The notes under the pieces were generated by a model, which was not told the DNA's origin, ran no database searches, and saw only the letters and a program-made list of their open reading frames with translations. A program made the position numbers and the translations under genes. From contig JBOEGD010000011.1 in NCBI GenBank assembly GCA_050633245.1, positions 96,001 through 160,000 on the forward strand: 64,000 nt of DNA. Reading direction: 5' to 3'. Positions 1 to 64,000 of this stretch are shown in pieces (position 1 is the stretch's first letter; the number at the start of each line of letters is the position of its first letter). This stretch comes from Calditrichia bacterium (lineage in GTDB: Bacteria > Calditrichota > Calditrichia > RBG-13-44-9 > J075).

Positions 1-418
1 TATTCAGAATTTCTTCCTCAACCGATTTTGCAATCATTTCTGAAATGGGCTTTGCAAGCTCCATGAGTTTTAGCCCTTCAGCATTCGAAGCAATAAAAAC
101 AGTTGGTCTTAAATCATCTTTGTTATGCAACCAATTTTTTGATGTCAGCAGGTCTATTTTATTTTGAGTAAGGCTATCTGTCCACCCGGCTTTTTTTTGA
201 AAAGATTTAACATCTATTTTATGATGCAGAGAAACGAGGAATAAATCTATACTATCTTTTCTTGAACGAAAATCGGGGAAATTGTCGCCGCGTGATATCA
301 AGCTATGTTCATACTTTGAACTAAATATTTCATTCAGACTCAGCTCATTAGTCGTGACTTCTTGATTGCAAGAAAATGAAATAATTAAGAGTAAAGGGAT
401 AATGTATCTCATTAGCAT
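1..418 (-). CDS. Putative lipoprotein, partial (runs off the window start)
   Basis: Manually translated frame is open from ATG 418 (or 412) to position 1: MLMRYIIPLLLIISFSCNQEV... It has a hydrophobic signal ending in a lipobox-like SFSC, and AAAGGA immediately upstream. Confidence 0.7.
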   Translation of the reverse strand, partial: MLMRYIIPLLLIISFSCNQEVTTNELSLNEIFSSKYEHSLISRGDNFPDFRSRKDSIDLFLVSLHHKIDVKSFQKKAGWTDSLTQNKIDLLTSKNWLHNKDDLRPTVFIASNAEGLKLMELAKPISEMIAKSVEEEILN

Positions 419-619
419 TCCTTTGTATAGTTCATACGGTACAGACTATTTTCAAATCAGAAGTGGAAGTGTTTAATCGAATGAAGGGGATTATTTTTAC
501 CCGGGCACACAATAAAATTAATCCAGAATACAAGCATTTACGCTGTCGGCCCAAGAAATGTTACAAGGCTGTGTGAATATCCAATGTAATAGCGGTTGAT
601 AGAAGGGGAGTAGACGAAA

Positions 620-678
620 AAACTGGAGCAGTTTTCAAAACTGCTCCAGTTTTAGAATAGAAAAAGTCCTCACCACGT
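620..678. repeat. 59-bp direct repeat, copy 1 (contains the 35-bp REP-like palindrome at 619-653)
   Basis: AAACTGGAGCAGTTTTCAAAACTGCTCCAGTTTTAGAATAGAAAAAGTCCTCACCACGT, identical to 4122-4180. Confidence 0.95.
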
Positions 679-967
679 AGATTGTAATTTAGAATTTTTC
701 TTTCAGTCTGATTGAGCCCGTTACCAAAATTGAAACCACCTTCTCTAAAATGGAGTGACAATTGTATCTCCTTAGCTGGCTTTCCCAGCGTATGGCTTCC
801 GGATTAGAGGAAAAAAAAGAGCGGGGTAGATGACTTCTGAAAAGTTTTCACTATAATAAACTAAAGTCATTGGTAGATTCATATGCGTCAACCATTAGAA
901 GCTGGCAAAAAGAGTTTTTTAAATATCACTCCCGAATTAAGAACTTAACAATGCATAGGGCCCTATT

Positions 968-3900
968 ATGGATTGGTTCTATCTACAACCTTTTTCACTC
1001 CTGGCTCTAACCCAGTCAATTATAGCATTCTTTATCATGCTTTACCTTCTGAGCGTAAAAAAGAAGAGCAGTGCCACCTGGATGCTGGCACTGGCAATCG
1101 GCGCATTTGGTCTGTTCTGGGGAATAAAGTTTATCGATTACAGTGAATCCGGACTGTCGCCGCTGCCTATTTCTCTTAACCCTCTAGACGGCATGATGAT
1201 AGGAATTTGCTTCTTCGGATTTTTCCACTTTGCTTATGCTTTTCTGGGGAACCCATACCCTCGGGAATCGAAGATCGCTCTGGGGCTGACGCTATCTTTT
1301 ATTAGCATTCATATGTTTTTGGGCTTCCATCAGGCAATAACACAGCTGGATTCTTCAAACATCATGGAGTTTATCCTCACCATTGGCTATCTCCTGATGA
1401 TCTGTTGGGCAACAGCGGTTTTCCTGCGTAAAAGACACATTCTCCTGAACGCTTCAGGAGAAAGGCCGAATTGGCTGGTATCAACAGGTGAGGGAGAAGC
1501 TCAGGCATTAAGAGCCTTTGCGCTATTAACCTTTTGTATCATGCTGCTGACATTGCCGGGATTTTTAACCGGAGCAAATTCTTCACCTTTATGGGTTGCC
1601 TATGTTGAATATTTGGGTCAGGTGACCCTTCTAATTGCTTTTGTCGTCGTTTATATCAATCATGCCGCAGAACCGACTACGTTTTTATTAAAGCTGACCG
1701 GTCTGTCCTTAACCACTATTCTGGTTGTGCTGGGTCTTGCCTCTATGATGCTTTTTCCTAATGCCGAATTGGTTCTCTATAAGACAACCGGCTCTCCTCA
1801 TGCATACAACACACCGATTCCGGAGCTGAAGTCGATGCGCTTTACACCAAATGCACATGGAGGTTACTCTACGGTGTTTATACCGCGATCCTATGATCCG
1901 GATATTGGCGATAATCTTGAGATTGGTGTGGAAGGTGATTCCCTTGTTGAGCTGGATTTTAGCTTTCCGTTTTATGATACTTCCTGGGATGAAATCTATA
2001 TTGACTCAAATGGACTTATAACATTCGGCGGAGCATACCGCAGCACCAGCTTTCAGTCGTTTTTTGATGACGCGCTACCTAAAATTGCACCGTATTATCG
2101 AGCTTTGGTTCCTCTGAGTTCAGAGGGGAGCGGGGTCTTCTATAAAAGCGAAGTTGATCGAGCGACTGTCACCTGGTACCGCGTCCGTGAGCGCTATGAT
2201 GCTGTAGCCGACAATGAGAATACATTTCAGTTGGTGTTACATCGCAGTGGAGACATAGATTTCATTTATGATAGAATGGAAGCTTTACCGTTAAATGGCT
2301 ATCGCGGCCTGAGGCCGGGCGGATCAAACGTTAAGTTGGAAGAAAGCCAATTTTCCCTTTCCTCCTCAGAGTCGATTACCAATGCTATACTTCCTGAGGC
2401 AATGACTATCCGGTTTGAACCGGTCATGGAAGGGGAGTATCGTATATCGCAGCTTCCTGGTCAGTTTGACCCTGAACTGGGTGAAAACCTCCAGTTGCGA
2501 AACAGGGATGACAGTACTGTTTCGGTAGGATTTCCTTTTCACTTTTTCGGTATTTCTCATGATAAAATTATCATCAATGATAATGGTATTGTATCCTTTG
2601 GACGGTCACTATATCTACCGGATGGCTCATGGTTCGATCCATTTCTTCAGTCTTACTCTGAAATCCCCATTATTGCCCCCTTTTTTGCAGACCTGATTCC
2701 AGGGGGAACCGGCGGTGTGTATTTCAAACAATATAAAGAGAGTTTCACTGTTACATGGAAACGACTTCCGGTATTGGGGCGGTTGGCACGAAATACGATT
2801 CAACTTGTACTCCACAACAACGGAACGATTGACTTTACGTATAAAGCAATCGGCCCAGCTTCTTTCGCTGTAGACCTTTGGGGTCTTTACCCAGGCGATG
2901 GTCGATCGCCTATTGATGCCGTTCGCTATCTGACCGCTGTACATTCAAGTGCAGGAAAGTCTGGGGGCGGGCTATTTGAGGATTTCTACAGATCCTGGGG
3001 CCTCGCCTCGCTTCAATACAGGCATGAACGAATGCTGCCGTTTTTTTACGTTATTATTGGAAGCACTGTATTCATTCTTCTTGTTTTTCCCTTTCTGTTT
3101 CTAATCAGCCTTGTATGGCCATTAAATGCTTTACTAAAAGGTGTTCGTCTGGTTGATGCTGGAGATCTGAATACCAACGTTCCGGTTCGAATAAATGATG
3201 AAATCGGTGTTCTGGCCCAGAACTTTAACCGAATGACAACCTCCTTAAGAACTGCAGAAGAGCAGCTGACGGCTTATGCTGAAGGACTCGAAGGAAAAGT
3301 CGCTGAGCGAACTGCCGACCTTCAGGATGCGCTTAGAAGCTTAACCGAAACCCAGGACAGGTTAATCCACGCGGAAAAAATGGCCTCTCTCGGTCAGCTA
3401 ACAGCTGGAATCGCTCATGAGATCAAAAATCCACTTAACTTTGTTAATAATTTTGCCGGGCTTTCCGTTAAACTGGCAGATGAATTAATGGAAACACTGG
3501 CTGAAGGTGAATCTGTCGAAGATGTTGTTGAAGTCCTGAAAGAGAATGCCGGCAGGATCGAAGCTCACGGTAAACGAGCCGTTGATATTGTTCAGAAAAT
3601 GATGCAGCATGCTTCTGCCCAATCAGATCACCGTGAAATTACAGATATTAATCACCTTGTTTCAATGAGCGTAGATTTGGCATATCACGGAATGAAATCT
3701 CAATTTACAGGTTTTGAGGTTCAAATTCACCGCGAGTTGGGTACTGATGTCGGTGAATTGGAAGTAATGCCACAAGGGCTTAATCGCGTTGTTTTAAACC
3801 TGCTCTCAAATGCCTTCGATGCGGTTCATGAGCAAGCCGCCGCGACTGATGCGGATTATGTTGCAAGCGTAACGGTCTTTACCGCTCGCAAGAAAGACCG

Positions 3901-4123
3901 GGTTGAAATCCGGATTTCTGATAATGGGACGGGGATTCCATTAAAAAATCACGAGAAGATATTTGAGCCATTCTTTACCACAAAGCCCACTGGAACCGGA
4001 ATTGGCTTTGGCCTCTCGCTGTCGTATGACATCATTACTCAGGGGCATGGTGGAACGCTTACGATGGAAAGTGAAGAAGGAAAGAAGACAACCTTTTCAA
4101 TTACATTACCAGTTAGTGCATAA
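968..4123 (+). CDS. Membrane sensor histidine kinase: N-terminal multi-TM region, two extracytoplasmic NIDO-like repeats, TM, HAMP, HisKA, HATPase
   Basis: H-box AGIAHEIKNPLNF, N-box NLLSNAFDA, G1 DNGTGI, F/G2 FEPFFTTKPTGTGIGFGLS and HAMP DEIGVLAQNFNRM. The duplicated sensor domain reads F.FPF...IYI..NG.I.FG...IAP...TVTW...NT.QLVL. Confidence 0.92.
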   Translation: MDWFYLQPFSLLALTQSIIAFFIMLYLLSVKKKSSATWMLALAIGAFGLFWGIKFIDYSESGLSPLPISLNPLDGMMIGICFFGFFHFAYAFLGNPYPRESKIALGLTLSFISIHMFLGFHQAITQLDSSNIMEFILTIGYLLMICWATAVFLRKRHILLNASGERPNWLVSTGEGEAQALRAFALLTFCIMLLTLPGFLTGANSSPLWVAYVEYLGQVTLLIAFVVVYINHAAEPTTFLLKLTGLSLTTILVVLGLASMMLFPNAELVLYKTTGSPHAYNTPIPELKSMRFTPNAHGGYSTVFIPRSYDPDIGDNLEIGVEGDSLVELDFSFPFYDTSWDEIYIDSNGLITFGGAYRSTSFQSFFDDALPKIAPYYRALVPLSSEGSGVFYKSEVDRATVTWYRVRERYDAVADNENTFQLVLHRSGDIDFIYDRMEALPLNGYRGLRPGGSNVKLEESQFSLSSSESITNAILPEAMTIRFEPVMEGEYRISQLPGQFDPELGENLQLRNRDDSTVSVGFPFHFFGISHDKIIINDNGIVSFGRSLYLPDGSWFDPFLQSYSEIPIIAPFFADLIPGGTGGVYFKQYKESFTVTWKRLPVLGRLARNTIQLVLHNNGTIDFTYKAIGPASFAVDLWGLYPGDGRSPIDAVRYLTAVHSSAGKSGGGLFEDFYRSWGLASLQYRHERMLPFFYVIIGSTVFILLVFPFLFLISLVWPLNALLKGVRLVDAGDLNTNVPVRINDEIGVLAQNFNRMTTSLRTAEEQLTAYAEGLEGKVAERTADLQDALRSLTETQDRLIHAEKMASLGQLTAGIAHEIKNPLNFVNNFAGLSVKLADELMETLAEGESVEDVVEVLKENAGRIEAHGKRAVDIVQKMMQHASAQSDHREITDINHLVSMSVDLAYHGMKSQFTGFEVQIHRELGTDVGELEVMPQGLNRVVLNLLSNAFDAVHEQAAATDADYVASVTVFTARKKDRVEIRISDNGTGIPLKNHEKIFEPFFTTKPTGTGIGFGLSLSYDIITQGHGGTLTMESEEGKKTTFSITLPVSA

Positions 4124-4180
4124 ACTGGAGCAGTTTTCAAAACTGCTCCAGTTTTAGAATAGAAAAAGTCCTCACCACGT
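4122..4180. repeat. 59-bp direct repeat, copy 2
   Basis: Identical to 620-678 and begins inside the kinase stop codon. Confidence 0.95.
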
Positions 4181-4200
4181 TGATGTGATGAGGACTTTTT
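4163..4200. terminator. Bidirectional intrinsic-terminator-like hairpin
   Basis: AAAAAGTCCTCA ... TGAGGACTTTTT, a 12-bp inverted repeat with A/T tails. Confidence 0.7.
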
Positions 4201-4234
4201 TGTGCTCCCTTCATGGACGATTTTCGAACTTTTT
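4200..4234. repeat. att-like boundary element B, copy 1
   Basis: TTGTGCTCCC-TTCATGGACGATTTTCGAACTTTTT differs from 4961-4996 by one indel and one substitution. Confidence 0.85.
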
Positions 4235-4297
4235 AAATTCGGACTTATCGCTAATTGGCTGTGACAGCTACTTTTAATTTAGCTACCTTTATATTGC

Positions 4298-4313
4298 TAA
4301 TATAATTATATTA
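4298..4313 (+). promoter_or_regulatory. Palindromic operator over the -10 region of the TA operon (probably a leaderless transcript)
   Basis: Perfect 16-bp palindrome TAATATAATTATATTA. TATATT at 4307-4312 lies 6 nt before the ATG, and there is no SD. Confidence 0.6.
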
Positions 4314-4318
4314 TACTC

Positions 4319-4603
4319 ATGGAATATTTGCGTTTTGAATGGGATAAAAACAAAAGCCGGGTAAATAAGAACAAGCATGGCATCTCATTCGAAGAAGCTA
4401 AAACAGTCTTTTATGACGAATATGCCAAGCTGATTCCCGACCCGGATCATTCACTAGAAGAAGAAAGATTCATTTTACTTGGGCTAAGTAGTGTGTTGCG
4501 GATGCTGGTTGTTGTTCATATATACAAGGAAGAGGATGAATTAATTCGTATAATATCAGCGCGAAAGGCAACCAAAAAAGAAATAACTATTTATCAAAGG
4601 TAA
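4319..4603 (+). CDS. brnT: BrnT-family toxin (ribonuclease)
   Basis: FEWD..K...N..KHGISFEEA..VF.D, EERF..LG and IRIISARKAT motifs. Confidence 0.92.
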   Translation: MEYLRFEWDKNKSRVNKNKHGISFEEAKTVFYDEYAKLIPDPDHSLEEERFILLGLSSVLRMLVVVHIYKEEDELIRIISARKATKKEITIYQR

Positions 4604-4608
4604 GCTAT

Positions 4609-4833
4609 ATGAGAAAAGAATACGATTTTTCGCAGGCGGCCAAGAATCCTTATGCTAAAAAGCTCAAGAGGCAAATTACTATACGGATAGAGAACGAAAC
4701 GATCGAGTATTTCAAAAGATTAGCTGTAGAAACAGATATACCCTATCAAAAACTGATTAATCTGTTTTTGCGGGATTGCGCGCAGAATAACATTAAGCCA
4801 TCAATCTCCTGGAAAAAAGTGCAGCCCTCCTGA
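4609..4833 (+). CDS. brnA: BrnA/CopG-like antitoxin (RHH)
   Basis: MRKEYDFS...NPYA..LK.QITIR.....IEYFK......PYQ.LIN..L, directly downstream of brnT. Confidence 0.88.
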   Translation: MRKEYDFSQAAKNPYAKKLKRQITIRIENETIEYFKRLAVETDIPYQKLINLFLRDCAQNNIKPSISWKKVQPS

Positions 4834-4901
4834 ATCAAAGTTACCTCTTCCGGCCTTCGCTTTTAAGAGCTCTTGGAATACTTGATTAAAGAGTAAAGGT
4901 G

Positions 4902-4968
4902 ATTCTCCCTGCCAAGTATAAAAAGCTCCAAGTCGTTATATTTAAATGGCTTGGGGTAAATTGTGCTC
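4902..4968. repeat. Boundary element C (hairpin), copy 1
   Basis: 57/67 identical without gaps to 6918-6984, which abuts the tRNA 3' end. Confidence 0.9.
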
Positions 4969-4996
4969 CCCTTCATGGACGATCTTCGAACTTTTT
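4961..4996. repeat. att-like boundary element B, copy 2
   Basis: TTGTGCTCCCCTTCATGGACGATCTTCGAACTTTTT. It joins element C at the same GCTC where the tRNA joins C copy 2. Confidence 0.85.
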
Positions 4997-5281
4997 TGAG
5001 GGCGGTTTGAGCATAGCTGGTATATTTATTTCAACAAAAGCATTTGTCTTACTTTTGGAAACTTTCTTCATTTAGCATTTACAGGTGTCGCAAAGAACCG
5101 AAAGAAATATATGCCATTCGCGTATTTCGAAAGAGGACATTTGGAGACTACTCAGATCGTCAAAATTGTCAGCTCTGTATAGCATTCCAGATGGGCTTAT
5201 TATTAAACGTTGGCAATAGTTTTGAGCCAATTATGAGAAAAAACTGCTAATTCTGTATCTTTATTGTTATTATTGTAATAA

Positions 5282-5404
5282 CTCCCCACAATAAATGCTC
5301 TGAACATTAGTTGGAGATATGCCGCTTAAGAGTAGGTGTGCTTCAGCATCGAAACGCTTGAATGAGGGCCTCGGGCTTCTTCTTCAACTTAATAAGATGG
5401 GGAG
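5282..5404 (+). promoter_or_regulatory. Candidate structured 5' leader (four-way junction) sequestering the SD
   Basis: CTCCCCA (5282-5288) pairs with TGGGGAG (5398-5404). ATTAGTTGGAGA pairs with TCTTCAACTTAAT and encloses three hairpins. Confidence 0.4.
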
Positions 5405-5410
5405 AGACTT

Positions 5411-6832
5411 ATGAAACTGCGCTTGAAATTCGGTAAATCATTTTCAATGCTCAACGTTCTGGTTGTATTTACTTTGAGCATGCCTAATCTTATGCTCGCA
5501 CAAGTAGTATTCAAAGACGCTGCTTTGGACTCAAATAAACTGAGAACTTATATTAACAATCGCGGTAGCATTAGTAGTCCTGATCCCTGGGGGGTAAGGT
5601 GGCCTTATCGAACGACGAACGTTTTGGATTATGCTTTTGAAATGGGGCTACTTGTAGGTGGTGAAGTCTTCGATATAAATGGCGATACAGTGCAAATCGT
5701 TAACGATGGCTTAAAACCGGGTTCGGGAGGTGAATATGATCCTGTGTCCGGTGATCCCTGGGGCTGGCTACCAGAGAGTGGCTATGATAATCCAAACCAG
5801 GGATCTGTTGCATTGAGTGATGACTCCTTAAGCTGGCCTGCAAATTGGTCTGCCTGGCCCGGAGTCAATGGCCAGGGAACTCAATCTGCCGATCTTGAAT
5901 CAATCTGGTCAATAACAGATAGTTCGAATAAAGAATTTGAATATTATCCTTTCCCTGGTGATTCCTCCATAAGAGGTTTGGGGCTCAGGGTTGTATGTCG
6001 CGGTTTCCAATGGAGTGCTCCACAATACGAAGACATAACCATCTTCACGTATGATATAAAAAATATGAGCTCTAAGCCCCTAAACAAGCTTTGGGTTGGT
6101 TTGTATTCAGATCCAAGCATAGGAGGACCAAATGATTTTGCAGATGATTTGGCAAATTATGATTCAACCGAACAACTGATCTACAGCTGGGACTCCAATG
6201 GGATAGGTGATGGTGGAATCTCTCCGAGCGTCCTTGCATTTGCCATTTTGGAATCTCCTAACAATGTTGGTCTGACCTCTGTGAGGGCTGTTCCTTTCGG
6301 AGCTGTAAATAGACCAAGAGATGATGAAAGAACCTGGGAGTTGATGAAGCCGGATTCATTTAACGTGCTTTCACAGAGCTCTGATGTGGTTCTATTTTTC
6401 GGTTCCGGTTATTTTTCATTACAACCCGGTGAGATTCAGAAGTACGCTTTTGCTCTAATGGTAAGCGATATTTATCAAAATGCTGCCGAGGCTCGCAACG
6501 CATATCAAGGTATTCTGACAGGACTACATGATACTAGCAATTCAGCGATATCAAGGCATTTTACTCTACATTTCAGTTATCCGAATCCATTTAACCCAGC
6601 TACAACAATCAGTTTTAGTTTAAAAAAACAAGCTGATATACAGTTAGAGATATATAGTATTACTGGAGAGATTGTGCGCACACTAGTGAATACAAATAGT
6701 AGTGTCGGAAGACATCAAGTTATCTGGGACGGCATGAATGACGACGGGATGAAAGTCTCATCAGGTGTGTACTTATATCGTCTTAAGAGTGAAAACTTTT
6801 TTCAATCGAGAAAAATGGTTTTGTTACGATAA
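5411..6832 (+). CDS. Secreted protein with C-terminal FlgD-Ig/T9SS-type sorting domain
   Basis: Signal peptide ending LMLA-Q. C-terminus reads YPNPFNPATTISF...WDGMNDDG..VSSGVYLYRL...KMVLLR. Confidence 0.85.
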   Translation: MKLRLKFGKSFSMLNVLVVFTLSMPNLMLAQVVFKDAALDSNKLRTYINNRGSISSPDPWGVRWPYRTTNVLDYAFEMGLLVGGEVFDINGDTVQIVNDGLKPGSGGEYDPVSGDPWGWLPESGYDNPNQGSVALSDDSLSWPANWSAWPGVNGQGTQSADLESIWSITDSSNKEFEYYPFPGDSSIRGLGLRVVCRGFQWSAPQYEDITIFTYDIKNMSSKPLNKLWVGLYSDPSIGGPNDFADDLANYDSTEQLIYSWDSNGIGDGGISPSVLAFAILESPNNVGLTSVRAVPFGAVNRPRDDERTWELMKPDSFNVLSQSSDVVLFFGSGYFSLQPGEIQKYAFALMVSDIYQNAAEARNAYQGILTGLHDTSNSAISRHFTLHFSYPNPFNPATTISFSLKKQADIQLEIYSITGEIVRTLVNTNSSVGRHQVIWDGMNDDGMKVSSGVYLYRLKSENFFQSRKMVLLR

Positions 6833-6917
6833 CTTCAAACGACCATAAGGGTGCGTAAACCAATTATAGAGGCTGGATTCTTATTCTAATATTAGAGAGA
6901 AGAGTAGAACTCTTTAA

Positions 6918-6984
6918 ATTCTCCCTACCAAGAATAAAAAACCCCAAGCCATTATGTTTAAATGACTTGGGGTAAATGGAGCTC
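6918..6984. repeat. Boundary element C, copy 2; includes the tRNA terminator (minus strand)
   Basis: Minus strand reads CCCCAAGTCATT-loop-AATGGCTTGGGG-TTTTTT directly after the tRNA. Confidence 0.9.
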
Positions 6985-7053
6985 GGGAGGAGGGATTTGA
7001 ACCCCCGACCTAGTGGTTAACAGCCACCCGCTCTACCACTGAGCTACTCCCGA
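6982..7053 (-). tRNA. tRNA-Asn (GTT), CCA not directly encoded
   Basis: TCGGGAG acceptor stem, GCTC/GAGC D-arm, CTGTTAA anticodon loop, TTCAAAT T-loop and discriminator G, followed by CTCCA. Confidence 0.97.
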
Positions 7054-7082
7054 ATGTTCCCTTGTTCATATAAGAGAGGCAA

Positions 7083-7111
7083 AATATAGGCTATCGTCTT
7101 AGCATTGTCAA
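7083..7111 (-). promoter_or_regulatory. sigma70 promoter of tRNA-Asn
   Basis: TTGACA-17 nt-TATATT on the minus strand, about 30 nt upstream of the tRNA. Confidence 0.8.
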
Positions 7112-7131
7112 GAAAAAGTTTATGCTTTTAT

Positions 7132-7165
7132 AAAAAAACGGCCCCTAAACTTCGAGGCCGTTTTT
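7132..7165 (-). terminator. Intrinsic terminator after the CBM48 gene
   Basis: AAAAACGGCC...GGCCGTTTTT inverted repeat with a T tract. Confidence 0.7.
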
Positions 7166-7195
7166 AATATTAGACATGTTGCGAAAAGACGCTAC

Positions 7196-7519
7196 TTATT
7201 TCTTCTTGGTAGCCGTCTTGCGAGCTGTTTTCTTTGCAGCAAGCTTGATCTCAACAATGCTGTTCTCAGTGCCGAAGGAATTCGCAACATAAGTGGTGGA
7301 ATCGTCATTCATCCACTGGCCTTTGTCTACAAGATAACGGAACTGATATTCGCCTGCAGGAATCTCAACAGCCAGTTTCCAAACGCCAGCCTTGTTTTTC
7401 TTCATCGGATGGGCTTCACCATTCCATGCGTTGAAATCGCCTACTACATTAACGCTTGCTGCTTCCGGAAGTGCTACTTCAAAACTGGTCTTTTTGGTGC
7501 GAGTACTAACTTTTACCAT
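7196..7519 (-). CDS. Isoamylase early-set (CBM48/AMPK-beta-like) glycogen-binding protein with Lys-rich tail
   Basis: V.VVGDFNAW...M.K...GVW......GEYQFRYLVD..W..D....N.FG.ENS motif. Confidence 0.88.
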   Translation of the reverse strand: MVKVSTRTKKTSFEVALPEAASVNVVGDFNAWNGEAHPMKKNKAGVWKLAVEIPAGEYQFRYLVDKGQWMNDDSTTYVANSFGTENSIVEIKLAAKKTARKTATKKK

Positions 7520-7810
7520 GATTTTCTCCTTGATAGTGTTTTTGGTTTTTATGTGTCGAATATTTTTAGTTCGGATTCTTTATGAATCTGTTCTCAAAAA
7601 AATGTAAGTTTAAATTTTGTCAGGCAAATCCAAAAAGTCAAACTGAAAATAATTTTTATGCAAATTGTTTTGAGTGGACTAATTCTGTAAGTTTTTTGCC
7701 ATACCGCGTCGATACTTTTTCGAGTGAGTAAGCATGTTCAAAGAGCAAGATAGTATATTGTTAAATTTCGACGCGTGCAGGCCCAACTTTAGTCCTGATC
7801 AGGAGAAAAA

Positions 7811-8386
7811 ATGGTTCGCATAACGAAAGTTTATACCCGCACCGGCGATGGCGGAAATACGCATTTAGCTGGTGGACAGCCCATTGCCAAATCGTCCGAT
7901 CGTATTGAAGCGTATGGATGTGTTGATGAGCTGAATTCACAGCTTGGTCTGGTTGCCGAGGCGCTCCGTGAAGATAAAACTTTAAAAGAAATGCGACAGC
8001 AGGTGCTGCGCATTCAAAATATATTGTTCGACCTCGGTTCACAGCTTGCCGTGCTGCCGGAGGATCGTCGCGAGAATACTCCGGTCGTATCCGAAGCTGA
8101 TACGACGCAGCTTGAAGAGGAAATGGATGCAATGAATGAAGAGCTGCCAATGCTAACTTCGTTTATTTTACCGGGTGGTGGAGAGCTATCCGCGCGGCTT
8201 CACGTGGCGCGTACCGTCTGCCGACGCTGTGAGCGCGAAATTATTCGACTGGCTGAAAAAGAAACGCTGGATGGCACAGAAATCCCATACGTTAATCGTC
8301 TCAGTGACTGGCTATTCGTAGCTTCGCGGTATGCGGCACACAAGAGTGGAATCGAAGAAACGCTGTGGAGCCCGGGAACGAGGTAG
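7811..8386 (+). CDS. pduO: PduO-type ATP:cob(I)alamin adenosyltransferase
   Basis: KVYTRTGDGG.T, RIEAYG.VDELNS, FILPGG, ARTVCRR.ER and NRLSD.LF motifs. Confidence 0.93.
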   Translation: MVRITKVYTRTGDGGNTHLAGGQPIAKSSDRIEAYGCVDELNSQLGLVAEALREDKTLKEMRQQVLRIQNILFDLGSQLAVLPEDRRENTPVVSEADTTQLEEEMDAMNEELPMLTSFILPGGGELSARLHVARTVCRRCEREIIRLAEKETLDGTEIPYVNRLSDWLFVASRYAAHKSGIEETLWSPGTR

Positions 8387-8545
8387 AGAACAGGACACAG
8401 ACAGTGAGAAACAGGCAGAGACAGTAAGAAATTGCCTTATTGCCTTATTAGCCTTATTCACTTTTCACTTTTTTAACTGACACAGAACAAAGTAGTCAAT
8501 GAACAATTGCCAATGCTCAATGGACAATTTTTAATAGACAATTCA
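8387..8545. repeat. Mosaic of short tandem repeats (ATTGCCTT 8-mers, TTCACTT and CAATNNN 7-mers)
   Basis: ATTGCCTT ATTGCCTT ATTAGCCTT; TTCACTT x2; CAATGAA CAATTGC CAATGCT CAATGGA CAATT. Confidence 0.75.
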
Positions 8546-8560
8546 CACGGAGAATAACTT

Positions 8561-9637
8561 ATGTCCCGAATTTTTAACTTTAGTGCCGGACCGGCAACAT
8601 TACCCTATTCGGTAATTCAGCAGATTCAGGAAGAAATGCTCGATTATCACGGCGAAGGCATGTCACTTATTGAAATGAGCCACCGCTCAAAAACCTTTGA
8701 TGCCATTACTGTTGAAGCCGAAGCGCGAATCCGCCGCCTGATGGGTTTTTCGGATGACTATCAATGTCTTTTTCTGCAGGGCGGAGCCACCGGACAGTTT
8801 GCTGCGGTTGCTTTAAATCTTGGTCGCGCTGGAGGTACGGCGGATTATGTTGATACCGGAGCATGGTCGGCAAAAGCAATCAAAGAAGCAGCAAAACTGG
8901 ACGTTCCAGCTAGAACCATCGCCAGCTCTAAAGACGATACCTATAACCATATTCCGGAGTTTAGCTGGTCTGAAGACGCCTCGTATTTACACATTACATC
9001 AAACAACACGATTTATGGCACCCAATTTCACGATTTTCCCGATACCGGTAATGTGCCGCTGATCTGTGATATGTCCTCCGATTTTTACTGCAAGCGGTTC
9101 GATGCCAATAAGTTCGCGGTAGCTTATGCCGGAGCCCAGAAAAATGCCGGCCCTTCTGGTGTAACAATGGTCATTATTCGTAAAGATCTGCTCGAACGCT
9201 GTAAGGATGATATTCCAACAATCTTGAACTATAAGATTTATGCCGAAAAGAACTCACTGTATAACACGCCGAACACATTCGGTATTTACGGTGTGAATCT
9301 GGTTATGAAGTGGATCGAAGATCAGGGTGGCGTCGATGCGGTAGAGGAGCACAATCGCGTAAAAGCCGGTTTGCTTTACGATAAGCTGGATTCAAGTGAT
9401 TTCTTCAGTCCTCACGCACGAACAAAAGATCGTTCATTGATGAATGTTACCTGGAGGCTTCCCAATGAAGATCTGGAGAAAAAATTCATTGCCGAAGCAA
9501 CAGCGCAGGACTTAAGTGGTCTGAAAGGACATCGCTCTGTAGGCGGAATTCGAGCATCAATTTATAATGCTATGCCGAAAGAGGGCGTTGAAGCACTGGT
9601 AAGCTTTATGACCGAGTTTGAAAGAACAAATGGTTAG
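8561..9637 (+). CDS. serC: Phosphoserine aminotransferase
   Basis: NFSAGPA, EMSHRS, FLQGGA, AGAQKN.GPSG, NTP and GHRSVGG.RASIYNA motifs. Confidence 0.97.
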   Translation: MSRIFNFSAGPATLPYSVIQQIQEEMLDYHGEGMSLIEMSHRSKTFDAITVEAEARIRRLMGFSDDYQCLFLQGGATGQFAAVALNLGRAGGTADYVDTGAWSAKAIKEAAKLDVPARTIASSKDDTYNHIPEFSWSEDASYLHITSNNTIYGTQFHDFPDTGNVPLICDMSSDFYCKRFDANKFAVAYAGAQKNAGPSGVTMVIIRKDLLERCKDDIPTILNYKIYAEKNSLYNTPNTFGIYGVNLVMKWIEDQGGVDAVEEHNRVKAGLLYDKLDSSDFFSPHARTKDRSLMNVTWRLPNEDLEKKFIAEATAQDLSGLKGHRSVGGIRASIYNAMPKEGVEALVSFMTEFERTNG

Positions 9638-10668
9638 TCTTCAGGCATTGAATCTACAATCTCTTCCAGCCTGCCGTGCACTTCCAGTGCGGCAGGCTTT
9701 CCTTTCTCTTCAAAAATAATCTTGCCGCTTTTTCGTTCCGTAAAAGATACCTCACAAACTGATGTCAGGCTCTCGGAGACACGCTCCACCATATCACTTT
9801 CATAAGGCGCGTGAAGAATTCCGCCATCCGTGCGGTCTGCTTTTACCTCCAGCTTAAAACGTCGATCACGAATGGTAATAAACACATGCTCTTCGGTAAG
9901 ACGCAATTCTTCTACCTTCGCCCCGGTATATGTGGTGAACCGGTAGAGTTTGTCCTCCAGGAGCAGTCCAAAAATAAAGCCTCTGAAGGAAGAGAAAAGC
10001 CATGGGATTTTTGCAACTGATCCGCTAAGACAAACCCCGGGCGTATTAAAATGATTGCATTGAAGCCAAACATAACTACTTGGGAAGGCACGGCCCCAGT
10101 CTTTTTCGATATAGCCTTTGCCACCGTTAAAATCAATGGTCTCACCATTAATGTTCAAGCTGCCATCAAGAGTGTGATTTAGACTTACAACGCCATGATA
10201 GCACTGCATGAAAGGGGTAAAGGCATACCAACCCATTATACCGGGAGATAAGGCAGTTATCGGCCACTCGCGAAGAGGTCCAAAGTTAACTTTGCCTGAT
10301 ATGGATGAATTCTCATCAACCAGGTTTAAATCAATACCGTCTGAGTGGAAGCGGCTTTCTTCAATGTTTGCAAAAAAGCTGGCCTCGCTGGATTCGAAGG
10401 CGTCTATAGGATAGCGGAAATAGCTACTGGTGTGATTGCGCCCATCCAGAAACTGCACAAAGGCATGGGCTTTTTGCAGGTCGGTATCCTGGAGTACACC
10501 AGGAATAATAGAATAAACATGCTCTCTGTTTGCGCTAACGAGCTTGATGAACCAACCTTCAAAAAAATTACCGGATTTGCGATAGCCGTGAAACGCTTGC
10601 GGCCTCCAAGTGAGGCCGAATTTCTTCTTACTTTTAACCAGTGCAGCAGAGTAGGGCGAACTCTTCAT
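9634..10668 (-). CDS. Tocopherol cyclase-family protein
   Basis: FFEGW, GIMGWYAF.PFMQCYHG and GYIEKDWGR.FPS.Y.W.QCN.F motifs. Start moved to ATG 10668 to avoid overlap with the upstream gene. Confidence 0.8.
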   Translation of the reverse strand: MKSSPYSAALVKSKKKFGLTWRPQAFHGYRKSGNFFEGWFIKLVSANREHVYSIIPGVLQDTDLQKAHAFVQFLDGRNHTSSYFRYPIDAFESSEASFFANIEESRFHSDGIDLNLVDENSSISGKVNFGPLREWPITALSPGIMGWYAFTPFMQCYHGVVSLNHTLDGSLNINGETIDFNGGKGYIEKDWGRAFPSSYVWLQCNHFNTPGVCLSGSVAKIPWLFSSFRGFIFGLLLEDKLYRFTTYTGAKVEELRLTEEHVFITIRDRRFKLEVKADRTDGGILHAPYESDMVERVSESLTSVCEVSFTERKSGKIIFEEKGKPAALEVHGRLEEIVDSMPED

Positions 10669-10675
10669 TAACGTC

Positions 10676-11542
10676 CTAGAAGTTGAATACGAAGTCGATA
10701 TATGGCCATCCGGGGAAGACAAATGAGCCAGCAACGTTTATAAAAGCAAGGTCGATACTCATTTGTTCGCCAAAGAAGCGTATACCATACGAAATTAGTC
10801 CGTCTTCGGCTCCGGCAATAAACCAGTTCTCAGTAATTAAGGACATCCTGCGGCTAATGCGAATATCTCCACCGACCACAAAGACCAGATCGTCTGCAAG
10901 GTCATCGCCGGCAAAAGGAACACCAAGCCCTGCCGTAAAACTGCCGGTCTCATTTCCTATGGTTCCTACGCCGTAACCTAGTCCGACAAAACTATCCAAT
11001 CCACGTGCCTGTAATACGATTGCCCCGGCTGCAATGCTAACGTTTTCATTCAATTGAGTGCCTATCTTGGGTGTAAAGTAGAAAATGTTCTCGCTTAGAA
11101 AATCGTCTACGGGAAAGATAGAGAGTCCACCACCCAGTGAAACATTGTCAGTTACACCATAGGCGAAACCGTTAAAAAAGAGATAGATGTTCTGATAATA
11201 ACCGGTTCCTTTTTTCAGAGTTTTCCCCGTAGGTGCTAAAAACAATCGGGTTTGATTTGGATTTGGGAACCAATAGTATCCGTCGCGAATCTTGGTTGGG
11301 TCAATACTCTTAACGCTCATTGCCTTTGCATAGGGTACATTTACTTTTCCAATAGTTGTGTTGACCTCAAAGGCGTCGTCATTCACTGCGCTAATGCGTC
11401 CAATAACGGAGCTACCGTCAGATAGTTTAACAACGAACACCTTGCTCGTGTCGGCATTACTAACCGTTGCTCGCGTCACCTGATTTTGCGCGAAGGAAAA
11501 GGAAATAGAAGTCAGGAGTAGAAAAAGAATGCTTTTCATCAT
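10676..11542 (-). CDS. Hypothetical secreted/outer-membrane beta-barrel-like protein
   Basis: Signal peptide (MMKSILFLLLTSISFSFA-Q), NQTRLF.APTG..L..G.GYY motif, alternating beta pattern and terminal Phe. Confidence 0.65.
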   Translation of the reverse strand: MMKSILFLLLTSISFSFAQNQVTRATVSNADTSKVFVVKLSDGSSVIGRISAVNDDAFEVNTTIGKVNVPYAKAMSVKSIDPTKIRDGYYWFPNPNQTRLFLAPTGKTLKKGTGYYQNIYLFFNGFAYGVTDNVSLGGGLSIFPVDDFLSENIFYFTPKIGTQLNENVSIAAGAIVLQARGLDSFVGLGYGVGTIGNETGSFTAGLGVPFAGDDLADDLVFVVGGDIRISRRMSLITENWFIAGAEDGLISYGIRFFGEQMSIDLAFINVAGSFVFPGWPYIDFVFNF

Positions 11543-11640
11543 AGTGTGAAGCCTTCCAAATTTAGTTACCATCAATAATACGCGATCTTTTCCAGACATC
11601 AAGTGCAAAATACAAAGAATTCGGCATTTTTATTCTGAAG

Positions 11641-12228
11641 CTAGCCCTGTAGCTGCGTGCTGTACTCTCCATGCGCATACTGGCGTAGCAATTGAAATGC
11701 GTACGTCAAGCGGTTGCGGACTTGCTTTTGCCGCAGACCGAGATCGTCTGCAATCTCCTCAATTCCCATCTCCTCAAAAAACCGCAATTCGATAACCTGA
11801 CGGTACTTTTCATCCAGCACGTTCAATAGCTCCTGGAGAAGATTACTCTGTTGTTCTTCCTCAACGTGCAGTGGCGTGTTTTGCGAAGCATGGTCAGCTA
11901 TTGGACTCATCCAGCCAAAGCGCGAATGCTGCTTGTAATAAAGGGAAATCTTGTTGCGCGTGATACCCCAGAGAAAGGCGCCAAACGGCGCGCGTTCAGG
12001 ATTGTAGCGCCCGGCACGCAATGCAAGGATAAGTGCGGTGATTACCTCATGCACCACGTCTCGCTTATCTGAATCGGCAACGTTGTTCATGCGACCAAAA
12101 ACCATGCTCTGGACGCGGGTATACACCTGATAGTGTTCAATTATCTCGCCCTCTGCCTGAAAGTTGCCATCGGCAATCTCGTTAAATAGATGGTTCATAT
12201 TTTTCTCTGCTGGTGTTGCTTTAGACAT
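11641..12228 (-). CDS. ECF-type (group 4) RNA polymerase sigma factor
   Basis: Region-2-like DVVHEV...F.AFLWGITRN and region-4 HTH L..KYRQVIELRFFEEM..EEIA..LG....VRNRL. Confidence 0.85.
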   Translation of the reverse strand: MSKATPAEKNMNHLFNEIADGNFQAEGEIIEHYQVYTRVQSMVFGRMNNVADSDKRDVVHEVITALILALRAGRYNPERAPFGAFLWGITRNKISLYYKQHSRFGWMSPIADHASQNTPLHVEEEQQSNLLQELLNVLDEKYRQVIELRFFEEMGIEEIADDLGLRQKQVRNRLTYAFQLLRQYAHGEYSTQLQG

Positions 12229-12262
12229 GTCCTGCCCCCATAGTGTGTTGTGGATTTGCAGG

Positions 12263-12401
12263 TGTATACTTCAATATACATGCCAAAAAGTGGTAGTGTT
12301 TGCTAAGCTACTGTTTTTGATTTGCTTATGAAAGCTTCTCTTTGATGGATTAGTTAATCTTTGGGTATAGGAGGTTATACGTGTGTCTATTTTTGTATAC
12401 A
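12263..12401 (-). promoter_or_regulatory. sigma54 promoter (-24/-12) with three GTATA-N6-TATAC boxes
   Basis: TGGCAT-N5-TTGA at 12285-12271. Boxes lie at 12264-12279, 12365-12380 and 12385-12400 (one mismatch in the last). Confidence 0.6.
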
Positions 12402-12489
12402 TCTATTTAGTCTTGAGTAGCACGATCTGCGATTTCGGTCATTGTGGTTTGATCTGTAGGAATGTAGATTAAGTGAACGGTGACCATTT

Positions 12490-12558
12490 ATTGCCTAATT
12501 ACCTTATTGCCTATTTGCTCAATGGCACTTTTCATTTTTCATTTTTCACTTTTCACTT
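12490..12558. repeat. Mosaic short tandem repeats (same motifs as 8431-8530)
   Basis: ATTGCCTA ATTACCTT ATTGCCTA, then TGCTCAATGG, then CAYTTTT x4-5. Confidence 0.75.
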
Positions 12559-12567
12559 ATTAGAACT

Positions 12568-12966
12568 ATGAACGCATCCGATAAACAACTTCGCAGTTTC
12601 AGATGGTTAGATCTTCTACTGTATGGCTTACTGCTTGCAGGTAGCTTCGCGATGTACTCTTTTACGCTACAAGAGGGTGGGGGAGAGCCGGTTGTTGTTA
12701 TAGAACGGAATGGTGAAGTGATCAGGCGATTACCATTGGGTGATAATATGCAAATTCAATTGACCGAATTCTCATCAACGATTCATGTAGACCTGCGAAA
12801 TCAGCAGGTGCAGATAAAATCTGTTGATTGTGCCAGGCAGGTTTGCCGACGTGTTGGCGCCATATCTCTCCCCGGCGAATCAATCGCCTGTGTTCCAAAT
12901 AAACTACTTATATATATTGAGGGCTCAGGCAGTGAATCCGTCCCACCACGACTTATCATTGGATGA
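12568..12966 (+). CDS. NusG domain II-containing membrane-anchored protein (Lin0431-like)
   Basis: N-terminal TM and DC..QVC...G.IS.PGESIACVPN motif. Confidence 0.85.
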   Translation: MNASDKQLRSFRWLDLLLYGLLLAGSFAMYSFTLQEGGGEPVVVIERNGEVIRRLPLGDNMQIQLTEFSSTIHVDLRNQQVQIKSVDCARQVCRRVGAISLPGESIACVPNKLLIYIEGSGSESVPPRLIIG

Positions 12967-13465
12967 AAACACAGATGCCAGGCTTGCCGGACTTATCGTT
13001 CTCGGATTACTATTGTTTCTCTTCGAGTCGTTTATTCCGCGGCCGTTGCCATGGCTGAAGTTTGGGCTCTCCAATATTGCCACGTTAATCGCGCTGTACT
13101 GGCTGGGTTGGCGAGAAGCCATCGTGGTAAGTTTATTTCGAATTTTGGTCGGGGCCTTTTTTACCGGGAATCTTTTAACGCCGGGATTCTTCTTGTCAGC
13201 CAGTGGTGGCTTTGCTGCCGTAATAACCATGATCGTCTTGAAACGATCAATGCTGTTCAGTATTGTCGCGGTGAGTATCTGTGGTGCGGTTATGCACAAT
13301 CTTGCTCAGCTGACCCTGGCCGCCGAGTGGTTATTTGCAAATCCGGTTCTGTGGCATTTGCTGCCATATTTGGTCGCGACCGGAGTTTTGACGGGGGCTG
13401 TTATTGGTTGGTTTAGCAGGAAGTTACTAATGCGTATCCAGCATATAACTATGTTCAGCCCATAA
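12959..13465 (+). CDS. Gx transporter / heptaprenyl diphosphate synthase component I family membrane protein
   Basis: ESFIP.PLPW.K.GLSN and S..GAV.HN.AQL motifs. Probable TTG start at 12959 overlaps the upstream stop. Confidence 0.82.
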   Translation: MDENTDARLAGLIVLGLLLFLFESFIPRPLPWLKFGLSNIATLIALYWLGWREAIVVSLFRILVGAFFTGNLLTPGFFLSASGGFAAVITMIVLKRSMLFSIVAVSICGAVMHNLAQLTLAAEWLFANPVLWHLLPYLVATGVLTGAVIGWFSRKLLMRIQHITMFSP

Positions 13466-13491
13466 CTTCCGCCATGGGCTGAACGAAAAAA

Positions 13492-14460
13492 TTAGCTTTT
13501 AGTTCTTTTGACTTCCTCAATCATCGCCGGCAATACTTCAAACACGTCACCAACGATGCCATAGTCAGCAACCTTGAAGAACGGTGCTTCCGGGTCTTTG
13601 TTTATGGCAACGATATACTTGGAAGAAGACATTCCGGCGATATGCTGAATGGCGCCGGAAATTCCGCAGGCAATGTATAGGTCAGGTGAAACCGTAATAC
13701 CGGTCTGACCAACATGCTCGCCGTGTGGACGCCAGCCTTCATCCGATACCGGGCGTGAACAGGCCGTCCCGGCACCTAAAGCGTCGGCAAGATCTTCGAT
13801 CATGCCCCAGTTTTCCGGACCTTTCAAGCCACGGCCGCCGCTAACGAGAATATCTGCTTCGCTAATGCTGATTTTACCGCCGCTGGCGAACTCGGTGTCT
13901 GCCATTGCAACCTTGGCTTCCGGTAGAGCTACAGAATGGGTCTCTACTGAGCAACTTGTTGCGCTCTCTTCCGCTTTAACGCTTTTTGAGCGCAGCGTAG
14001 CAAGTGCCGTTGCCGACGTTATGCGAACCGTTGCAAACAGCTTACCGGCGTACATCGGACGGGTAAATGCCAGTCCTTTATCATCATGTTCTACCGCGGT
14101 ACAATCTTGTGCCAGTGCACAATCCAGAATTGCGGCAACGCGTGCCATTATGTCTTTTCCGTTTACGGTGGCAGACATTAGAATGGCGGTGGCGCCCTTG
14201 GCTTTTGCTACATCGGCTACTGCCGCAGCGTAGCTGGCAGGACTTCCCGAGTTTAGCGCTTCCCCTTCAACAGCTACTGCATTGCTAATTCCATAGGCTC
14301 CTGCTTTTTCGGCCAGACCGGCTGCTCCCGGCCCAACAACTAAAGCGATAGCGGTAGCGCCACTTTTTTCGGCGAGCTGTCTGGCGGCAGTAAATGCCTC
14401 GAAGCTGCCATTGCGTAACTGACCGTTACGAATTTCTCCTACTGCAAGAATGGTGGACAT
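13492..14460 (-). CDS. etfA: Electron transfer flavoprotein alpha subunit
   Basis: VSGGRG, VGQTG..V.PDLYIACGISGAIQH and AINKD.EAP.F..ADYG motifs. Confidence 0.96.
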   Translation of the reverse strand: MSTILAVGEIRNGQLRNGSFEAFTAARQLAEKSGATAIALVVGPGAAGLAEKAGAYGISNAVAVEGEALNSGSPASYAAAVADVAKAKGATAILMSATVNGKDIMARVAAILDCALAQDCTAVEHDDKGLAFTRPMYAGKLFATVRITSATALATLRSKSVKAEESATSCSVETHSVALPEAKVAMADTEFASGGKISISEADILVSGGRGLKGPENWGMIEDLADALGAGTACSRPVSDEGWRPHGEHVGQTGITVSPDLYIACGISGAIQHIAGMSSSKYIVAINKDPEAPFFKVADYGIVGDVFEVLPAMIEEVKRTKS

Positions 14461-14493
14461 GTATTTATCTCCTTAACGTATTCTCTCTTTAAT

Positions 14494-15243
14494 TTAGATA
14501 ACCTTCGCTTCTTCGCGCAGCAGGCGTATCAGTTCAGGAACGGCTTCAGCACCGGTTCCCAGAATTCGACCATCGCCTTTTGCCGGCGGTTGCTCCAGTT
14601 TTTCTACAACCAGTTGCTCGGCGGCGAGATTGGCTTCCTGAACGTCAATCGGCTTCTTCTTAGCCTGCATAATGCCTTTTAATGAGCGATAGCGCGGCTC
14701 GTTGAGGTGCCGATGTGCGCCAATAACTGCCGGTAAGGACAGCGTAAAATTCTCATATCCACCTTCTACTTCGCGCTTGGCCTTCGCTGTCGATCCGTCA
14801 ATCTCCAGGTCTACAATAGAGCTAATGCAGGGCAGGTCGAGCAGTTGTGAAAGCAGAGATGCCATTTGAGCATGGTCGTCGTCAATCGCCTGCTTGCCGC
14901 AGAAAATAAGGTCATAACTTCCGGCCTTCAGCGTCTCGGCCAGTGCTTTTGCGGTAACAAGCGGGTCGGCAGGAATGCTTTCTGCATTCAAGCGGATTGC
15001 TCTATGGGCGCCCATTGCGAGGCCTTCCCGGATTGTTTTGTCCAGGCTTGCCGGTCCAAGCGAAACTAAGGTGACTTCACCGCCGTGCTTTTCAGTAAGT
15101 TGTAGTGCCTCTTCAATAGCAAATTCATCGTATGGATTGATAATCCAGTTTACACCTTCATGACTGATTGCCGTGCCGCTGTCGTTAACTTGCACGCGCG
15201 TTGTCGTATCGGGTGTTTGTTTGATACAAACAGCGATATTCAT
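14494..15243 (-). CDS. etfB: Electron transfer flavoprotein beta subunit
   Basis: VCIKQ.PD, NPYDEFAIEEAL, GKQAID.D and NEPRY motifs. Confidence 0.96.
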   Translation of the reverse strand: MNIAVCIKQTPDTTTRVQVNDSGTAISHEGVNWIINPYDEFAIEEALQLTEKHGGEVTLVSLGPASLDKTIREGLAMGAHRAIRLNAESIPADPLVTAKALAETLKAGSYDLIFCGKQAIDDDHAQMASLLSQLLDLPCISSIVDLEIDGSTAKAKREVEGGYENFTLSLPAVIGAHRHLNEPRYRSLKGIMQAKKKPIDVQEANLAAEQLVVEKLEQPPAKGDGRILGTGAEAVPELIRLLREEAKVI

Positions 15244-15503
15244 TTACTTTTCTCCTGTATGGTAATCGTAATATTATGTATTTTTATGGACTTACGTTTA
15301 CTGATTAGTTAAGTCAATCGGACTTAATGAATCAAAATAGAAATTATCGGAAAGATTGCAATAGATTTTGAATTTTATTTATTTGCGGCTGGTTGGAAAA
15401 CAGGGGACGTTTGACCACTAATTTTAAAAATAATGCTTGATTTAAGTTGTGTAGATCATATATATTTGGCGCTGTTCAAAAATCTAAATAGGAGAAGTAT
15501 TAC

Positions 15504-15938
15504 ATGAGAACGATGTATTCTAAAGCAGATGACGTAATTGCAGACCGAAAATGGTTTGTTATTGATGCCTCTGATGTTGTTCTCGGACGTCTTTCTACCG
15601 TAGTTGCAAAAGTTTTGCAGGGTAAGCATAAGCCCGACTACGCACCGCATCAGGATGTGGGCGATTTTGTCGTGGTTCTCAATGCCAGCAAAATTCGCGT
15701 AACCGGTAATAAAGCGGATCAGATCAGCTATTTCAGCCACTCCGGCTATCCGGGTGGGGGAAAGCAGGTTCCGTTCCGTCGCATGCTCGATCGTCGTCCG
15801 GAATATGTCATTGAGCACTCTGTACGCTTGATGCTGCCGAAAAACGCTCTTGGCCGTAAGATGTTCAAGAAACTCAAAGTATATGCTGGTGAGAAGCATC
15901 CGCATGAAGCACAACAACCGCAATCATTAACCCTGTAA
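15504..15938 (+). CDS. rplM: 50S ribosomal protein L13
   Basis: W.VIDA...LGRL...GKHKP...PH.D.GD and HPHEAQQP motifs. Confidence 0.98.
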   Translation: MRTMYSKADDVIADRKWFVIDASDVVLGRLSTVVAKVLQGKHKPDYAPHQDVGDFVVVLNASKIRVTGNKADQISYFSHSGYPGGGKQVPFRRMLDRRPEYVIEHSVRLMLPKNALGRKMFKKLKVYAGEKHPHEAQQPQSLTL

Positions 15939-15957
15939 AGAGTAAGGATACGTTATT

Positions 15958-16344
15958 ATGGATGTATACTCTGCATTGGGTCGACGTAAGCGCTCTGTTG
16001 CCCGCGTTCGTCTGGTTCCAGGAAGTGGTAAAATCACGGTAAACAAAACAGAAGTTCTGGACTATTTTAAGCGTGAAACGCTTAAGATGATCATTGAGCA
16101 GCCGTTTGGTGTTACTGAAACACTTGGAAAATTCGACGTTATTGCAACAATTGACGGTGGTGGCCTTTCTGGTCAGGCCGGAGCACTGCGTTTGGGCATT
16201 TCCCGTGCACTTCTACAGTGGAATGCAGAATCCCGCGATCAGCTTAAGTCTGCCGGTTTTCTGACACGTGATCCACGTAAGGTAGAGCGCAAGAAGTACG
16301 GACAGCCCAAAGCCCGTAAGAATTTCCAGTTCTCGAAGCGTTAA
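15958..16344 (+). CDS. rpsI: 30S ribosomal protein S9
   Basis: GRRK.SVARV, GGG.SGQAGA and LTRDPR.VERKKYG..KARK..QFSKR motifs. Confidence 0.98.
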
Positions 16345-16395
16345 TAGAACTGACTTATTAATGAATAGTCCCGTAAATCCGGGACTGCAAAAATC

Positions 16396-16481
16396 TCGCA
16401 CACTGCCCGATCCAGAAATAGGGTGTCTTCCTTTGGAGAAGATTTTTTCTGGAGATGAAAGCGGTGGCGGTTTAACCCAAG
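16396..16481 (+). ncRNA. Putative rpsB (S2) leader / t44-like cis-regulatory RNA
   Basis: CACAC...TCCAGAAA.AGGGTG...TTTCTGGA...GTGGCGG.TTAACCC lies just upstream of rpsB, in the motif order of S2 leaders (ACAC, GGGUG, GUGGAGG, UAACCC). Confidence 0.6.
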
Positions 16482-16497
16482 CGACAAGGAGCTTGCC

Positions 16498-17226
16498 ATG
16501 AAGGTTCAGCTGGAAGATCTGCTGAAAAGCGGTGTTCACTTCGGACACCTTACCCGCCGATGGAATCCCAAAATGCGCCCGTTTATTTTTCTGGAGCGTA
16601 ATAAGATCCACATTATCGACCTTAAAAAAACCATGATCAATCTGCAGAAGGCTCATGATCTTATTAAAGAGATTGTGCTATCTGGTGATGAGGTCTTGTT
16701 TGTAGGTACCAAAAAACAAGCCAAAGATATTATTCAGGCCGAAGCAGCACGCTGTGGAATGCCGTATATCGCAGAGCGCTGGCTCGGTGGTACACTGACG
16801 AACTTTTCTACCATTAAGAAAAGTATCCGTAAACTCGAAGGCCTCGAAAAGATGGTTAACGACGGAACGGTCGAAAAGCTCGTAAAGAAAGAGCGACTGA
16901 TGGTAGATCGTGAAATTGAGAAAATGAAAAAAGTCTTCGCCGGAATTCAAAATATGAAGCGTATTCCCGGTGCCGTATTTGTGGTAGATACCCGTAAGGA
17001 AGAAATCGCCGTCAAAGAAGCCCGTAAGCTAAATATTCCGGTATTTGCCATTGTTGATACCAATTGCGACCCGGATGTTGTTGATTATCCAATTCCTGGA
17101 AATGATGACTCTACCAAGTCGATCGGTATTATTACAAAAACTCTCGTCTCTGCCGTTTTGGAAGCGCGCGAAATTCGCGAAGCTAAAAAAGCCGGTGAAA
17201 AGGGACAGGCAAAATCAGACAAGTAA
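16498..17226 (+). CDS. rpsB: 30S ribosomal protein S2
   Basis: GVHFGH...RWNPKM, RWLGG.LTNF and DTNCDP...IPGNDD motifs. Confidence 0.98.
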   Translation: MKVQLEDLLKSGVHFGHLTRRWNPKMRPFIFLERNKIHIIDLKKTMINLQKAHDLIKEIVLSGDEVLFVGTKKQAKDIIQAEAARCGMPYIAERWLGGTLTNFSTIKKSIRKLEGLEKMVNDGTVEKLVKKERLMVDREIEKMKKVFAGIQNMKRIPGAVFVVDTRKEEIAVKEARKLNIPVFAIVDTNCDPDVVDYPIPGNDDSTKSIGIITKTLVSAVLEAREIREAKKAGEKGQAKSDK

Positions 17227-17262
17227 GAACATATAAAAGAGTACATAAGGAGTTAGCGCGTT

Positions 17263-17859
17263 ATGGCGGAAATTACAGCCAAACTTGTTAAGGAACTACG
17301 CGATAAAACCGGCGCCGGAATGATGGACTGCAAGAAAGCACTGCAGGAAGTTGACGGCGACGTAGAGAAAGCGATTGAGTTCCTCCGCAAAAAGGGAATT
17401 GCGAAAGCAGCCAAAAAAGCGGATCGTGAAGCAAAAGATGGTCTCGTAGAGGCCTATATCCACGCCGGCGGTAAGCTGGGTGTGCTGGTAGAAGTAAACT
17501 GCGAAACAGACTTTGTTGCCAAAACGGACGATTTCAAAGACTTCTGCCGAAATCTGGCCATGCACATTGCTGCAGCCGAGCCGGTAGCGCTTAATCGTGA
17601 GGATATGGACAGCTCGGTTATTGAAAAAGAGCTGGATATTTATCGCGACCAGGCCAAAGCCGAGGGCAAACCGGATCATATCATCGACAAAATTGCCGAA
17701 GGAAAAATCGAGAAATTCTATTCCGAAAGCGTACTGCTCGAGCAGGGCTATATTCGCGAGCCCGATCGCAGCATCAAAGACCTGTTGACCGATATGATTG
17801 GTAAGCTTGGTGAAAATATAACTATCAGTCGTTTTCAACGCTTTAAAATCGGGGACTAA
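17263..17859 (+). CDS. tsf: Elongation factor Ts (short, 198-aa form)
   Basis: [18 protein letters not shown] and [10 protein letters not shown] motifs. Confidence 0.97.
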
Positions 17860-17862
17860 CCT

Positions 17863-18588
17863 ATGAGTAAACGCCCTGCATTTAGCCGCATACTGTTGAA
17901 GTTGAGTGGAGAATCGCTTGCCGGAAGCGATAAGTTCGGAATCCGGTTACAGGTACTTCAGACCTTTGCTGCAGAAGTGAAAAAAGTGGTTGATTTGGGC
18001 GTTCAGGTTGCACTCGTAGTTGGCGGTGGAAATATCTTTCGGGGTATTTCCAGCGCCGCCAACGAAATGGATCGCGTATCAGCCGACTATATGGGAATGC
18101 TGGCAACGGTTATCAACTCGATGGCTTTGCAAAGTGCTCTTGAAAACGTCGGTATTGATACACGAGTTCAAACCGCCATTCCAATGAACCAAATTGCCGA
18201 ACCGTTTATCAGACGAAAAGCCGTTAGACATTTGGAAAAGGGAAGAGTGGTAATATTTGCAGCTGGCACCGGAAATCCGTATTTTACTACTGATACCGCT
18301 GCCGTTCTACGCGCCGTCGAAGTTGAAGCTGAAGTTATTCTTAAAGGCACCCGCGTTGATGGCGTCTATACGGCGGATCCGGAAAAAGATCCAAATGCAA
18401 AGAAATATGATGAACTTTCTTACATGCAGGTGGTAAAACAAGAGCTTCGCGTAATGGATACAACTGCAATTACCCTGTCTATGGATAATGAACTTCCGAT
18501 TATCGTGTTTAATATGGAAAAAGAAGATAATCTGAGGCGCGTTGTTGAAGGCGACGCTATTGGAACAAAAGTAAGGAGTGACGCATGA
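17863..18588 (+). CDS. pyrH: UMP kinase
   Basis: [23 protein letters not shown] and [10 protein letters not shown] motifs. Confidence 0.98.
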
Positions 18589-19145
18589 GTCTCGAAACAA
18601 TTTATACTGACACAAAAGGCCGAATGGATAAGTCGGTTGATCATCTCTTAACCGAACTCGCTAAGGTTAGAACCGGACGCGCTACACCGGCATTGCTGGA
18701 CTCGGTGAAGGTTGATTATTATGGAACGAAAACACCTCTTGGGCAGGTCGCTTCGGTTTCTGCACCTGAACCACGTTTGCTCGTTGTTCAGCCCTGGGAA
18801 AAGAATCTGATTCCCGAGATCGAAAAGGAAATCATTGCTGCCGATTTAGGCCTGAATCCATCAAACGATGGAACGCTGGTTCGTATTCCAATTCCTGAAT
18901 TAAGCGATGAACGTCGTCAGAATCTTCTTAAGATGGTCAAGAAATCTTGTGAAGAAGCGCGCGTTGCAATTCGTAACGTACGTCGTGATGCCAATGACAG
19001 CGTGAAAAAACTTGAAAAAGATCATGATATCTCTGAAGATAACAGTCATGATGCCATCGAGAAAATTCAGGGATTTACCAACGACCACATCAAAAAGGTC
19101 GATGGCATTCTTGAAAAGAAGGAAAAAGAACTGATTGGTGACTAA
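18585..19145 (+). CDS. frr: Ribosome recycling factor
   Basis: RTGRA.P..LD...VDYYG, LGLNP.NDG and AIRNVRRD motifs. Confidence 0.98.
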
Positions 19146-19173
19146 GAGAGCAAATACAACACTTTGATATTGC

Positions 19174-19202
19174 GAGCCGGGGACCTCTCCGGCTCTTTTT
19201 TT
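19174..19202 (+). terminator. Intrinsic terminator after frr
   Basis: GAGCCGGGG-ACCT-CTCCGGCTC-TTTTTTT. Confidence 0.85.
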
Positions 19203-19207
19203 ATGCC

Positions 19208-20368
19208 ATGAAAAAAAGAATCCTCATTATTGCAGGTGAAGCATCCGGCGATCATCATGCCGCAGATATGCTGGCCGTACTTCGGAAAAGTGAACCCGAT
19301 TGGCAGTTTGTCGGAATCGGTGGCGATTCTATGCAGAAGCAAGGGGTTCAACTTACCTATCATATTTCCCAAATGGCATTTTTAGGTGTCAGCGAAATAG
19401 TAAAACACCTCCCCTTTATTCGCATTGTAAAAAAAGCGATGGAGGCCGAGATGGATAGGGGAGTGGATGCCGTTTTGCTGGTTGATTATCCCGGCTTTAA
19501 CCTGTTGCTTGCAAATAGTGCGCGTAAACGCGGAATTCCCGTCATGTATTATATCAGTCCGCAGCTTTGGGCTTGGCGCGAAGGACGTGTAGAGAAAATT
19601 CGCAAGCGCGTTGGCTTAATGATGGTGATTTTTAAATTTGAACAGGAATTCTACGCCCGGCATGGAATTCGTGCTGAATTCGTGGGACATCCGCTGGCTG
19701 ATCAGCTCAAGGAGACCTCAGAAAATTCCGCATTCCGGCAAACCCACGCCATTCCTGAAGGCAAACGCATTCTCGGTTTGTTCCCGGGGTCTCGTGAAAT
19801 GGAAGTGCGGAAGTTGTTGCCGGAAATGCTTCGTGCCGTGCAACAGCTCTCCGAAAATGATAACGTTATTGCAGTCGTCGGCAAGGCCGGCAATTTGCCC
19901 GATTCGCTGTACGACGAAGTTGCCGCAGATACTCCTGCTGTGCAGTTTATTGCGGATGACAGTAAGCGGTTAATGGAACATTCGTTTGCTGCTCTGGCGG
20001 CAAGTGGAACTGCCACACTGGAACTTGGATTTCTACAAACACCTCTTATTGTGCTCTATACCGTCTCCCCACTTACCTACTGGCTTGGCCGAATGCTGAT
20101 TAAGGTAGATGCTATTTCTCTTGCCAATATCGTCCTGGGTGAAAAGGTTGTCCCCGAACTGATTCAAAAAGAAATGACGGCTGATGGTATTGTGCATGAA
20201 CTGCGTCGCTACCTGGATGATGAAGCCTATTATAAAGATGTCAAAGAAAAATTGGGCGGTATTCGTCCCGCATTGGGTGGGTCTGGAGCGGCAAAAAAAG
20301 CAGCTGAAGCGGTTACAGGCTTTCTGCATGGAACAATTCCATCGCTAAAAAAGTCATCCTCCGAATAA
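19208..20368 (+). CDS. lpxB: Lipid-A-disaccharide synthase
   Basis: AGEASGD, VDYPGFN, YISPQLWAWR, FVGHPL, PGSR and ASGTATLE motifs. Confidence 0.96.
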   Translation: MKKRILIIAGEASGDHHAADMLAVLRKSEPDWQFVGIGGDSMQKQGVQLTYHISQMAFLGVSEIVKHLPFIRIVKKAMEAEMDRGVDAVLLVDYPGFNLLLANSARKRGIPVMYYISPQLWAWREGRVEKIRKRVGLMMVIFKFEQEFYARHGIRAEFVGHPLADQLKETSENSAFRQTHAIPEGKRILGLFPGSREMEVRKLLPEMLRAVQQLSENDNVIAVVGKAGNLPDSLYDEVAADTPAVQFIADDSKRLMEHSFAALAASGTATLELGFLQTPLIVLYTVSPLTYWLGRMLIKVDAISLANIVLGEKVVPELIQKEMTADGIVHELRRYLDDEAYYKDVKEKLGGIRPALGGSGAAKKAAEAVTGFLHGTIPSLKKSSSE

Positions 20369-20482
20369 AACCTGCAGCAGAATATTATGCACCAGCCGGC
20401 ATATCTTGCACAAAAAATGCCGGAACTGATTTAACCAGCTCCGGCAATTCGCTCCTAACTCCCGACTCAAAATTTACTTAAG

Positions 20483-20734
20483 TCAATAATTTGCGATTTC
20501 AAATGCCTGGTCTCTCGAATAGACAATCTTTCGCACGGTTTCCACAGAAAGATAGGGAAACTCCTCCTGAAGTTGGGCAATAATGTCCTTTGGCTTTTGC
20601 CTGTCTTTACGTTCGCTGAATGTTGCGCGAATGTAAAAGTCGCGAATAGCACGTTCATTGAGGAACCCCTTTTCCCAAAGTTGTGCAAACATCGCATCGT
20701 CCAGATAGTCCCGTAGGGGATTGCTACGCATCAC
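20483..20734 (-). CDS. Small hypothetical protein (possible helix-turn-helix-like)
   Basis: Strong SD AGGAGG, 83 aa, C-terminal II..LQEEFPYLSVETVRKIVY, followed by a hairpin at 20418-20446. Confidence 0.7.
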   Translation of the reverse strand: MMRSNPLRDYLDDAMFAQLWEKGFLNERAIRDFYIRATFSERKDRQKPKDIIAQLQEEFPYLSVETVRKIVYSRDQAFEIANY

Positions 20735-21055
20735 TATACCTCCTGATTTTTAGTGAAATACCCTCATAACGCATGAAGAATGCGCAGTAGCATTAGGTTC
20801 TTGAGGCAACCCTCCTGAATGGATGTGTGGCGTAAATCTATTTCGAATTTAAGAAAAAATGGCTGGTAGCACTAGTCGATGGCAAATAGGGGTTTATGTT
20901 AGACTTAAACAGAATATAAGGGACAGATTTTTGAAAACAAGGGGAATATTGGGTATCTTATTTGATTCTTAGAAGTTGTTTCCCTGAAAGAAAAAATTTC
21001 TTAGCTTCATATCAATTCGTCAGTCACCACTTCCTGCGATGCAAACGGATAGGCA

Positions 21056-21670
21056 ATGATAACGCTTACTGCAGAAAAAATTGGCCATCACTACGCCGGA
21101 CGTACTATTCTTAAAGACATCTCCTTTAGCATAAACAGTGGACAATGTCTTGCAATTGTTGGTCCCAACGGCTCGGGCAAGAGCACGCTTGTTAAAATAC
21201 TGTCCGGCCTGCTTTCTGCCAAAACCGGGACGCATGAATACTCTGAAAGTACCGAACCACTAGAGAATTTTCAGCGACGAATTGGACTTGTAACGCCCTA
21301 CCTGCAGTTATACCGTGACTTAACTGCATTGGAAAATTTGACTTTCTTTGCCTCTGCGCACCAAATTGCTTTGGACAATGAGCGAATAAAAGCGCTTTTT
21401 GCAGAGGTCGGCCTTGTTGGGCGAGAGCATGATGCTCTGCGGAGCTATTCCTCGGGAATGATGCAACGTGCAAAATACATAATGGCTCTCTACCACCAGC
21501 CAGACATTCTGATTCTCGACGAGCCAACAGCCAATCTGGATCAGAGTGGTTGCGATATGGTGTATGCTCTTATCGAAAAGATGCGCTCAGAAAAACTGGT
21601 TGTTCTGGCAACAAATGAACCGCGTGAAGCGGCCCTCGCAGACAAGGGGGTGCCCGTTGTTACGAAATAG
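21056..21670 (+). CDS. ccmA: Heme exporter ATP-binding subunit
   Basis: Walker A GPNGSGKST, YSSGMMQR signature and ILDEP; first gene of the ccm operon. Confidence 0.88.
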   Translation: MITLTAEKIGHHYAGRTILKDISFSINSGQCLAIVGPNGSGKSTLVKILSGLLSAKTGTHEYSESTEPLENFQRRIGLVTPYLQLYRDLTALENLTFFASAHQIALDNERIKALFAEVGLVGREHDALRSYSSGMMQRAKYIMALYHQPDILILDEPTANLDQSGCDMVYALIEKMRSEKLVVLATNEPREAALADKGVPVVTK

Positions 21671-22319
21671 TCTGAACGTTCTGCGTAAAGATTTTCAGCT
21701 TGAGTTCCGCACCCGCTACTCTTTGAATGCAATCGCGCTCTTTGCTGTTACCACATTGGTGGCGGTAGGATATTCTATTGCACCGGTTCGCCTGGATGAA
21801 TTGGTTTTGGCACCACTGCTGTGGATTATCATTTTTTTCTCGGCAATGTCCGGATTGTCTCATGTCTTTGTACGCGAAGAGGAGCAGCAAACTGCCGATA
21901 CCCTCAGATTGCTCTTTAAACCAGAGGAGGTACTGCTTGGGAAGTGGCTGTTTAATGTGCTGCTTCTTTTTGCACTTGTTGCTTTGGTGGTGCCACTTTT
22001 TGTGGCAGTAATGAACGCAACTGTGCAGAATGTGGCCATATTGCTTGCAACGCTTGCACTTGGAAGTTTGGCCTTGGCAACCGCTTCTACGATAATAGGG
22101 GCGATTATTTCACTTTCCGGAAATCGTGGCGCATTATTTGCAGTTCTATCTTTCCCAATAGCCTTACCCGTTTTGATCTCTTCAATTCACAGCACTAGAT
22201 TAGCGATGACTGGTGCGCCATTTTCCGATTGTTTGGCAGACTTGAAGTTGCTATTTTCCTTTGTTGTTGTTCTGTTTACTGCGTCCTGGCTACTGTTTGA
22301 TTTTGTATGGAAAAAATAG
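21657..22319 (+). CDS. ccmB: Heme exporter permease CcmB
   Basis: KD..LE.R, F.RE.E..T.D.L and L.FPI.LPVL motifs. Probable TTG start at 21657 after AAGGGGG. Confidence 0.88.
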   Translation: MLRNSLNVLRKDFQLEFRTRYSLNAIALFAVTTLVAVGYSIAPVRLDELVLAPLLWIIIFFSAMSGLSHVFVREEEQQTADTLRLLFKPEEVLLGKWLFNVLLLFALVALVVPLFVAVMNATVQNVAILLATLALGSLALATASTIIGAIISLSGNRGALFAVLSFPIALPVLISSIHSTRLAMTGAPFSDCLADLKLLFSFVVVLFTASWLLFDFVWKK

Positions 22320-22331
22320 AGAATATACGAT

Positions 22332-23006
22332 ATGTTGGCAATTGAAAATTGGTGGAAATGGCTGCTGGGTAGCGGTATGTGCGTGGTTATCTGGGCGGCA
22401 TTTTTATATGCACCTCCGGCGAAAGCCTTGGGAGAATCGACGAGAATTCTGTTTTTTCATGTACCATGTGCATGGGTTGGAACGCTGGCCTTTTTTGTTT
22501 CGGCATGGGCAAGCTTTCGCTATTTGAGAACGAATGATTTGTCGTATGATCACTCAGCACATGCTGCAGCACACATTGGTTTTATCTTTACGGTATTGGC
22601 GACGGCTACCGGCTCGATTTGGGCGAAGGAAATCTGGCAGTCCTATTGGAATTGGGATCCGAGACAAACATCTATTTTTATCCTGCTGCTAATCTATGCC
22701 GCCTACTTTGCATTGCGCTCTTCTTTGGAAGATGAAGATACCCGCGCACGTCTAGGGGCCGTCTATTCGATGATCGCCTGTGTGACGGTGCCCTTTCTGG
22801 TATTCATCGTCCCGCGTATTTACGACTCTTTGCATCCCGATCCGATTATCAACGATCAGGCCAAGATTAATATGAATGCTGCAATGCAGCATGTTTTTTG
22901 GGGATCACTCCTTTGTTTTACTATTCTTTTCAGATGGATGCTTCAGCTAAAGAAGCGAAGTCTTATTATTCAACATCGACTGGAACTCGCGCGCCGCGCC
23001 AACTAG
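22332..23006 (+). CDS. ccmC: Heme exporter/delivery protein CcmC
   Basis: FHVP, WWD motif TGSIWAK..W.SYWNWDPR and SLHP. Confidence 0.93.
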   Translation: MLAIENWWKWLLGSGMCVVIWAAFLYAPPAKALGESTRILFFHVPCAWVGTLAFFVSAWASFRYLRTNDLSYDHSAHAAAHIGFIFTVLATATGSIWAKEIWQSYWNWDPRQTSIFILLLIYAAYFALRSSLEDEDTRARLGAVYSMIACVTVPFLVFIVPRIYDSLHPDPIINDQAKINMNAAMQHVFWGSLLCFTILFRWMLQLKKRSLIIQHRLELARRAN

Positions 23007-23016
23007 GAACTTAATC

Positions 23017-23259
23017 ATGTTAAAATCAATTACATATTTAGCAGACGCAGGCACTAACATGTTAACACTGCTTATGAAGCCGCTACAGGAAGCAGCTGGT
23101 GCAAGTCAACCACTACAGACGGTAAAGGACGTCGGCAACGACATCTATATTGTCTTAACGGTTACAATGATGGTTTGGATCGGTTTATTTCTTTATATGC
23201 TGCTGATGGAACGTCGCGTAAAAGACGTTGAGAATAAACTGGATCAGCTTAGTAAGTGA
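23017..23259 (+). CDS. ccmD: CcmD-like small membrane protein (start may be 23059)
   Basis: Single TM (VW.GLF.Y) plus a charged coiled tail; lies between ccmC and ccmE. Confidence 0.65.
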   Translation: MLKSITYLADAGTNMLTLLMKPLQEAAGASQPLQTVKDVGNDIYIVLTVTMMVWIGLFLYMLLMERRVKDVENKLDQLSK

Positions 23260-23335
23260 AAATAGCATTGATTATCAATCTCACATTTGTTAATTTTTTC
23301 TCAAAGTGCATTTGGAAATGCAAAGGAGATAAAAA

Positions 23336-23719
23336 ATGAGCACAAAATACATTGTTGGCGGTATTATAATTCTGGCCTTTATGATCTTTGCGGGCATGAA
23401 TTTAGGTGATTCTCTGACGCCGTATGTTTCGATAAAAGAGGCCCGTATGAAGGGGACTAAGGTTCAGGTGAAAGGCGCACGTGTTGAAGGAACAGCAAAC
23501 TACGACGCGCAGCGAAAGACATTCAACTTTAAGCTGAGCGATCCTGACGGTGAAGAAGTGCAGGTAATTTATGATGGCCTTCGCCCGTCGAACTTTGAGC
23601 GTGCAAAGGAAGTTGTTGCAATCGGGAAATATCACAATGGCGAATTTCTGGCAAGCGAACTACTGATAAAATGCCCCTCCAAATATGAGGCAGAAGAAAT
23701 GGACGGGGTACGTTCATGA
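23336..23719 (+). CDS. ccmE: Heme chaperone CcmE, CxxxY variant
   Basis: V.Y.G..P.NF....VVA.G......F.A..LL.KCPSKY motif. Confidence 0.92.
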   Translation: MSTKYIVGGIIILAFMIFAGMNLGDSLTPYVSIKEARMKGTKVQVKGARVEGTANYDAQRKTFNFKLSDPDGEEVQVIYDGLRPSNFERAKEVVAIGKYHNGEFLASELLIKCPSKYEAEEMDGVRS

Positions 23720-25980
23720 GTGAATTTATGACGTCTGTTGTATCCAATGCAGGTTACATGTTGGTATCCTTTGCCTTTGCCAGCTGTCTGGTTTCCATAA
23801 CTGCTTTTTTCCTGTATTACCGAGACAAAAACGAGCAGCTTTACAAGATTGCTACAAAAGCATTTTACGCAATGACTATTGCGGCTGTGATTACGCTGAT
23901 TTCCCTGGTTTTATTAATAATGACGCATCAGTTTCAGTTTAACTATGTGTACAGTTATTCCTCCACAGCACTAAATAAGTTCTATTTATTCGCAACGCTT
24001 TGGGCCGGACAAGAAGGGACGCTGCTTATGTGGCTGACCTATGGATGTATTTACGGCATCCTGCTTATTCGCAGCTTAGGGCGTAAGATGCCGCTGGCGC
24101 TGGTCTTTTTAGGGCTGGTTCAGGGAGTGCTGCTTTGGATTCTCCACGTAAAGAATCCTTTCCCGCTGGTTTGGCATACCTTTGAGCAGGTACCGATTGG
24201 TTTCTTCCCGCAGGAAGGCGCTGGCTTAAATCCCCTGCTGCAAAATCCCTGGATGGTGATTCATCCGCCGACGCTGTTTGTCGGATACAGTTCAACCGTT
24301 GTCGCATTTGCGATCGCCATGTCTGCTTTGGTGACAGGTGATCGAACGGAATGGGTAAAAGCGGCTCGCCCCTGGGTTGTCTTCAATGTAATGATCCTGG
24401 GGACGGGGATTATTATGGGTGGCTACTGGGCTTACATCACGCTTGGTTGGGGTGGCTACTGGGGCTGGGACCCGGTGGAAAATGCCTCACTTGTTCCGTG
24501 GTTGTTTAGTGTGGTGTTACTGCATGGAATTCTGATTCAAAGCAAGCGCGGCTCTCTGGTGAAGAGCAATCTGTTCTTTGCCGGTGCTTCATTTCTGACT
24601 ATGGTTTGGGGATCGTATCTAACTCGGTCCGGTGTTCTGACAGACTTCTCTGTTCATTCATTTGCACCGAGTGGTCTAAATTTTTATCTGGTAATGTTTC
24701 AACTGATCTTTACCGGGTTGTTTCTTGGTTTTTTTATTCGGTTTGTAAGACAGGAGCAGGCTGATGGAGTTGAATCCGTAACATTCGGTGATGGTTTTTT
24801 GAATCGTGAAACATTTATGCTGATGGGCATTTTGGTATTGCTTCTCAATGCAATATTTGTCCTGTTGGGCACGTCTGCTCCACTGTATACACGGTTGTGG
24901 GGAGATGCAACCAGCGTTGCGCCGGATTTCTACAATACGATGACGGTACCGATCGCCTTCTTCATACTGCTTGGACTAGGTATTGCGCCGCTATTGGCCT
25001 GGAAAACGTCCGAACTTCGCAATGTGCCAACCATTATCTGGAGCGCCGGTATTGCTGCAATGGCAACCGTTGCTGCCATGGGATTTGGGTTGACGCACTT
25101 GAATGCTGCGGTACTGTTTTTTATGGCTATGTTTGTCATATCGGTTAACCTTCGAGTGGTATGGTTGTTTTTGCGCAATAATTTTGATGCGGCCGGAGGC
25201 TATCTTGCACATGTTGGCTGGGCATTTATGGCGATTGGAATTATTACATCTTCGATGTATGAAAGTAGTGAAAAGATTCTGTTGCCAAAGGATACCTTTA
25301 CGCAAACCGATCTTGGTTATGAGATAAAGTTTCTTGGCTTTCGGGATATGCCGGATGGCAAAGATCAGGTGCGCCTGATGGTAAAAACGGCCGATCAATC
25401 GTCCTATGAAGCCAATCCACGCTTTTATTACAGTGATTACTCCAAGGCCTTTATGATTACTCCTGACGTGAAAATGAAGTTTGGTAAAGACGTGTATATA
25501 TCGCCAATTTCATTTACACCGGCAGAATTGGGCGATAAGCAGATGATCCTGCTGAGTAAAGGACAAAGCACAAATGTAGGCACACTGCAGGTTACCTTTA
25601 ATGACTTTATTACCAAGATGGGCGCTTCACGTCAAGAGGTTACAGCAGATCTAAAGGTGGTGACCGGCGTAAATAGTTATGGCGATGCGATTAGCGTTCA
25701 GCCGGTAATTATTGCTGATCAGGGGCAAATGAATAGTGAGCCGGTTGACGTACCTGGAACGGATTATCGCATTGCGATTACTCGTGTAAATGCCAATAAT
25801 GGACAGGTCGAACTGGAAATCTCATCGCCTTCGGAAAACCAGGCTGATGTTAAGGATACTATGGCGATTGAGCTTCGTGAGAAACCGCTGATCAGTATCC
25901 TTTGGTTCGGAACATTAATCTTTGTTTTCGGCTCGATGTTGTCACTCAGACATCGCGTCCGTCGCAGGCGTAAAGATTAG
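23716..25980 (+). CDS. ccmF: Cytochrome c heme lyase CcmF with soluble C-terminal extension
   Basis: WAGQEG, GLNPLLQN.WM.IHPP, WGGYWGWDPVEN and TRSGVL..SVHSF motifs. Confidence 0.95.
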   Translation: MSEFMTSVVSNAGYMLVSFAFASCLVSITAFFLYYRDKNEQLYKIATKAFYAMTIAAVITLISLVLLIMTHQFQFNYVYSYSSTALNKFYLFATLWAGQEGTLLMWLTYGCIYGILLIRSLGRKMPLALVFLGLVQGVLLWILHVKNPFPLVWHTFEQVPIGFFPQEGAGLNPLLQNPWMVIHPPTLFVGYSSTVVAFAIAMSALVTGDRTEWVKAARPWVVFNVMILGTGIIMGGYWAYITLGWGGYWGWDPVENASLVPWLFSVVLLHGILIQSKRGSLVKSNLFFAGASFLTMVWGSYLTRSGVLTDFSVHSFAPSGLNFYLVMFQLIFTGLFLGFFIRFVRQEQADGVESVTFGDGFLNRETFMLMGILVLLLNAIFVLLGTSAPLYTRLWGDATSVAPDFYNTMTVPIAFFILLGLGIAPLLAWKTSELRNVPTIIWSAGIAAMATVAAMGFGLTHLNAAVLFFMAMFVISVNLRVVWLFLRNNFDAAGGYLAHVGWAFMAIGIITSSMYESSEKILLPKDTFTQTDLGYEIKFLGFRDMPDGKDQVRLMVKTADQSSYEANPRFYYSDYSKAFMITPDVKMKFGKDVYISPISFTPAELGDKQMILLSKGQSTNVGTLQVTFNDFITKMGASRQEVTADLKVVTGVNSYGDAISVQPVIIADQGQMNSEPVDVPGTDYRIAITRVNANNGQVELEISSPSENQADVKDTMAIELREKPLISILWFGTLIFVFGSMLSLRHRVRRRRKD

Positions 25981-26051
25981 TGCCGGAGTCGATTTGTCTG
26001 GCGGATCCGAGAAAGGTCCGCTGACTGCCCATCAGACAGTGAAAGTTGCTT

Positions 26052-26600
26052 ATGAAGTGGATCTTAGTTAGTTGTATTATCGCCCTCATCATTATTCTTC
26101 CGACCTATCTCTACAGTCAGTTTACCCTCAAGAATGTCGAGAAACGTATCGAGCGTGAACATTCTGTGAAACACATGACTGTCGATTCGCTGCATGCTGC
26201 TCTTTCTGAGAACGACTCTGCAAATTTTGTTCTTTTTGATGTGAGAGAGAAAGATGAATATGATGTTAGCCATCTTCCCAACGCTGTTCAGCTTGATCCC
26301 GGCATTACGCCGGATGAGTTTATTAATACCCACTCCGATAATCTGGATGGAAAGCACGCAGTTTTTTATTGCTCGGTAGGGAAGCGAAGTGCTATTCTTA
26401 TTGAAAAACTCGATGCTGCTGCGCGTGAAGCGGGGGCGACAGAACTGTCTAACCTAAAGGGTAGCATCTTCCGCTGGTATAACTCAGGTTTTCCTGTTTA
26501 CAATGCTTCAGGAGAAACGTCGCAGGTTCATCCCTATGATAAAAAATGGGGTGTCCTTCTCAATAAACGCAGTGAATCCGACAGCTCAACAAATCGCTAG
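26052..26600 (+). CDS. Membrane-anchored rhodanese-like protein
   Basis: DVRE..EY.VSHL..A, YCSVG.RS and NL.GSIF.W motifs. Confidence 0.85.
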   Translation: MKWILVSCIIALIIILPTYLYSQFTLKNVEKRIEREHSVKHMTVDSLHAALSENDSANFVLFDVREKDEYDVSHLPNAVQLDPGITPDEFINTHSDNLDGKHAVFYCSVGKRSAILIEKLDAAAREAGATELSNLKGSIFRWYNSGFPVYNASGETSQVHPYDKKWGVLLNKRSESDSSTNR

Positions 26601-26731
26601 AAGCCTCTCTTATTACGCCCCCGTGACAATGTCAATTTAAAATGGTCATAAATACAGAGCTTTTATATGATTAAGATTGAATTGGCAGGACTTTCTTACT
26701 ATATTCTGACCACAAAATCGACTCTGACTTT

Positions 26732-29317
26732 ATGGCAAAAAGAAAAGCAAAACAGCTAAAATTATTTTCCCGCAAACGAAGCAGCAAGAAGAATACACCT
26801 GCGGATGGCAATAACGAGATCTATGGTCTCCTTACTATTGCATTTGGTGCCGTCTTTGCTGGTTCACTGGCCACATACCATGCGGATGACCCCACTTTCT
26901 GGAGTGCCGGAACAACTACGGTGAAAAACCTTTTCCGCATTGTCGGGGCTTCTATAGCCGAGCCTGTTTTTCAGGGCACACTGGGATACGCTTCCCTTAT
27001 TTTTCCCTTAATCATTATCGTTGTGGGTTTTGCCATCGCTGCCAGCTACCCCTTGATAAAGCTGAAGTCTCTCGGAATACGTGCACTTGCATGGGCGTTT
27101 CTGGGTGCTCTCGTACTCGCTATGCCGGAGAGCCTCGAAACACTCGGACGATCCCGTCAATATTATCCCAGCGGACTTTTGGGCGGTATTACGACCGATG
27201 CTATCGCAAGATATATGGGGCGTGGTGCGCTTGTTTTTATTGTTTTCATCTACTTTTTCGTGCTGCTGATGATCACGTTTCGTTTCCGTATCTCTACCAT
27301 ACCCATTTATATCGTCGCACTCTTTCAGCAGATGACGGCACAGGTTACCGGTTTCTTCTCCGAACTTTTTAACTGGGGGCGATCGGTTCAGCAGCGCCAT
27401 ACCGGTGGTGAAAAGGTACCGCTACGTGAGCGTATTACCGGAAGGCTGTTGCGTGACGATGATCTTGAAGACGATGAATTGTTTGAGCCTCCGATGGATG
27501 ATGGACTAGACTTTGAACCGGTGCCGCCGGCAAAGCCAGCCCGCCGAAAGCCAAAGATCGACGAGCCGCCGCCATTTGATGAAAACTTTCAAAGTTATGA
27601 AGAACCACCGCTTCCTCCGGAACCGGTTGTTCCTCCAGTTAAGAAGCCGGCGAAACCTCCTGCACCGCCTGCACCGATAATTGAGGCTGCTAAAGACGAA
27701 TCCAGCTATCAACTGCCGGAACGTCCTCCGGAACCAGCTACAGAGCTTCCACCAACGTCGCCGACTGTTCAGCAAACACTCGATATTGATAATGAGCCAA
27801 TCGTTGAAGAAGAAGTCATTGATTATGATGAGCAAGTTCAGGCAGCATTGGCAAAATTCGAAATGCCTCCAATGGAGCTTCTCCATGAGGACGAAACGGA
27901 GTCTGCGAAAGTCAGTCGTGAAGAGCTGATGGCTAATGCAGACCTTTTGGAGAATACGCTCGCACAGTTTGGCGTTAAGGCCTTCGTAAAGAAGGTGATT
28001 GAAGGGCCGGTAATTACGCTTTATGCCGTTCGACCTGCTGAAGGTGTAAAGATTAACCAGGTTGTGAGCTTGGCAGATGACCTGGCTCTTGCCATGCGGG
28101 CCAAGGGAATTCGTATGATTGCTCCGATTCCCGGTGAAGCAGCTATTGGTATTGAAATTCCAAACCGGCGTCCTTCTACGGTATATTTGAAGTCGATCAT
28201 GCGTTCGGAAAAGATTGCAGAGCACAAGGGACAACTTGTAATTGGTATGGGGAAAACAATCGGTGGTGACGTTTTTTGTGCCGATTTAACGCGCATGCCT
28301 CACCTGCTTATTGCCGGTTCAACCGGTTCGGGTAAGAGTGTTGGTGTCAATACGATGATTGCCAGTATTCTTTGTCGCGTACCTCCCAGCGACGTTAAGT
28401 TCGTTATGATCGATCCGAAAAAACTTGAGCTGTCGTTATATGCCAAGTTGAAAGATCACTATCTGGCCATTTGTCCGGACTTGGATGAAATTGTTATCAC
28501 GCATCCGCAGAATGCCATTATGATTCTGCGCAGTGTTGTACTTGAGATGGAAGAACGCTATGATACACTGGCTAAGGTTGGGGTGCGCGATATCGTGGCT
28601 TACAATCAAAAATTGGCCAAGCTGGAGACCAGCGGGAAAAAGCCGGAAGGCGCAATTCGCCTGCCCTACATCATTGTTATTATTGATGAGCTCGCCGACC
28701 TTATTCTTACTGCTTCCAGAGAAGTTGAAGAGCCGATAACCAGACTGGCGCAGATGGCGCGCGCCGTCGGTATTCACCTGATTGTGGCGACACAGCGTCC
28801 ATCGGTAGATATTATTACCGGCTTGATTAAAGCGAACTTTCCGACGCGAATCGCCTATCAGGTCGCAACCAGACCTGACTCTAAGGTTATTCTGGATATT
28901 TATGGTGCCGAAAAGCTAATCGGAAATGGCGACATGCTCTTTCTTCCACCGGGAACGGGAAAGCCGGTTCGTCTTCAGAACCCGTTTGTTTCCACCGAGG
29001 AAGTTGAACGACTGATTTCGCACATTCGTAAGCAGCCAAAGTTTCCTCCATATGAGTTGAAATTGGTGAAACCAAAGTCTGCCGGAGATAAAAGCTCTGG
29101 CAAAAAAGCCTACGAGCAAGATGAATTTTACGACAAGGCGAAAGAGATTGTTGTTCGCCATCAGCAAGGATCAATCTCCCTTCTGCAGCGTAAACTTAAG
29201 GTTGGATATGCGCGCGCTGCCCGCTTAATTGACGAGCTGGAAGAAGGGGGCGTCGTTGGACCGGGACAGGGAAGTAAGGCAAGAGATGTTCTGATTTCCT
29301 CGTCCTACGATACGTAA
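26732..29317 (+). CDS. ftsK: DNA translocase FtsK
   Basis: 4TM N-terminus, Pro-rich linker, PHLLIAGSTGSGKS, IDELADL, ATQRPS and gamma domain SLLQRKL.VGY.RAAR. Confidence 0.96.
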   Translation: MAKRKAKQLKLFSRKRSSKKNTPADGNNEIYGLLTIAFGAVFAGSLATYHADDPTFWSAGTTTVKNLFRIVGASIAEPVFQGTLGYASLIFPLIIIVVGFAIAASYPLIKLKSLGIRALAWAFLGALVLAMPESLETLGRSRQYYPSGLLGGITTDAIARYMGRGALVFIVFIYFFVLLMITFRFRISTIPIYIVALFQQMTAQVTGFFSELFNWGRSVQQRHTGGEKVPLRERITGRLLRDDDLEDDELFEPPMDDGLDFEPVPPAKPARRKPKIDEPPPFDENFQSYEEPPLPPEPVVPPVKKPAKPPAPPAPIIEAAKDESSYQLPERPPEPATELPPTSPTVQQTLDIDNEPIVEEEVIDYDEQVQAALAKFEMPPMELLHEDETESAKVSREELMANADLLENTLAQFGVKAFVKKVIEGPVITLYAVRPAEGVKINQVVSLADDLALAMRAKGIRMIAPIPGEAAIGIEIPNRRPSTVYLKSIMRSEKIAEHKGQLVIGMGKTIGGDVFCADLTRMPHLLIAGSTGSGKSVGVNTMIASILCRVPPSDVKFVMIDPKKLELSLYAKLKDHYLAICPDLDEIVITHPQNAIMILRSVVLEMEERYDTLAKVGVRDIVAYNQKLAKLETSGKKPEGAIRLPYIIVIIDELADLILTASREVEEPITRLAQMARAVGIHLIVATQRPSVDIITGLIKANFPTRIAYQVATRPDSKVILDIYGAEKLIGNGDMLFLPPGTGKPVRLQNPFVSTEEVERLISHIRKQPKFPPYELKLVKPKSAGDKSSGKKAYEQDEFYDKAKEIVVRHQQGSISLLQRKLKVGYARAARLIDELEEGGVVGPGQGSKARDVLISSSYDT

Positions 29318-29340
29318 ACAAAAACGAAACAGGATATACC

Positions 29341-29994
29341 ATGAAAATGCATAAAACTTTTTATCGCTTACTTGCAATTGTAATACTTTCTGTCATATTA
29401 TTGCCACTTCAAGCTGCTAAAATTGACAACATCATAAAAAAAATGCAGAAAAAATATCGTTCTGCAAAAACGGTTAGAATTGAATTTACCGAGAAATCTC
29501 GCTTTAGTCTGACCGGTACGGAAAATCAAATAAGCGGCCAGTTGCAGATGGAAGGCAAGGAACGCTTTCGGCTGGAATCAGAAGATCAGGTTTTAGTCAA
29601 TGACGGTGTAACATTTTGGCGATACAACAAGCTGGATAGTCAGGTGCTCATTGATAATTCAAAGAAAGAAGATCAGGAAGTAATGCTGAACGATTTTCTA
29701 TATAACCTCAAAGACCGCTATTACAGCCAGATATTGGGTGAATCAAATGAGTCTGGTAAGAAAGTCTACAACATCAAGCTGACGCCAAAGGAAGATCAGC
29801 AAAGCTACTTTACTTCAATTAAAATGTGGGTAGAGGACGATAATTGGACAATTAAACGTCTGATTTACACTGACTACAACGAAAATGAGACAGAATACAT
29901 CATAGAGAAAATGGATTTTAACCCCGTCCTACAGCGTTCAACCTTCACCTTCACGCCTCCAGAAGGCATTGACGTTGTTGACCTGAGAATGTAG
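29341..29994 (+). CDS. lolA: Outer-membrane lipoprotein carrier LolA family protein
   Basis: Signal peptide, V.DG.T.W.Y...QV and F.F.PPEG..VVD; downstream of ftsK. Confidence 0.85.
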   Translation: MKMHKTFYRLLAIVILSVILLPLQAAKIDNIIKKMQKKYRSAKTVRIEFTEKSRFSLTGTENQISGQLQMEGKERFRLESEDQVLVNDGVTFWRYNKLDSQVLIDNSKKEDQEVMLNDFLYNLKDRYYSQILGESNESGKKVYNIKLTPKEDQQSYFTSIKMWVEDDNWTIKRLIYTDYNENETEYIIEKMDFNPVLQRSTFTFTPPEGIDVVDLRM

Positions 29995-30144
29995 TTTCCA
30001 CACGGAGTTGGATTAAAGTTTTTTTTTGGCTCGCCGATTATAGATCACTTTTGATACTTCCGGCATGTTGTATATTTATGGCTACTTTTGGCTATAAAAT
30101 TTAGTCACATCCATCTAAGAGTCATCGATTTATGAGGTTATTTA

Positions 30145-32427
30145 GTGGAAAATAGCATTAACTATGATGTACAGGATTCCGAACAACAGATACATCTTCG
30201 CGATTATCTGAATATTATCTATCAGGGAAGATGGATTGTTTTAGTATGTTTTTTAACGGTCTTATCGGCAGCAGCGTATTTTACCTTTACGGCAAATCCG
30301 GTTTTTCAAGCTTCGTCGAAAGTTTTGGTCGATGACCAGGCTTCAATGGAGCGCGCATTGTTCAACGTAAATTATATGAACAATAGTTCTACTCTTTTGG
30401 CTCAGCAGATTGAGATTCTCAAAAGCCGTCGTTTGGCCGAGAACGTAATCCCAAAGCTGGAAGCTAAACCCTATCGAGACTCGCTATACGTTTTTCAACC
30501 GTTATCAAACGGCGGATACTTTGTCTTTGAAGACCAGGTTTCCTGGCTTCGCAGCCAAATGGCTATTAATCCGATGCTCGAAGCGGATATTATCGAGATA
30601 ACGTTTAGTGCGGGGACAGCATTTGAATCCGCCGAAATCTGCAACGTCATCACCGAGACCTTTCAGCAGCTGAACAAAGAATACAATCGCAGTGAATTCC
30701 GTGACCTGCGTGAGTTTCTCGAGCTTCAGCTTCGAAAAAAGGGCGAAGAACTTCGCAAATCGGAAGAGACGCTGAGACTTTATAAAGAAACCGAAAAGCT
30801 GGTTTCCTTAGATGCAAGCACCGCAGAGCTAATTCGTAAACTGGCTGTAAGTCAGGCGGCTGGTGAAACGGCGCAGATTGAGCTGCAATCTGCACAAGAG
30901 CAGAAACGATCACTGGAAGCCCAGCTTGAAGAGCGCAGAGGAGCGTTGAGTTCTGAAGTTAGCGAAATAAGCAGCCCGCTTTTGAATGAACTCCAGCAAA
31001 ACTATGCAAAGTTAGTTTCTGATAAAGTACGTTACGAGAGTTTAATTGCGCAGGATAAAAACATTGATCCGCGTGAATACGAACTGCAACTACAGAGCAT
31101 GAATAGTCGAATTAGTGCGGTAAAATCGCGTTTACAGGAAGAGGCTCAGCGCATTTCGACAACCAGTATGGTCTCCGACCCGCTTAAGATTGCAGAAGAC
31201 CTTGTTGCATCAATCTTGGATTTTGAGAATCAGATCAACGGACTGAGTGCGAAAATAGATGCGTATCGCGATGTTGTGCAACAGAATGAAATCGTCTTAG
31301 ATCAACTGCCGAGTCAAGGTCTGGAATTAGTGCGTCTTGAGCGTCAGGTTAAGGTCGACGAAAACACTTTTGTTTTGCTGACGCAAAAGCTGGAAGAAAC
31401 GAAAATTGCTGAGGCCGGTCAAAAGGAAATCATTCGCGTTATTGATACTGCAATCGAACCGGTTAACCCGATATCGCCTAAAAAGAGGTTAAACCTTCTT
31501 CTGGGAGCTATTCTCGGTTTGGGACTTGGTATCGGACTTACATTCCTGAAAGAGTTCTTCGACGATTCGGTTAAGTCTCCGGAAGAAATTGAAAAAATTG
31601 GTTTGCAGATTCTCTCTATTATTCCGGAAATTTCGGCAGATCAATTTGTGAAAAAAGCCAGCACGTCGAATGGACATGAAAGCATTGCCGGTCAGGAGAA
31701 TGTCGAAGCGCGGCTAATTACGCACTTCGATCCCAAATCACCTATTTCGGAAGCCTACCGTACGCTGCGCACCAACATTCAGTTTCAGAAGTTTGAAAAT
31801 GAATGTCCTGCACTTTTGGTTACCTCATCTACCCCTAAAGAGGGGAAGTCTACCACGATAGCCAATCTCGCTATAACAATGGCTCAGATGGGCAGCAGAA
31901 CACTTATTGTGGACACAGATCTCAGACGCCCGGTAATCCACTCTGTGTTTGGATTGCGCAAGGAAAAAGGCGTGAGCAACTTTCTGTTGGGCAAGATGTC
32001 TTTCGATGAAATAACCAAACCAACAATTATTGACAACCTCTACGCCATTACCTCGGGCCCGTTACCACCAAATCCATCAGAGATGATTGCATCAGATGAA
32101 ATGGATGACTTTATCAGGGTGGCTCGTGAGAAATTTGATGTTGTTTTGTTCGATAGTCCGCCCATTATTGCCGTAACCGATGCAGCCATTATGAGCGCAA
32201 AAATTGACGGACTTCTGCTGGTTGTTCGTGCGCATCAAACCCAGAAACACGCAGTTCGACATGCAAAAACGCTGCTCGAAAACGTTGAATCGAATATCCT
32301 TGGATGTTTACTCAACGGGGTCAGCGCAAAACGAAGCTATGGATCATACTATTATTATTATCAATATCAATACTACAGCTACTATGGACACGATCTAAAA
32401 CGCCGCAAAAAATCAAAGTCAAAATAG
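30145..32427 (+). CDS. wzc: Polysaccharide co-polymerase / BY-kinase (Wzc/GumC)
   Basis: Two TMs, coiled periplasmic domain, EAYRTLRTN, Walker A PKEGKST, DTDLRRP, FDSPP and a C-terminal Tyr cluster. Confidence 0.92.
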   Translation: MENSINYDVQDSEQQIHLRDYLNIIYQGRWIVLVCFLTVLSAAAYFTFTANPVFQASSKVLVDDQASMERALFNVNYMNNSSTLLAQQIEILKSRRLAENVIPKLEAKPYRDSLYVFQPLSNGGYFVFEDQVSWLRSQMAINPMLEADIIEITFSAGTAFESAEICNVITETFQQLNKEYNRSEFRDLREFLELQLRKKGEELRKSEETLRLYKETEKLVSLDASTAELIRKLAVSQAAGETAQIELQSAQEQKRSLEAQLEERRGALSSEVSEISSPLLNELQQNYAKLVSDKVRYESLIAQDKNIDPREYELQLQSMNSRISAVKSRLQEEAQRISTTSMVSDPLKIAEDLVASILDFENQINGLSAKIDAYRDVVQQNEIVLDQLPSQGLELVRLERQVKVDENTFVLLTQKLEETKIAEAGQKEIIRVIDTAIEPVNPISPKKRLNLLLGAILGLGLGIGLTFLKEFFDDSVKSPEEIEKIGLQILSIIPEISADQFVKKASTSNGHESIAGQENVEARLITHFDPKSPISEAYRTLRTNIQFQKFENECPALLVTSSTPKEGKSTTIANLAITMAQMGSRTLIVDTDLRRPVIHSVFGLRKEKGVSNFLLGKMSFDEITKPTIIDNLYAITSGPLPPNPSEMIASDEMDDFIRVAREKFDVVLFDSPPIIAVTDAAIMSAKIDGLLLVVRAHQTQKHAVRHAKTLLENVESNILGCLLNGVSAKRSYGSYYYYYQYQYYSYYGHDLKRRKKSKSK

Positions 32428-32450
32428 GCGTTACTTGAGGAGAAAAAGCA

Positions 32451-33758
32451 ATGAAACTTGCAGTCATTGGAAGTGGATATGTAGGGCTTGTAGCAGGTGC
32501 ATGTTTCGCAGAAAGCGGAAACAATGTCATCTGCATGGACAAGGATGCTCAGAAAATTGCCCAGTTAAATGATGGAATTATTCCGATTTACGAGCCGGGC
32601 CTCGACCTGCTGGTTAAGCGAAATAAGAATAATGGACACTTAACATTTACGACAGACATTAAAGCAGCCGTCGAAAATTCCGATGTCATATTTATAGCTG
32701 TTGGAACTCCGCCGTTTGAAGACGGCTCTGCAGACCTTCGGCATGTTATTGCCGTAGCAAAAGATATTGGCAGGGTAATGACGAGCTTTAAAATTGTCGT
32801 TAATAAGAGCACGGTGCCAGTTGGAACGGCAGACAAGGTCCGTGAAGCAGTTGCTTCCGAGACTGATCTTCCGTTCGAGGTCGTCTCGAATCCGGAATTT
32901 TTGAAAGAGGGCGCGGCGATTGACGATTTCATGTATCCAGACCGGGTTGTTATCGGGACGCGGGACGACAAGGTTGCCGAAACGATGCGCGAATTGTATT
33001 CACCCTTTGTCAGAACCGGAAATCCGATAATTATTATGGATGAGAGAAGTGCTGAGATTACCAAGTATGCTGCAAACTCTATATTGGCAACAAAGATTTC
33101 ATTTGTGAACGAAATTGCAAATCTCTGTGACATTCTCGATGCCGATATTGAGATGGTGCGTAAGGGGATAGGGTCTGACAAACGAATCGGGTATTCATTT
33201 ATTTTCCCCGGTGTTGGATATGGCGGCTCATGTTTTCCGAAAGATGTTAAGGCGATTATTCGCACTGGAAAAGAAAATGGTTATGATTTAAGATTGCTTC
33301 AGGCCGTGGAAGAAGTAAATCAGGATCAAAAACTCATATTAATTCCGCGAATCCTGGAGCACTATGGTGGCTCCGTTGAAGGTAAAAAGTTTGGCATATG
33401 GGGACTTAGTTTTAAGCCAAAGACCGACGATATGCGTGAAGCACCATCTATATCGATAATCTCAGAGCTGCACCGTCTGGGTGCCGAGATTGTTGCTCAC
33501 GACCCGGTTGCAATTGAAGAAGCTCGCGAGCAGTATCAGCTTGACAAAAAGGCGACGCTGGTTGAAGATTACTATGATGCAATTAATGATGTTGATGGAC
33601 TGATTCTGGTGACAGAGTGGCTGAACTATCGCGAGCCGGATTTTGATAGAATGCTGAAAAGCATGAAGCAGCCGGTTATATTCGATGGCCGCAACATTTA
33701 TCAACCTGAAAAGATGAAATCTAAAGGCTTTATTTATTATGGAATTGGAAGACGCTGA
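32451..33758 (+). CDS. ugd: UDP-glucose 6-dehydrogenase
   Basis: GSGYVGL, KSTVPVGT, NPEFLKEG, GYGGSCFPKD and FKP.TDDMRE motifs. Confidence 0.93.
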   Translation: MKLAVIGSGYVGLVAGACFAESGNNVICMDKDAQKIAQLNDGIIPIYEPGLDLLVKRNKNNGHLTFTTDIKAAVENSDVIFIAVGTPPFEDGSADLRHVIAVAKDIGRVMTSFKIVVNKSTVPVGTADKVREAVASETDLPFEVVSNPEFLKEGAAIDDFMYPDRVVIGTRDDKVAETMRELYSPFVRTGNPIIIMDERSAEITKYAANSILATKISFVNEIANLCDILDADIEMVRKGIGSDKRIGYSFIFPGVGYGGSCFPKDVKAIIRTGKENGYDLRLLQAVEEVNQDQKLILIPRILEHYGGSVEGKKFGIWGLSFKPKTDDMREAPSISIISELHRLGAEIVAHDPVAIEEAREQYQLDKKATLVEDYYDAINDVDGLILVTEWLNYREPDFDRMLKSMKQPVIFDGRNIYQPEKMKSKGFIYYGIGRR

Positions 33759-33803
33759 AATTACAATAAACTGTAAACCGCTTTATTAAGAGGAAACTAC
33801 ACA

Positions 33804-35114
33804 ATGTCTCTACTGCAAAAAATTAAAGATCATGAAGCCCGGATTGGCGTTGTCGGACTGGGATATGTTGGTCTGCCACTCATTCTCGAATTCGTTGAAG
33901 AGAATTTTACCTGTGTCGGGTTCGATATCGATGAGTCGAAAGTCTCACAGCTGAATGAAGGCCAGTCCTACATTAAGCACATCGAAGGCGCTCGTATTGG
34001 AGAAGCCGTGAGTAAGAAGCTTTTTCACGCCACAACCAATTTTTCCGAGCTGTCTGATGTTGACTGTATTCTGGTATGTGTGCCGACGCCGCTGAACAAA
34101 CATCGCGAGCCGAATATCAGCTATATCACTGAGACATCCGAGACGATTTCCAAGCATATTCGCAAAGGTCAGCTTATTATTCTGGAAAGCTCAACATACC
34201 CGGGGACAACCGAAGAGGTGATGCGGCCTATTCTTGAGAAATCCGGGCTGGTTGGACACGAAGATTTCTATCTCGCTTTCTCGCCAGAGCGCGAAGATCC
34301 AAACAATCCGAATTACTCTACTCGCACTATTCCAAAAGTTGTTGGTGCTAATAGCGAGATTTCCCTCGAGCTCACAAAAACGCTATACGATCAGGTTATC
34401 GTAGAAACCGTTCCGGTTAGCTCCAGCCAAGCTGCTGAGGCAACAAAGTTGCTTGAGAACATTTTTCGCAGCGTGAACATTGCTCTTGTGAACGAGATGA
34501 AGGTTATCCTTGATCGCATGGGAATAGATGTATGGGAAGTAATCAATGCTGCCAAAACCAAGCCGTTCGGTTATATGGCATTTTATCCCGGACCGGGTCT
34601 GGGTGGTCACTGCATTCCGATTGACCCATTCTATCTCACGTGGAAAGCACGTCAATATGATATCAGCACGCGCTTTATCGAGCTTGCCGGTGAAGTGAAT
34701 ACCGATATGCCTTACTACGTAGTAGACAAAGTAGCAGATGCACTGAACGAGCAGAAGAAGAGCCTGAATGGCTCCAAGATTCTCATTCTCGGTATGGCAT
34801 ATAAGAAAGATATTGACGATCTGCGCGAATCTCCGACCCTGAAGCTGATGGAAATTCTATTAGATAAAGGCTCGCTGGTAGATTATAATGATCCGCTGAT
34901 CGACGCTCTTTATCCCATGCGCCACTACAACTACGACAGTCAGAGTGTCGATTTGAGCCCGGAAACGCTGAAGCAGTATGACGCGGTTCTGATCTCTACC
35001 GACCACACCGTCTACGATTGGGAAATGATTGTTGAGCATTCCAATGTCATTATCGATACGCGTAATGCCACGGTGAATGTGAAAACGAATCGTGACAAAA
35101 TTTACAAAGCATAA
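33804..35114 (+). CDS. UDP-N-acetylglucosamine/galactosamine 6-dehydrogenase (WbpA/WecC family)
   Basis: GLGYVGLP, ESSTYPGTT, FSPERED and PGPGLGGHCIPIDP motifs. Confidence 0.9.
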   Translation: MSLLQKIKDHEARIGVVGLGYVGLPLILEFVEENFTCVGFDIDESKVSQLNEGQSYIKHIEGARIGEAVSKKLFHATTNFSELSDVDCILVCVPTPLNKHREPNISYITETSETISKHIRKGQLIILESSTYPGTTEEVMRPILEKSGLVGHEDFYLAFSPEREDPNNPNYSTRTIPKVVGANSEISLELTKTLYDQVIVETVPVSSSQAAEATKLLENIFRSVNIALVNEMKVILDRMGIDVWEVINAAKTKPFGYMAFYPGPGLGGHCIPIDPFYLTWKARQYDISTRFIELAGEVNTDMPYYVVDKVADALNEQKKSLNGSKILILGMAYKKDIDDLRESPTLKLMEILLDKGSLVDYNDPLIDALYPMRHYNYDSQSVDLSPETLKQYDAVLISTDHTVYDWEMIVEHSNVIIDTRNATVNVKTNRDKIYKA

Positions 35115-35129
35115 TCTACATGTTTTCTT

Positions 35130-35160
35130 GGGAGCGGCAAATTTGCCGCTCCCTTTTTTT
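35130..35160 (+). terminator. Intrinsic terminator
   Basis: GGGAGCGGCAA-AT-TTGCCGCTCCC-TTTTTTT. Confidence 0.88.
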
Positions 35161-35219
35161 ATTTGAATAAGCCCATCTTTACTGTAACTTCCACTCGTCT
35201 TCAAATAAAGACCCTACGC

Positions 35220-38200
35220 ATGTGGAATAAGTTTAAAAAAACACTTCTCGTATTAATTGTCCTCTTACTGCTGGTTTGTATTGGATTTGTAGTCCTTTAC
35301 TCATTTACATCTGTGGTAGACCGAAATGTGCTTGCGCTGGTCAATCGCCTTGCCGGGGAGAAGGTTGAGGTGCATTTTGATGACCTCTCCGGAAATCTGA
35401 TGCGGCAGCTTCGATTGACGAATGTTCACGTTGTTGTAGAAGGCGATACACTTGCCAGCTCTCCTAAAATTCAGTTCGAATATAAAATACTGGATATCAT
35501 TCGCCAGAAATACCACTTGGCTAATCTTGATATAACGTCACCAAAAGTCGGAATTCGGCTTTCCGATGCACCACCCGATTCCACGAGTAAGCCATTAGAT
35601 GTTTTTTTTGAATTCCTCGGTGCATCTCCGGAAATCGAAATTAAACGTCTTGGGATCGATGATGGGCGCTTTCGCTGGAGCAGTAAAGATACCTCGGACG
35701 AGGTGCGTGACATTAATCTTCAGCTGGCGGTTACAATTTCAGATAGCCAGATTTATTTGCAGCCCCAACGCGTATCGGCAATATGGGCATCGCAAAATCT
35801 TGAACTACAGGACCTGAAATTCCGTCTGAACGGCACGAAGAGTCTTATTGTCCTACAGGAGTTTTCTGCTCAGATACCCGGAGCCATGCTTACCGGAAAT
35901 GGGCGCTTAAAACGCTTCCCGGAACCTAACCTATTGCTGAAAGTTGATAAATCCCGAGTTGATGCTTCCTTTGTAAAGACATTTGTTGACTCCCTGCCGT
36001 TTACCACCGGATTCGTTGAATTGAGTGGCGTGCTGGAGGGCGATATACGTCGTTTTGATGGACGTTTATTTGCCTTGGGTGAACTGGACAGCCTGGCAAT
36101 TACATCATTAGAGTCTAATTTTGAGCGCGATTACAGCTGGTTTAAACTTAGCAATCTGAACCTGCGGAGCAGTGCTGGAAATGTACAAGGCGATCTCGAT
36201 CTTTCGCGTCGTAACGGCATACGCAGCGATTTGAAAATGCAAAAACTGGCGCTTAAGAAAACCGGATTTGTCGATTTACCTATTGTTTTAGATGGCAAAG
36301 TGAACTTTGACAGCGATTCATGGGATTTCACAAAGGCTAATGGCGATGGCGTCGTAACGCTTTTTGAACCGCGCTTTGGCGAAATTAATGCTGATAAACT
36401 TCTGGCCTCTCTAATTGTCTCTGATGGAAACTGGAAAATCGGAGATGAAAGCCGAATCATTTTCTCCGATTCCGCAGTTGTGCAGATCGGTGGAGAAATT
36501 TCGGCAGACAGTCTTTCTACATCTCTTACCAGCGAATCTTTTGCGCTTAATCCACTTTTAACAGGACTTGGTGTTAAGGGGATCGATGGTTGGGGCAGTA
36601 TCAATCTCGACTTAATTGGGAAAACGGCCAATCCTGCACTAAGCGGCTGGGTTTTTCTGGATAGCTTGCTATATAGCTCCGTAACCGTTTATGGAGTTGA
36701 TGGTGAGGTGCAGGTTGATAGTCTCTTCTCGAATCCGCAAGGTAGTGCCGAGCTTGAACTTGCAACCGGATTTGTGTCCAATGTTTTTCTAACGCATGGG
36801 GCCCTCAGCGGAACGTTTATCGGTAGCGACTTGCTGATTGATAGTCTAAAGTTTCTGAGCAAGGAAAACTCCATAATCGTCGGCGGCAATGTTAATGTTT
36901 CATCTGACTCTACCATCATCAACTTGCCGCGTGTTGAGTTACTCTGGCAGAATTATGCACTGAAGGCATCAGAACCACAGATGCTTAGGTGGGCGCGAGA
37001 CACGCTTTTTGTCGAAGTGCTGAACCTGAATAACCCTGCTGCCGGTGGGACAGTGACCGGGAGTGGCTTTTGGTGCTTTAATGAGAGCCGAACGGTATTC
37101 AATACGCAGCTTTTGGATATCCCCATCGACCCGGTTAATGATTACCATTACCTCCGATATGAATTAAACGGAAAAGTCGATTCGGATATTGAGTTCTACG
37201 GTATTATCGATAGCCTTGAAATACTTGCAGGAATGGAGTTGGATAGTCTGAAATTGGTTCATCGGGATTCTATCATTGCTCCGCAGGATCTTGGAAAGCT
37301 GCAAAGCGAGATATTGTTTTCGGCAAATCGCCTGGGAATTAATTTTCTGAATTATGAACAAGACGAAAACTCTTTTCTTACACTTAATGGCTCTATGGAT
37401 CTAACGCTTCAGGGTGGCGATACGCTGGAAGAGGCGCCGCTTGATATAAATATGATTGCAGAGCGCATTCAGCTTGAGCGGTATCGCCCTTTTTTACGAA
37501 CAAATTTCCCGCTGGAAGGAACAGTCTCCGGGCGTGCGGAGCTCAGCGGCACAACAGTGCTGCCTGAGTTGAACATGCGTATAACCGGCAGAAACCTTCG
37601 CTATGCCGATTACATAATGCCGGAGCTTCGAATGAAGCTGATGGGGGATACCAGCGGTGTAGTTCTCGATTCAGGTTATGCCGATTATATCGATACTGAT
37701 GTTTATTTTACCGGTCGAAAAAATATTGATTGGGATCCGGAGAATGTACAGCAAATCTTTGAAGACAGCACCTTCGAATTATCGGCAACTATACAGGAAG
37801 ATAGTCTAAACTTCCTGAACTCAATAAATCCAGAGCTGGACATTGTTGTAGGTGACATTCAGGCCCGGGTAGACCTTGGCGGCACATTTCAAGACCCTAC
37901 GGTCGTCGATGCGCAGATTCAGCTACGCAACGGAAAACTTTACCTCGCGCGTTTGCAAAATAGCATTGATGATGTTGAGTTAACTGCCAATTTAACGGCA
38001 CCTGAACTGATGACCTTTGCTGTAAACGGCAATTCCCTGCGCCCGCAAAAAACAGGCAACTTTCTTAAACGCTGGTTCTCAGGAATATGGACAAGTTTGG
38101 ATCGCGGTGAAGAGGGTGGTGAGGTCTCCGCACGTGGTACGGTGGATCTAACGGATATTCTTCGACCAAAGGTTGATGTTGCCGTTAAGGCCAATCAAAC

Positions 38201-39200
38201 CTATTTAAATTACTTCCTGGAGAACGCCGAGCTTATAGTTTCTACAAAAAACCTGACAATTCGCGGAAAAGATACACTGCTTATCGCTGGTGATGTTGGT
38301 GTTGGAGGAGGTGTAAACTTCGATTTTGTTGAATCTGAAAAAAACCTGTTGCTTGCCCCCACTGTTCGTGAAACAGCGCCATTTTTTCGTTACGAAATTG
38401 AAGTCGACTTATTGCCGGGATTTTACATTCGCAATGAGGATAATTTTAACAATTTTGACTTTCAGGTTAGCGGCAAAATGGGCGTACTATTAGAGCCAAG
38501 GCAACTGCTTGAGTATCGTGGTTCACTTGATGTCGAGGGGAAATATCTTATTCAGGGAGAAGTCTTCGGCATCAAAGACGGAAAGATCAACTTTGTAAAT
38601 CCTAAAGAACTGCCCGAGCTGGATATCGCTGCCAGCAAAAGGAAGAGCAATTATACCTTCGAGCTGAAAATAACCGGTGCATTAGACAATCCGCAGAAGG
38701 ACATTACCGTTATCGACAACAACGGCAATGCTTTACGAGATATGGACACCAAAGATGAAATGGCTCTGTTGTTGTTTGGCGTAACATTTAACGAACTGGG
38801 AACTGGAACCGATTCATTGTTGCTGCTAAAAGGCGAAGAGTTGCTTGCCCAAACGGTTTTGTCTATGCTTGAGCGTGAGACCCGAAGTTATACCGGTTTG
38901 GATCAGGTGAGACTGGATGGACAGAGTTCCTATTTTGAAAGTGAGCTAAATAAAAAAAATACGCCAACGCTCGCATTGGGTAAATACATAACGCCAAATT
39001 TATATTTGGAATATCGCTCTGCACTAGAATCTTCCGGGTTTGGTAACATACCGCGACCATCTCTGTCGTGGGAAGAGGGCAATCAGATATATTTACAGTA
39101 TCGTTTAAACCGCAACTGGTCATTTTCGACGTCATACGAGACAACGCAGGAAGGTAATGAAAAAGTTAAGCTGGACATCAGCTGGCGACTCGAATTCTAA
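35220..39200 (+). CDS. tamB: TamB/AsmA-like translocation-assembly protein
   Basis: N-terminal TM anchor, long beta-rich body and DUF490-like C-terminus (LGKYITPNLYLEY...YRLNRNW). ATG 35220 is the likely start. Confidence 0.8.
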   Translation: MWNKFKKTLLVLIVLLLLVCIGFVVLYSFTSVVDRNVLALVNRLAGEKVEVHFDDLSGNLMRQLRLTNVHVVVEGDTLASSPKIQFEYKILDIIRQKYHLANLDITSPKVGIRLSDAPPDSTSKPLDVFFEFLGASPEIEIKRLGIDDGRFRWSSKDTSDEVRDINLQLAVTISDSQIYLQPQRVSAIWASQNLELQDLKFRLNGTKSLIVLQEFSAQIPGAMLTGNGRLKRFPEPNLLLKVDKSRVDASFVKTFVDSLPFTTGFVELSGVLEGDIRRFDGRLFALGELDSLAITSLESNFERDYSWFKLSNLNLRSSAGNVQGDLDLSRRNGIRSDLKMQKLALKKTGFVDLPIVLDGKVNFDSDSWDFTKANGDGVVTLFEPRFGEINADKLLASLIVSDGNWKIGDESRIIFSDSAVVQIGGEISADSLSTSLTSESFALNPLLTGLGVKGIDGWGSINLDLIGKTANPALSGWVFLDSLLYSSVTVYGVDGEVQVDSLFSNPQGSAELELATGFVSNVFLTHGALSGTFIGSDLLIDSLKFLSKENSIIVGGNVNVSSDSTIINLPRVELLWQNYALKASEPQMLRWARDTLFVEVLNLNNPAAGGTVTGSGFWCFNESRTVFNTQLLDIPIDPVNDYHYLRYELNGKVDSDIEFYGIIDSLEILAGMELDSLKLVHRDSIIAPQDLGKLQSEILFSANRLGINFLNYEQDENSFLTLNGSMDLTLQGGDTLEEAPLDINMIAERIQLERYRPFLRTNFPLEGTVSGRAELSGTTVLPELNMRITGRNLRYADYIMPELRMKLMGDTSGVVLDSGYADYIDTDVYFTGRKNIDWDPENVQQIFEDSTFELSATIQEDSLNFLNSINPELDIVVGDIQARVDLGGTFQDPTVVDAQIQLRNGKLYLARLQNSIDDVELTANLTAPELMTFAVNGNSLRPQKTGNFLKRWFSGIWTSLDRGEEGGEVSARGTVDLTDILRPKVDVAVKANQTYLNYFLENAELIVSTKNLTIRGKDTLLIAGDVGVGGGVNFDFVESEKNLLLAPTVRETAPFFRYEIEVDLLPGFYIRNEDNFNNFDFQVSGKMGVLLEPRQLLEYRGSLDVEGKYLIQGEVFGIKDGKINFVNPKELPELDIAASKRKSNYTFELKITGALDNPQKDITVIDNNGNALRDMDTKDEMALLLFGVTFNELGTGTDSLLLLKGEELLAQTVLSMLERETRSYTGLDQVRLDGQSSYFESELNKKNTPTLALGKYITPNLYLEYRSALESSGFGNIPRPSLSWEEGNQIYLQYRLNRNWSFSTSYETTQEGNEKVKLDISWRLEF

Positions 39201-41061
39201 AACAATTCTAGTTCTGGCGACCGTTCTTTTGCTGACGCTTTCCTGCTTTGCTCAGGAGAAGCTGAAGGTAGTGGACGTACTTTTTGAAGGGAATGCATCT
39301 ATTCCCGCCGAAGAGTTTAAACGAGTGATCAAGTCGCGAAAGGGGCTGGAATTTAATCAACGTGTTCACCGCGTAGATCGCACTCTTCTAACGAATTATT
39401 ATCAACTCCGCGGATTTCTAAAAGTCTTTGTCGAGGTTGAGTATCGCAAAGAAGGCGATAAGATCTTTGTCGTTTTTCTGATATCTGAAGGGGTTCGCTC
39501 TTATTTGAAAGAGATCGTTTTTTTCGGTAATGAAAGTGTCGACGAAAATACGATACGTGGAATGTTTGCCATCAAAAACGGTGATGTCTTTCGTCGCACT
39601 GCTATAGACAATGGGTTGAATACGCTCGAGCAATATCACCTCAACAATGGCCGCCCTTATGTGGTGCTGACTGATAGAGAAGATGTGGAGTCTGATTCAC
39701 TTGTTACGGTTCAAATATATATTCATGAGGATGATAAAGTTGTTATTGAAAAGATTCGCTATACCGGCCTAGACAAGGCAAAGCGTTTTTTGTTACGGCG
39801 GGAAATGGATATTGAGGAAGGTGAATTTTATTCGCGAACAGCAATAAATCGTTCTCAGAGCAATATCTATAGCACCGGCTTGTTCGAGCTGGTTAATTTT
39901 CGCCTGGCCCCGATCGAGGATGATCGCTCTCGCGTGGCGCTTACCTGGCAGCTGACGGAGAAAAAGGTGCGCTGGACAGGTCTGCGTTTTGGTGTGAGCC
40001 ACGAAGATGCTCAAAGTGATGTCATAACTTTCGACTTTACTCTGGAAGGCGGTCATCGAAATCTTTTTGGTACTGCTCGCAGTATTTCAATGCGTGCCGT
40101 GCCGTCAATTTACTATGGCCGTGTCCAGGAAGGCGGGAATCGCAGGCTGCTCAATCCACGGAATGAATACACCTTTACTTTTACAGAGCCATGGGTTTTC
40201 AATACCCGAACACCGGGACAGTTTTCCGTCTCTTATGCCCAGCAGGCGCAACCTGTGGCAACGCGTGAGTTAACTACTTTCTCCACCTCATGGAAGCTCA
40301 GCCATAAATTCCGGAACAATTGGTATTATACAGGTGGAATCGGTTTTGAGCGGGTAAAAACTGCTTCCGATACGCTACGCATTCAGATCGCTTCCGGGCA
40401 GGACTTGATATATTCCATCTACATCGATCCGGTAAAGGATCAGCGTGATAACGTGCTGAATCCACGACGCGGCTATCTTACCGAATTGCGTAATAAGTTT
40501 GTGTTTAGTACCAGCCCTGATTCTGTTGATGGCGAAGAGGTAAAGATTCGCAATACGTTCTACAAAGCAAAATTTCAGTGGGCACGCTATCAAAAGTTTG
40601 CACTCTATAAACCGTGGGTTTTGGCAACCCGGATTGGATTTGGTGGAATAATTGGATTGGGTGACAGTAGACCGGTCACACAAATTCCCATTACGGAACG
40701 ATTTTATGTTGGTGGCGCTTCCAGCGTGCGGGGTTATGTTGAAAACGGCATTGGAGATTCCGTAACCGACGGTGATGGGAATGAGGTGCCGATTGGCGGC
40801 AAAACAGAGCTGGTTGCAAATGCGGAACTGCGAATGCCACTGTTTTGGCTATTCTATGGCGAGGTCTTTATCGATGCCGGTAATGTTTGGAAGTCGTGGG
40901 AATCTATGCAAAAAAACTTTAGCCTGAAAGCGGGTAGCGGTGCCGGTCTTGTTGTTGTTACTCCGTTCGGGCCTATTCGCTTTGACTATGGTGTAAAACT
41001 CTTCCCGGAACAGGGCGAGTCTTTTGGTGAATTTCACATCGGAATTGCCTTTGCTTTCTAA
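39157..41061 (+). CDS. Omp85-family (TamA/BamA-like) protein with about 3 POTRA domains
   Basis: POTRA motifs (F.GN), HRNLFG, RFYVGGASSVRGY, TPFGPIRFDYG and terminal F. Confidence 0.88.
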   Translation: MKKLSWTSAGDSNSKTILVLATVLLLTLSCFAQEKLKVVDVLFEGNASIPAEEFKRVIKSRKGLEFNQRVHRVDRTLLTNYYQLRGFLKVFVEVEYRKEGDKIFVVFLISEGVRSYLKEIVFFGNESVDENTIRGMFAIKNGDVFRRTAIDNGLNTLEQYHLNNGRPYVVLTDREDVESDSLVTVQIYIHEDDKVVIEKIRYTGLDKAKRFLLRREMDIEEGEFYSRTAINRSQSNIYSTGLFELVNFRLAPIEDDRSRVALTWQLTEKKVRWTGLRFGVSHEDAQSDVITFDFTLEGGHRNLFGTARSISMRAVPSIYYGRVQEGGNRRLLNPRNEYTFTFTEPWVFNTRTPGQFSVSYAQQAQPVATRELTTFSTSWKLSHKFRNNWYYTGGIGFERVKTASDTLRIQIASGQDLIYSIYIDPVKDQRDNVLNPRRGYLTELRNKFVFSTSPDSVDGEEVKIRNTFYKAKFQWARYQKFALYKPWVLATRIGFGGIIGLGDSRPVTQIPITERFYVGGASSVRGYVENGIGDSVTDGDGNEVPIGGKTELVANAELRMPLFWLFYGEVFIDAGNVWKSWESMQKNFSLKAGSGAGLVVVTPFGPIRFDYGVKLFPEQGESFGEFHIGIAFAF

Positions 41062-41087
41062 AACGAGAATTGCAATCGGAGACTATT

Positions 41088-41663
41088 ATGGCTGATAAGA
41101 AACGTTTACTTATAGATGTTGACGGTGTGTTACGAGATTTTATTGGCTCTTTAACGCAGGTTTATAAACGCGAACATCCGGGCCATGTTGTCGGTGAGGT
41201 CGATTCACGTCGGCTCGAAGATTTTTATCCGATTGGAAAGGCTATTTATTCATTTATGGATGAGCAGTTTGCCGGTGAAATTCTCAGAGATGCACCTGCG
41301 CTTAAGGGGGCAGCAGATTCAATGCGCCGGTGGGAGGCAAAATTTGAACTTTGCATTGCTACCAATCAACCGCCGGCCGGTCGCTTTCCCACATTAGAGT
41401 GGCTTGGAAAGCATCACATTGCCTGTAATACCGTTTACATAAAACGCGACAAGTATTTGCTGGATGGCTATGCGTTATTGGATGATTTTGTTGACAATCT
41501 TACTGCTTTTGAAGCCACAGGTAGGCTGGCGGTCTGCCTCGATCAACCCTGGAACCAGCATTGGGATGGTCCACGCGTTTCAGATGTGGATTCGTTTTTT
41601 GCTTACGTTACTGAGCAGCTTCGCCTGGAAGAAGCTGCCAGTGACGGTCCCATGTTCGCTTAG
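41088..41663 (+). CDS. 5'(3')-deoxyribonucleotidase, HAD family (NT5C)
   Basis: IDVDGVL, LDD..DNL and PWN motifs; SD GGAG before ATG 41088. Confidence 0.8.
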   Translation: MADKKRLLIDVDGVLRDFIGSLTQVYKREHPGHVVGEVDSRRLEDFYPIGKAIYSFMDEQFAGEILRDAPALKGAADSMRRWEAKFELCIATNQPPAGRFPTLEWLGKHHIACNTVYIKRDKYLLDGYALLDDFVDNLTAFEATGRLAVCLDQPWNQHWDGPRVSDVDSFFAYVTEQLRLEEAASDGPMFA

Positions 41664-41665
41664 TG

Positions 41666-42781
41666 CTACTTGATCTGGTCGTAATAGGCTTGTTCTGTTA
41701 CCTCAGACCATCCGGAAACCTGCTTTTTAAAAGCGTTGAACGATTCATAAACTTTTTTGCTCATCGGGTCAGCTTCTGTCACCTCGGCAATAACGTTTTC
41801 CGCATGCTTACGTAATTCTCGAATGACATCTACAGGAAACGGCTGAATCTTTACGTTGCTTTCCTCGCGTATCTTTTTGAGATAGATACTGTTTTTTGCA
41901 TCGAACTCGGCAAGCATCCAAATGTTTGAACGTGCGGCTGCGGTTTTTAAAATTTCCTGCAAGTCTTCGGATAGCCCGTTAAAAGCTCCCTTGTTAAAGA
42001 ATATCTCTAAAATTGTTCCCGGCTCATGCCAGCCCGGATAATAGTAGTGACTCGCTATACGATGAAAACCCATGGTATAATCGTGATAAGGGCCTATCCA
42101 TTCGGTGGCATCAATTACTTTACGTTCAAGACTGGTGAAAATTTCACCTCCGGCAATAACAACTGCTGAGCCACCGGCTTTTTCAATGACTTTGCCACCG
42201 AGTCCGGGCATTCGCATCTTTAGGCCTTTGAAATCCTCGATAGAATTAATTTCCCGATTAAACCAGCCTCCCATTTGAACGCCGGTATTGCCTGCAGGCA
42301 TTGGCAGTAGATTAAACTTCTCATAGACTTCCTCCCAAAGCTTTTGCCCGCCGCCGGAATAGATCCATGCATTCATTTGCTGGGCATTCATACCAAAAGG
42401 AACAGCTGCAAAAAACTGACTTGCCGGCATCTTTCCAGCCCAATAATAGGATGCACCATGGCCGATTTGCGCAATACCCTGTTGAACTGCTTCAAAGCTT
42501 TCCAGTGGAGGAACCAATTCACCACCGCCATAGACCTTTATTTTGAGACGTCCGGCAGACATCTTTTCGACCCAGCGAGCAAACATCTCGGCGCCTTCGC
42601 CAAGCACAGGAAACCCCGGAGGCCAGGTCGTGACCATTTTCCATTCAACCGTCTTGTTTAGATTAATTGCAGGCGCTCCGGCAGACGTCTCTGAGGACGT
42701 GCAGGAAGTTATGAGGGCGCTACTGCTAAGTGTCGCAATAGATGCTTTTTTAACAAAATCTCGACGGCTCATTTTTTTCAT
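41666..42781 (-). CDS. TRAP transporter substrate-binding protein (DctP/TakP-like), Tat lipoprotein
   Basis: SRRDFVK, lipobox ITSC, GNTGVQMGGWF, KMRMPG and YYYPGWHEP motifs. Confidence 0.92.
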   Translation of the reverse strand: MKKMSRRDFVKKASIATLSSSALITSCTSSETSAGAPAINLNKTVEWKMVTTWPPGFPVLGEGAEMFARWVEKMSAGRLKIKVYGGGELVPPLESFEAVQQGIAQIGHGASYYWAGKMPASQFFAAVPFGMNAQQMNAWIYSGGGQKLWEEVYEKFNLLPMPAGNTGVQMGGWFNREINSIEDFKGLKMRMPGLGGKVIEKAGGSAVVIAGGEIFTSLERKVIDATEWIGPYHDYTMGFHRIASHYYYPGWHEPGTILEIFFNKGAFNGLSEDLQEILKTAAARSNIWMLAEFDAKNSIYLKKIREESNVKIQPFPVDVIRELRKHAENVIAEVTEADPMSKKVYESFNAFKKQVSGWSEVTEQAYYDQIK

Positions 42782-42934
42782 GCTTGATCTCCGGATGTGC
42801 TTTTGTCTTCAGAATTCAGATTAAATGCAGGTTGTCAGGCGTCATATTTAAGTTTAGCGGAAGGATGGCAATCCCGCAAGAGTTCAGAGATAAAAAGTGC
42901 TTGCAGCTGTGCCGCCAATTGCTTTTGTTTGCTC

Positions 42935-44044
42935 ATGGCTACGGACTATCTCAAAAACTTTCATGTTGTCAGCTTTCAGAAGAATCTGCTGAGTTGGTAT
43001 GATAGACATAAGCGCGATTTGCCATGGCGCCATTCGCGAGATCCTTACGCGATATGGCTTTCAGAAGTTATGCTACAGCAGACTCAGGTGAAAACCGTAA
43101 TTCCTTACTATAACAATTGGCTTCAGAAATTCCCTGGCATGAAGCAATTGGCGGATGCCGATTTAAATAGCGTGTTAAAGTCGTGGGAAGGTTTGGGATA
43201 TTATTCCAGAGCGCGACAGTTTCACAAGGCAATATGCCATGTGCATCATGAATTGCAGAGCGAAGTTCCGGATGACTATGATGTATTCCTCGAGCTTCCG
43301 GGGGTAGGAGAGTATACGGCAGCAGCTGTTCAAAGTATTGCCTTTGGAGGTGCCTATGCCGTTGTTGATGGCAATGTAAAGCGGGTTTTAGCACGTTTGT
43401 TCGAGATTGACCTGCCGGTTAACGTGGCGAATGCAAAAAAAACATTTCAGCAGATCGCAACAGAACTGCTGCACACACAGCGCAGTGGTGATTACAATCA
43501 GGCGTTGATGGAGCTCGGTGCCACAATTTGTAAACCAAGATCGCCGTTATGTAAAGAATGCCCTGTCGCCGATTTATGCGCGGTGCAACTCAATTCGAAC
43601 CAGCATGAGTATCCAAAGCGTAAAAAACGCAAACCTGTTCCCGTTTATCGTATGGCAACCGGAGTGGTTTATCGCAATGACCGCGTGTTAATCACCAGGC
43701 GTCCGGAGGATGGCTTGCTTGGTGGCCTCTGGGAGTTCCCGGGACGTAATGTTGAGGCCGCTGAAACGTCGAGTGCAGACTGTAAAGTGGCAATAAAAGA
43801 TGCTGTGAATCTGGAGGTTGAGGTAGGGGAGAGGATCGCGTCTGTTAAACATGCGTATTCGCATTTCAAAGTTGAAATGGATGTTTATAATTGCACATAT
43901 ATTGCTGGGGCAGTTGAGTTAAGTAAAGCTGTGGATTTCAAGTGGGTCTCAAAGGAGGAGCTGGCTGAATATCCATTCCCCGGAGTGAACAACAAATTTC
44001 TTCCACTAGTGATTGGCTCTTCCGGGAAAAAAGAAGAGCTGTAG
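42935..44044 (+). CDS. mutY: A/G-specific adenine glycosylase
   Basis: R.LPWR, SEVMLQQTQV, W.GLGYYSRAR, HhH LPGVGEYTA, VDGNV, C-x6-C-x2-C-x5-C Fe-S motif and GLWEFPG. Confidence 0.95.
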   Translation: MATDYLKNFHVVSFQKNLLSWYDRHKRDLPWRHSRDPYAIWLSEVMLQQTQVKTVIPYYNNWLQKFPGMKQLADADLNSVLKSWEGLGYYSRARQFHKAICHVHHELQSEVPDDYDVFLELPGVGEYTAAAVQSIAFGGAYAVVDGNVKRVLARLFEIDLPVNVANAKKTFQQIATELLHTQRSGDYNQALMELGATICKPRSPLCKECPVADLCAVQLNSNQHEYPKRKKRKPVPVYRMATGVVYRNDRVLITRRPEDGLLGGLWEFPGRNVEAAETSSADCKVAIKDAVNLEVEVGERIASVKHAYSHFKVEMDVYNCTYIAGAVELSKAVDFKWVSKEELAEYPFPGVNNKFLPLVIGSSGKKEEL

Positions 44045-44087
44045 TCAGTGCTGCCTGTAGTTTGTTTTCAAGCAGCAGATACCGGGA

Positions 44088-45134
44088 CTAGCTTAACAAT
44101 TCGCTAACGGAGCGCTTCATGTTAATGTTGAAAATGACTGAGGCGAATAGCTTGGCGACACTTACTTCGGTATACCACGGCGTTTGGTCAACAAACTCTT
44201 GACCATGAAAAACAGCATCTGTTCCTAAAACCATATCGAGCATTCCATCCTGATAGGCTCTGTCTAAACGATCTCTCGCATTTGCAGTAAAGAAAGGTAA
44301 GCTGGCCAACATCATGATCTTTTTGGCGCCTTTGTCTTTTAGCAGCTTTAATGCATTTACCAATGTGCCTCCCGTGGCAACCATGTCATCTACCAGCAGC
44401 ACTTCCTTATCTTCGACATTGCCAACCAGCCTCATGCTTTCAATGGTGCTGACATTGGAATAATCTCGTGCCTTATCGACAATCGCCAAATCGATCCCTA
44501 AAACCTTTGAGTAAAAGCGAGCTCGTTCGGCACTTCCGACGTCCGGACTTGTCACAATCATATTTGCCGGATCGATACGCATAATGTCTTGCAAATAATC
44601 GATAAAGACGCGCGACGCATGTAAATCTTCCAATTTGGCTTGAGCAAAAAATCCCTGAATGGCTTCGGAGTGAATATCGAGGGTAATTACTCGTTTTGCT
44701 CCAGCCATTTCCAGCATGTTTGCAACCAATTTCGCCGTTATTGCCTCGCGCGTTTTGCGGCGTTCCTGACGCGAGTAAGGATATTGTGGTAGCACCACCG
44801 TGATATGATCGGCGTCGGACTGATAGCAGGCATGGATTGCGGTAATTATAGACATGAGGTTATCGTTAACGGTGCGGTCGGTGAGCGGGTCATCGATACA
44901 CTGAACAATATAAATGTCGTCGCCTCGAATATTTTCATCTACAACTATTTTTACCTCGCCATTGGGAAAGTGCACATCCGAGGTGAACTTTAGCCTGTGT
45001 GTAAGAGCCAGGTCTTCTTTCCTTGAAATACGATTTAGCTCTTCTACAATTCTTCCGGCAAAGCCACGGCCGGAATCACAGGCCATTACGGAAAGATTAC
45101 CACGGTTGTTTTGTAACGAATTTGCGTCACTCAT
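44088..45134 (-). CDS. prs: Ribose-phosphate pyrophosphokinase
   Basis: F.NGE, PYSRQE, LDIH...IQGFF, SPD.G and VDDMVATGGT motifs. Confidence 0.93.
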   Translation of the reverse strand: MSDANSLQNNRGNLSVMACDSGRGFAGRIVEELNRISRKEDLALTHRLKFTSDVHFPNGEVKIVVDENIRGDDIYIVQCIDDPLTDRTVNDNLMSIITAIHACYQSDADHITVVLPQYPYSRQERRKTREAITAKLVANMLEMAGAKRVITLDIHSEAIQGFFAQAKLEDLHASRVFIDYLQDIMRIDPANMIVTSPDVGSAERARFYSKVLGIDLAIVDKARDYSNVSTIESMRLVGNVEDKEVLLVDDMVATGGTLVNALKLLKDKGAKKIMMLASLPFFTANARDRLDRAYQDGMLDMVLGTDAVFHGQEFVDQTPWYTEVSVAKLFASVIFNINMKRSVSELLS

Positions 45135-45927
45135 GATTTTCCCTTGGAAAGTGTTTTGATAATATATTGGTTAGCTGATTATGAGGTTCTTTTGAGGTTG
45201 CGATAACGCACCCGTTTTTTAGCGAGTTGTTTTTCCCGTGAAAATCGGTGACGGTTGCACCAGCTTCCGAAGCGATCAGCATGCCGGCGGCAATATCCCA
45301 GGGGTGAAGGCCGAGTTCCCAATAGCCGTCCATTCGTCCACAGGCGACGTAGCACAAGTCGAGTGCAGCTGAGCCCAGCCGGCGTACGCCGGCACATTCA
45401 TCGAAAATGGTTTGAAAGGCGGCCATATACGCACTCAGAACATCTTTGCGTTGGTGAGGGAAGCCTGTCGCCATCAGCGCACGATCTAACCCTACATGGC
45501 TACATTTAATTGGCTCGCCATTGAGCATGGCTCCATTGCCAGCTGCTGCGGTGAATAGCTCATTTTGTTCCGGGTTATAAACAACGCCGACAAAAGGCTT
45601 TCCTTCAAAATACACACCAATTGAAACACAGTAGAATGGGATTCGCTGTATAAAATTCCGGGTTCCGTCCAGTGGATCAATAAACCATTCAAACGAACTG
45701 CCCGTTTGTTCGCCGCTGCCTTCTTCGGCCATGATGCTGTGATCCGGGAAGTGTTTTAGAATCTGTTTCAGAATGATTTGTTCGGAAGTGCGATCGACGT
45801 GGGTTACAAAATCGTTGCGTGTTTTTTCATCCGGTTGGAGGCGACTGTTGCGCTGGCTCAGTAAGTACGCACCGGCCTCATTCGCTATGGAAGTAGCAAC
45901 TTCCAGAATTTTTTGTCTTTGCGACAT
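45127..45927 (-). CDS. suhB: Inositol monophosphatase family protein
   Basis: DFVT.VD, IDPLDGT.NF, RRLGSAALDLCYVA.GR and PWDIAAG motifs. Confidence 0.9.
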   Translation of the reverse strand: MSQRQKILEVATSIANEAGAYLLSQRNSRLQPDEKTRNDFVTHVDRTSEQIILKQILKHFPDHSIMAEEGSGEQTGSSFEWFIDPLDGTRNFIQRIPFYCVSIGVYFEGKPFVGVVYNPEQNELFTAAAGNGAMLNGEPIKCSHVGLDRALMATGFPHQRKDVLSAYMAAFQTIFDECAGVRRLGSAALDLCYVACGRMDGYWELGLHPWDIAAGMLIASEAGATVTDFHGKNNSLKNGCVIATSKEPHNQLTNILSKHFPRENHE

Positions 45928-46236
45928 CTTTTTTGCCCGCTGGCCGATACGGTAAATTCTAGCTACGACTTGCTGTCGTAATTGCTGGAAGGTATAAAAA
46001 AAATATATAATCCACCAAGAAAAAATGAAGTTTCAAAAGCAGGCATATTTCCGCAATGTTACTGTAAGCGAGATTGTAGCGGTAGTTGTGATTTTTAGCT
46101 TGTTGCACTGGAAAAAATGTTCATATATTTTCACTTATATCCGAAAATATATTCAGTCGAAATTTGACACACCAAAACGCTCGGCTGCTGTAAATACGCG
46201 AAACTCAATCTACAAAACCTCCACGGGAACTCTCAT

Positions 46237-47967
46237 ATGAATAATGACATACGCAATAAAGCTGAAGTATGGCTTGGAAGTGCTTACGACTCTGAAACAA
46301 GTGACCAGGTGCAGAACCTAATTGATAATGATCCAAAAGAGCTGGCAGATGCATTTTATAAAGATCTTGAGTTTGGTACCGGTGGTCTTCGTGGAGTTAT
46401 GGGAGTTGGCACCAACCGAATGAATAAATACACGGTTGGAATTGCTACGCAGGGATTAGCAAACTATCTGCGCCGCGCCTGCGCCGACCTGGATGAGATT
46501 AAAGTTGCCATTGCCTATGATAGCCGCAACAACAGTAGCTATTTTGCCGAAGTTACAGCCAACGTGCTGTCTGCCAATGGTATTAGCGTTTATTTGTTTG
46601 AGAAACTTCGTCCGCTGCCGGAATTGTCCTTTACAATTCGACATTTGGGTTGTCAGTCTGGTGTTGTGGTTACCGCATCGCATAACCCGAAAGAATACAA
46701 TGGGTATAAGGTTTTCTGGGAAGACGGCGCGCAGATCGTTCCGCCGCATGATAGGAACATCATTGGCGAAGCTGGCAGTATTGAAAAAATTGAGGACGTG
46801 AAGTTTGACGGCAATCCAGCGCTGATTCACTCAATCGGTGAAGAAATTGACGCAGCTTATCTGGCTGAACTAAAGAAACTCACATTATCTCCCGAGTCTA
46901 TCGAAAACCATAAGAACCTAAAGATTCTCTATACGCCACTGCATGGTTCCGGAATCATGCTGGTGCCTCAGGCGCTAAAGGCATACGGATTTGAAACGCT
47001 TCTGCGCATACCGGAACAGGAAAAGCCAGATGGCAACTTCCCAACGGTATCCTACCCTAACCCGGAAGAACCCTCAGTATTTAAGATGGCGCTGGAAGTT
47101 GCAAAGAAGGAAGATGTTGACCTTATTATGGCTACCGACCCCGATGCAGACCGAACGGCAGTCGTCGCAAAAAATACATCGGGCGAATACACTATTTTAT
47201 CAGGCAATCAAACTGCGGCAATTCTCAGTTATTATTTGCTTACCAAGTGGCAGGAAAAGGGGCGTCTTAAAGGCAAAGAGTTTATCGTTAAGACTATCGT
47301 GACAACCGAACTGCTTCCTGAAATAGCCAAGGCGTTTAATGTAGAATGTTACGATGTACTTACCGGTTTTAAATGGATTGCCGATGTCATTCGTCGCAAT
47401 GAGGGAAAGAAAACCTTTATTGCCGGGGGTGAAGAAAGTATCGGATTCTTAATCGGTGACTTCCGACGAGATAAAGACGGTGTGTCTACATGTGCGATGG
47501 TTGCCGAAGTTGCTGCCTGGGCTGCGGATCAGGGCAAGACGTTATATGAACTGATGATCGAAATATACTCCCAGTATGGTCACTATAAAGATCGGTTGAT
47601 CTCCCTGGTTAAAAAGGGTGCAGACGGCGCAAGCGAGATTAAACAGATGATGGCAGATTATCGCAGCCAGCCGATGAGCGAGATAAACGGAAGTAAGGTG
47701 ATTGCTCTTAAAGACTATCAGTCCGGAATAACAAAAAATCTGGTTACCGGTGAAGAGCAGGTTCTTGACTTGCCGAAGTCTAATGTGCTACAATTCTTTC
47801 TTGAGGATGGCAGTAAGGTCAGTGTGCGCCCGTCCGGTACTGAGCCGAAAATCAAATACTATTTTGAAGTTCGAGGGCAGTTCAACAACGTTGCGGATTT
47901 TGATAAAGCTGAGGCCGCTCTTGTTGCAAAACTTGATGATCTTGTAGCATCTTTAGGGCTTTCCTGA
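46237..47967 (+). CDS. pgm: Phosphoglucomutase/phosphomannomutase
   Basis: FGTGGLRG, TASHNP, DPDADR, GEES and RPSGTEPKIK motifs. Confidence 0.93.
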   Translation: MNNDIRNKAEVWLGSAYDSETSDQVQNLIDNDPKELADAFYKDLEFGTGGLRGVMGVGTNRMNKYTVGIATQGLANYLRRACADLDEIKVAIAYDSRNNSSYFAEVTANVLSANGISVYLFEKLRPLPELSFTIRHLGCQSGVVVTASHNPKEYNGYKVFWEDGAQIVPPHDRNIIGEAGSIEKIEDVKFDGNPALIHSIGEEIDAAYLAELKKLTLSPESIENHKNLKILYTPLHGSGIMLVPQALKAYGFETLLRIPEQEKPDGNFPTVSYPNPEEPSVFKMALEVAKKEDVDLIMATDPDADRTAVVAKNTSGEYTILSGNQTAAILSYYLLTKWQEKGRLKGKEFIVKTIVTTELLPEIAKAFNVECYDVLTGFKWIADVIRRNEGKKTFIAGGEESIGFLIGDFRRDKDGVSTCAMVAEVAAWAADQGKTLYELMIEIYSQYGHYKDRLISLVKKGADGASEIKQMMADYRSQPMSEINGSKVIALKDYQSGITKNLVTGEEQVLDLPKSNVLQFFLEDGSKVSVRPSGTEPKIKYYFEVRGQFNNVADFDKAEAALVAKLDDLVASLGLS

Positions 47968-48132
47968 TCCTAATGTTTTATGTCTCCAGCGCTCTGAAAT
48001 AGTATCGAGCGCTGGAGCTTGTAAAAAGCGCCCTTTTTTGTATTCTGTCTAACAATTATGCCTTTGCCTTCCCCTTATCTTCAATAGTTCTCACTTATCT
48101 ACATAAAAACGCAGTCTCCGGCATATTTTTGT

Positions 48133-48161
48133 TTGCTTATATTGTCATGTAATGCTATTCT
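48133..48161 (+). promoter_or_regulatory. sigma70-type promoter of the first S8 protease
   Basis: TTGCTT-17 nt-TATTCT with an extended TG. Confidence 0.55.
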
Positions 48162-48234
48162 TTTAAACTAGCGACCTTAATTTCCACATTCCGCTCTCGC
48201 ACTTAAACAAATCTTCGTTATTTGGAGACTTTTT

Positions 48235-51060
48235 ATGCGTTTATTAAGAGGCGTCATCCCCCTCTTGACTACTGCTTTTGCATCCGGGCTGTATGCTCAA
48301 CCCGCCGAAATTTCTGTGCGAATGGACTTGGCCCTTCAAGATGCTGCCCAAGCCAATTCTACAATTAAAGCCTATGTCATGTTAAATGATCAGGTGGATG
48401 TTACCAGCCTCGATCAACAACTTTACACAGAGAAGGCCTCTCTTAAGGATCGCGTTTATATTGTGCTTACTGCGCTGCGTGAAAAAGCAGATGAGACGCA
48501 ATATCGTTTATTAAATCGACTCGCCGACTTACCTGCCGATCAGGTTCCGAACGTGACCTCGCTGTGGATTGTGAATATGCTATTAATCGAGGCGAAGGCC
48601 GAGGTGTACTATGAGCTAATGAAACACGGTGATGTTGCAATTATGGATGTCGTTCCGGAACCGAATTGGGATAGGCCAGTGGCAGAAGGACCGGCATCTG
48701 CAAGTATTCCCGGTGGAGTAGAACCTGGAATTGAGGCCATTAATGCTCGAAAAATGTGGGAACAGGGATATGATGGCACCGGACGCCTAGTTATGGGAAT
48801 CGATTCTGGTGTGAATGGAAATCACCCTGCCGTTGCCGGGAAGTGGCGTGGCAATAGCGTTCCAGCCTCAGAAGCCTGGCTGGGATCGGGATCCTTCCCG
48901 AATGACTGCGATGGCGGATCGCATGGAACCCATACGATTGGAACCATGACCGGATTCGATCCGGTAACTGCCGACACGATAGGCGTTGCCCCTGGTGCTG
49001 AGTGGATCGCCTCGGGAGCGCTTTGCGGAAATGTGACACGAATTCAAGCCTTTCAATGGGCTTTGGATCCAGACAACAATCCTGCTACAACATCCGACAT
49101 GCCCGATGCAATCGGTTGTTCCTGGTGGGATCCCAATGGTGGCGTTTGTGCCAGCAATATCTACATCAATGTTTTGAATACTCTGGAAGCAGCAGGAATT
49201 GCGGTGATTTTTTCTGCCGGAAATTCCGGCCCGGGAACTTCAACGATTACTCGCCCAAAGAATACGAATACGACGCTGGTGAACTTTTGGGCCACCGGAG
49301 CTTTGAATGGTAACGATCCAAACTTAACGATAGCAAATTTTAGCAGCCGCGGCCCATCCACCTGCGGATCTACCGGCTCATTACTTATTAAACCGGAGGC
49401 CAGTGCGCCCGGTGTGGCTGTTCGTTCGGCAACCGGCACATCCGGTTATGGCACAAAGAACGGGACCTCAATGGCAGCTCCTCATGTGGTTGGTGCAATT
49501 GCGCTTTTACGGCAGGCTTTTCCTAATAAAACGGGATACGAGCTAAAATTGGCGCTGTATAATACCGCTCGTGATCTTGGTGTGCCGGGCGAAGACAATG
49601 ATTATGGCATGGGAATTATTGACGTTTGGGCGGCCTTTCTTAGTATGGCCGGTCCGCTGGCAGCAGAGAACTTTACTGCCTATTCAGATTATTTGAATCC
49701 AACAGAAATTCAGCTGTCATGGATAGATCCGGAACTTGCCGCTAGTGGAGACTCTTTGGTTTCCGGAGCTTATACGATGTTGCTTTACCGCGATGGCGAG
49801 CTGCTGGATTCTGTGGCATCTGATGTTGAAACGTTTCTTGATACTGGCTTAACAAGCGGCACCAGCTATCGTTATAGTTTAAGGGCTGTGGTAGACAGCT
49901 TGGGTGTACTCGGTGATATTGCCACGACGCAGTGGACAGCCGGAGGTGCACGCCAGCCATCGATGGCGGTGGATTTTGAGGTTGCCGGACATCCAGGGTT
50001 TGTAGAAATGACCTGGAAAAACCCCTCAACTAATATCGATGGAACGCCGCTTGTTGACTTTGCCGGGATCAATATTTACAGAGATGGTGAGCTGTATGGC
50101 AGCCTGGCACGATCAACATCAGATACCTCTGCCAGTGAATACACGAATTTCACTCCAACTGAGTCGGGTTACTATACCTATCATATTTCGGCATTCGATG
50201 ATGAAACTCCAACTAATGAGAGTCCACCGTCACCCGTTTTAACAACGCCCCGAGTTGCTCCTTTGGGTGATCAGTTGAGTCTGGCTGGTATTCCAAACCC
50301 TGCGCTTTGGAGAAGTTTTAATGTAGAAATAAATGATCGTGCGGTAGGGCCCGGTGGCTCAGCGACTTATGCTGTAAATTTGAACGGAACGCCATTTGGG
50401 ACAGATACACTTGAATTGCGGCCCACGGATACTCGATTTTTGGATAACCAAAACGCATCAATTTCATTTCGCTATCAGCCACAGGGGTCTGGTAATGCTC
50501 CCGAACAGGATGACAGTCTCAGAGTCTATTTTAAAAATGATTTAGGCGAGTGGTATATGGTCAGCGGATATGCAGGATCAACCGTTGTTCCGTTTGTGCA
50601 GGAAATCATCTCTTTAGATTCTGTTGATACCGGTGCCGGCTCAATTTTTCACGAGAATTTTCAAGTGCGCTTTGTTAGTCGAGGTGGCGCGGGTAATTTC
50701 CCAAATGATAACTGGTTTCTTAACACCTTTTATATTAGTGGACCACCAACGGGTATTGATAATCCTGACGAGGCTGCTCCATTGCGGTTTATGGTGAGCG
50801 CAAACTACCCCAATCCGTTTAACCCTTCTACCACAATCGATTTCCAATTACCGCAGCGTTCAGATGTGGAGCTTACCATTTTTAATACGCTTGGTCAAAA
50901 AATACGTTCGTTGGTAACTGGATCGGTAGCCGCTGGAACGCATTCCGTCATTTGGAATGGTCAAGATGAATCAGGGCAGGGGGTAGCGAGTGGAATCTAT
51001 ATTTATCGCTTTACAAGTGGTGACTATCAGAGGATTAATAAAATGATACTCATGAAATAG
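48235..51060 (+). CDS. Secreted S8 (bacillopeptidase-F-like) protease with FN3-like domains and FlgD/T9SS-type CTD
   Basis: Triad GIDSG / HGTH / GTSMAAPHV, oxyanion AGN and C-terminal NYPNPFNP...KMILMK. Confidence 0.92.
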   Translation: MRLLRGVIPLLTTAFASGLYAQPAEISVRMDLALQDAAQANSTIKAYVMLNDQVDVTSLDQQLYTEKASLKDRVYIVLTALREKADETQYRLLNRLADLPADQVPNVTSLWIVNMLLIEAKAEVYYELMKHGDVAIMDVVPEPNWDRPVAEGPASASIPGGVEPGIEAINARKMWEQGYDGTGRLVMGIDSGVNGNHPAVAGKWRGNSVPASEAWLGSGSFPNDCDGGSHGTHTIGTMTGFDPVTADTIGVAPGAEWIASGALCGNVTRIQAFQWALDPDNNPATTSDMPDAIGCSWWDPNGGVCASNIYINVLNTLEAAGIAVIFSAGNSGPGTSTITRPKNTNTTLVNFWATGALNGNDPNLTIANFSSRGPSTCGSTGSLLIKPEASAPGVAVRSATGTSGYGTKNGTSMAAPHVVGAIALLRQAFPNKTGYELKLALYNTARDLGVPGEDNDYGMGIIDVWAAFLSMAGPLAAENFTAYSDYLNPTEIQLSWIDPELAASGDSLVSGAYTMLLYRDGELLDSVASDVETFLDTGLTSGTSYRYSLRAVVDSLGVLGDIATTQWTAGGARQPSMAVDFEVAGHPGFVEMTWKNPSTNIDGTPLVDFAGINIYRDGELYGSLARSTSDTSASEYTNFTPTESGYYTYHISAFDDETPTNESPPSPVLTTPRVAPLGDQLSLAGIPNPALWRSFNVEINDRAVGPGGSATYAVNLNGTPFGTDTLELRPTDTRFLDNQNASISFRYQPQGSGNAPEQDDSLRVYFKNDLGEWYMVSGYAGSTVVPFVQEIISLDSVDTGAGSIFHENFQVRFVSRGGAGNFPNDNWFLNTFYISGPPTGIDNPDEAAPLRFMVSANYPNPFNPSTTIDFQLPQRSDVELTIFNTLGQKIRSLVTGSVAAGTHSVIWNGQDESGQGVASGIYIYRFTSGDYQRINKMILMK

Positions 51061-51065
51061 CAAGC

Positions 51066-51136
51066 ATTGATGGCTGATGATTGATGATGTATGAATAAAG
51101 GGACGTTGCAATCATCACTCATCAATCAATATTCAT
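51066..51136. repeat. Inverted heptamer (ATTGATG/CATCAAT) arrays forming a hairpin
   Basis: ATTGATG GCTGATG ATTGATG ... ATCATC ACTCATC AATCAAT, with AGGGAC in the loop. Confidence 0.6.
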
Positions 51137-51151
51137 AAATTTAATTCTGGT

Positions 51152-51169
51152 TTGTGAAAAGTGTGACAA
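51152..51169. promoter_or_regulatory. CRP/Rex-like operator
   Basis: TTGTGAAAAGTGTGACAA has 1 mismatch to TGTGA-N6-TCACA and 2 to the Rex consensus. Confidence 0.4.
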
Positions 51170-51175
51170 ACAACC

Positions 51176-51280
51176 GGAAGCTTTTACGGCAGCGCATATA
51201 ATTAAATCAGGATCGGACGGAACGAATATCAGGGACGATGAATGCTTTCTCCGAATTTTTACTGCACGCCGAAGGCTTCC
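51176..51280 (+). ncRNA. Candidate structured RNA (long irregular hairpin with apical AGGGAC hexaloop)
   Basis: GGAAGCTTT/AAGGCTTCC, CGGC/GCCG, TCGGA/TCCGA and ATC-AGGGAC-GAT pairings. Confidence 0.4.
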
Positions 51281-51348
51281 CTTAAACGTTATCATCGAAC
51301 CGCAACTGTAGAACTTTAATGTTTTTGATTAAGCATATAAACGAAGGG

Positions 51349-54300
51349 ATGCTCATGGATCGTTTGCAACAAAATGTTTGGATTGGCTGTCTGGTTCTGG
51401 CCACATTGTTAACTAATCTTCTCTATGCCGGGGATTACAATCATCCGAAAATCCGTCCGGAGTTAAGCGCAGTCTTAAACTCCCAACAAAGCAGCACGGA
51501 TTATGTACGCGTCTATATAAAACTGAATGACCGCATGCATTTGTCCGACCTGCAGAACATGCACGGCTATCTTCCTCGTAAAGAGCGCCAAAAGGCCGTT
51601 GTGAACACGCTTCGCAATCATGCTTACGCGACTCAGGGACCTGTTCTTGCGCATCTCGAGAACGCGCAGCTGTCAAAGAACGGCGTTCGTAATATTCGCA
51701 ATATCTGGGCAATAAACGTTATCGCTTTTGAGGCACAGCCTCAGGTGGTAATGGACATCGCTCTTGGATACAATGAAATTGAAGCCGTTTTTTATGATCC
51801 AATTATCTCTGATGAAGATGCTCAGGATGATGAAGGGATTTCCGCATTTAACGCCAAACACGGCATTACAACTCCGCCGCTGTTCGCTCCTCAGATTGGA
51901 CTAACACTCATCAATGCACCGCTGGTATGGGCCGAAGGCGATTCAGGCCAGGGAATTCTTGTCGCAAACTGTGATAGTGGTACAGACTGGACGCATCCCG
52001 ATCTTGTAAATAATATTTGGAATAACCTCGGCGAAGATGCCGATGGCGATGGCCGTACAATCGAATTCGTTAACGGTAACTGGGTTTATGACCCGGGTGA
52101 CGCGAATGGTGTTGATGATGATGGCAATGGTTATATCGACGATTATATTGGCTACGATTTTGGTAGCAACGACAATGATCCGCAGGATTCCGGATCACAC
52201 GGAACCAGCACTGCCGGACAGATTTGTGGTGATGGAACCAACGGAACCCAAACCGGCGTTGCTCCTAAAGCAAAGATCATGATTTGTAGAGTTGCCGGTG
52301 GTGGCCAAACCGATTGGTGGGCGGCATACCAATACGCATTTACCATGGGCGTTGACGTTACAACAAGTTCTTATAGCCTTAAATGGATTAGTCAGCCTGA
52401 CTACGCCGGTTTTCGCAATATGACGGATATGGAGCTTGCAGCCGGCGTGATCCACACAAATTCTACCGGAAATCAGGGTGCTCAGGGACAGCCCGGTTGC
52501 ACAAATTCGTACCCGGTTCCTTACAATATTTCAACACCGGGCAATAGTCCCGGTCCATGGCAGCACCCTGACCAGGGAAATTTGATCGGTTCACTCAGTT
52601 CCGTAATTGGCTGCGGCAACGTTGTAGCAACAACCGACGTTATTTCCTCCGGCTCCGGACTCGGTCCGGCAGCATGGGAAAATATTCAGCAGCGCTGCCC
52701 GACCTATCCGAATGCCAATCCTCCGGGATATATGGATTATCCGTTTAATCTCGCCGGTGCTGTTGAGCCAGACTCCATTGGTTTGCTAAAGCCTGATGTC
52801 TCTGCCCCCGGCTCGAACACAACTTCAACTGTTCCCGGTGGTGGATATAGTGGGTTTGGTGGTACCTCTTCCGCAACCCCTCACACAGCAGGTGTTGTAG
52901 CTCTTTTGCTGTCCGTTAACCCGACTCTTGAACCCGCTGATATAAGTCGCATTTTGCAGACCACCGGTATTGAAAAAGGTGCGCCGGGTAAAGATGAGCG
53001 CTATGGTGCAGGTCGAATTGATGCCTATCAGGCTTATTTGCAAGCACGTGCCGAATTTGGTTTGCCAAACACAGCAACTGAAGCAAATGCATACAGCGAT
53101 TATAATACACCAAGCAGTATTGCCTTAAGCTGGACAAATCCTATTGACCTGCTAAACGGTGAGCCGCTCTCAACCGATGCGTTTAGTGTTCGAGTTCTTC
53201 GTAATGGTGCTGAAGTTGGTGTCGTTCCGGGAACATCTTCTACATTTACCGATAGCGGACTTAATGACGGCCAGCAGTATTTTTATGAATTAATCGTTCG
53301 CGTAGACTCTACCGGTCGCGAAAGTGATCCGGCACGAACCGACTGGTTTTCCGGCGGAGCAAAACAGCCTGCTGCACCTACCGGACTTAGTATCTCTGGT
53401 AATCAGTCTCAGGTGACGGTAAGCTGGACAAACTCCTCGCTGAATATCGACGGAACGCCGATGGATGATTTAGCCGGCATCAATCTTTATCAAAATGGCG
53501 CGTTGGTAACCACTTTTACCCGTAGCAGTTCCGATACTTCTACCGCTGATCAGGATGTCTATCAAAATACGGTTGCCGGTTATTACGACTGGAGCATTAG
53601 CGCAGTTGATAATGAAACACCGCAAAATGAAAGCGAACTTACCAGCAGTGTTCCAACACCACTCAGCCTGCCACTTTCTGAAGCATTTTCAATTGCCGGC
53701 GAGCCAAATCCGGGTGTGTGGATAAATGAGAACACCGATGTGAACGATCGTGCAGATAATCCACCGACAGATGGATTGGCGCTGAACCTCAACGGTACAC
53801 CAAGTGGTGGAGACGTCATTACCATGCGACCGATTGATCTGAGCGGTTTTAGTGAGGCATTGTTTGACTATTACTATCAGCCGCAGGGGACTGGTAATGC
53901 ACCGGAAGAAGGCGATAGTTTGCGGGTGCACTTCAGAAATGATCAAAATGAATGGATACTTGTTAAATCCTATCCGGGAAGCACAGTTCAACCGTTTCAG
54001 CAGGAAATCATTGAGATCGCATCAGCCCCATCTGGAAGCGGAAGTTACTTCCATAGCCAATTCCAGGTGCGCTTTAGCAGTATTGGCGGTGCCGGAAACT
54101 TTCCTAATGATGATTGGTTTGTCGACGATGTTCGTCTTACCAGCAACCTTGTGGGCATCGATGATCCATTGCTTGCAGCACCTACAAGCTTTGAGGTTAG
54201 CGAAAACTATCCGAATCCGTTCAACCCGAGCACAACAATCAGTTACCAGCTTCCCGAACGCAGTGATGTAAAACTGTTTGTTTATAATATGCTGGGACAA

Positions 54301-54480
54301 AAAGTGAGAACGTTGGTCAATGGTGAAGAGAATCTTGGATTCTACTCCGTTGAATGGAATGGTCAAAGTGATGTTGGACTGCCTGTAGCCAGTGGCGTTT
54401 ATATTATGCGCTTTGAGGCATCCGGACTTAGTAACGGACAGCGTTTCAATCGAAGCAGTAAAATGATTCTATTGAAATAA
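51349..54480 (+). CDS. Secreted S8 protease (paralog) with Ca-binding insert, FN3-like domains and FlgD/T9SS-type CTD
   Basis: Triad NCDSG / SHGT / GTSSATPH, DDDGNGYIDD insert and NYPNPFNP CTD. Start is 51349 or 51355. Confidence 0.9.
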   Translation: MLMDRLQQNVWIGCLVLATLLTNLLYAGDYNHPKIRPELSAVLNSQQSSTDYVRVYIKLNDRMHLSDLQNMHGYLPRKERQKAVVNTLRNHAYATQGPVLAHLENAQLSKNGVRNIRNIWAINVIAFEAQPQVVMDIALGYNEIEAVFYDPIISDEDAQDDEGISAFNAKHGITTPPLFAPQIGLTLINAPLVWAEGDSGQGILVANCDSGTDWTHPDLVNNIWNNLGEDADGDGRTIEFVNGNWVYDPGDANGVDDDGNGYIDDYIGYDFGSNDNDPQDSGSHGTSTAGQICGDGTNGTQTGVAPKAKIMICRVAGGGQTDWWAAYQYAFTMGVDVTTSSYSLKWISQPDYAGFRNMTDMELAAGVIHTNSTGNQGAQGQPGCTNSYPVPYNISTPGNSPGPWQHPDQGNLIGSLSSVIGCGNVVATTDVISSGSGLGPAAWENIQQRCPTYPNANPPGYMDYPFNLAGAVEPDSIGLLKPDVSAPGSNTTSTVPGGGYSGFGGTSSATPHTAGVVALLLSVNPTLEPADISRILQTTGIEKGAPGKDERYGAGRIDAYQAYLQARAEFGLPNTATEANAYSDYNTPSSIALSWTNPIDLLNGEPLSTDAFSVRVLRNGAEVGVVPGTSSTFTDSGLNDGQQYFYELIVRVDSTGRESDPARTDWFSGGAKQPAAPTGLSISGNQSQVTVSWTNSSLNIDGTPMDDLAGINLYQNGALVTTFTRSSSDTSTADQDVYQNTVAGYYDWSISAVDNETPQNESELTSSVPTPLSLPLSEAFSIAGEPNPGVWINENTDVNDRADNPPTDGLALNLNGTPSGGDVITMRPIDLSGFSEALFDYYYQPQGTGNAPEEGDSLRVHFRNDQNEWILVKSYPGSTVQPFQQEIIEIASAPSGSGSYFHSQFQVRFSSIGGAGNFPNDDWFVDDVRLTSNLVGIDDPLLAAPTSFEVSENYPNPFNPSTTISYQLPERSDVKLFVYNMLGQKVRTLVNGEENLGFYSVEWNGQSDVGLPVASGVYIMRFEASGLSNGQRFNRSSKMILLK

Positions 54481-54496
54481 ACAGTTTCGATAATTT

Positions 54497-54533
54497 AAAG
54501 GCCTCATTTGCATTTGCAGATGAGGCCTTTTTT
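54497..54533 (+). terminator. Intrinsic terminator
   Basis: AAAGGCCTCATTTGC-ATTT-GCAGATGAGGCCTTTTTT. Confidence 0.88.
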
Positions 54534-54595
54534 CTTGCCAGATATTTGAAATACCGATACATTGGGGAGTGACTAAAAAAGACGGAAATCGTACT

Positions 54596-55369
54596 ATGCC
54601 AGATTTGAGCCTTACCGTTATTGGCAGTGGAACTCTGGTGCCCGATACAACGCGCAGCTGTAGCGCAAATCTCATTGTTTATCAGAATGAACGGATTTTG
54701 GTGGATATGGGATTTGGCACTCTTGCCTCACTGACGCGACTTCATATTAACCCACTTACTATTTCGACCCTTTATATCACTCATTTTCATCCGGATCATG
54801 TTGCGGATCTCATTCCTTTAATCTTCACGCGTATTCATGCCGGCGCTCCGGTAAATCAGCCATTGAAAATTGTCGGGCCGTTTGGAATAGAGGCTTTTCT
54901 GATTAAGTCCGCAGCAGCGTATGGCGATTGGCTTATTACGGCAGTTAAAGAAACAACGCGTATCGTTGAAATCGGTTCTGGCCACCATCCAATTTCGGAC
55001 GGATTCTGTGAAGCCTTCCCGATGAAGCATGCACCTGAAAGCCTAGGCTATCGATTTCAATTTGGTGAATATTTTATTGCAATGACCGGTGATACCGGCT
55101 ATTGTGAGAATGCCATTGATGTGTGTAAAAATGCTGATATTGCCATTGTCGAATGTGGCGCATTAGAGGATGGCGGGAATCACCTTTCCCCGGCTGAGGT
55201 TGCTCGAATTGCTATTAAAGCACAACCACGACAATTGTTGATAAATCACTGCTACCCAAAAGTTGTTGCTTCGAATCCTGTTAGGTTGATCACCGATAAA
55301 TATACAGGACAAGTTGAACATGCGTATGATGGACTGGTGCTAAATTTAGAGGCGAATCAGGATGACTAA
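54596..55369 (+). CDS. Metallo-beta-lactamase-fold hydrolase, RNase Z-like
   Basis: IGSGT, D.G.G, THFHPDH, H...SLGYR, TGDT, HL.P and NH.YP motifs. Confidence 0.82.
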   Translation: MPDLSLTVIGSGTLVPDTTRSCSANLIVYQNERILVDMGFGTLASLTRLHINPLTISTLYITHFHPDHVADLIPLIFTRIHAGAPVNQPLKIVGPFGIEAFLIKSAAAYGDWLITAVKETTRIVEIGSGHHPISDGFCEAFPMKHAPESLGYRFQFGEYFIAMTGDTGYCENAIDVCKNADIAIVECGALEDGGNHLSPAEVARIAIKAQPRQLLINHCYPKVVASNPVRLITDKYTGQVEHAYDGLVLNLEANQDD

Positions 55370-56321
55370 CGCCGATCTGCTTGCTGAAATTCGTAGTTTT
55401 GCAACAACGCTCGACATTTTAGATCTCGGTATTTCCAGCGCCGGATCTCTGGAAGAGGAATCTGAACGTCTAAATGAATGGCTGGACAAGAAATATCACG
55501 GAACGATGGATTGGATGCAGAGCAAAGCGGTTCAACGCACCAATCCCAAGGCATATTTTCCGGAAGCAAAGTGTGTTTTGGTAGCATCGTTTAATTACTT
55601 CCGTGATGAACCACTGAATCGGGGCGATGAGCTCGCAAATCTATCGCTCTATGCACGTGGCCGCGATTATCATAAAGTTATTCGCAAGAAGCTACAAGCT
55701 CTATTGGCATTTATTCAATCGAAACATCCTGATGCAAAAGGACGGGTTTGCGTCGACTCCTTTCCGCTTATGGAGAAACCATTCGCTCGGCGTGCGGGCC
55801 TGGGCTGGTTGGGCAAACACACAAATTTGATCTCAAAGAAGCACGGCTCTTATTTTTTTCTGGGAGAAATTCTGCTGTCCATTGACTTGCCGGTCTCAGA
55901 ACCATTTACATATGATCACTGTGGCAGCTGCACCCGTTGTATGGATGCCTGTCCGACACCCGCATTGGACAAATCCTATCAAATAGACGCCGCTTCCTGC
56001 ATCTCGTATTTAACTATTGAACATTCTGGAGCTATTGACGCAGATTTGCAGAAACAGATGGGGAATTGGGTGTTCGGTTGCGATATCTGTCAGATTGTTT
56101 GCCCATGGAATCGATTTAGTGAGACTACTGCGGAAACTGATTTTGCCGAGAGGCTTTCGCATGAGCAATATCGACTTACTTATCTTGCGAGCCTGGACGA
56201 GCAACAGTTTGAAGAACTATTTAATGGAACGCCGGTTCGCAGGGCTGGATATGAGCAGTTTATGCGTAATGTTGCGATTGCGCAAAAGAACGTAAATGAA
56301 TCCGAATCCAGTGATTTATAA
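55362..56321 (+). CDS. queG: Epoxyqueuosine reductase
   Basis: YARGRDYH, AGLGW.GK, CGSCTRC..ACPT, CISYLTIE and FGCDICQ.VCPWN motifs. Confidence 0.95.
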   Translation: MTNADLLAEIRSFATTLDILDLGISSAGSLEEESERLNEWLDKKYHGTMDWMQSKAVQRTNPKAYFPEAKCVLVASFNYFRDEPLNRGDELANLSLYARGRDYHKVIRKKLQALLAFIQSKHPDAKGRVCVDSFPLMEKPFARRAGLGWLGKHTNLISKKHGSYFFLGEILLSIDLPVSEPFTYDHCGSCTRCMDACPTPALDKSYQIDAASCISYLTIEHSGAIDADLQKQMGNWVFGCDICQIVCPWNRFSETTAETDFAERLSHEQYRLTYLASLDEQQFEELFNGTPVRRAGYEQFMRNVAIAQKNVNESESSDL

Positions 56322-56451
56322 TTATACGTCAGTTTGTATTGAAAACCGTTTGAATATGTCCGATAGTATGAGGATACTATAAAACCATTGGAGTGGTTTT
56401 TTGCATTAGAATTTTGATCCTTTCAAATAAAAAAACTAACGGTATCGTTTC

Positions 56452-58623
56452 ATGTTGCAAGTCAGAATAATCATTGGCGCTGTACTCTTTATGATGTGCT
56501 TAGGCGGTATGCTTGTCGCTCAACAGAAAGAGCTCGATTTAAAAACGGCAATGTTGGGTGCCAGAACGACTCTTGCTGTTGAAAAGGCACGAGACTTACA
56601 GTGGATTGTTGATACAGAATATTTTAGTTACATCGGCAAAAAGGATAGTATTGAAGCATTATTTCGCGCGGATGCCAGGCAGAATACCGTAGAGCCTTTG
56701 TTATCTCTTGAATCTTTTAACAATATCATCGCTGTTCATGAAATAGATGAACTTAAAAAATTCCCCACTATCAACTGGCTGGATAAAAATCGTTTTTGGA
56801 TGTGGGCAAAAAATCGTCTTGTCGTTTTTGATATTGCGGAAAAGAAACTGTCTATCCACACATCACTTACAGATGATGCCAAAAAACGAGATGTTTCAGA
56901 TAGTAGTCTTCATGTTGCCTTCACAAAGGGATCGGGGCTTTATATTGCCAATGGATCGGATGTCATAACGGTGCTTGCTCCGGACTCAGGTAGCCAGATT
57001 GTGGTTGGGCAAGACGTACATCGCCGCGAGTTCGGCATTCGAAAGGGCACCTTCTGGTCGCCAACAAGCAACAAACTGGCGTTTTACGAAAAGGATATTT
57101 CTCCTGTAACCGATTATCCATTTGTCGACTTCTCCACGCTCCCGGCAACAGCAAAACCGGGTAAGTATCCTATGGCAGGCATGGCGAATCATATTGCCCG
57201 GATAGGCGTTTATACCCTCGCTAATGCAGAGGTGGTTTATTTACAGACGGGAGAGCCTGCCGATCAATATCTTACCAATATTTCATGGAGTCCCGACGAA
57301 AAATACATTTACCTCGCTCAGATTAATCGCGATCAAAACCATCTGAGATTCTATAAATACGACGCAGTAACGGGCGAGCAGCTCAAGTTGCTTTTTGAAG
57401 AGAGAAGCCACGCCTATGTCGATCCACAAGTCGGTGCATATTTTATTAATGAAAATCCTGATCAATTCCTTTGGCTGTCAAGACGCGATGGCTGGAATCA
57501 TCTTTATCTTTATAATTCTGACGGACAGCTGATAAAACAGCTTACATCCGGTGAGTGGGAAATTATTGCTCTAAAGGGGACCGAAAGAAAAGGCCGAAAG
57601 ATGTATTTTATCGCCAACAGAGAAAGCCCGGTTGAGCGCGACTTGTACGCTGTAGATTTGAAAAGAAGCACAATTGATCGCTTAACCGAAAATAACGGCA
57701 CGCATTCATCCGATGTCTCCGCAAGCGGCCGCTATTTTTTAGATACGTTTAGCAGTCTTGAAGTACCCGGATTGCAAGAGCTTCGGGCAACAAATGGAAG
57801 TTTGCTGCGGGTGTTGTCGCGTGGTAAGAATCCACTGCGAGACTATCGTGTTGGTGAAGTCGATATTGTGCCATTCCTGGCCAGTGATAGTAGTAAGTTG
57901 TTTGGTCGAGTCATGTTTCCACCAGAATTTACACCATCGAAAAAATACCCGCTTTTAGTATATGTTTATGGCGGGCCACATTCGCAACAGGTTCGCAATA
58001 GCTGGATGGGCGGAAATGGACGCTGGCCGTTTTGGCTTCGCTATATGGCAACACAGGGTTTTCTGGTGCTGACCGTCGATAATCGTGGCACGAACTACCG
58101 CGGATTGGAATTTGAGCAGGCAACATTTCGGCAGCTCGGCACGCTCGAGGTTGCCGATCAAATTGAAACGGTCACGCAGCTTTCAAAAGCAGGCTATGTG
58201 GATACAACCCGTATTGCGGTGGTTGGGTGGAGCTATGGCGGCTTTATGGCCTCCTCGTTAATCCTGAGGGCTCCTGAGATGTTTAAAGTGGCTGTTGCCG
58301 GGGGGCCGGTGACTGACTGGAAATATTATGAAACCATCTATACCGAACGCTATATGGATACGCCGGAAACGAATGAAGAGGGTTATAAAACAGCCTCATT
58401 AATGTCTTATGTAGACAAGCTGGAGGGCAAGCTACTGCTAATTCACGGTACTTCCGACCCGATTGTTGTTTGGCAGCATTCCATCGGCCTCCTCGATGCT
58501 GCAATCAACAAGAGCAAGCACATTGACTATGCTATTTATCCAGGAGAGCCACATGGTGTGCGCGGCAAGAAAAGTCTGCATTTGTTCGAAAAGATGACGC
58601 GTTACATCAAGGACAATTTATAG
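56452..58623 (+). CDS. Dipeptidyl/prolyl tripeptidyl peptidase (S9B, DPP-IV family)
   Basis: Signal peptide, YP.AG, VYGGP, GWSYGG, YTERYM, HG..D..V and YPG..H motifs. Confidence 0.93.
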   Translation: MLQVRIIIGAVLFMMCLGGMLVAQQKELDLKTAMLGARTTLAVEKARDLQWIVDTEYFSYIGKKDSIEALFRADARQNTVEPLLSLESFNNIIAVHEIDELKKFPTINWLDKNRFWMWAKNRLVVFDIAEKKLSIHTSLTDDAKKRDVSDSSLHVAFTKGSGLYIANGSDVITVLAPDSGSQIVVGQDVHRREFGIRKGTFWSPTSNKLAFYEKDISPVTDYPFVDFSTLPATAKPGKYPMAGMANHIARIGVYTLANAEVVYLQTGEPADQYLTNISWSPDEKYIYLAQINRDQNHLRFYKYDAVTGEQLKLLFEERSHAYVDPQVGAYFINENPDQFLWLSRRDGWNHLYLYNSDGQLIKQLTSGEWEIIALKGTERKGRKMYFIANRESPVERDLYAVDLKRSTIDRLTENNGTHSSDVSASGRYFLDTFSSLEVPGLQELRATNGSLLRVLSRGKNPLRDYRVGEVDIVPFLASDSSKLFGRVMFPPEFTPSKKYPLLVYVYGGPHSQQVRNSWMGGNGRWPFWLRYMATQGFLVLTVDNRGTNYRGLEFEQATFRQLGTLEVADQIETVTQLSKAGYVDTTRIAVVGWSYGGFMASSLILRAPEMFKVAVAGGPVTDWKYYETIYTERYMDTPETNEEGYKTASLMSYVDKLEGKLLLIHGTSDPIVVWQHSIGLLDAAINKSKHIDYAIYPGEPHGVRGKKSLHLFEKMTRYIKDNL

Positions 58624-58626
58624 TCT

Positions 58627-60282
58627 ATGCATCTTCATTATCTTACGCTCGTTCGCCAAACCAGAATATTGCACGAAAGTCTGGTCAATTGTAAAGTTAT
58701 CGATGCATATACCCAGCTTAAGCACGAATGCCGGTTCATTCTTCAATCCGCCAGCGGCGAAGAATTCTGCCTGCAGTGTTCCAGCCATCCTCAATACCCT
58801 TATGTGTTGTTGCTGAGTGGGGTTAAGCGAAAGTCAAACTCCACAACAGTCCTCCCCGAACTTATTGGCAAAACGATACAGACCATATCCATTTTGCAAA
58901 ATGAGCGGCTTATCGATGTTGATTTCTTCGATGAAGGAATACGACTCGTTCTCCAGTTATTTACCAACCGCACTAATTTTTTGGTTGTAGATGAGGAAGA
59001 GCAGATTGTAAATGCTTTTAAGTCTCACCGGAAGCTTCAGGGAGGCACCTATAATCCGGAAGCCGGAGAACGACTTGATCCGCTTGCCCTGTCGCTCGAT
59101 GAATTTTCTACTGCACTACGTTCAGAAAATGGAGCTTTTGACCTGGCGAGTCTTCGAAACTTTCACAATCTGTCGCGTTCGATAATCAGGGAGATTCTCT
59201 ATCGCAGTAAAATCGCTGATTCAGAATCTGATTCACATACTGAAGAAGATGTTGCCACTATCTATCGAGAAATGCAGCAATTTCTGAAAGATTGTAAAGA
59301 AGGCAAGGTGGTGATATACTTCGACGAATTGATACCGGTACGTTTTGCTTTAACGCGATTCTATTCTGAACAAAAGCTTACTTATGAAGAATTTGACGAT
59401 GTTAACGCAGCTCTCCGCCTCTACAACTTTAGAGCTCTGAAGTATTCAGTCCTTCAGCAAAAAACCCGACGCCTGGAACAACTGTTGGGACGTAAGAGAA
59501 AGTCACTTCAAAGCAGTCTAGCGCAGCTTGTTGAGCGTCCGCAAGACCATCAAAAAGCATCCGAGCTAAAAAAGATCGGTGAGCTACTTGCTGTTCAACC
59601 GGGCAAGATCGGTCATGGCATGAAGAAAGTGACCCTCGTGGACTATCACGATCCTGAACTTGCAGAAATTTCTATCAGTGTTAATCCTAACTTGAGTATG
59701 CATGAAAATGCCCAGGCGTATTTTCAGCGCGCGCGAAAGATGGAGGAGCGAGCCGGCCAGCATAAGGAACAGAAATCGTGGCTTAATAAGCAGCTTGTAA
59801 TGGTGGTTGATTTTCAGGAGCGGCTTCAGGAAATCTCTGAGTTCAAGGCGTTGGATAAACTGGAAAAAGATATGGCGGGCAAGCAGCTGCTAAAGCGAAG
59901 CAGTGAGCCGAAAGGGGAGAGGGCAATCTCTCTGCCGTATAAACGATACATGATGAAGGATAATGAAATTTGGGTCGGAAAAAATGCCAGGCAAAATGAC
60001 GCATTGACATTTAAACATGCAAGTAAACACGACTTTTGGCTACATGTGCAGGGTTACAGCGGCTCGCATGTCGTTATTCGTAATCCTTCCAGGCATGATC
60101 ATCCGGACAGTGTTGTTTTAGAGTATGCCGCGCAGTTAGCTGTAACAAATAGTCGTGCGAAACATGCCAGCTATGTACCAGTTGTATATACTCAAATAAG
60201 ACATGTAAGAAAGCCGCGCAAGTCTGCGCCGGGGTCAGTGATTCCAGAGATGGTAAAAACGATTTTTGTGGATCCACTCTAA
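58627..60282 (+). CDS. rqcH: NFACT-family ribosome quality-control protein RqcH (FbpA-like)
   Basis: NFACT-N, coiled coil ENAQ.YF..ARK and NFACT-R VGKNA.QND.LT...D.WLH.....GSHV...V.KP. Confidence 0.85.
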   Translation: MHLHYLTLVRQTRILHESLVNCKVIDAYTQLKHECRFILQSASGEEFCLQCSSHPQYPYVLLLSGVKRKSNSTTVLPELIGKTIQTISILQNERLIDVDFFDEGIRLVLQLFTNRTNFLVVDEEEQIVNAFKSHRKLQGGTYNPEAGERLDPLALSLDEFSTALRSENGAFDLASLRNFHNLSRSIIREILYRSKIADSESDSHTEEDVATIYREMQQFLKDCKEGKVVIYFDELIPVRFALTRFYSEQKLTYEEFDDVNAALRLYNFRALKYSVLQQKTRRLEQLLGRKRKSLQSSLAQLVERPQDHQKASELKKIGELLAVQPGKIGHGMKKVTLVDYHDPELAEISISVNPNLSMHENAQAYFQRARKMEERAGQHKEQKSWLNKQLVMVVDFQERLQEISEFKALDKLEKDMAGKQLLKRSSEPKGERAISLPYKRYMMKDNEIWVGKNARQNDALTFKHASKHDFWLHVQGYSGSHVVIRNPSRHDHPDSVVLEYAAQLAVTNSRAKHASYVPVVYTQIRHVRKPRKSAPGSVIPEMVKTIFVDPL

Positions 60283-60669
60283 TTAGATTAGAGCACTTTC
60301 GGGAAAGACCTGCCCGATCACCTTGCGGAACTGTGCAGGTTTTATTGGCTTCGGAAGCATCAAATCGACGCCCATCGCTTTAATCTGTTTAATCACGCGA
60401 GCGCCAAGGTTGCCGGAAACTACCATAATCGGAAGCTCCTGATTAACTTGTCGAATCTTCTCAATGAGCTCGACACCGCCTAGCCGAGGCATTACAAGAT
60501 CTGTAATCAGCAAATCGAAGCGCTGCTGTAGGAGCTTGTTTAGCGCTTCCTCGCCATTGTACACTGTAACAACTTGAAAACCCTCAAGCGTCAGCCAGGT
60601 ATCCAGGCTGCGACTCAGGTTTTTGTCATCTTCAGCTACGAGAATTTTTTTCATGGGAACAGAAAACAT
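60283..60669 (-). CDS. Single-domain response regulator (start may be 60654)
   Basis: ILVAEDD, DLLITDLVMP, VSG and KP motifs. Confidence 0.9.
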   Translation of the reverse strand: MFSVPMKKILVAEDDKNLSRSLDTWLTLEGFQVVTVYNGEEALNKLLQQRFDLLITDLVMPRLGGVELIEKIRQVNQELPIMVVSGNLGARVIKQIKAMGVDLMLPKPIKPAQFRKVIGQVFPESALI

Positions 60670-60736
60670 TGGCTTTACTTTCCTTCCGGGAAAATGTTAT
60701 TTTTATAATTCGTCCCTGTATCATCACAAACTTAAA

Positions 60737-60849
60737 GCAAAGAGCTTGCCATCTTTTTTCTAAAATTTCACCCGATTTTAAGGCTTTCCTTCGGGTGAAA
60801 TCTACACTTTGTTTAAAAGAGAGCTAAAGACTGTGTAATTTTTTTACAC
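60737..60849 (-). promoter_or_regulatory. sigma54 promoter with upstream activator palindrome
   Basis: TGGCAA-N5-TTGC at 60751-60737 and GTGTAA-N5-TTACAC at 60833-60849. Confidence 0.75.
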
Positions 60850-62208
60850 TTCCGCTTCATCTATGTTGTATTCTTCCAGCTTGTTATAAAGAGAGCGTCG
60901 GCTTATTCCCAAGACCGTGGCAGCCTTCAGCTTGTTTCCCTTGACGGCTTTCAGTGTTTGAATAATCATTGTCTTCTCGACTTCAGATAGCGGAACGCCC
61001 GGCTTGAAGGTGATATTGACTTTGGCAAGTCCTGGTTTGACAACGCTGTTTGGAAGATGCTTAACATCTACCTGATTGCCGGCAGTCAAAACGGCTCTTA
61101 AGATAATATTTCTAAGCTCGCGCACATTACCCGGCCATTGGTATGCTTCGAGTGCTTCCAGTGCACGTGGAGAAAACCCTGCTACATTTTTATTTAGCTC
61201 TACGTTGAAAGTCTCACGGTAGAAGTTTGCCAGATAGCTGATATCGCCTTTGCGCTCACGTAGCGGCGGAAGTTCTACCGTGAAAACGTTTAGACGATAA
61301 TATAGGTCTTCACGAAAATCATTTCGTTCAATCATCGTTTCGAGATTCTCATTGGTCGCGGCTACAATGCGTACGTCTACTTTTATTGAGCGATTGCTGC
61401 CGACACGTTCGATAACCTGAGTCTCCAAGACCCTCAGCAAACTGATCTGCACTTCTTGACTCATGGTACCAATTTCATCAAGAAAAAGCGTACCGTCATT
61501 TGCCTCTTCAAACTTACCCTTTTTGTCGGCAATCGCGCCGGTAAAGGCTCCTTTTAAGTGACCGAATAATTCAGATGCAATTAATTCGCGGGGAATTGCG
61601 CCGGTATTTACTGCAATAAATGGATGTTTTTGGCGCTGTGAAAGACCGTGGATGGCATTGGCCACCATCTCTTTACCCGTGCCACTTTCACCGACAATCA
61701 GAACCGGAATGTCAGTGGCCATCACTTCTTTGATACGTCGATAAACCTGCTGCATGGCCTTACTTTGGCCAACCAACTTGTGAAAGTGAAAGTATTTGCT
61801 GAGGCGTTCTGTTTTCTCTTCATTAGACAAATCTTTTGAACCATCTACCTGCAGTGTGTCCTTTACTACCTGCACCAGCTTCTTTGGCTTTATTGGCTTA
61901 GTGATGTAGTTAATCGCGCCAAGCCTCATTGCCTCAACGGCATTCTCAATGGTCCCAAAACCGGTAACCATAATCACTTTCATGGAAGGATAATCCATCT
62001 TTAACTGCTCCAGAAAACGAAGGCCGTCCATTTCATTCATCTTATAGTCTGTTATGATCAGGTCATAGACACCCTTAGCAAGTTTCTCTATACCGTCACG
62101 ACCATTTTCTGCTTCAGCAACCTCAAAGCCCTCATCTTCCAGAATAGTTGACATGCCCACGCGCAGGTTGGCGTCATCGTCTACGATGAGTATGCGGTAG
62201 TTCTTCAT
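60844..62208 (-). CDS. sigma54-dependent response regulator (NtrC/AtoC family)
   Basis: REC domain, GESGTGKE, GAFTGA, FLDEI, FREDLYYRLNV, WPGNVREL and Fis-type HTH. Confidence 0.96.
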   Translation of the reverse strand: MKNYRILIVDDDANLRVGMSTILEDEGFEVAEAENGRDGIEKLAKGVYDLIITDYKMNEMDGLRFLEQLKMDYPSMKVIMVTGFGTIENAVEAMRLGAINYITKPIKPKKLVQVVKDTLQVDGSKDLSNEEKTERLSKYFHFHKLVGQSKAMQQVYRRIKEVMATDIPVLIVGESGTGKEMVANAIHGLSQRQKHPFIAVNTGAIPRELIASELFGHLKGAFTGAIADKKGKFEEANDGTLFLDEIGTMSQEVQISLLRVLETQVIERVGSNRSIKVDVRIVAATNENLETMIERNDFREDLYYRLNVFTVELPPLRERKGDISYLANFYRETFNVELNKNVAGFSPRALEALEAYQWPGNVRELRNIILRAVLTAGNQVDVKHLPNSVVKPGLAKVNITFKPGVPLSEVEKTMIIQTLKAVKGNKLKAATVLGISRRSLYNKLEEYNIDEAEV

Positions 62209-62227
62209 TAATAATGCCCCTCTTTAA

Positions 62228-64000
62228 TTAAGATGTCGGTAGTTGTATATGAAAAATTGTCCCGACACCGGTTTTGGTCTCGAAATATAGTTTTCCTTCA
62301 TGCGCCTCAATAATTTTTCGCGAGATTGCCAAGCCAATTCCGCCGCCACTTTCCTTTGTGGTAAAATAGAGGTCGAAGATATTGTCACGCACGTTCTCGG
62401 GAATGCCGTGTCCGCTGTCTTTAATATCTACAAACACTTTGCCTTCGTCGAAATGGGTGCGAATAGCAAGCTGCCCACCATCCGGCATGGCATCGAAGCC
62501 ATTTAAAATCAAGTTTATAAGCACTTGTTTTAATTGGTCTTTACTGACGCGAACCATGGGAAGGTCTTTAGAGAAAAAGATCTTAATTTCCACATTTTTT
62601 TCGAATGCCTGTTGCTGAACCAAATCGAGAATACCGCGAATAAGCTCATTTATATTCTCATAAGTCAGCACAATTTCCTGAGCTTTTGCCAGGTTAAAGA
62701 ATTGATCTATCAGCTTTTGAAGGCGCTCTACTTCACTGTGTAAGATCCCGATCGACTTCTGAATTTTATTTAGCCGTTTTTCGTCGCTAACCGACTTTTC
62801 AACCATGTTATCGACAATCTCGGTGTGGATTGCCAATGAGCTCAAAGGATTGCGTATTTCATGTCCGATACTTGATGCCAATTGTGAAATGACGCCATAT
62901 TTCATGCTGCGTTGCAAGGTACCTTCGAGCTCGTTTAATACATCGATATTCTTAATGTAAAACACAATTCCGTAGATATCTTCGCCGCTGTTAAATGGAC
63001 GAACCATCACCTCTGTGCTTATCGTTCGGTCGTTCAGCAGCTTCAGGGTAAACGATTGCTTAACTTCATGTGTCAGCGGTTGCTTGGCTCTTCGGTACAT
63101 CTCAAGCAACCGGGGGTTCTTCTGTAGCAGATCGTAAATGCGTCGATGAGCATTGGATGTACTTCGAATTTGCAGTACGTCGATAAGATATTCATTGTGC
63201 GTAATAATGGTCATATTTAAATCGAGGATTAACAATCCCTGATTTAAAACCCGCATCATTGAATTGATCTGCTCTTCTGATTCCTGAAAGCTTTTATTGA
63301 GCTCTTCTTTTTCATTGTAGAGCTTATTCAAATTGCTAAAGACCGTATCCACTTCATCCGGAGGATGTTCATCCGCTGTGGTTGAATTGCCCGGGTTCGG
63401 TTTGCGAGGCTGATCTCTTCGCTCTGTCGTTGGTGCAGCGCTATTTTCAAGCCAGTGCCAGCTCATCACCGGAATTAAAATAATCAGTCCCAGAAGAGCC
63501 GAAATCATCGAAAATAAAGCAGGCCTGAATCGATCGTACCAAGTGGATTGTACTTCCCATACCTGGCCTTGCAGATAGCCTTTCCTTGATTCACCATCTT
63601 CGATAGGCAACATAACATCGAGGACACGAACTCCCCGCTCAGAGTCGAGACTGTCATTTATTACGGTTGGGCCACTTATATCAAAATGTTTTTCCTCTTC
63701 AAAGCTAACTGTCATCCTTTCGTAAAGTGTTTCGCTTGCGACGACGACCTGCTTTTGCTTGTTGAAAATTAGAAGAACCTGAATCGCACTGGATGGATCT
63801 ACGAACTTTTTTAGCGCAGTTCTCAAGGTCTTCTTTTGCTTATTGTCGGGATTGGCAATATTTACTTTCTCAGCCAAAACGGCACTCTGTACCTGTGTAA
63901 GCAGTAAATAGGCCTTCTGATTTTCAATATTGGTCTGATAGCGCACCACGGAGTAATTAAGTGCCAATAGTAAGACTGTTACCAAAGCGAGGTAAACAAT
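62228..64000 (-). CDS. Membrane sensor histidine kinase with PAS-like domain, partial (frame open to the window end)
   Basis: H-box GHEIRNPL, NLILNGFDAM, DSGHGI and FTTKESGGGIGL motifs. No stop between 63985 and 64000. Confidence 0.92.
   Translation of the reverse strand: MVYLALVTVLLLALNYSVVRYQTNIENQKAYLLLTQVQSAVLAEKVNIANPDNKQKKTLRTALKKFVDPSSAIQVLLIFNKQKQVVVASETLYERMTVSFEEEKHFDISGPTVINDSLDSERGVRVLDVMLPIEDGESRKGYLQGQVWEVQSTWYDRFRPALFSMISALLGLIILIPVMSWHWLENSAAPTTERRDQPRKPNPGNSTTADEHPPDEVDTVFSNLNKLYNEKEELNKSFQESEEQINSMMRVLNQGLLILDLNMTIITHNEYLIDVLQIRSTSNAHRRIYDLLQKNPRLLEMYRRAKQPLTHEVKQSFTLKLLNDRTISTEVMVRPFNSGEDIYGIVFYIKNIDVLNELEGTLQRSMKYGVISQLASSIGHEIRNPLSSLAIHTEIVDNMVEKSVSDEKRLNKIQKSIGILHSEVERLQKLIDQFFNLAKAQEIVLTYENINELIRGILDLVQQQAFEKNVEIKIFFSKDLPMVRVSKDQLKQVLINLILNGFDAMPDGGQLAIRTHFDEGKVFVDIKDSGHGIPENVRDNIFDLYFTTKESGGGIGLAISRKIIEAHEGKLYFETKTGVGTIFHIQLPTS

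What the first reader, a model, noticed from the sequence alone, without database searches (positions are those of the whole stretch)
620..7053. tRNA-Asn-anchored tandem array of integrase-less gene cassettes (integron-like accretion at a tRNA 3' end)
Seen, read in the tRNA sense: tRNA...GAGC|element C, secreted protein, element B...GAGC|element C, brnT/brnA, element B...GAGC|hairpin+REP, NIDO kinase, half-hairpin+REP, lipoprotein. C copies (4902-4968, 6918-6984) are 57/67 identical, and B copies (4200-4234, 4961-4996) differ at 2 positions. All three junctions share the GCTC/GAGC core that is also the last bases of the tRNA acceptor stem and discriminator. The modules are small (about 0.76, 2.0 and 3.5 kb), carry 1-2 genes each and encode no recombinase. 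Established: tRNA 3' ends are integration hotspots, and TA pairs stabilise integron arrays. Inference: these are non-autonomous cassettes serially inserted at tRNA-Asn by a recombinase acting in trans, a gene-capture system functionally like an integron but without attC sites.
Basis: partly seen in the sequence, partly recalled or inferred. Interest (0 to 1): 0.82.

Follow-up and report, generated by a model that had tools for sequence, protein, structure and literature searches.

The report
Integrase-less gene modules behind tRNA-Asn
Two small gene packets with matching ends sit head to tail just behind an asparagine tRNA gene and carry no recombinase, which looks like old scars of a known way genomes collect foreign genes at tRNAs, not a working integron-like capture system.

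Summary
The repeats are real. A (59/59 nt), B (35/36 nt, one substitution and one indel) and C (57/67 nt) lie where stated, at spacings of 3502, 762 and 2016 nt.

C2 is the intrinsic terminator of tRNA-Asn, and C1 is a decayed copy of it. The first half of A is a genome-wide REP-like palindrome with 49 full copies.

B and C occur nowhere else:
- not elsewhere in this genome;
- in 0 of 85 other genomes of the class;
- only as chance hits in the genome and metagenome collections.

No recombinase lies in the modules, in the 12 kb to their left, or anywhere on the contig.

However, 4 of 34 tRNA genes in this genome (Asn, Pro, Phe, SeC) have small integrase-less modules downstream, bounded by direct copies of the tRNA 3' end and/or terminator. 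Several carry toxin-antitoxin pairs.

Best reading (0.5): relic, CIME-like tandem accretion of two related mini-elements at the tRNA-Asn 3' end. The kinase module is a separate REP-associated duplication. The scan has found this kind of structure before on other DNA. It is a new member of a known kind, with no evidence of activity or of integron-like capture.

The parts
620..682 (.). Repeat A1: a REP-like palindrome (620-652) plus 26 nt that equal the left arm and spacer of the kinase terminator. It sits in the divergent intergenic region.
   Evidence: 59/59 identical to 4122-4180; REP family.
968..4123 (+). Sensor histidine kinase (1051 aa; NIDO, HAMP, HisKA, HATPase_c). The sensor part has no orthologue in the 36 other genomes of the order that were searched.
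4122..4184 (.). Repeat A2: REP-like hairpin (4122-4154) directly after the kinase stop codon, plus a spacer and the left arm of the next hairpin.
   Evidence: (fold -21.7 kcal/mol, z -7.2).
4163..4200 (.). Bidirectional terminator hairpin 'hp' with an A-run and a T-run. It terminates the kinase gene and may be the ancestral tRNA-Asn terminator.
   Evidence: -20.9 kcal/mol on +, -23.7 on -; z -6.2 and -8.4; a relative (L015) has its tRNA end ...GGAGC followed by ACAAAAAAG and a hairpin, like the B1|hp junction here.
4198..4234 (.). Repeat B1: distal end of the brnTA module. No predicted structure and no similarity to the tRNA.
   Evidence: z -0.18; a contig from a related strain bridges 3880-4232.
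4319..4603 (+). brnT, the toxin of a type II toxin-antitoxin pair (GC 0.36 against 0.453 for the genome).
   Evidence: PF04365, 97.1 bits.
4609..4833 (+). brnA/CopG-type antitoxin.
   Evidence: PF12441 33.4 bits; PF14384 25.1 bits, just under its cut-off of 26.1.
4876..4968 (-). Repeat C1: a decayed copy of the tRNA-Asn terminator region. Three of the 12 stem pairs are broken.
   Evidence: (-9.1 kcal/mol, z 0.01, 102 of 200 shuffles fold as well).
4960..4996 (.). Repeat B2: distal end of the T9SS-protein module. It overlaps C1 by 4-8 nt (TTGTGCTC).
5411..6832 (+). Secreted protein with a T9SS C-terminal sorting domain (473 aa). It is a short, divergent member of a large paralogue family of this order.
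   Evidence: (best relatives 37-46% identical).
6887..6984 (-). Repeat C2: the working intrinsic terminator of tRNA-Asn (13-bp stem 6941-6973, then TTTTTTATT on the - strand).
   Evidence: -23.7 kcal/mol, z -4.0; (all 9 relatives have their own hairpin at this position).
6982..7053 (-). tRNA-Asn(GTT), the only gene with this sequence in the assembly. A promoter-like site lies at 7111-7083.

Best explanation
The stretch between the kinase terminator and tRNA-Asn holds two related, non-autonomous mini-elements, each built as [C, cargo, B] when read in the tRNA sense. They were added one after the other at the extreme 3' end of tRNA-Asn. The brnTA module came first and the T9SS-protein module second, next to the tRNA.

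Each incoming element brought its own copy of the terminator region (C). The resident copy was pushed away from the tRNA and is now decaying (C1). The joints lie in a short shared core (G-N-GCTC).

Shown: the shared ends, the head-to-tail order, the position at the tRNA end, the absence of any recombinase, and the decay of C1.

Inferred: that a tyrosine-type integrase acting in trans, now absent from the genome, made the joints. In other words, these are CIME-like relics of tandem accretion, no longer demonstrably mobile.

The kinase module is not part of the same series. It is bounded by a perfect 59-nt duplication of its own REP-plus-terminator flank, which is a younger and separate event.
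For: (1) Both modules share both ends: C 57/67 and B 34/36 positions. The B and C repeats overlap by 4-8 nt at the single internal joint.
(2) C2 is the tRNA's terminator and C1 has lost the stem. This is what is expected of a displaced attR-side copy.
(3) In 9 of 9 relatives the tRNA-Asn end ...GGAGC is followed at once by a lineage-specific terminator hairpin. B1 is followed by just such a hairpin, which fits an ancestral tRNA|hp arrangement.
(4) The side 5' of the tRNA (CBM48 protein, PduO-type adenosyltransferase, SerC) is syntenic: CBM48 in 8 of 11 relatives' loci and the full set in 6. None of the 11 has the kinase sensor, brnTA or the left-flank genes 3' of the tRNA. The tRNA is therefore a synteny break.
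(5) The pattern recurs. In 4 of 34 tRNA genes of this genome, direct copies of the tRNA 3' end/terminator lie downstream and none upstream. They bound modules of 0.78-3.5 kb that carry DUF433/DUF5615, DUF433/PIN_3/HicB-like, TIR_2 and T9SS-tail genes and no integrase.
(6) In another genus (G007) the same tRNA-Pro(CGG) segment, starting at the same base, bounds a 45.5-kb island. A 353-aa tyrosine recombinase gene lies about 0.9 kb from the distal copy.
(7) Accretion of integrase-less CIMEs and stacked insertions at tRNAs are established (passages of PMC5704250; passages of bioRxiv 10.1101/2020.12.28.424599).
Against: - There is no autonomous relative, no integrase and no further copy of B or C in the genome, in 85 other genomes of the class, or in the genome and metagenome collections.
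- The direct repeat at tRNA-Asn covers only the last 4 nt of the tRNA plus the terminator. At the Pro, Phe and SeC loci it includes 25-44 nt of the tRNA, so the recombination need not be of the same kind.
- B has no structure and no inverted-repeat core that would mark a recombinase site.
- Module ends at the four tRNA loci share no motif above chance.
- With only two modules, a one-off illegitimate join explains the data equally well.
- No empty site or presence/absence polymorphism could be shown, because no same-genus genome is held.
- G000 has no close homologue of the G007 island integrase; the best hits are Xer-like at 25-27%.
Confidence: 0.5

Rival explanations
1. Slot stacking without a site-specific recombinase. 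B and C are native flanks of one variable slot next to tRNA-Asn. DNA from a sister strain with a different gene in the slot was added in tandem. One end joined by homologous recombination in B or C, and the other by an illegitimate join at the GCTC microhomology.
For: There is only one novel joint (C1|B2), with a 4-8-nt overlap typical of microhomology joins. B and C are unique to this locus. No recombinase was found anywhere near. The genome has other genes flanked by duplicated terminators away from tRNAs: A1/A2 here, and C10:52059/54755.
Against: It does not explain why 4 of 34 tRNA genes, always on the 3' side, show the same kind of module. Nor does it explain why the joint falls exactly at the tRNA's last bases. 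No sister strain with a single-cargo slot has been seen.
Confidence: 0.25
2. Purely local history. Segmental duplications of terminator-containing intergenic DNA (by slippage, unequal crossing-over or gene conversion) occurred in a variable chromosomal region. Nothing was ever mobile.
For: Local direct repeats of 28-300 nt at 300-8000 nt spacing outnumber inverted ones 55 to 11 in this genome. Repeat A is a perfect local duplication. A related strain keeps the kinase-A2-B1 junction.
Against: The cargo between the repeats is unrelated (brnTA versus a T9SS protein). A duplication model therefore needs a later replacement of one copy's content. brnT has GC 0.36 against 0.453 for the genome, which suggests foreign origin. 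brnTA relatives at about 70% nucleotide identity sit at other loci in 4 of 40 other genomes and on 2 small plasmids.
Confidence: 0.13
3. One reading: an active, integron-like capture platform in which a trans-acting recombinase serially inserts minimal cassettes at the GAGC end of tRNA-Asn.
For: The modules share ends and their cargo genes face the same way. Small modules recur at four tRNAs. The genome has six tyrosine-recombinase genes elsewhere, three of them only about 200 aa.
Against: - There are no further B/C copies or B|C junctions anywhere.
- C1 has decayed and C1/C2 are only 85% alike.
- There is no attC-like structure in B.
- None of the recombinases is linked to a tRNA or to B/C.
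- The modules have their own upstream regions (85 and 414 nt).
Confidence: 0.06
4. Assembly artefact: strain variants of one slot were threaded in series by the metagenome assembler.
For: The genome is a 59-contig draft. Only one of the three joints (hp|B1) is confirmed by independent data.
Against: C1 and C2 differ at 10 of 67 positions and B1 and B2 differ too, so the copies are not collapsed repeats. A simple bubble gives no path from C back to B. The Pro and Phe loci show the same architecture with diverged copies.
Confidence: 0.04

Closest known systems
CIMEs (cis-mobilizable elements) and tandem accretion at att sites in tRNA 3' ends, as for ICESt1/ICESt3-related elements of Streptococcus (defined in PMC5704250; passages read)
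   Same: The elements lack integration and transfer genes but are still bounded by direct repeats derived from the target. They are stacked head to tail at a tRNA gene, and a toxin-antitoxin pair is among the cargo.
   Different: No related autonomous element or integrase is known. The modules are very small (0.76 and 2.0 kb). The repeat is the tRNA's terminator plus only 4 nt of the tRNA, not the tRNA 3' half. Mobilisation is untested.
Island arrays built by successive integrations at tRNA genes, with partial tRNAs and degenerate remnants (tycheposons of Prochlorococcus; bioRxiv 10.1101/2020.12.28.424599, passages read)
   Same: New insertions at one tRNA push older ones further in. Remnants without integrase persist. 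Several tRNA genes of one genome act as hotspots (here 4 of 34).
   Different: No tycheposon-type recombinase or replication module is present. The host phylum (Calditrichia) and the cargo are different.
Integron cassette arrays
   Same: Small modules of one or two genes lie in series in the same orientation with a toxin-antitoxin pair among them, and no recombinase lies inside the cassettes.
   Different: There is no intI, attI or Pc, and no attC-like folded site. The cargo genes have their own upstream regions. The anchor is a tRNA terminator.
REP elements and REP-associated Y1 transposases (RAYTs); this applies to the hairpin half of repeat A only
   Same: A palindrome of about 27-33 nt is dispersed in 49 full copies, mostly just after stop codons. 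One Y1_Tnp gene is present in the genome.
   Different: The Y1_Tnp gene is not flanked by the palindrome in the copies listed. Many copies carry tandem arrays of half-units at a period of about 20-22 nt.

Membership tests
CIME / tandem accretion at a tRNA att site | The element is bounded by direct repeats (attL/attR) derived from the integration target. | tested here: met
   C1/C2 are 57/67 identical, and 93-98 nt long with one gap. C2 is the tRNA-Asn terminator. The repeat includes only 4 nt of the tRNA itself.
CIME / tandem accretion at a tRNA att site | The element has no integrase, excisionase or transfer genes. | tested here: met
   Pfam on all ORFs of 40 aa or more in the modules and spacers found no recombinase domain. 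None of the 6 PF00589 matches is on this contig.
CIME / tandem accretion at a tRNA att site | A related autonomous element (ICE, IME or integrase-bearing island) uses the same att sequence. | tested here: not met
   B and C were not found elsewhere in the genome, in 85 other genomes of the class, or beyond chance hits in the genome and metagenome contigs. For the tRNA-Pro locus of the same genome the feature is met in genus g8.
CIME / tandem accretion at a tRNA att site | The element is precisely absent (empty site) in close relatives, or excision can be shown. | tested here: inconclusive
   No same-genus genome is held. The one run that holds a related strain is low-depth contigs and shows no joint at the repeats.
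Integron | An intI tyrosine recombinase lies with attI and Pc at the head of the array. | tested here: not met
   No Phage_integrase match on contig C11. The head of the array is a tRNA and its terminator.
Integron | An attC site (imperfect palindrome that folds as a single strand) ends each cassette. | tested here: not met
   B does not fold better than shuffles (z -0.18 and +0.85). The C hairpin is an ordinary terminator and is lost in C1. No attC covariance model was available, so only folding was tested.
REP/RAYT system (hairpin of repeat A) | A short palindrome is dispersed in many intergenic copies. | tested here: met
   49 full copies on 22 contigs and 169 half-units.
REP/RAYT system (hairpin of repeat A) | A Y1 transposase (RAYT) gene is flanked by the REPs. 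| tested here: inconclusive
   There is one Y1_Tnp match at C20:295625-295993 (30 bits). The full REP copies listed on C20 lie between 107,918 and 276,506, none within 19 kb of the gene.
BrnT/BrnA type II toxin-antitoxin | A BrnT-fold toxin gene is followed by a small CopG/BrnA antitoxin gene in one operon. | tested here: met
   PF04365 97.1 bits (cut-off 34.5); PF12441 33.4 bits (cut-off 28); PF14384 25.1 bits (cut-off 26.1). The two genes are 5 nt apart.

The most novel reading that the evidence does not exclude
This Calditrichia lineage uses tRNA 3' ends as general landing pads for minimal, recombinase-free cassettes of 0.8-3.5 kb carrying toxin-antitoxin, TIR, secreted-protein and regulator genes. 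A trans-acting enzyme recognises little more than the tRNA end plus its terminator hairpin and moves them. The tRNA-Asn array, whose joints sit at the last four bases of the tRNA, would be the most stripped-down example: a distributed, tRNA-anchored gene-capture system.
Probability: 0.07. Interest if true: 0.7.

Novelty: new member of a known kind. Interest (0 to 1): 0.3.

Why it matters
If the relic reading holds, this is one more example, in a little-studied phylum, of how tRNA genes collect accessory genes such as toxin-antitoxin pairs, defence genes and secreted proteins in small packets that outlive their integrases. The useful points are these:
- Such packets can be as small as 0.76 kb.
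- The duplicated 'att' can be the tRNA's terminator and not the tRNA body, so searches that look only for partial tRNA copies would miss it.
- Four of the 34 tRNA genes found in this one draft genome show the pattern.

It would matter much more only if the packets were shown to move, and nothing here shows that.

Tried and rejected
- B as a decayed tRNA 3' fragment: rejected. Local alignment of B1 and B2 with their flanks to tRNA-Asn scores no better than shuffles (394 of 500 and 119 of 500 shuffles reach the observed score). Rfam found nothing at B at E up to 1.
- B or the spacers as coding remnants of a recombinase: six small ORFs gave 0 Pfam families at E up to 1.
- A shared end motif across the module ends of the four tRNA loci: 34 shared 9-mers among 16 ends, scattered with no consistent position. 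I take this as chance level, including the TGGACGATC match I first noticed.
- Partial B look-alikes at C22:54791 and C18:39149: no extended similarity.
- The 15-nt match between the end of B1 and the start of C2 (family D18): I judge it chance, since 30 short families were found in 9 kb.
- brnTA flanks in relatives (G014, G037, G038, G039): similarity stops at the operon, with no tRNA and no B or C.
- Plasmid and phage collections: only brnTA at 65-72% identity on two small uncultured plasmids, and no phage match.
- Pattern scans: the B core hit 0 genome contigs and 5 metagenome contigs, and the C core hit 1 genome contig. None has similarity beyond 20-22 nt.
- Sequencing runs: one DNA run (X1, a coral metagenome held as contigs) holds 0.05 of the sampled words, and no RNA holder is listed. 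When laid, 26 of 30 bins have some depth. The four bins without cover (4501-4800 and 5401-6300) cannot be read as absence. The only joint reported lies inside the tRNA and comes from contigs, so nothing can be said about circles or deletions.
- Small GIY-YIG genes as a possible trans-acting nuclease (an idea prompted by G001): the two small copies in G000 are not near any tRNA.
- A homologue of the G007 island integrase in G000: none closer than 25-27% identity.


Full report
WHAT IS THERE

The window is G000:C11:96001-160000 of a 6.35-Mb, 59-contig draft genome. On the + strand the layout is as follows:
- an ORF with a lipoprotein-like N-terminus, 2-418 (-), 339 aa in full, with no family match;
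- repeat A1, 620-682;
- a 1051-aa sensor histidine kinase with NIDO, HAMP, HisKA and HATPase domains, 968-4123;
- repeat A2, 4122-4184, running into a strong hairpin 'hp' at 4163-4200;
- repeat B1, 4198-4234;
- brnT 4319-4603 and brnA 4609-4833;
- repeat C1, 4902-4968;
- repeat B2, 4960-4996;
- a 473-aa protein with a T9SS sorting tail, 5411-6832;
- repeat C2, 6918-6984;
- tRNA-Asn(GTT), 6981/2-7053 on the - strand.

The repeat finder reports A at 98% over 63 nt, C at 85% over 67 nt (57/67) and B at 96% over 28 nt, with spacings of 3502, 2016 and 762 nt. Blast against the whole genome shows A identical over 59 nt and gives E values of 5e-9 for C and 7e-7 for B. A gapped alignment extends B to 35/36 nt (one substitution, one 1-nt indel) and C to about 93-98 nt.

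GCTC is present at all three joints, but the three occurrences are linked. At 4960-4968 the B and C repeats overlap, and the other two occurrences are the partners of that stretch. Only G-N-GCTC is common to all three.

WHAT THE REPEATS ARE

On the tRNA strand C2 folds into a 13-bp hairpin followed by a U-run (-23.7 kcal/mol, z -4.0, 0 of 200 shuffles as good). In all 9 relatives whose tRNA-Asn I read, the gene ends ...GGAGC and is followed at once by a different, lineage-specific hairpin. C2 is therefore the intrinsic terminator of tRNA-Asn.

C1 has lost that structure (-9.1 kcal/mol, z 0.01, 102 of 200 shuffles as good). Three of its 12 stem pairs are broken (and read).

The first 27-33 nt of A is a palindrome present in 49 full copies on 22 contigs, plus 169 half-units. 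It mostly sits just behind stop codons and often has tandem half-units beside it. The 59-nt form of A occurs only at these two places.

hp is a bidirectional terminator (z -6.2 and -8.4). B has no predicted structure (z -0.18 and +0.85) and is no more like tRNA-Asn than shuffled sequence is.

- B and C occur only here in the genome.
- A 26-nt B pattern with up to 3 mismatches matched 1 of 86 genomes of the class, and that one was G000 itself.
- Exact B and C cores matched 0 and 1 contigs of the species-level genome collection and 5 metagenome contigs. None shows similarity beyond 20-22 nt.
- Of 6 Phage_integrase matches in the genome, none is on contig C11.
- Ten ORFs in the 12 kb to the left, all module ORFs and six small spacer ORFs show no recombinase or transposase domain.
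- No same-genus genome is held.
- One coral-metagenome run holds low-depth contigs of a related strain. A 356-nt contig, differing at 24 letters plus 7 gaps, bridges 3880-4232, i.e. kinase end, A2, hp and B1. In that strain B1 carries the extra C that B2 has.

CONTEXT IN RELATIVES

The side 5' of the tRNA is conserved in the family. Of 11 loci from other genera, 8 have the CBM48 protein beside tRNA-Asn and 6 also have the PduO-type adenosyltransferase and SerC.

The 3' side is different in every genus. None has the kinase sensor, brnTA or the lipoprotein-like gene there.

The kinase's sensor half has no orthologue in the 36 other genomes of the order; only NIDO-domain matches at about 30-39% identity appear. 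The N-terminal part of the T9SS protein belongs to a large paralogue family found in 37 of 37 genomes, with best identity 37-46%. brnTA relatives at about 70% nucleotide identity lie at other, tRNA-free loci in 4 genomes and on 2 small plasmids. brnT has GC 0.36 against 0.453 for the genome.

AN UNEXPECTED PIECE OF SUPPORT

A self-comparison of the genome found 55 direct and 11 inverted local repeats (28-300 nt long, 300-8000 nt apart). Two clusters turned out to be tRNA 3' halves with their terminators. Scanning all 34 tRNA genes gave downstream, same-strand copies at 4 of them and upstream copies at none.

- tRNA-Asn: repeat C.
- tRNA-Pro(CGG): two copies holding 27 and 44 nt of the tRNA plus the terminator. 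They bound a 776-nt module (DUF433 + DUF5615 toxin-antitoxin pair) and a 2321-nt module (TIR_2 protein with a membrane tail, and others).
- tRNA-Phe: modules of about 3533 nt (T9SS-tail protein, DUF433, PIN_3, HicB-like) and about 2296 nt (NAD_binding_10, cNMP-binding).
- tRNA-SeC: a 28-nt copy 3376 nt away, with cNMP-binding, metallo-beta-lactamase-fold and luciferase-domain genes between.

None of these modules holds an integrase.

In genus g8 (G007) the same tRNA-Pro segment, beginning at the same base, bounds a 45.5-kb island. A 353-aa tyrosine recombinase gene lies about 0.9 kb from the distal copy. G000 has no close homologue of that enzyme (25-27% identity to its Xer-like genes).

Small integrase-less modules at tRNA 3' ends are thus a recurrent feature of this genome. 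For tRNA-Pro at least, they sit at a site used by an integrase-bearing island in a relative.

HOW IT MOST LIKELY AROSE

Read in the tRNA sense, both inner modules have the form C, cargo, B. The simplest history starts from tRNA-Asn followed directly by hp, convergent with the kinase gene.

1. A brnTA element with an attP-like joint B|C entered at the tRNA end, giving tRNA-C1-brnTA-B1-hp.
2. A related element carrying the T9SS gene then entered at the same place, giving tRNA-C2-cargo-B2-C1...

C1, no longer behind a transcribed gene, decayed. C2 and hp stayed under selection as terminators.

This is the accretion scheme described for CIMEs (PMC5704250, passages) and for stacked elements and remnants at tRNAs in Prochlorococcus (bioRxiv 10.1101/2020.12.28.424599, passages).

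The shared ends, the order, the position, the lack of a recombinase and the decay of C1 are shown. The recombinase and the order of events are inferred. I give this reading 0.5.

RIVALS

- Slot stacking (0.25). A single illegitimate join at the GCTC microhomology, during uptake of DNA from a sister strain with different cargo between the same native flanks, gives the same picture without any dedicated enzyme.
- Purely local duplication (0.13). This needs a later swap of cargo.
- An active integron-like platform (0.06). It lacks every predicted correlate.
- Assembly artefact (0.04). This is unlikely given the diverged copies, but only the hp|B1 joint has independent support.

THE KINASE MODULE

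This module is different. Its repeat A is perfect (59/59). It begins exactly at the REP palindrome and ends in the loop of hp, so the distal copy is 'REP plus half a hairpin'. It has no B or C.

A similar case lies at C10:52059/54755, where a 46-nt bidirectional terminator is duplicated on either side of one 829-aa ORF.

I cannot explain these terminator duplications. They may reflect recombination at hairpins or REPs.

COMPARISON AND VERDICT

The structure works like tandem CIME accretion. It meets two defining features (target-derived direct repeats, no mobility genes). It fails one, since no related autonomous element was found, and one could not be tested (empty site or excision).

It is not an integron: there is no intI, attI or Pc and no attC-like fold.

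The scan has reported integrase-less stacks at tRNA genes in several other genomes, so the kind is familiar.

Two things are particular here. The repeat is the tRNA's terminator with only four bases of the tRNA, and four tRNA loci in one Calditrichia genome carry modules as small as 0.76 kb. I rate it a new member of a known kind, interest 0.3.

LIMITS

- No raw reads and no same-genus genome could be examined, so activity and presence/absence polymorphism remain open.
- The pattern scans were exact or allowed at most 3 mismatches, so diverged relatives of B and C could be missed.
- Paper supplements were not consulted.

Noticed in passing
window 620-652 and 4122-4154; genome-wide, e.g. C24:156790-156918 and C20:143688-143779: A REP-like palindrome (core about 27 nt) occurs in 49 full copies on 22 contigs, with 169 half-units. 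It usually lies just after a stop codon. It is often preceded or followed by tandem arrays of half-units at a period of about 20-22 nt. One Y1_Tnp gene lies at C20:295625-295993 and is not flanked by the listed copies.
   Followed up: partly
G000:C11:217631-220846 (L034 3631-6846), outside the window: tRNA-Pro(CGG) is followed by two direct copies of its 3' part plus terminator. They bound a 776-nt DUF433/DUF5615 toxin-antitoxin module and a 2321-nt module with a TIR_2 protein. No integrase is present. In G007 the same segment bounds a 45.5-kb island that has a tyrosine recombinase.
   Followed up: partly
G000:C22:24767-30710 (L035 4767-10710): tRNA-Phe has two integrase-less modules behind it: T9SS-tail protein + DUF433 + PIN_3 + HicB-like, and NAD_binding_10 + cNMP-binding. 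The partial tRNA-Phe copies are split: an anticodon-arm-to-T-loop piece and a T-loop-to-3'-end piece are separated by a hairpin-rich insert of about 90 nt. This occurs at three places.
   Followed up: partly
G000:C31:39229-42705 (L036 3229-6705): tRNA-SeC has a 28-nt direct copy of its 3' end 3376 nt downstream. The copy and the tRNA enclose cNMP-binding, metallo-beta-lactamase-fold and luciferase-domain genes.
   Followed up: partly
L019 2300-3270 (G001, another genus): Behind tRNA-Asn lie tandem units, each made of a small ORF, a partial tRNA-Asn copy with an insert, and the terminator. A withheld N stretch interrupts them. By eye the ORF resembles the small GIY-YIG nuclease family; I did not run a family search on it.
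   Followed up: partly
G000:C10:52059-54800: A 46-nt bidirectional terminator is duplicated (98% identity) on either side of a single 829-aa ORF. This is the same pattern as A1-kinase-A2.
   Followed up: no
window 6982-7053: The acceptor stem of this tRNA-Asn reads TCGGGAG/CTCCCGA. At least one relative reads TCCGGAG/CTCCGGA in full, and all 9 relatives have ...CTCCGGAGC at the 3' end. This is a compensatory change at pair 3:70. Whether it relates to past recombination at the 3' end is unknown.
   Followed up: no
G000:C11:51426-61895 versus L013 (G003): Genes about 5 kb downstream of tRNA-Asn in G003 have their best matches 41-51 kb from tRNA-Asn in G000 (54-64% identity). The whole 41 kb left of the tRNA may therefore be a lineage-specific variable region. 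No mobile-element genes were seen in the 12 kb examined. The ORF next to repeat A1 has GC 0.33.
   Followed up: partly
G000:C17:27833, C2:40529, C20:169428: Three tyrosine-recombinase genes have open frames of only about 200 aa. One lies beside a 33-nt direct repeat pair (C2:33098/39647). Their role is unknown.
   Followed up: no
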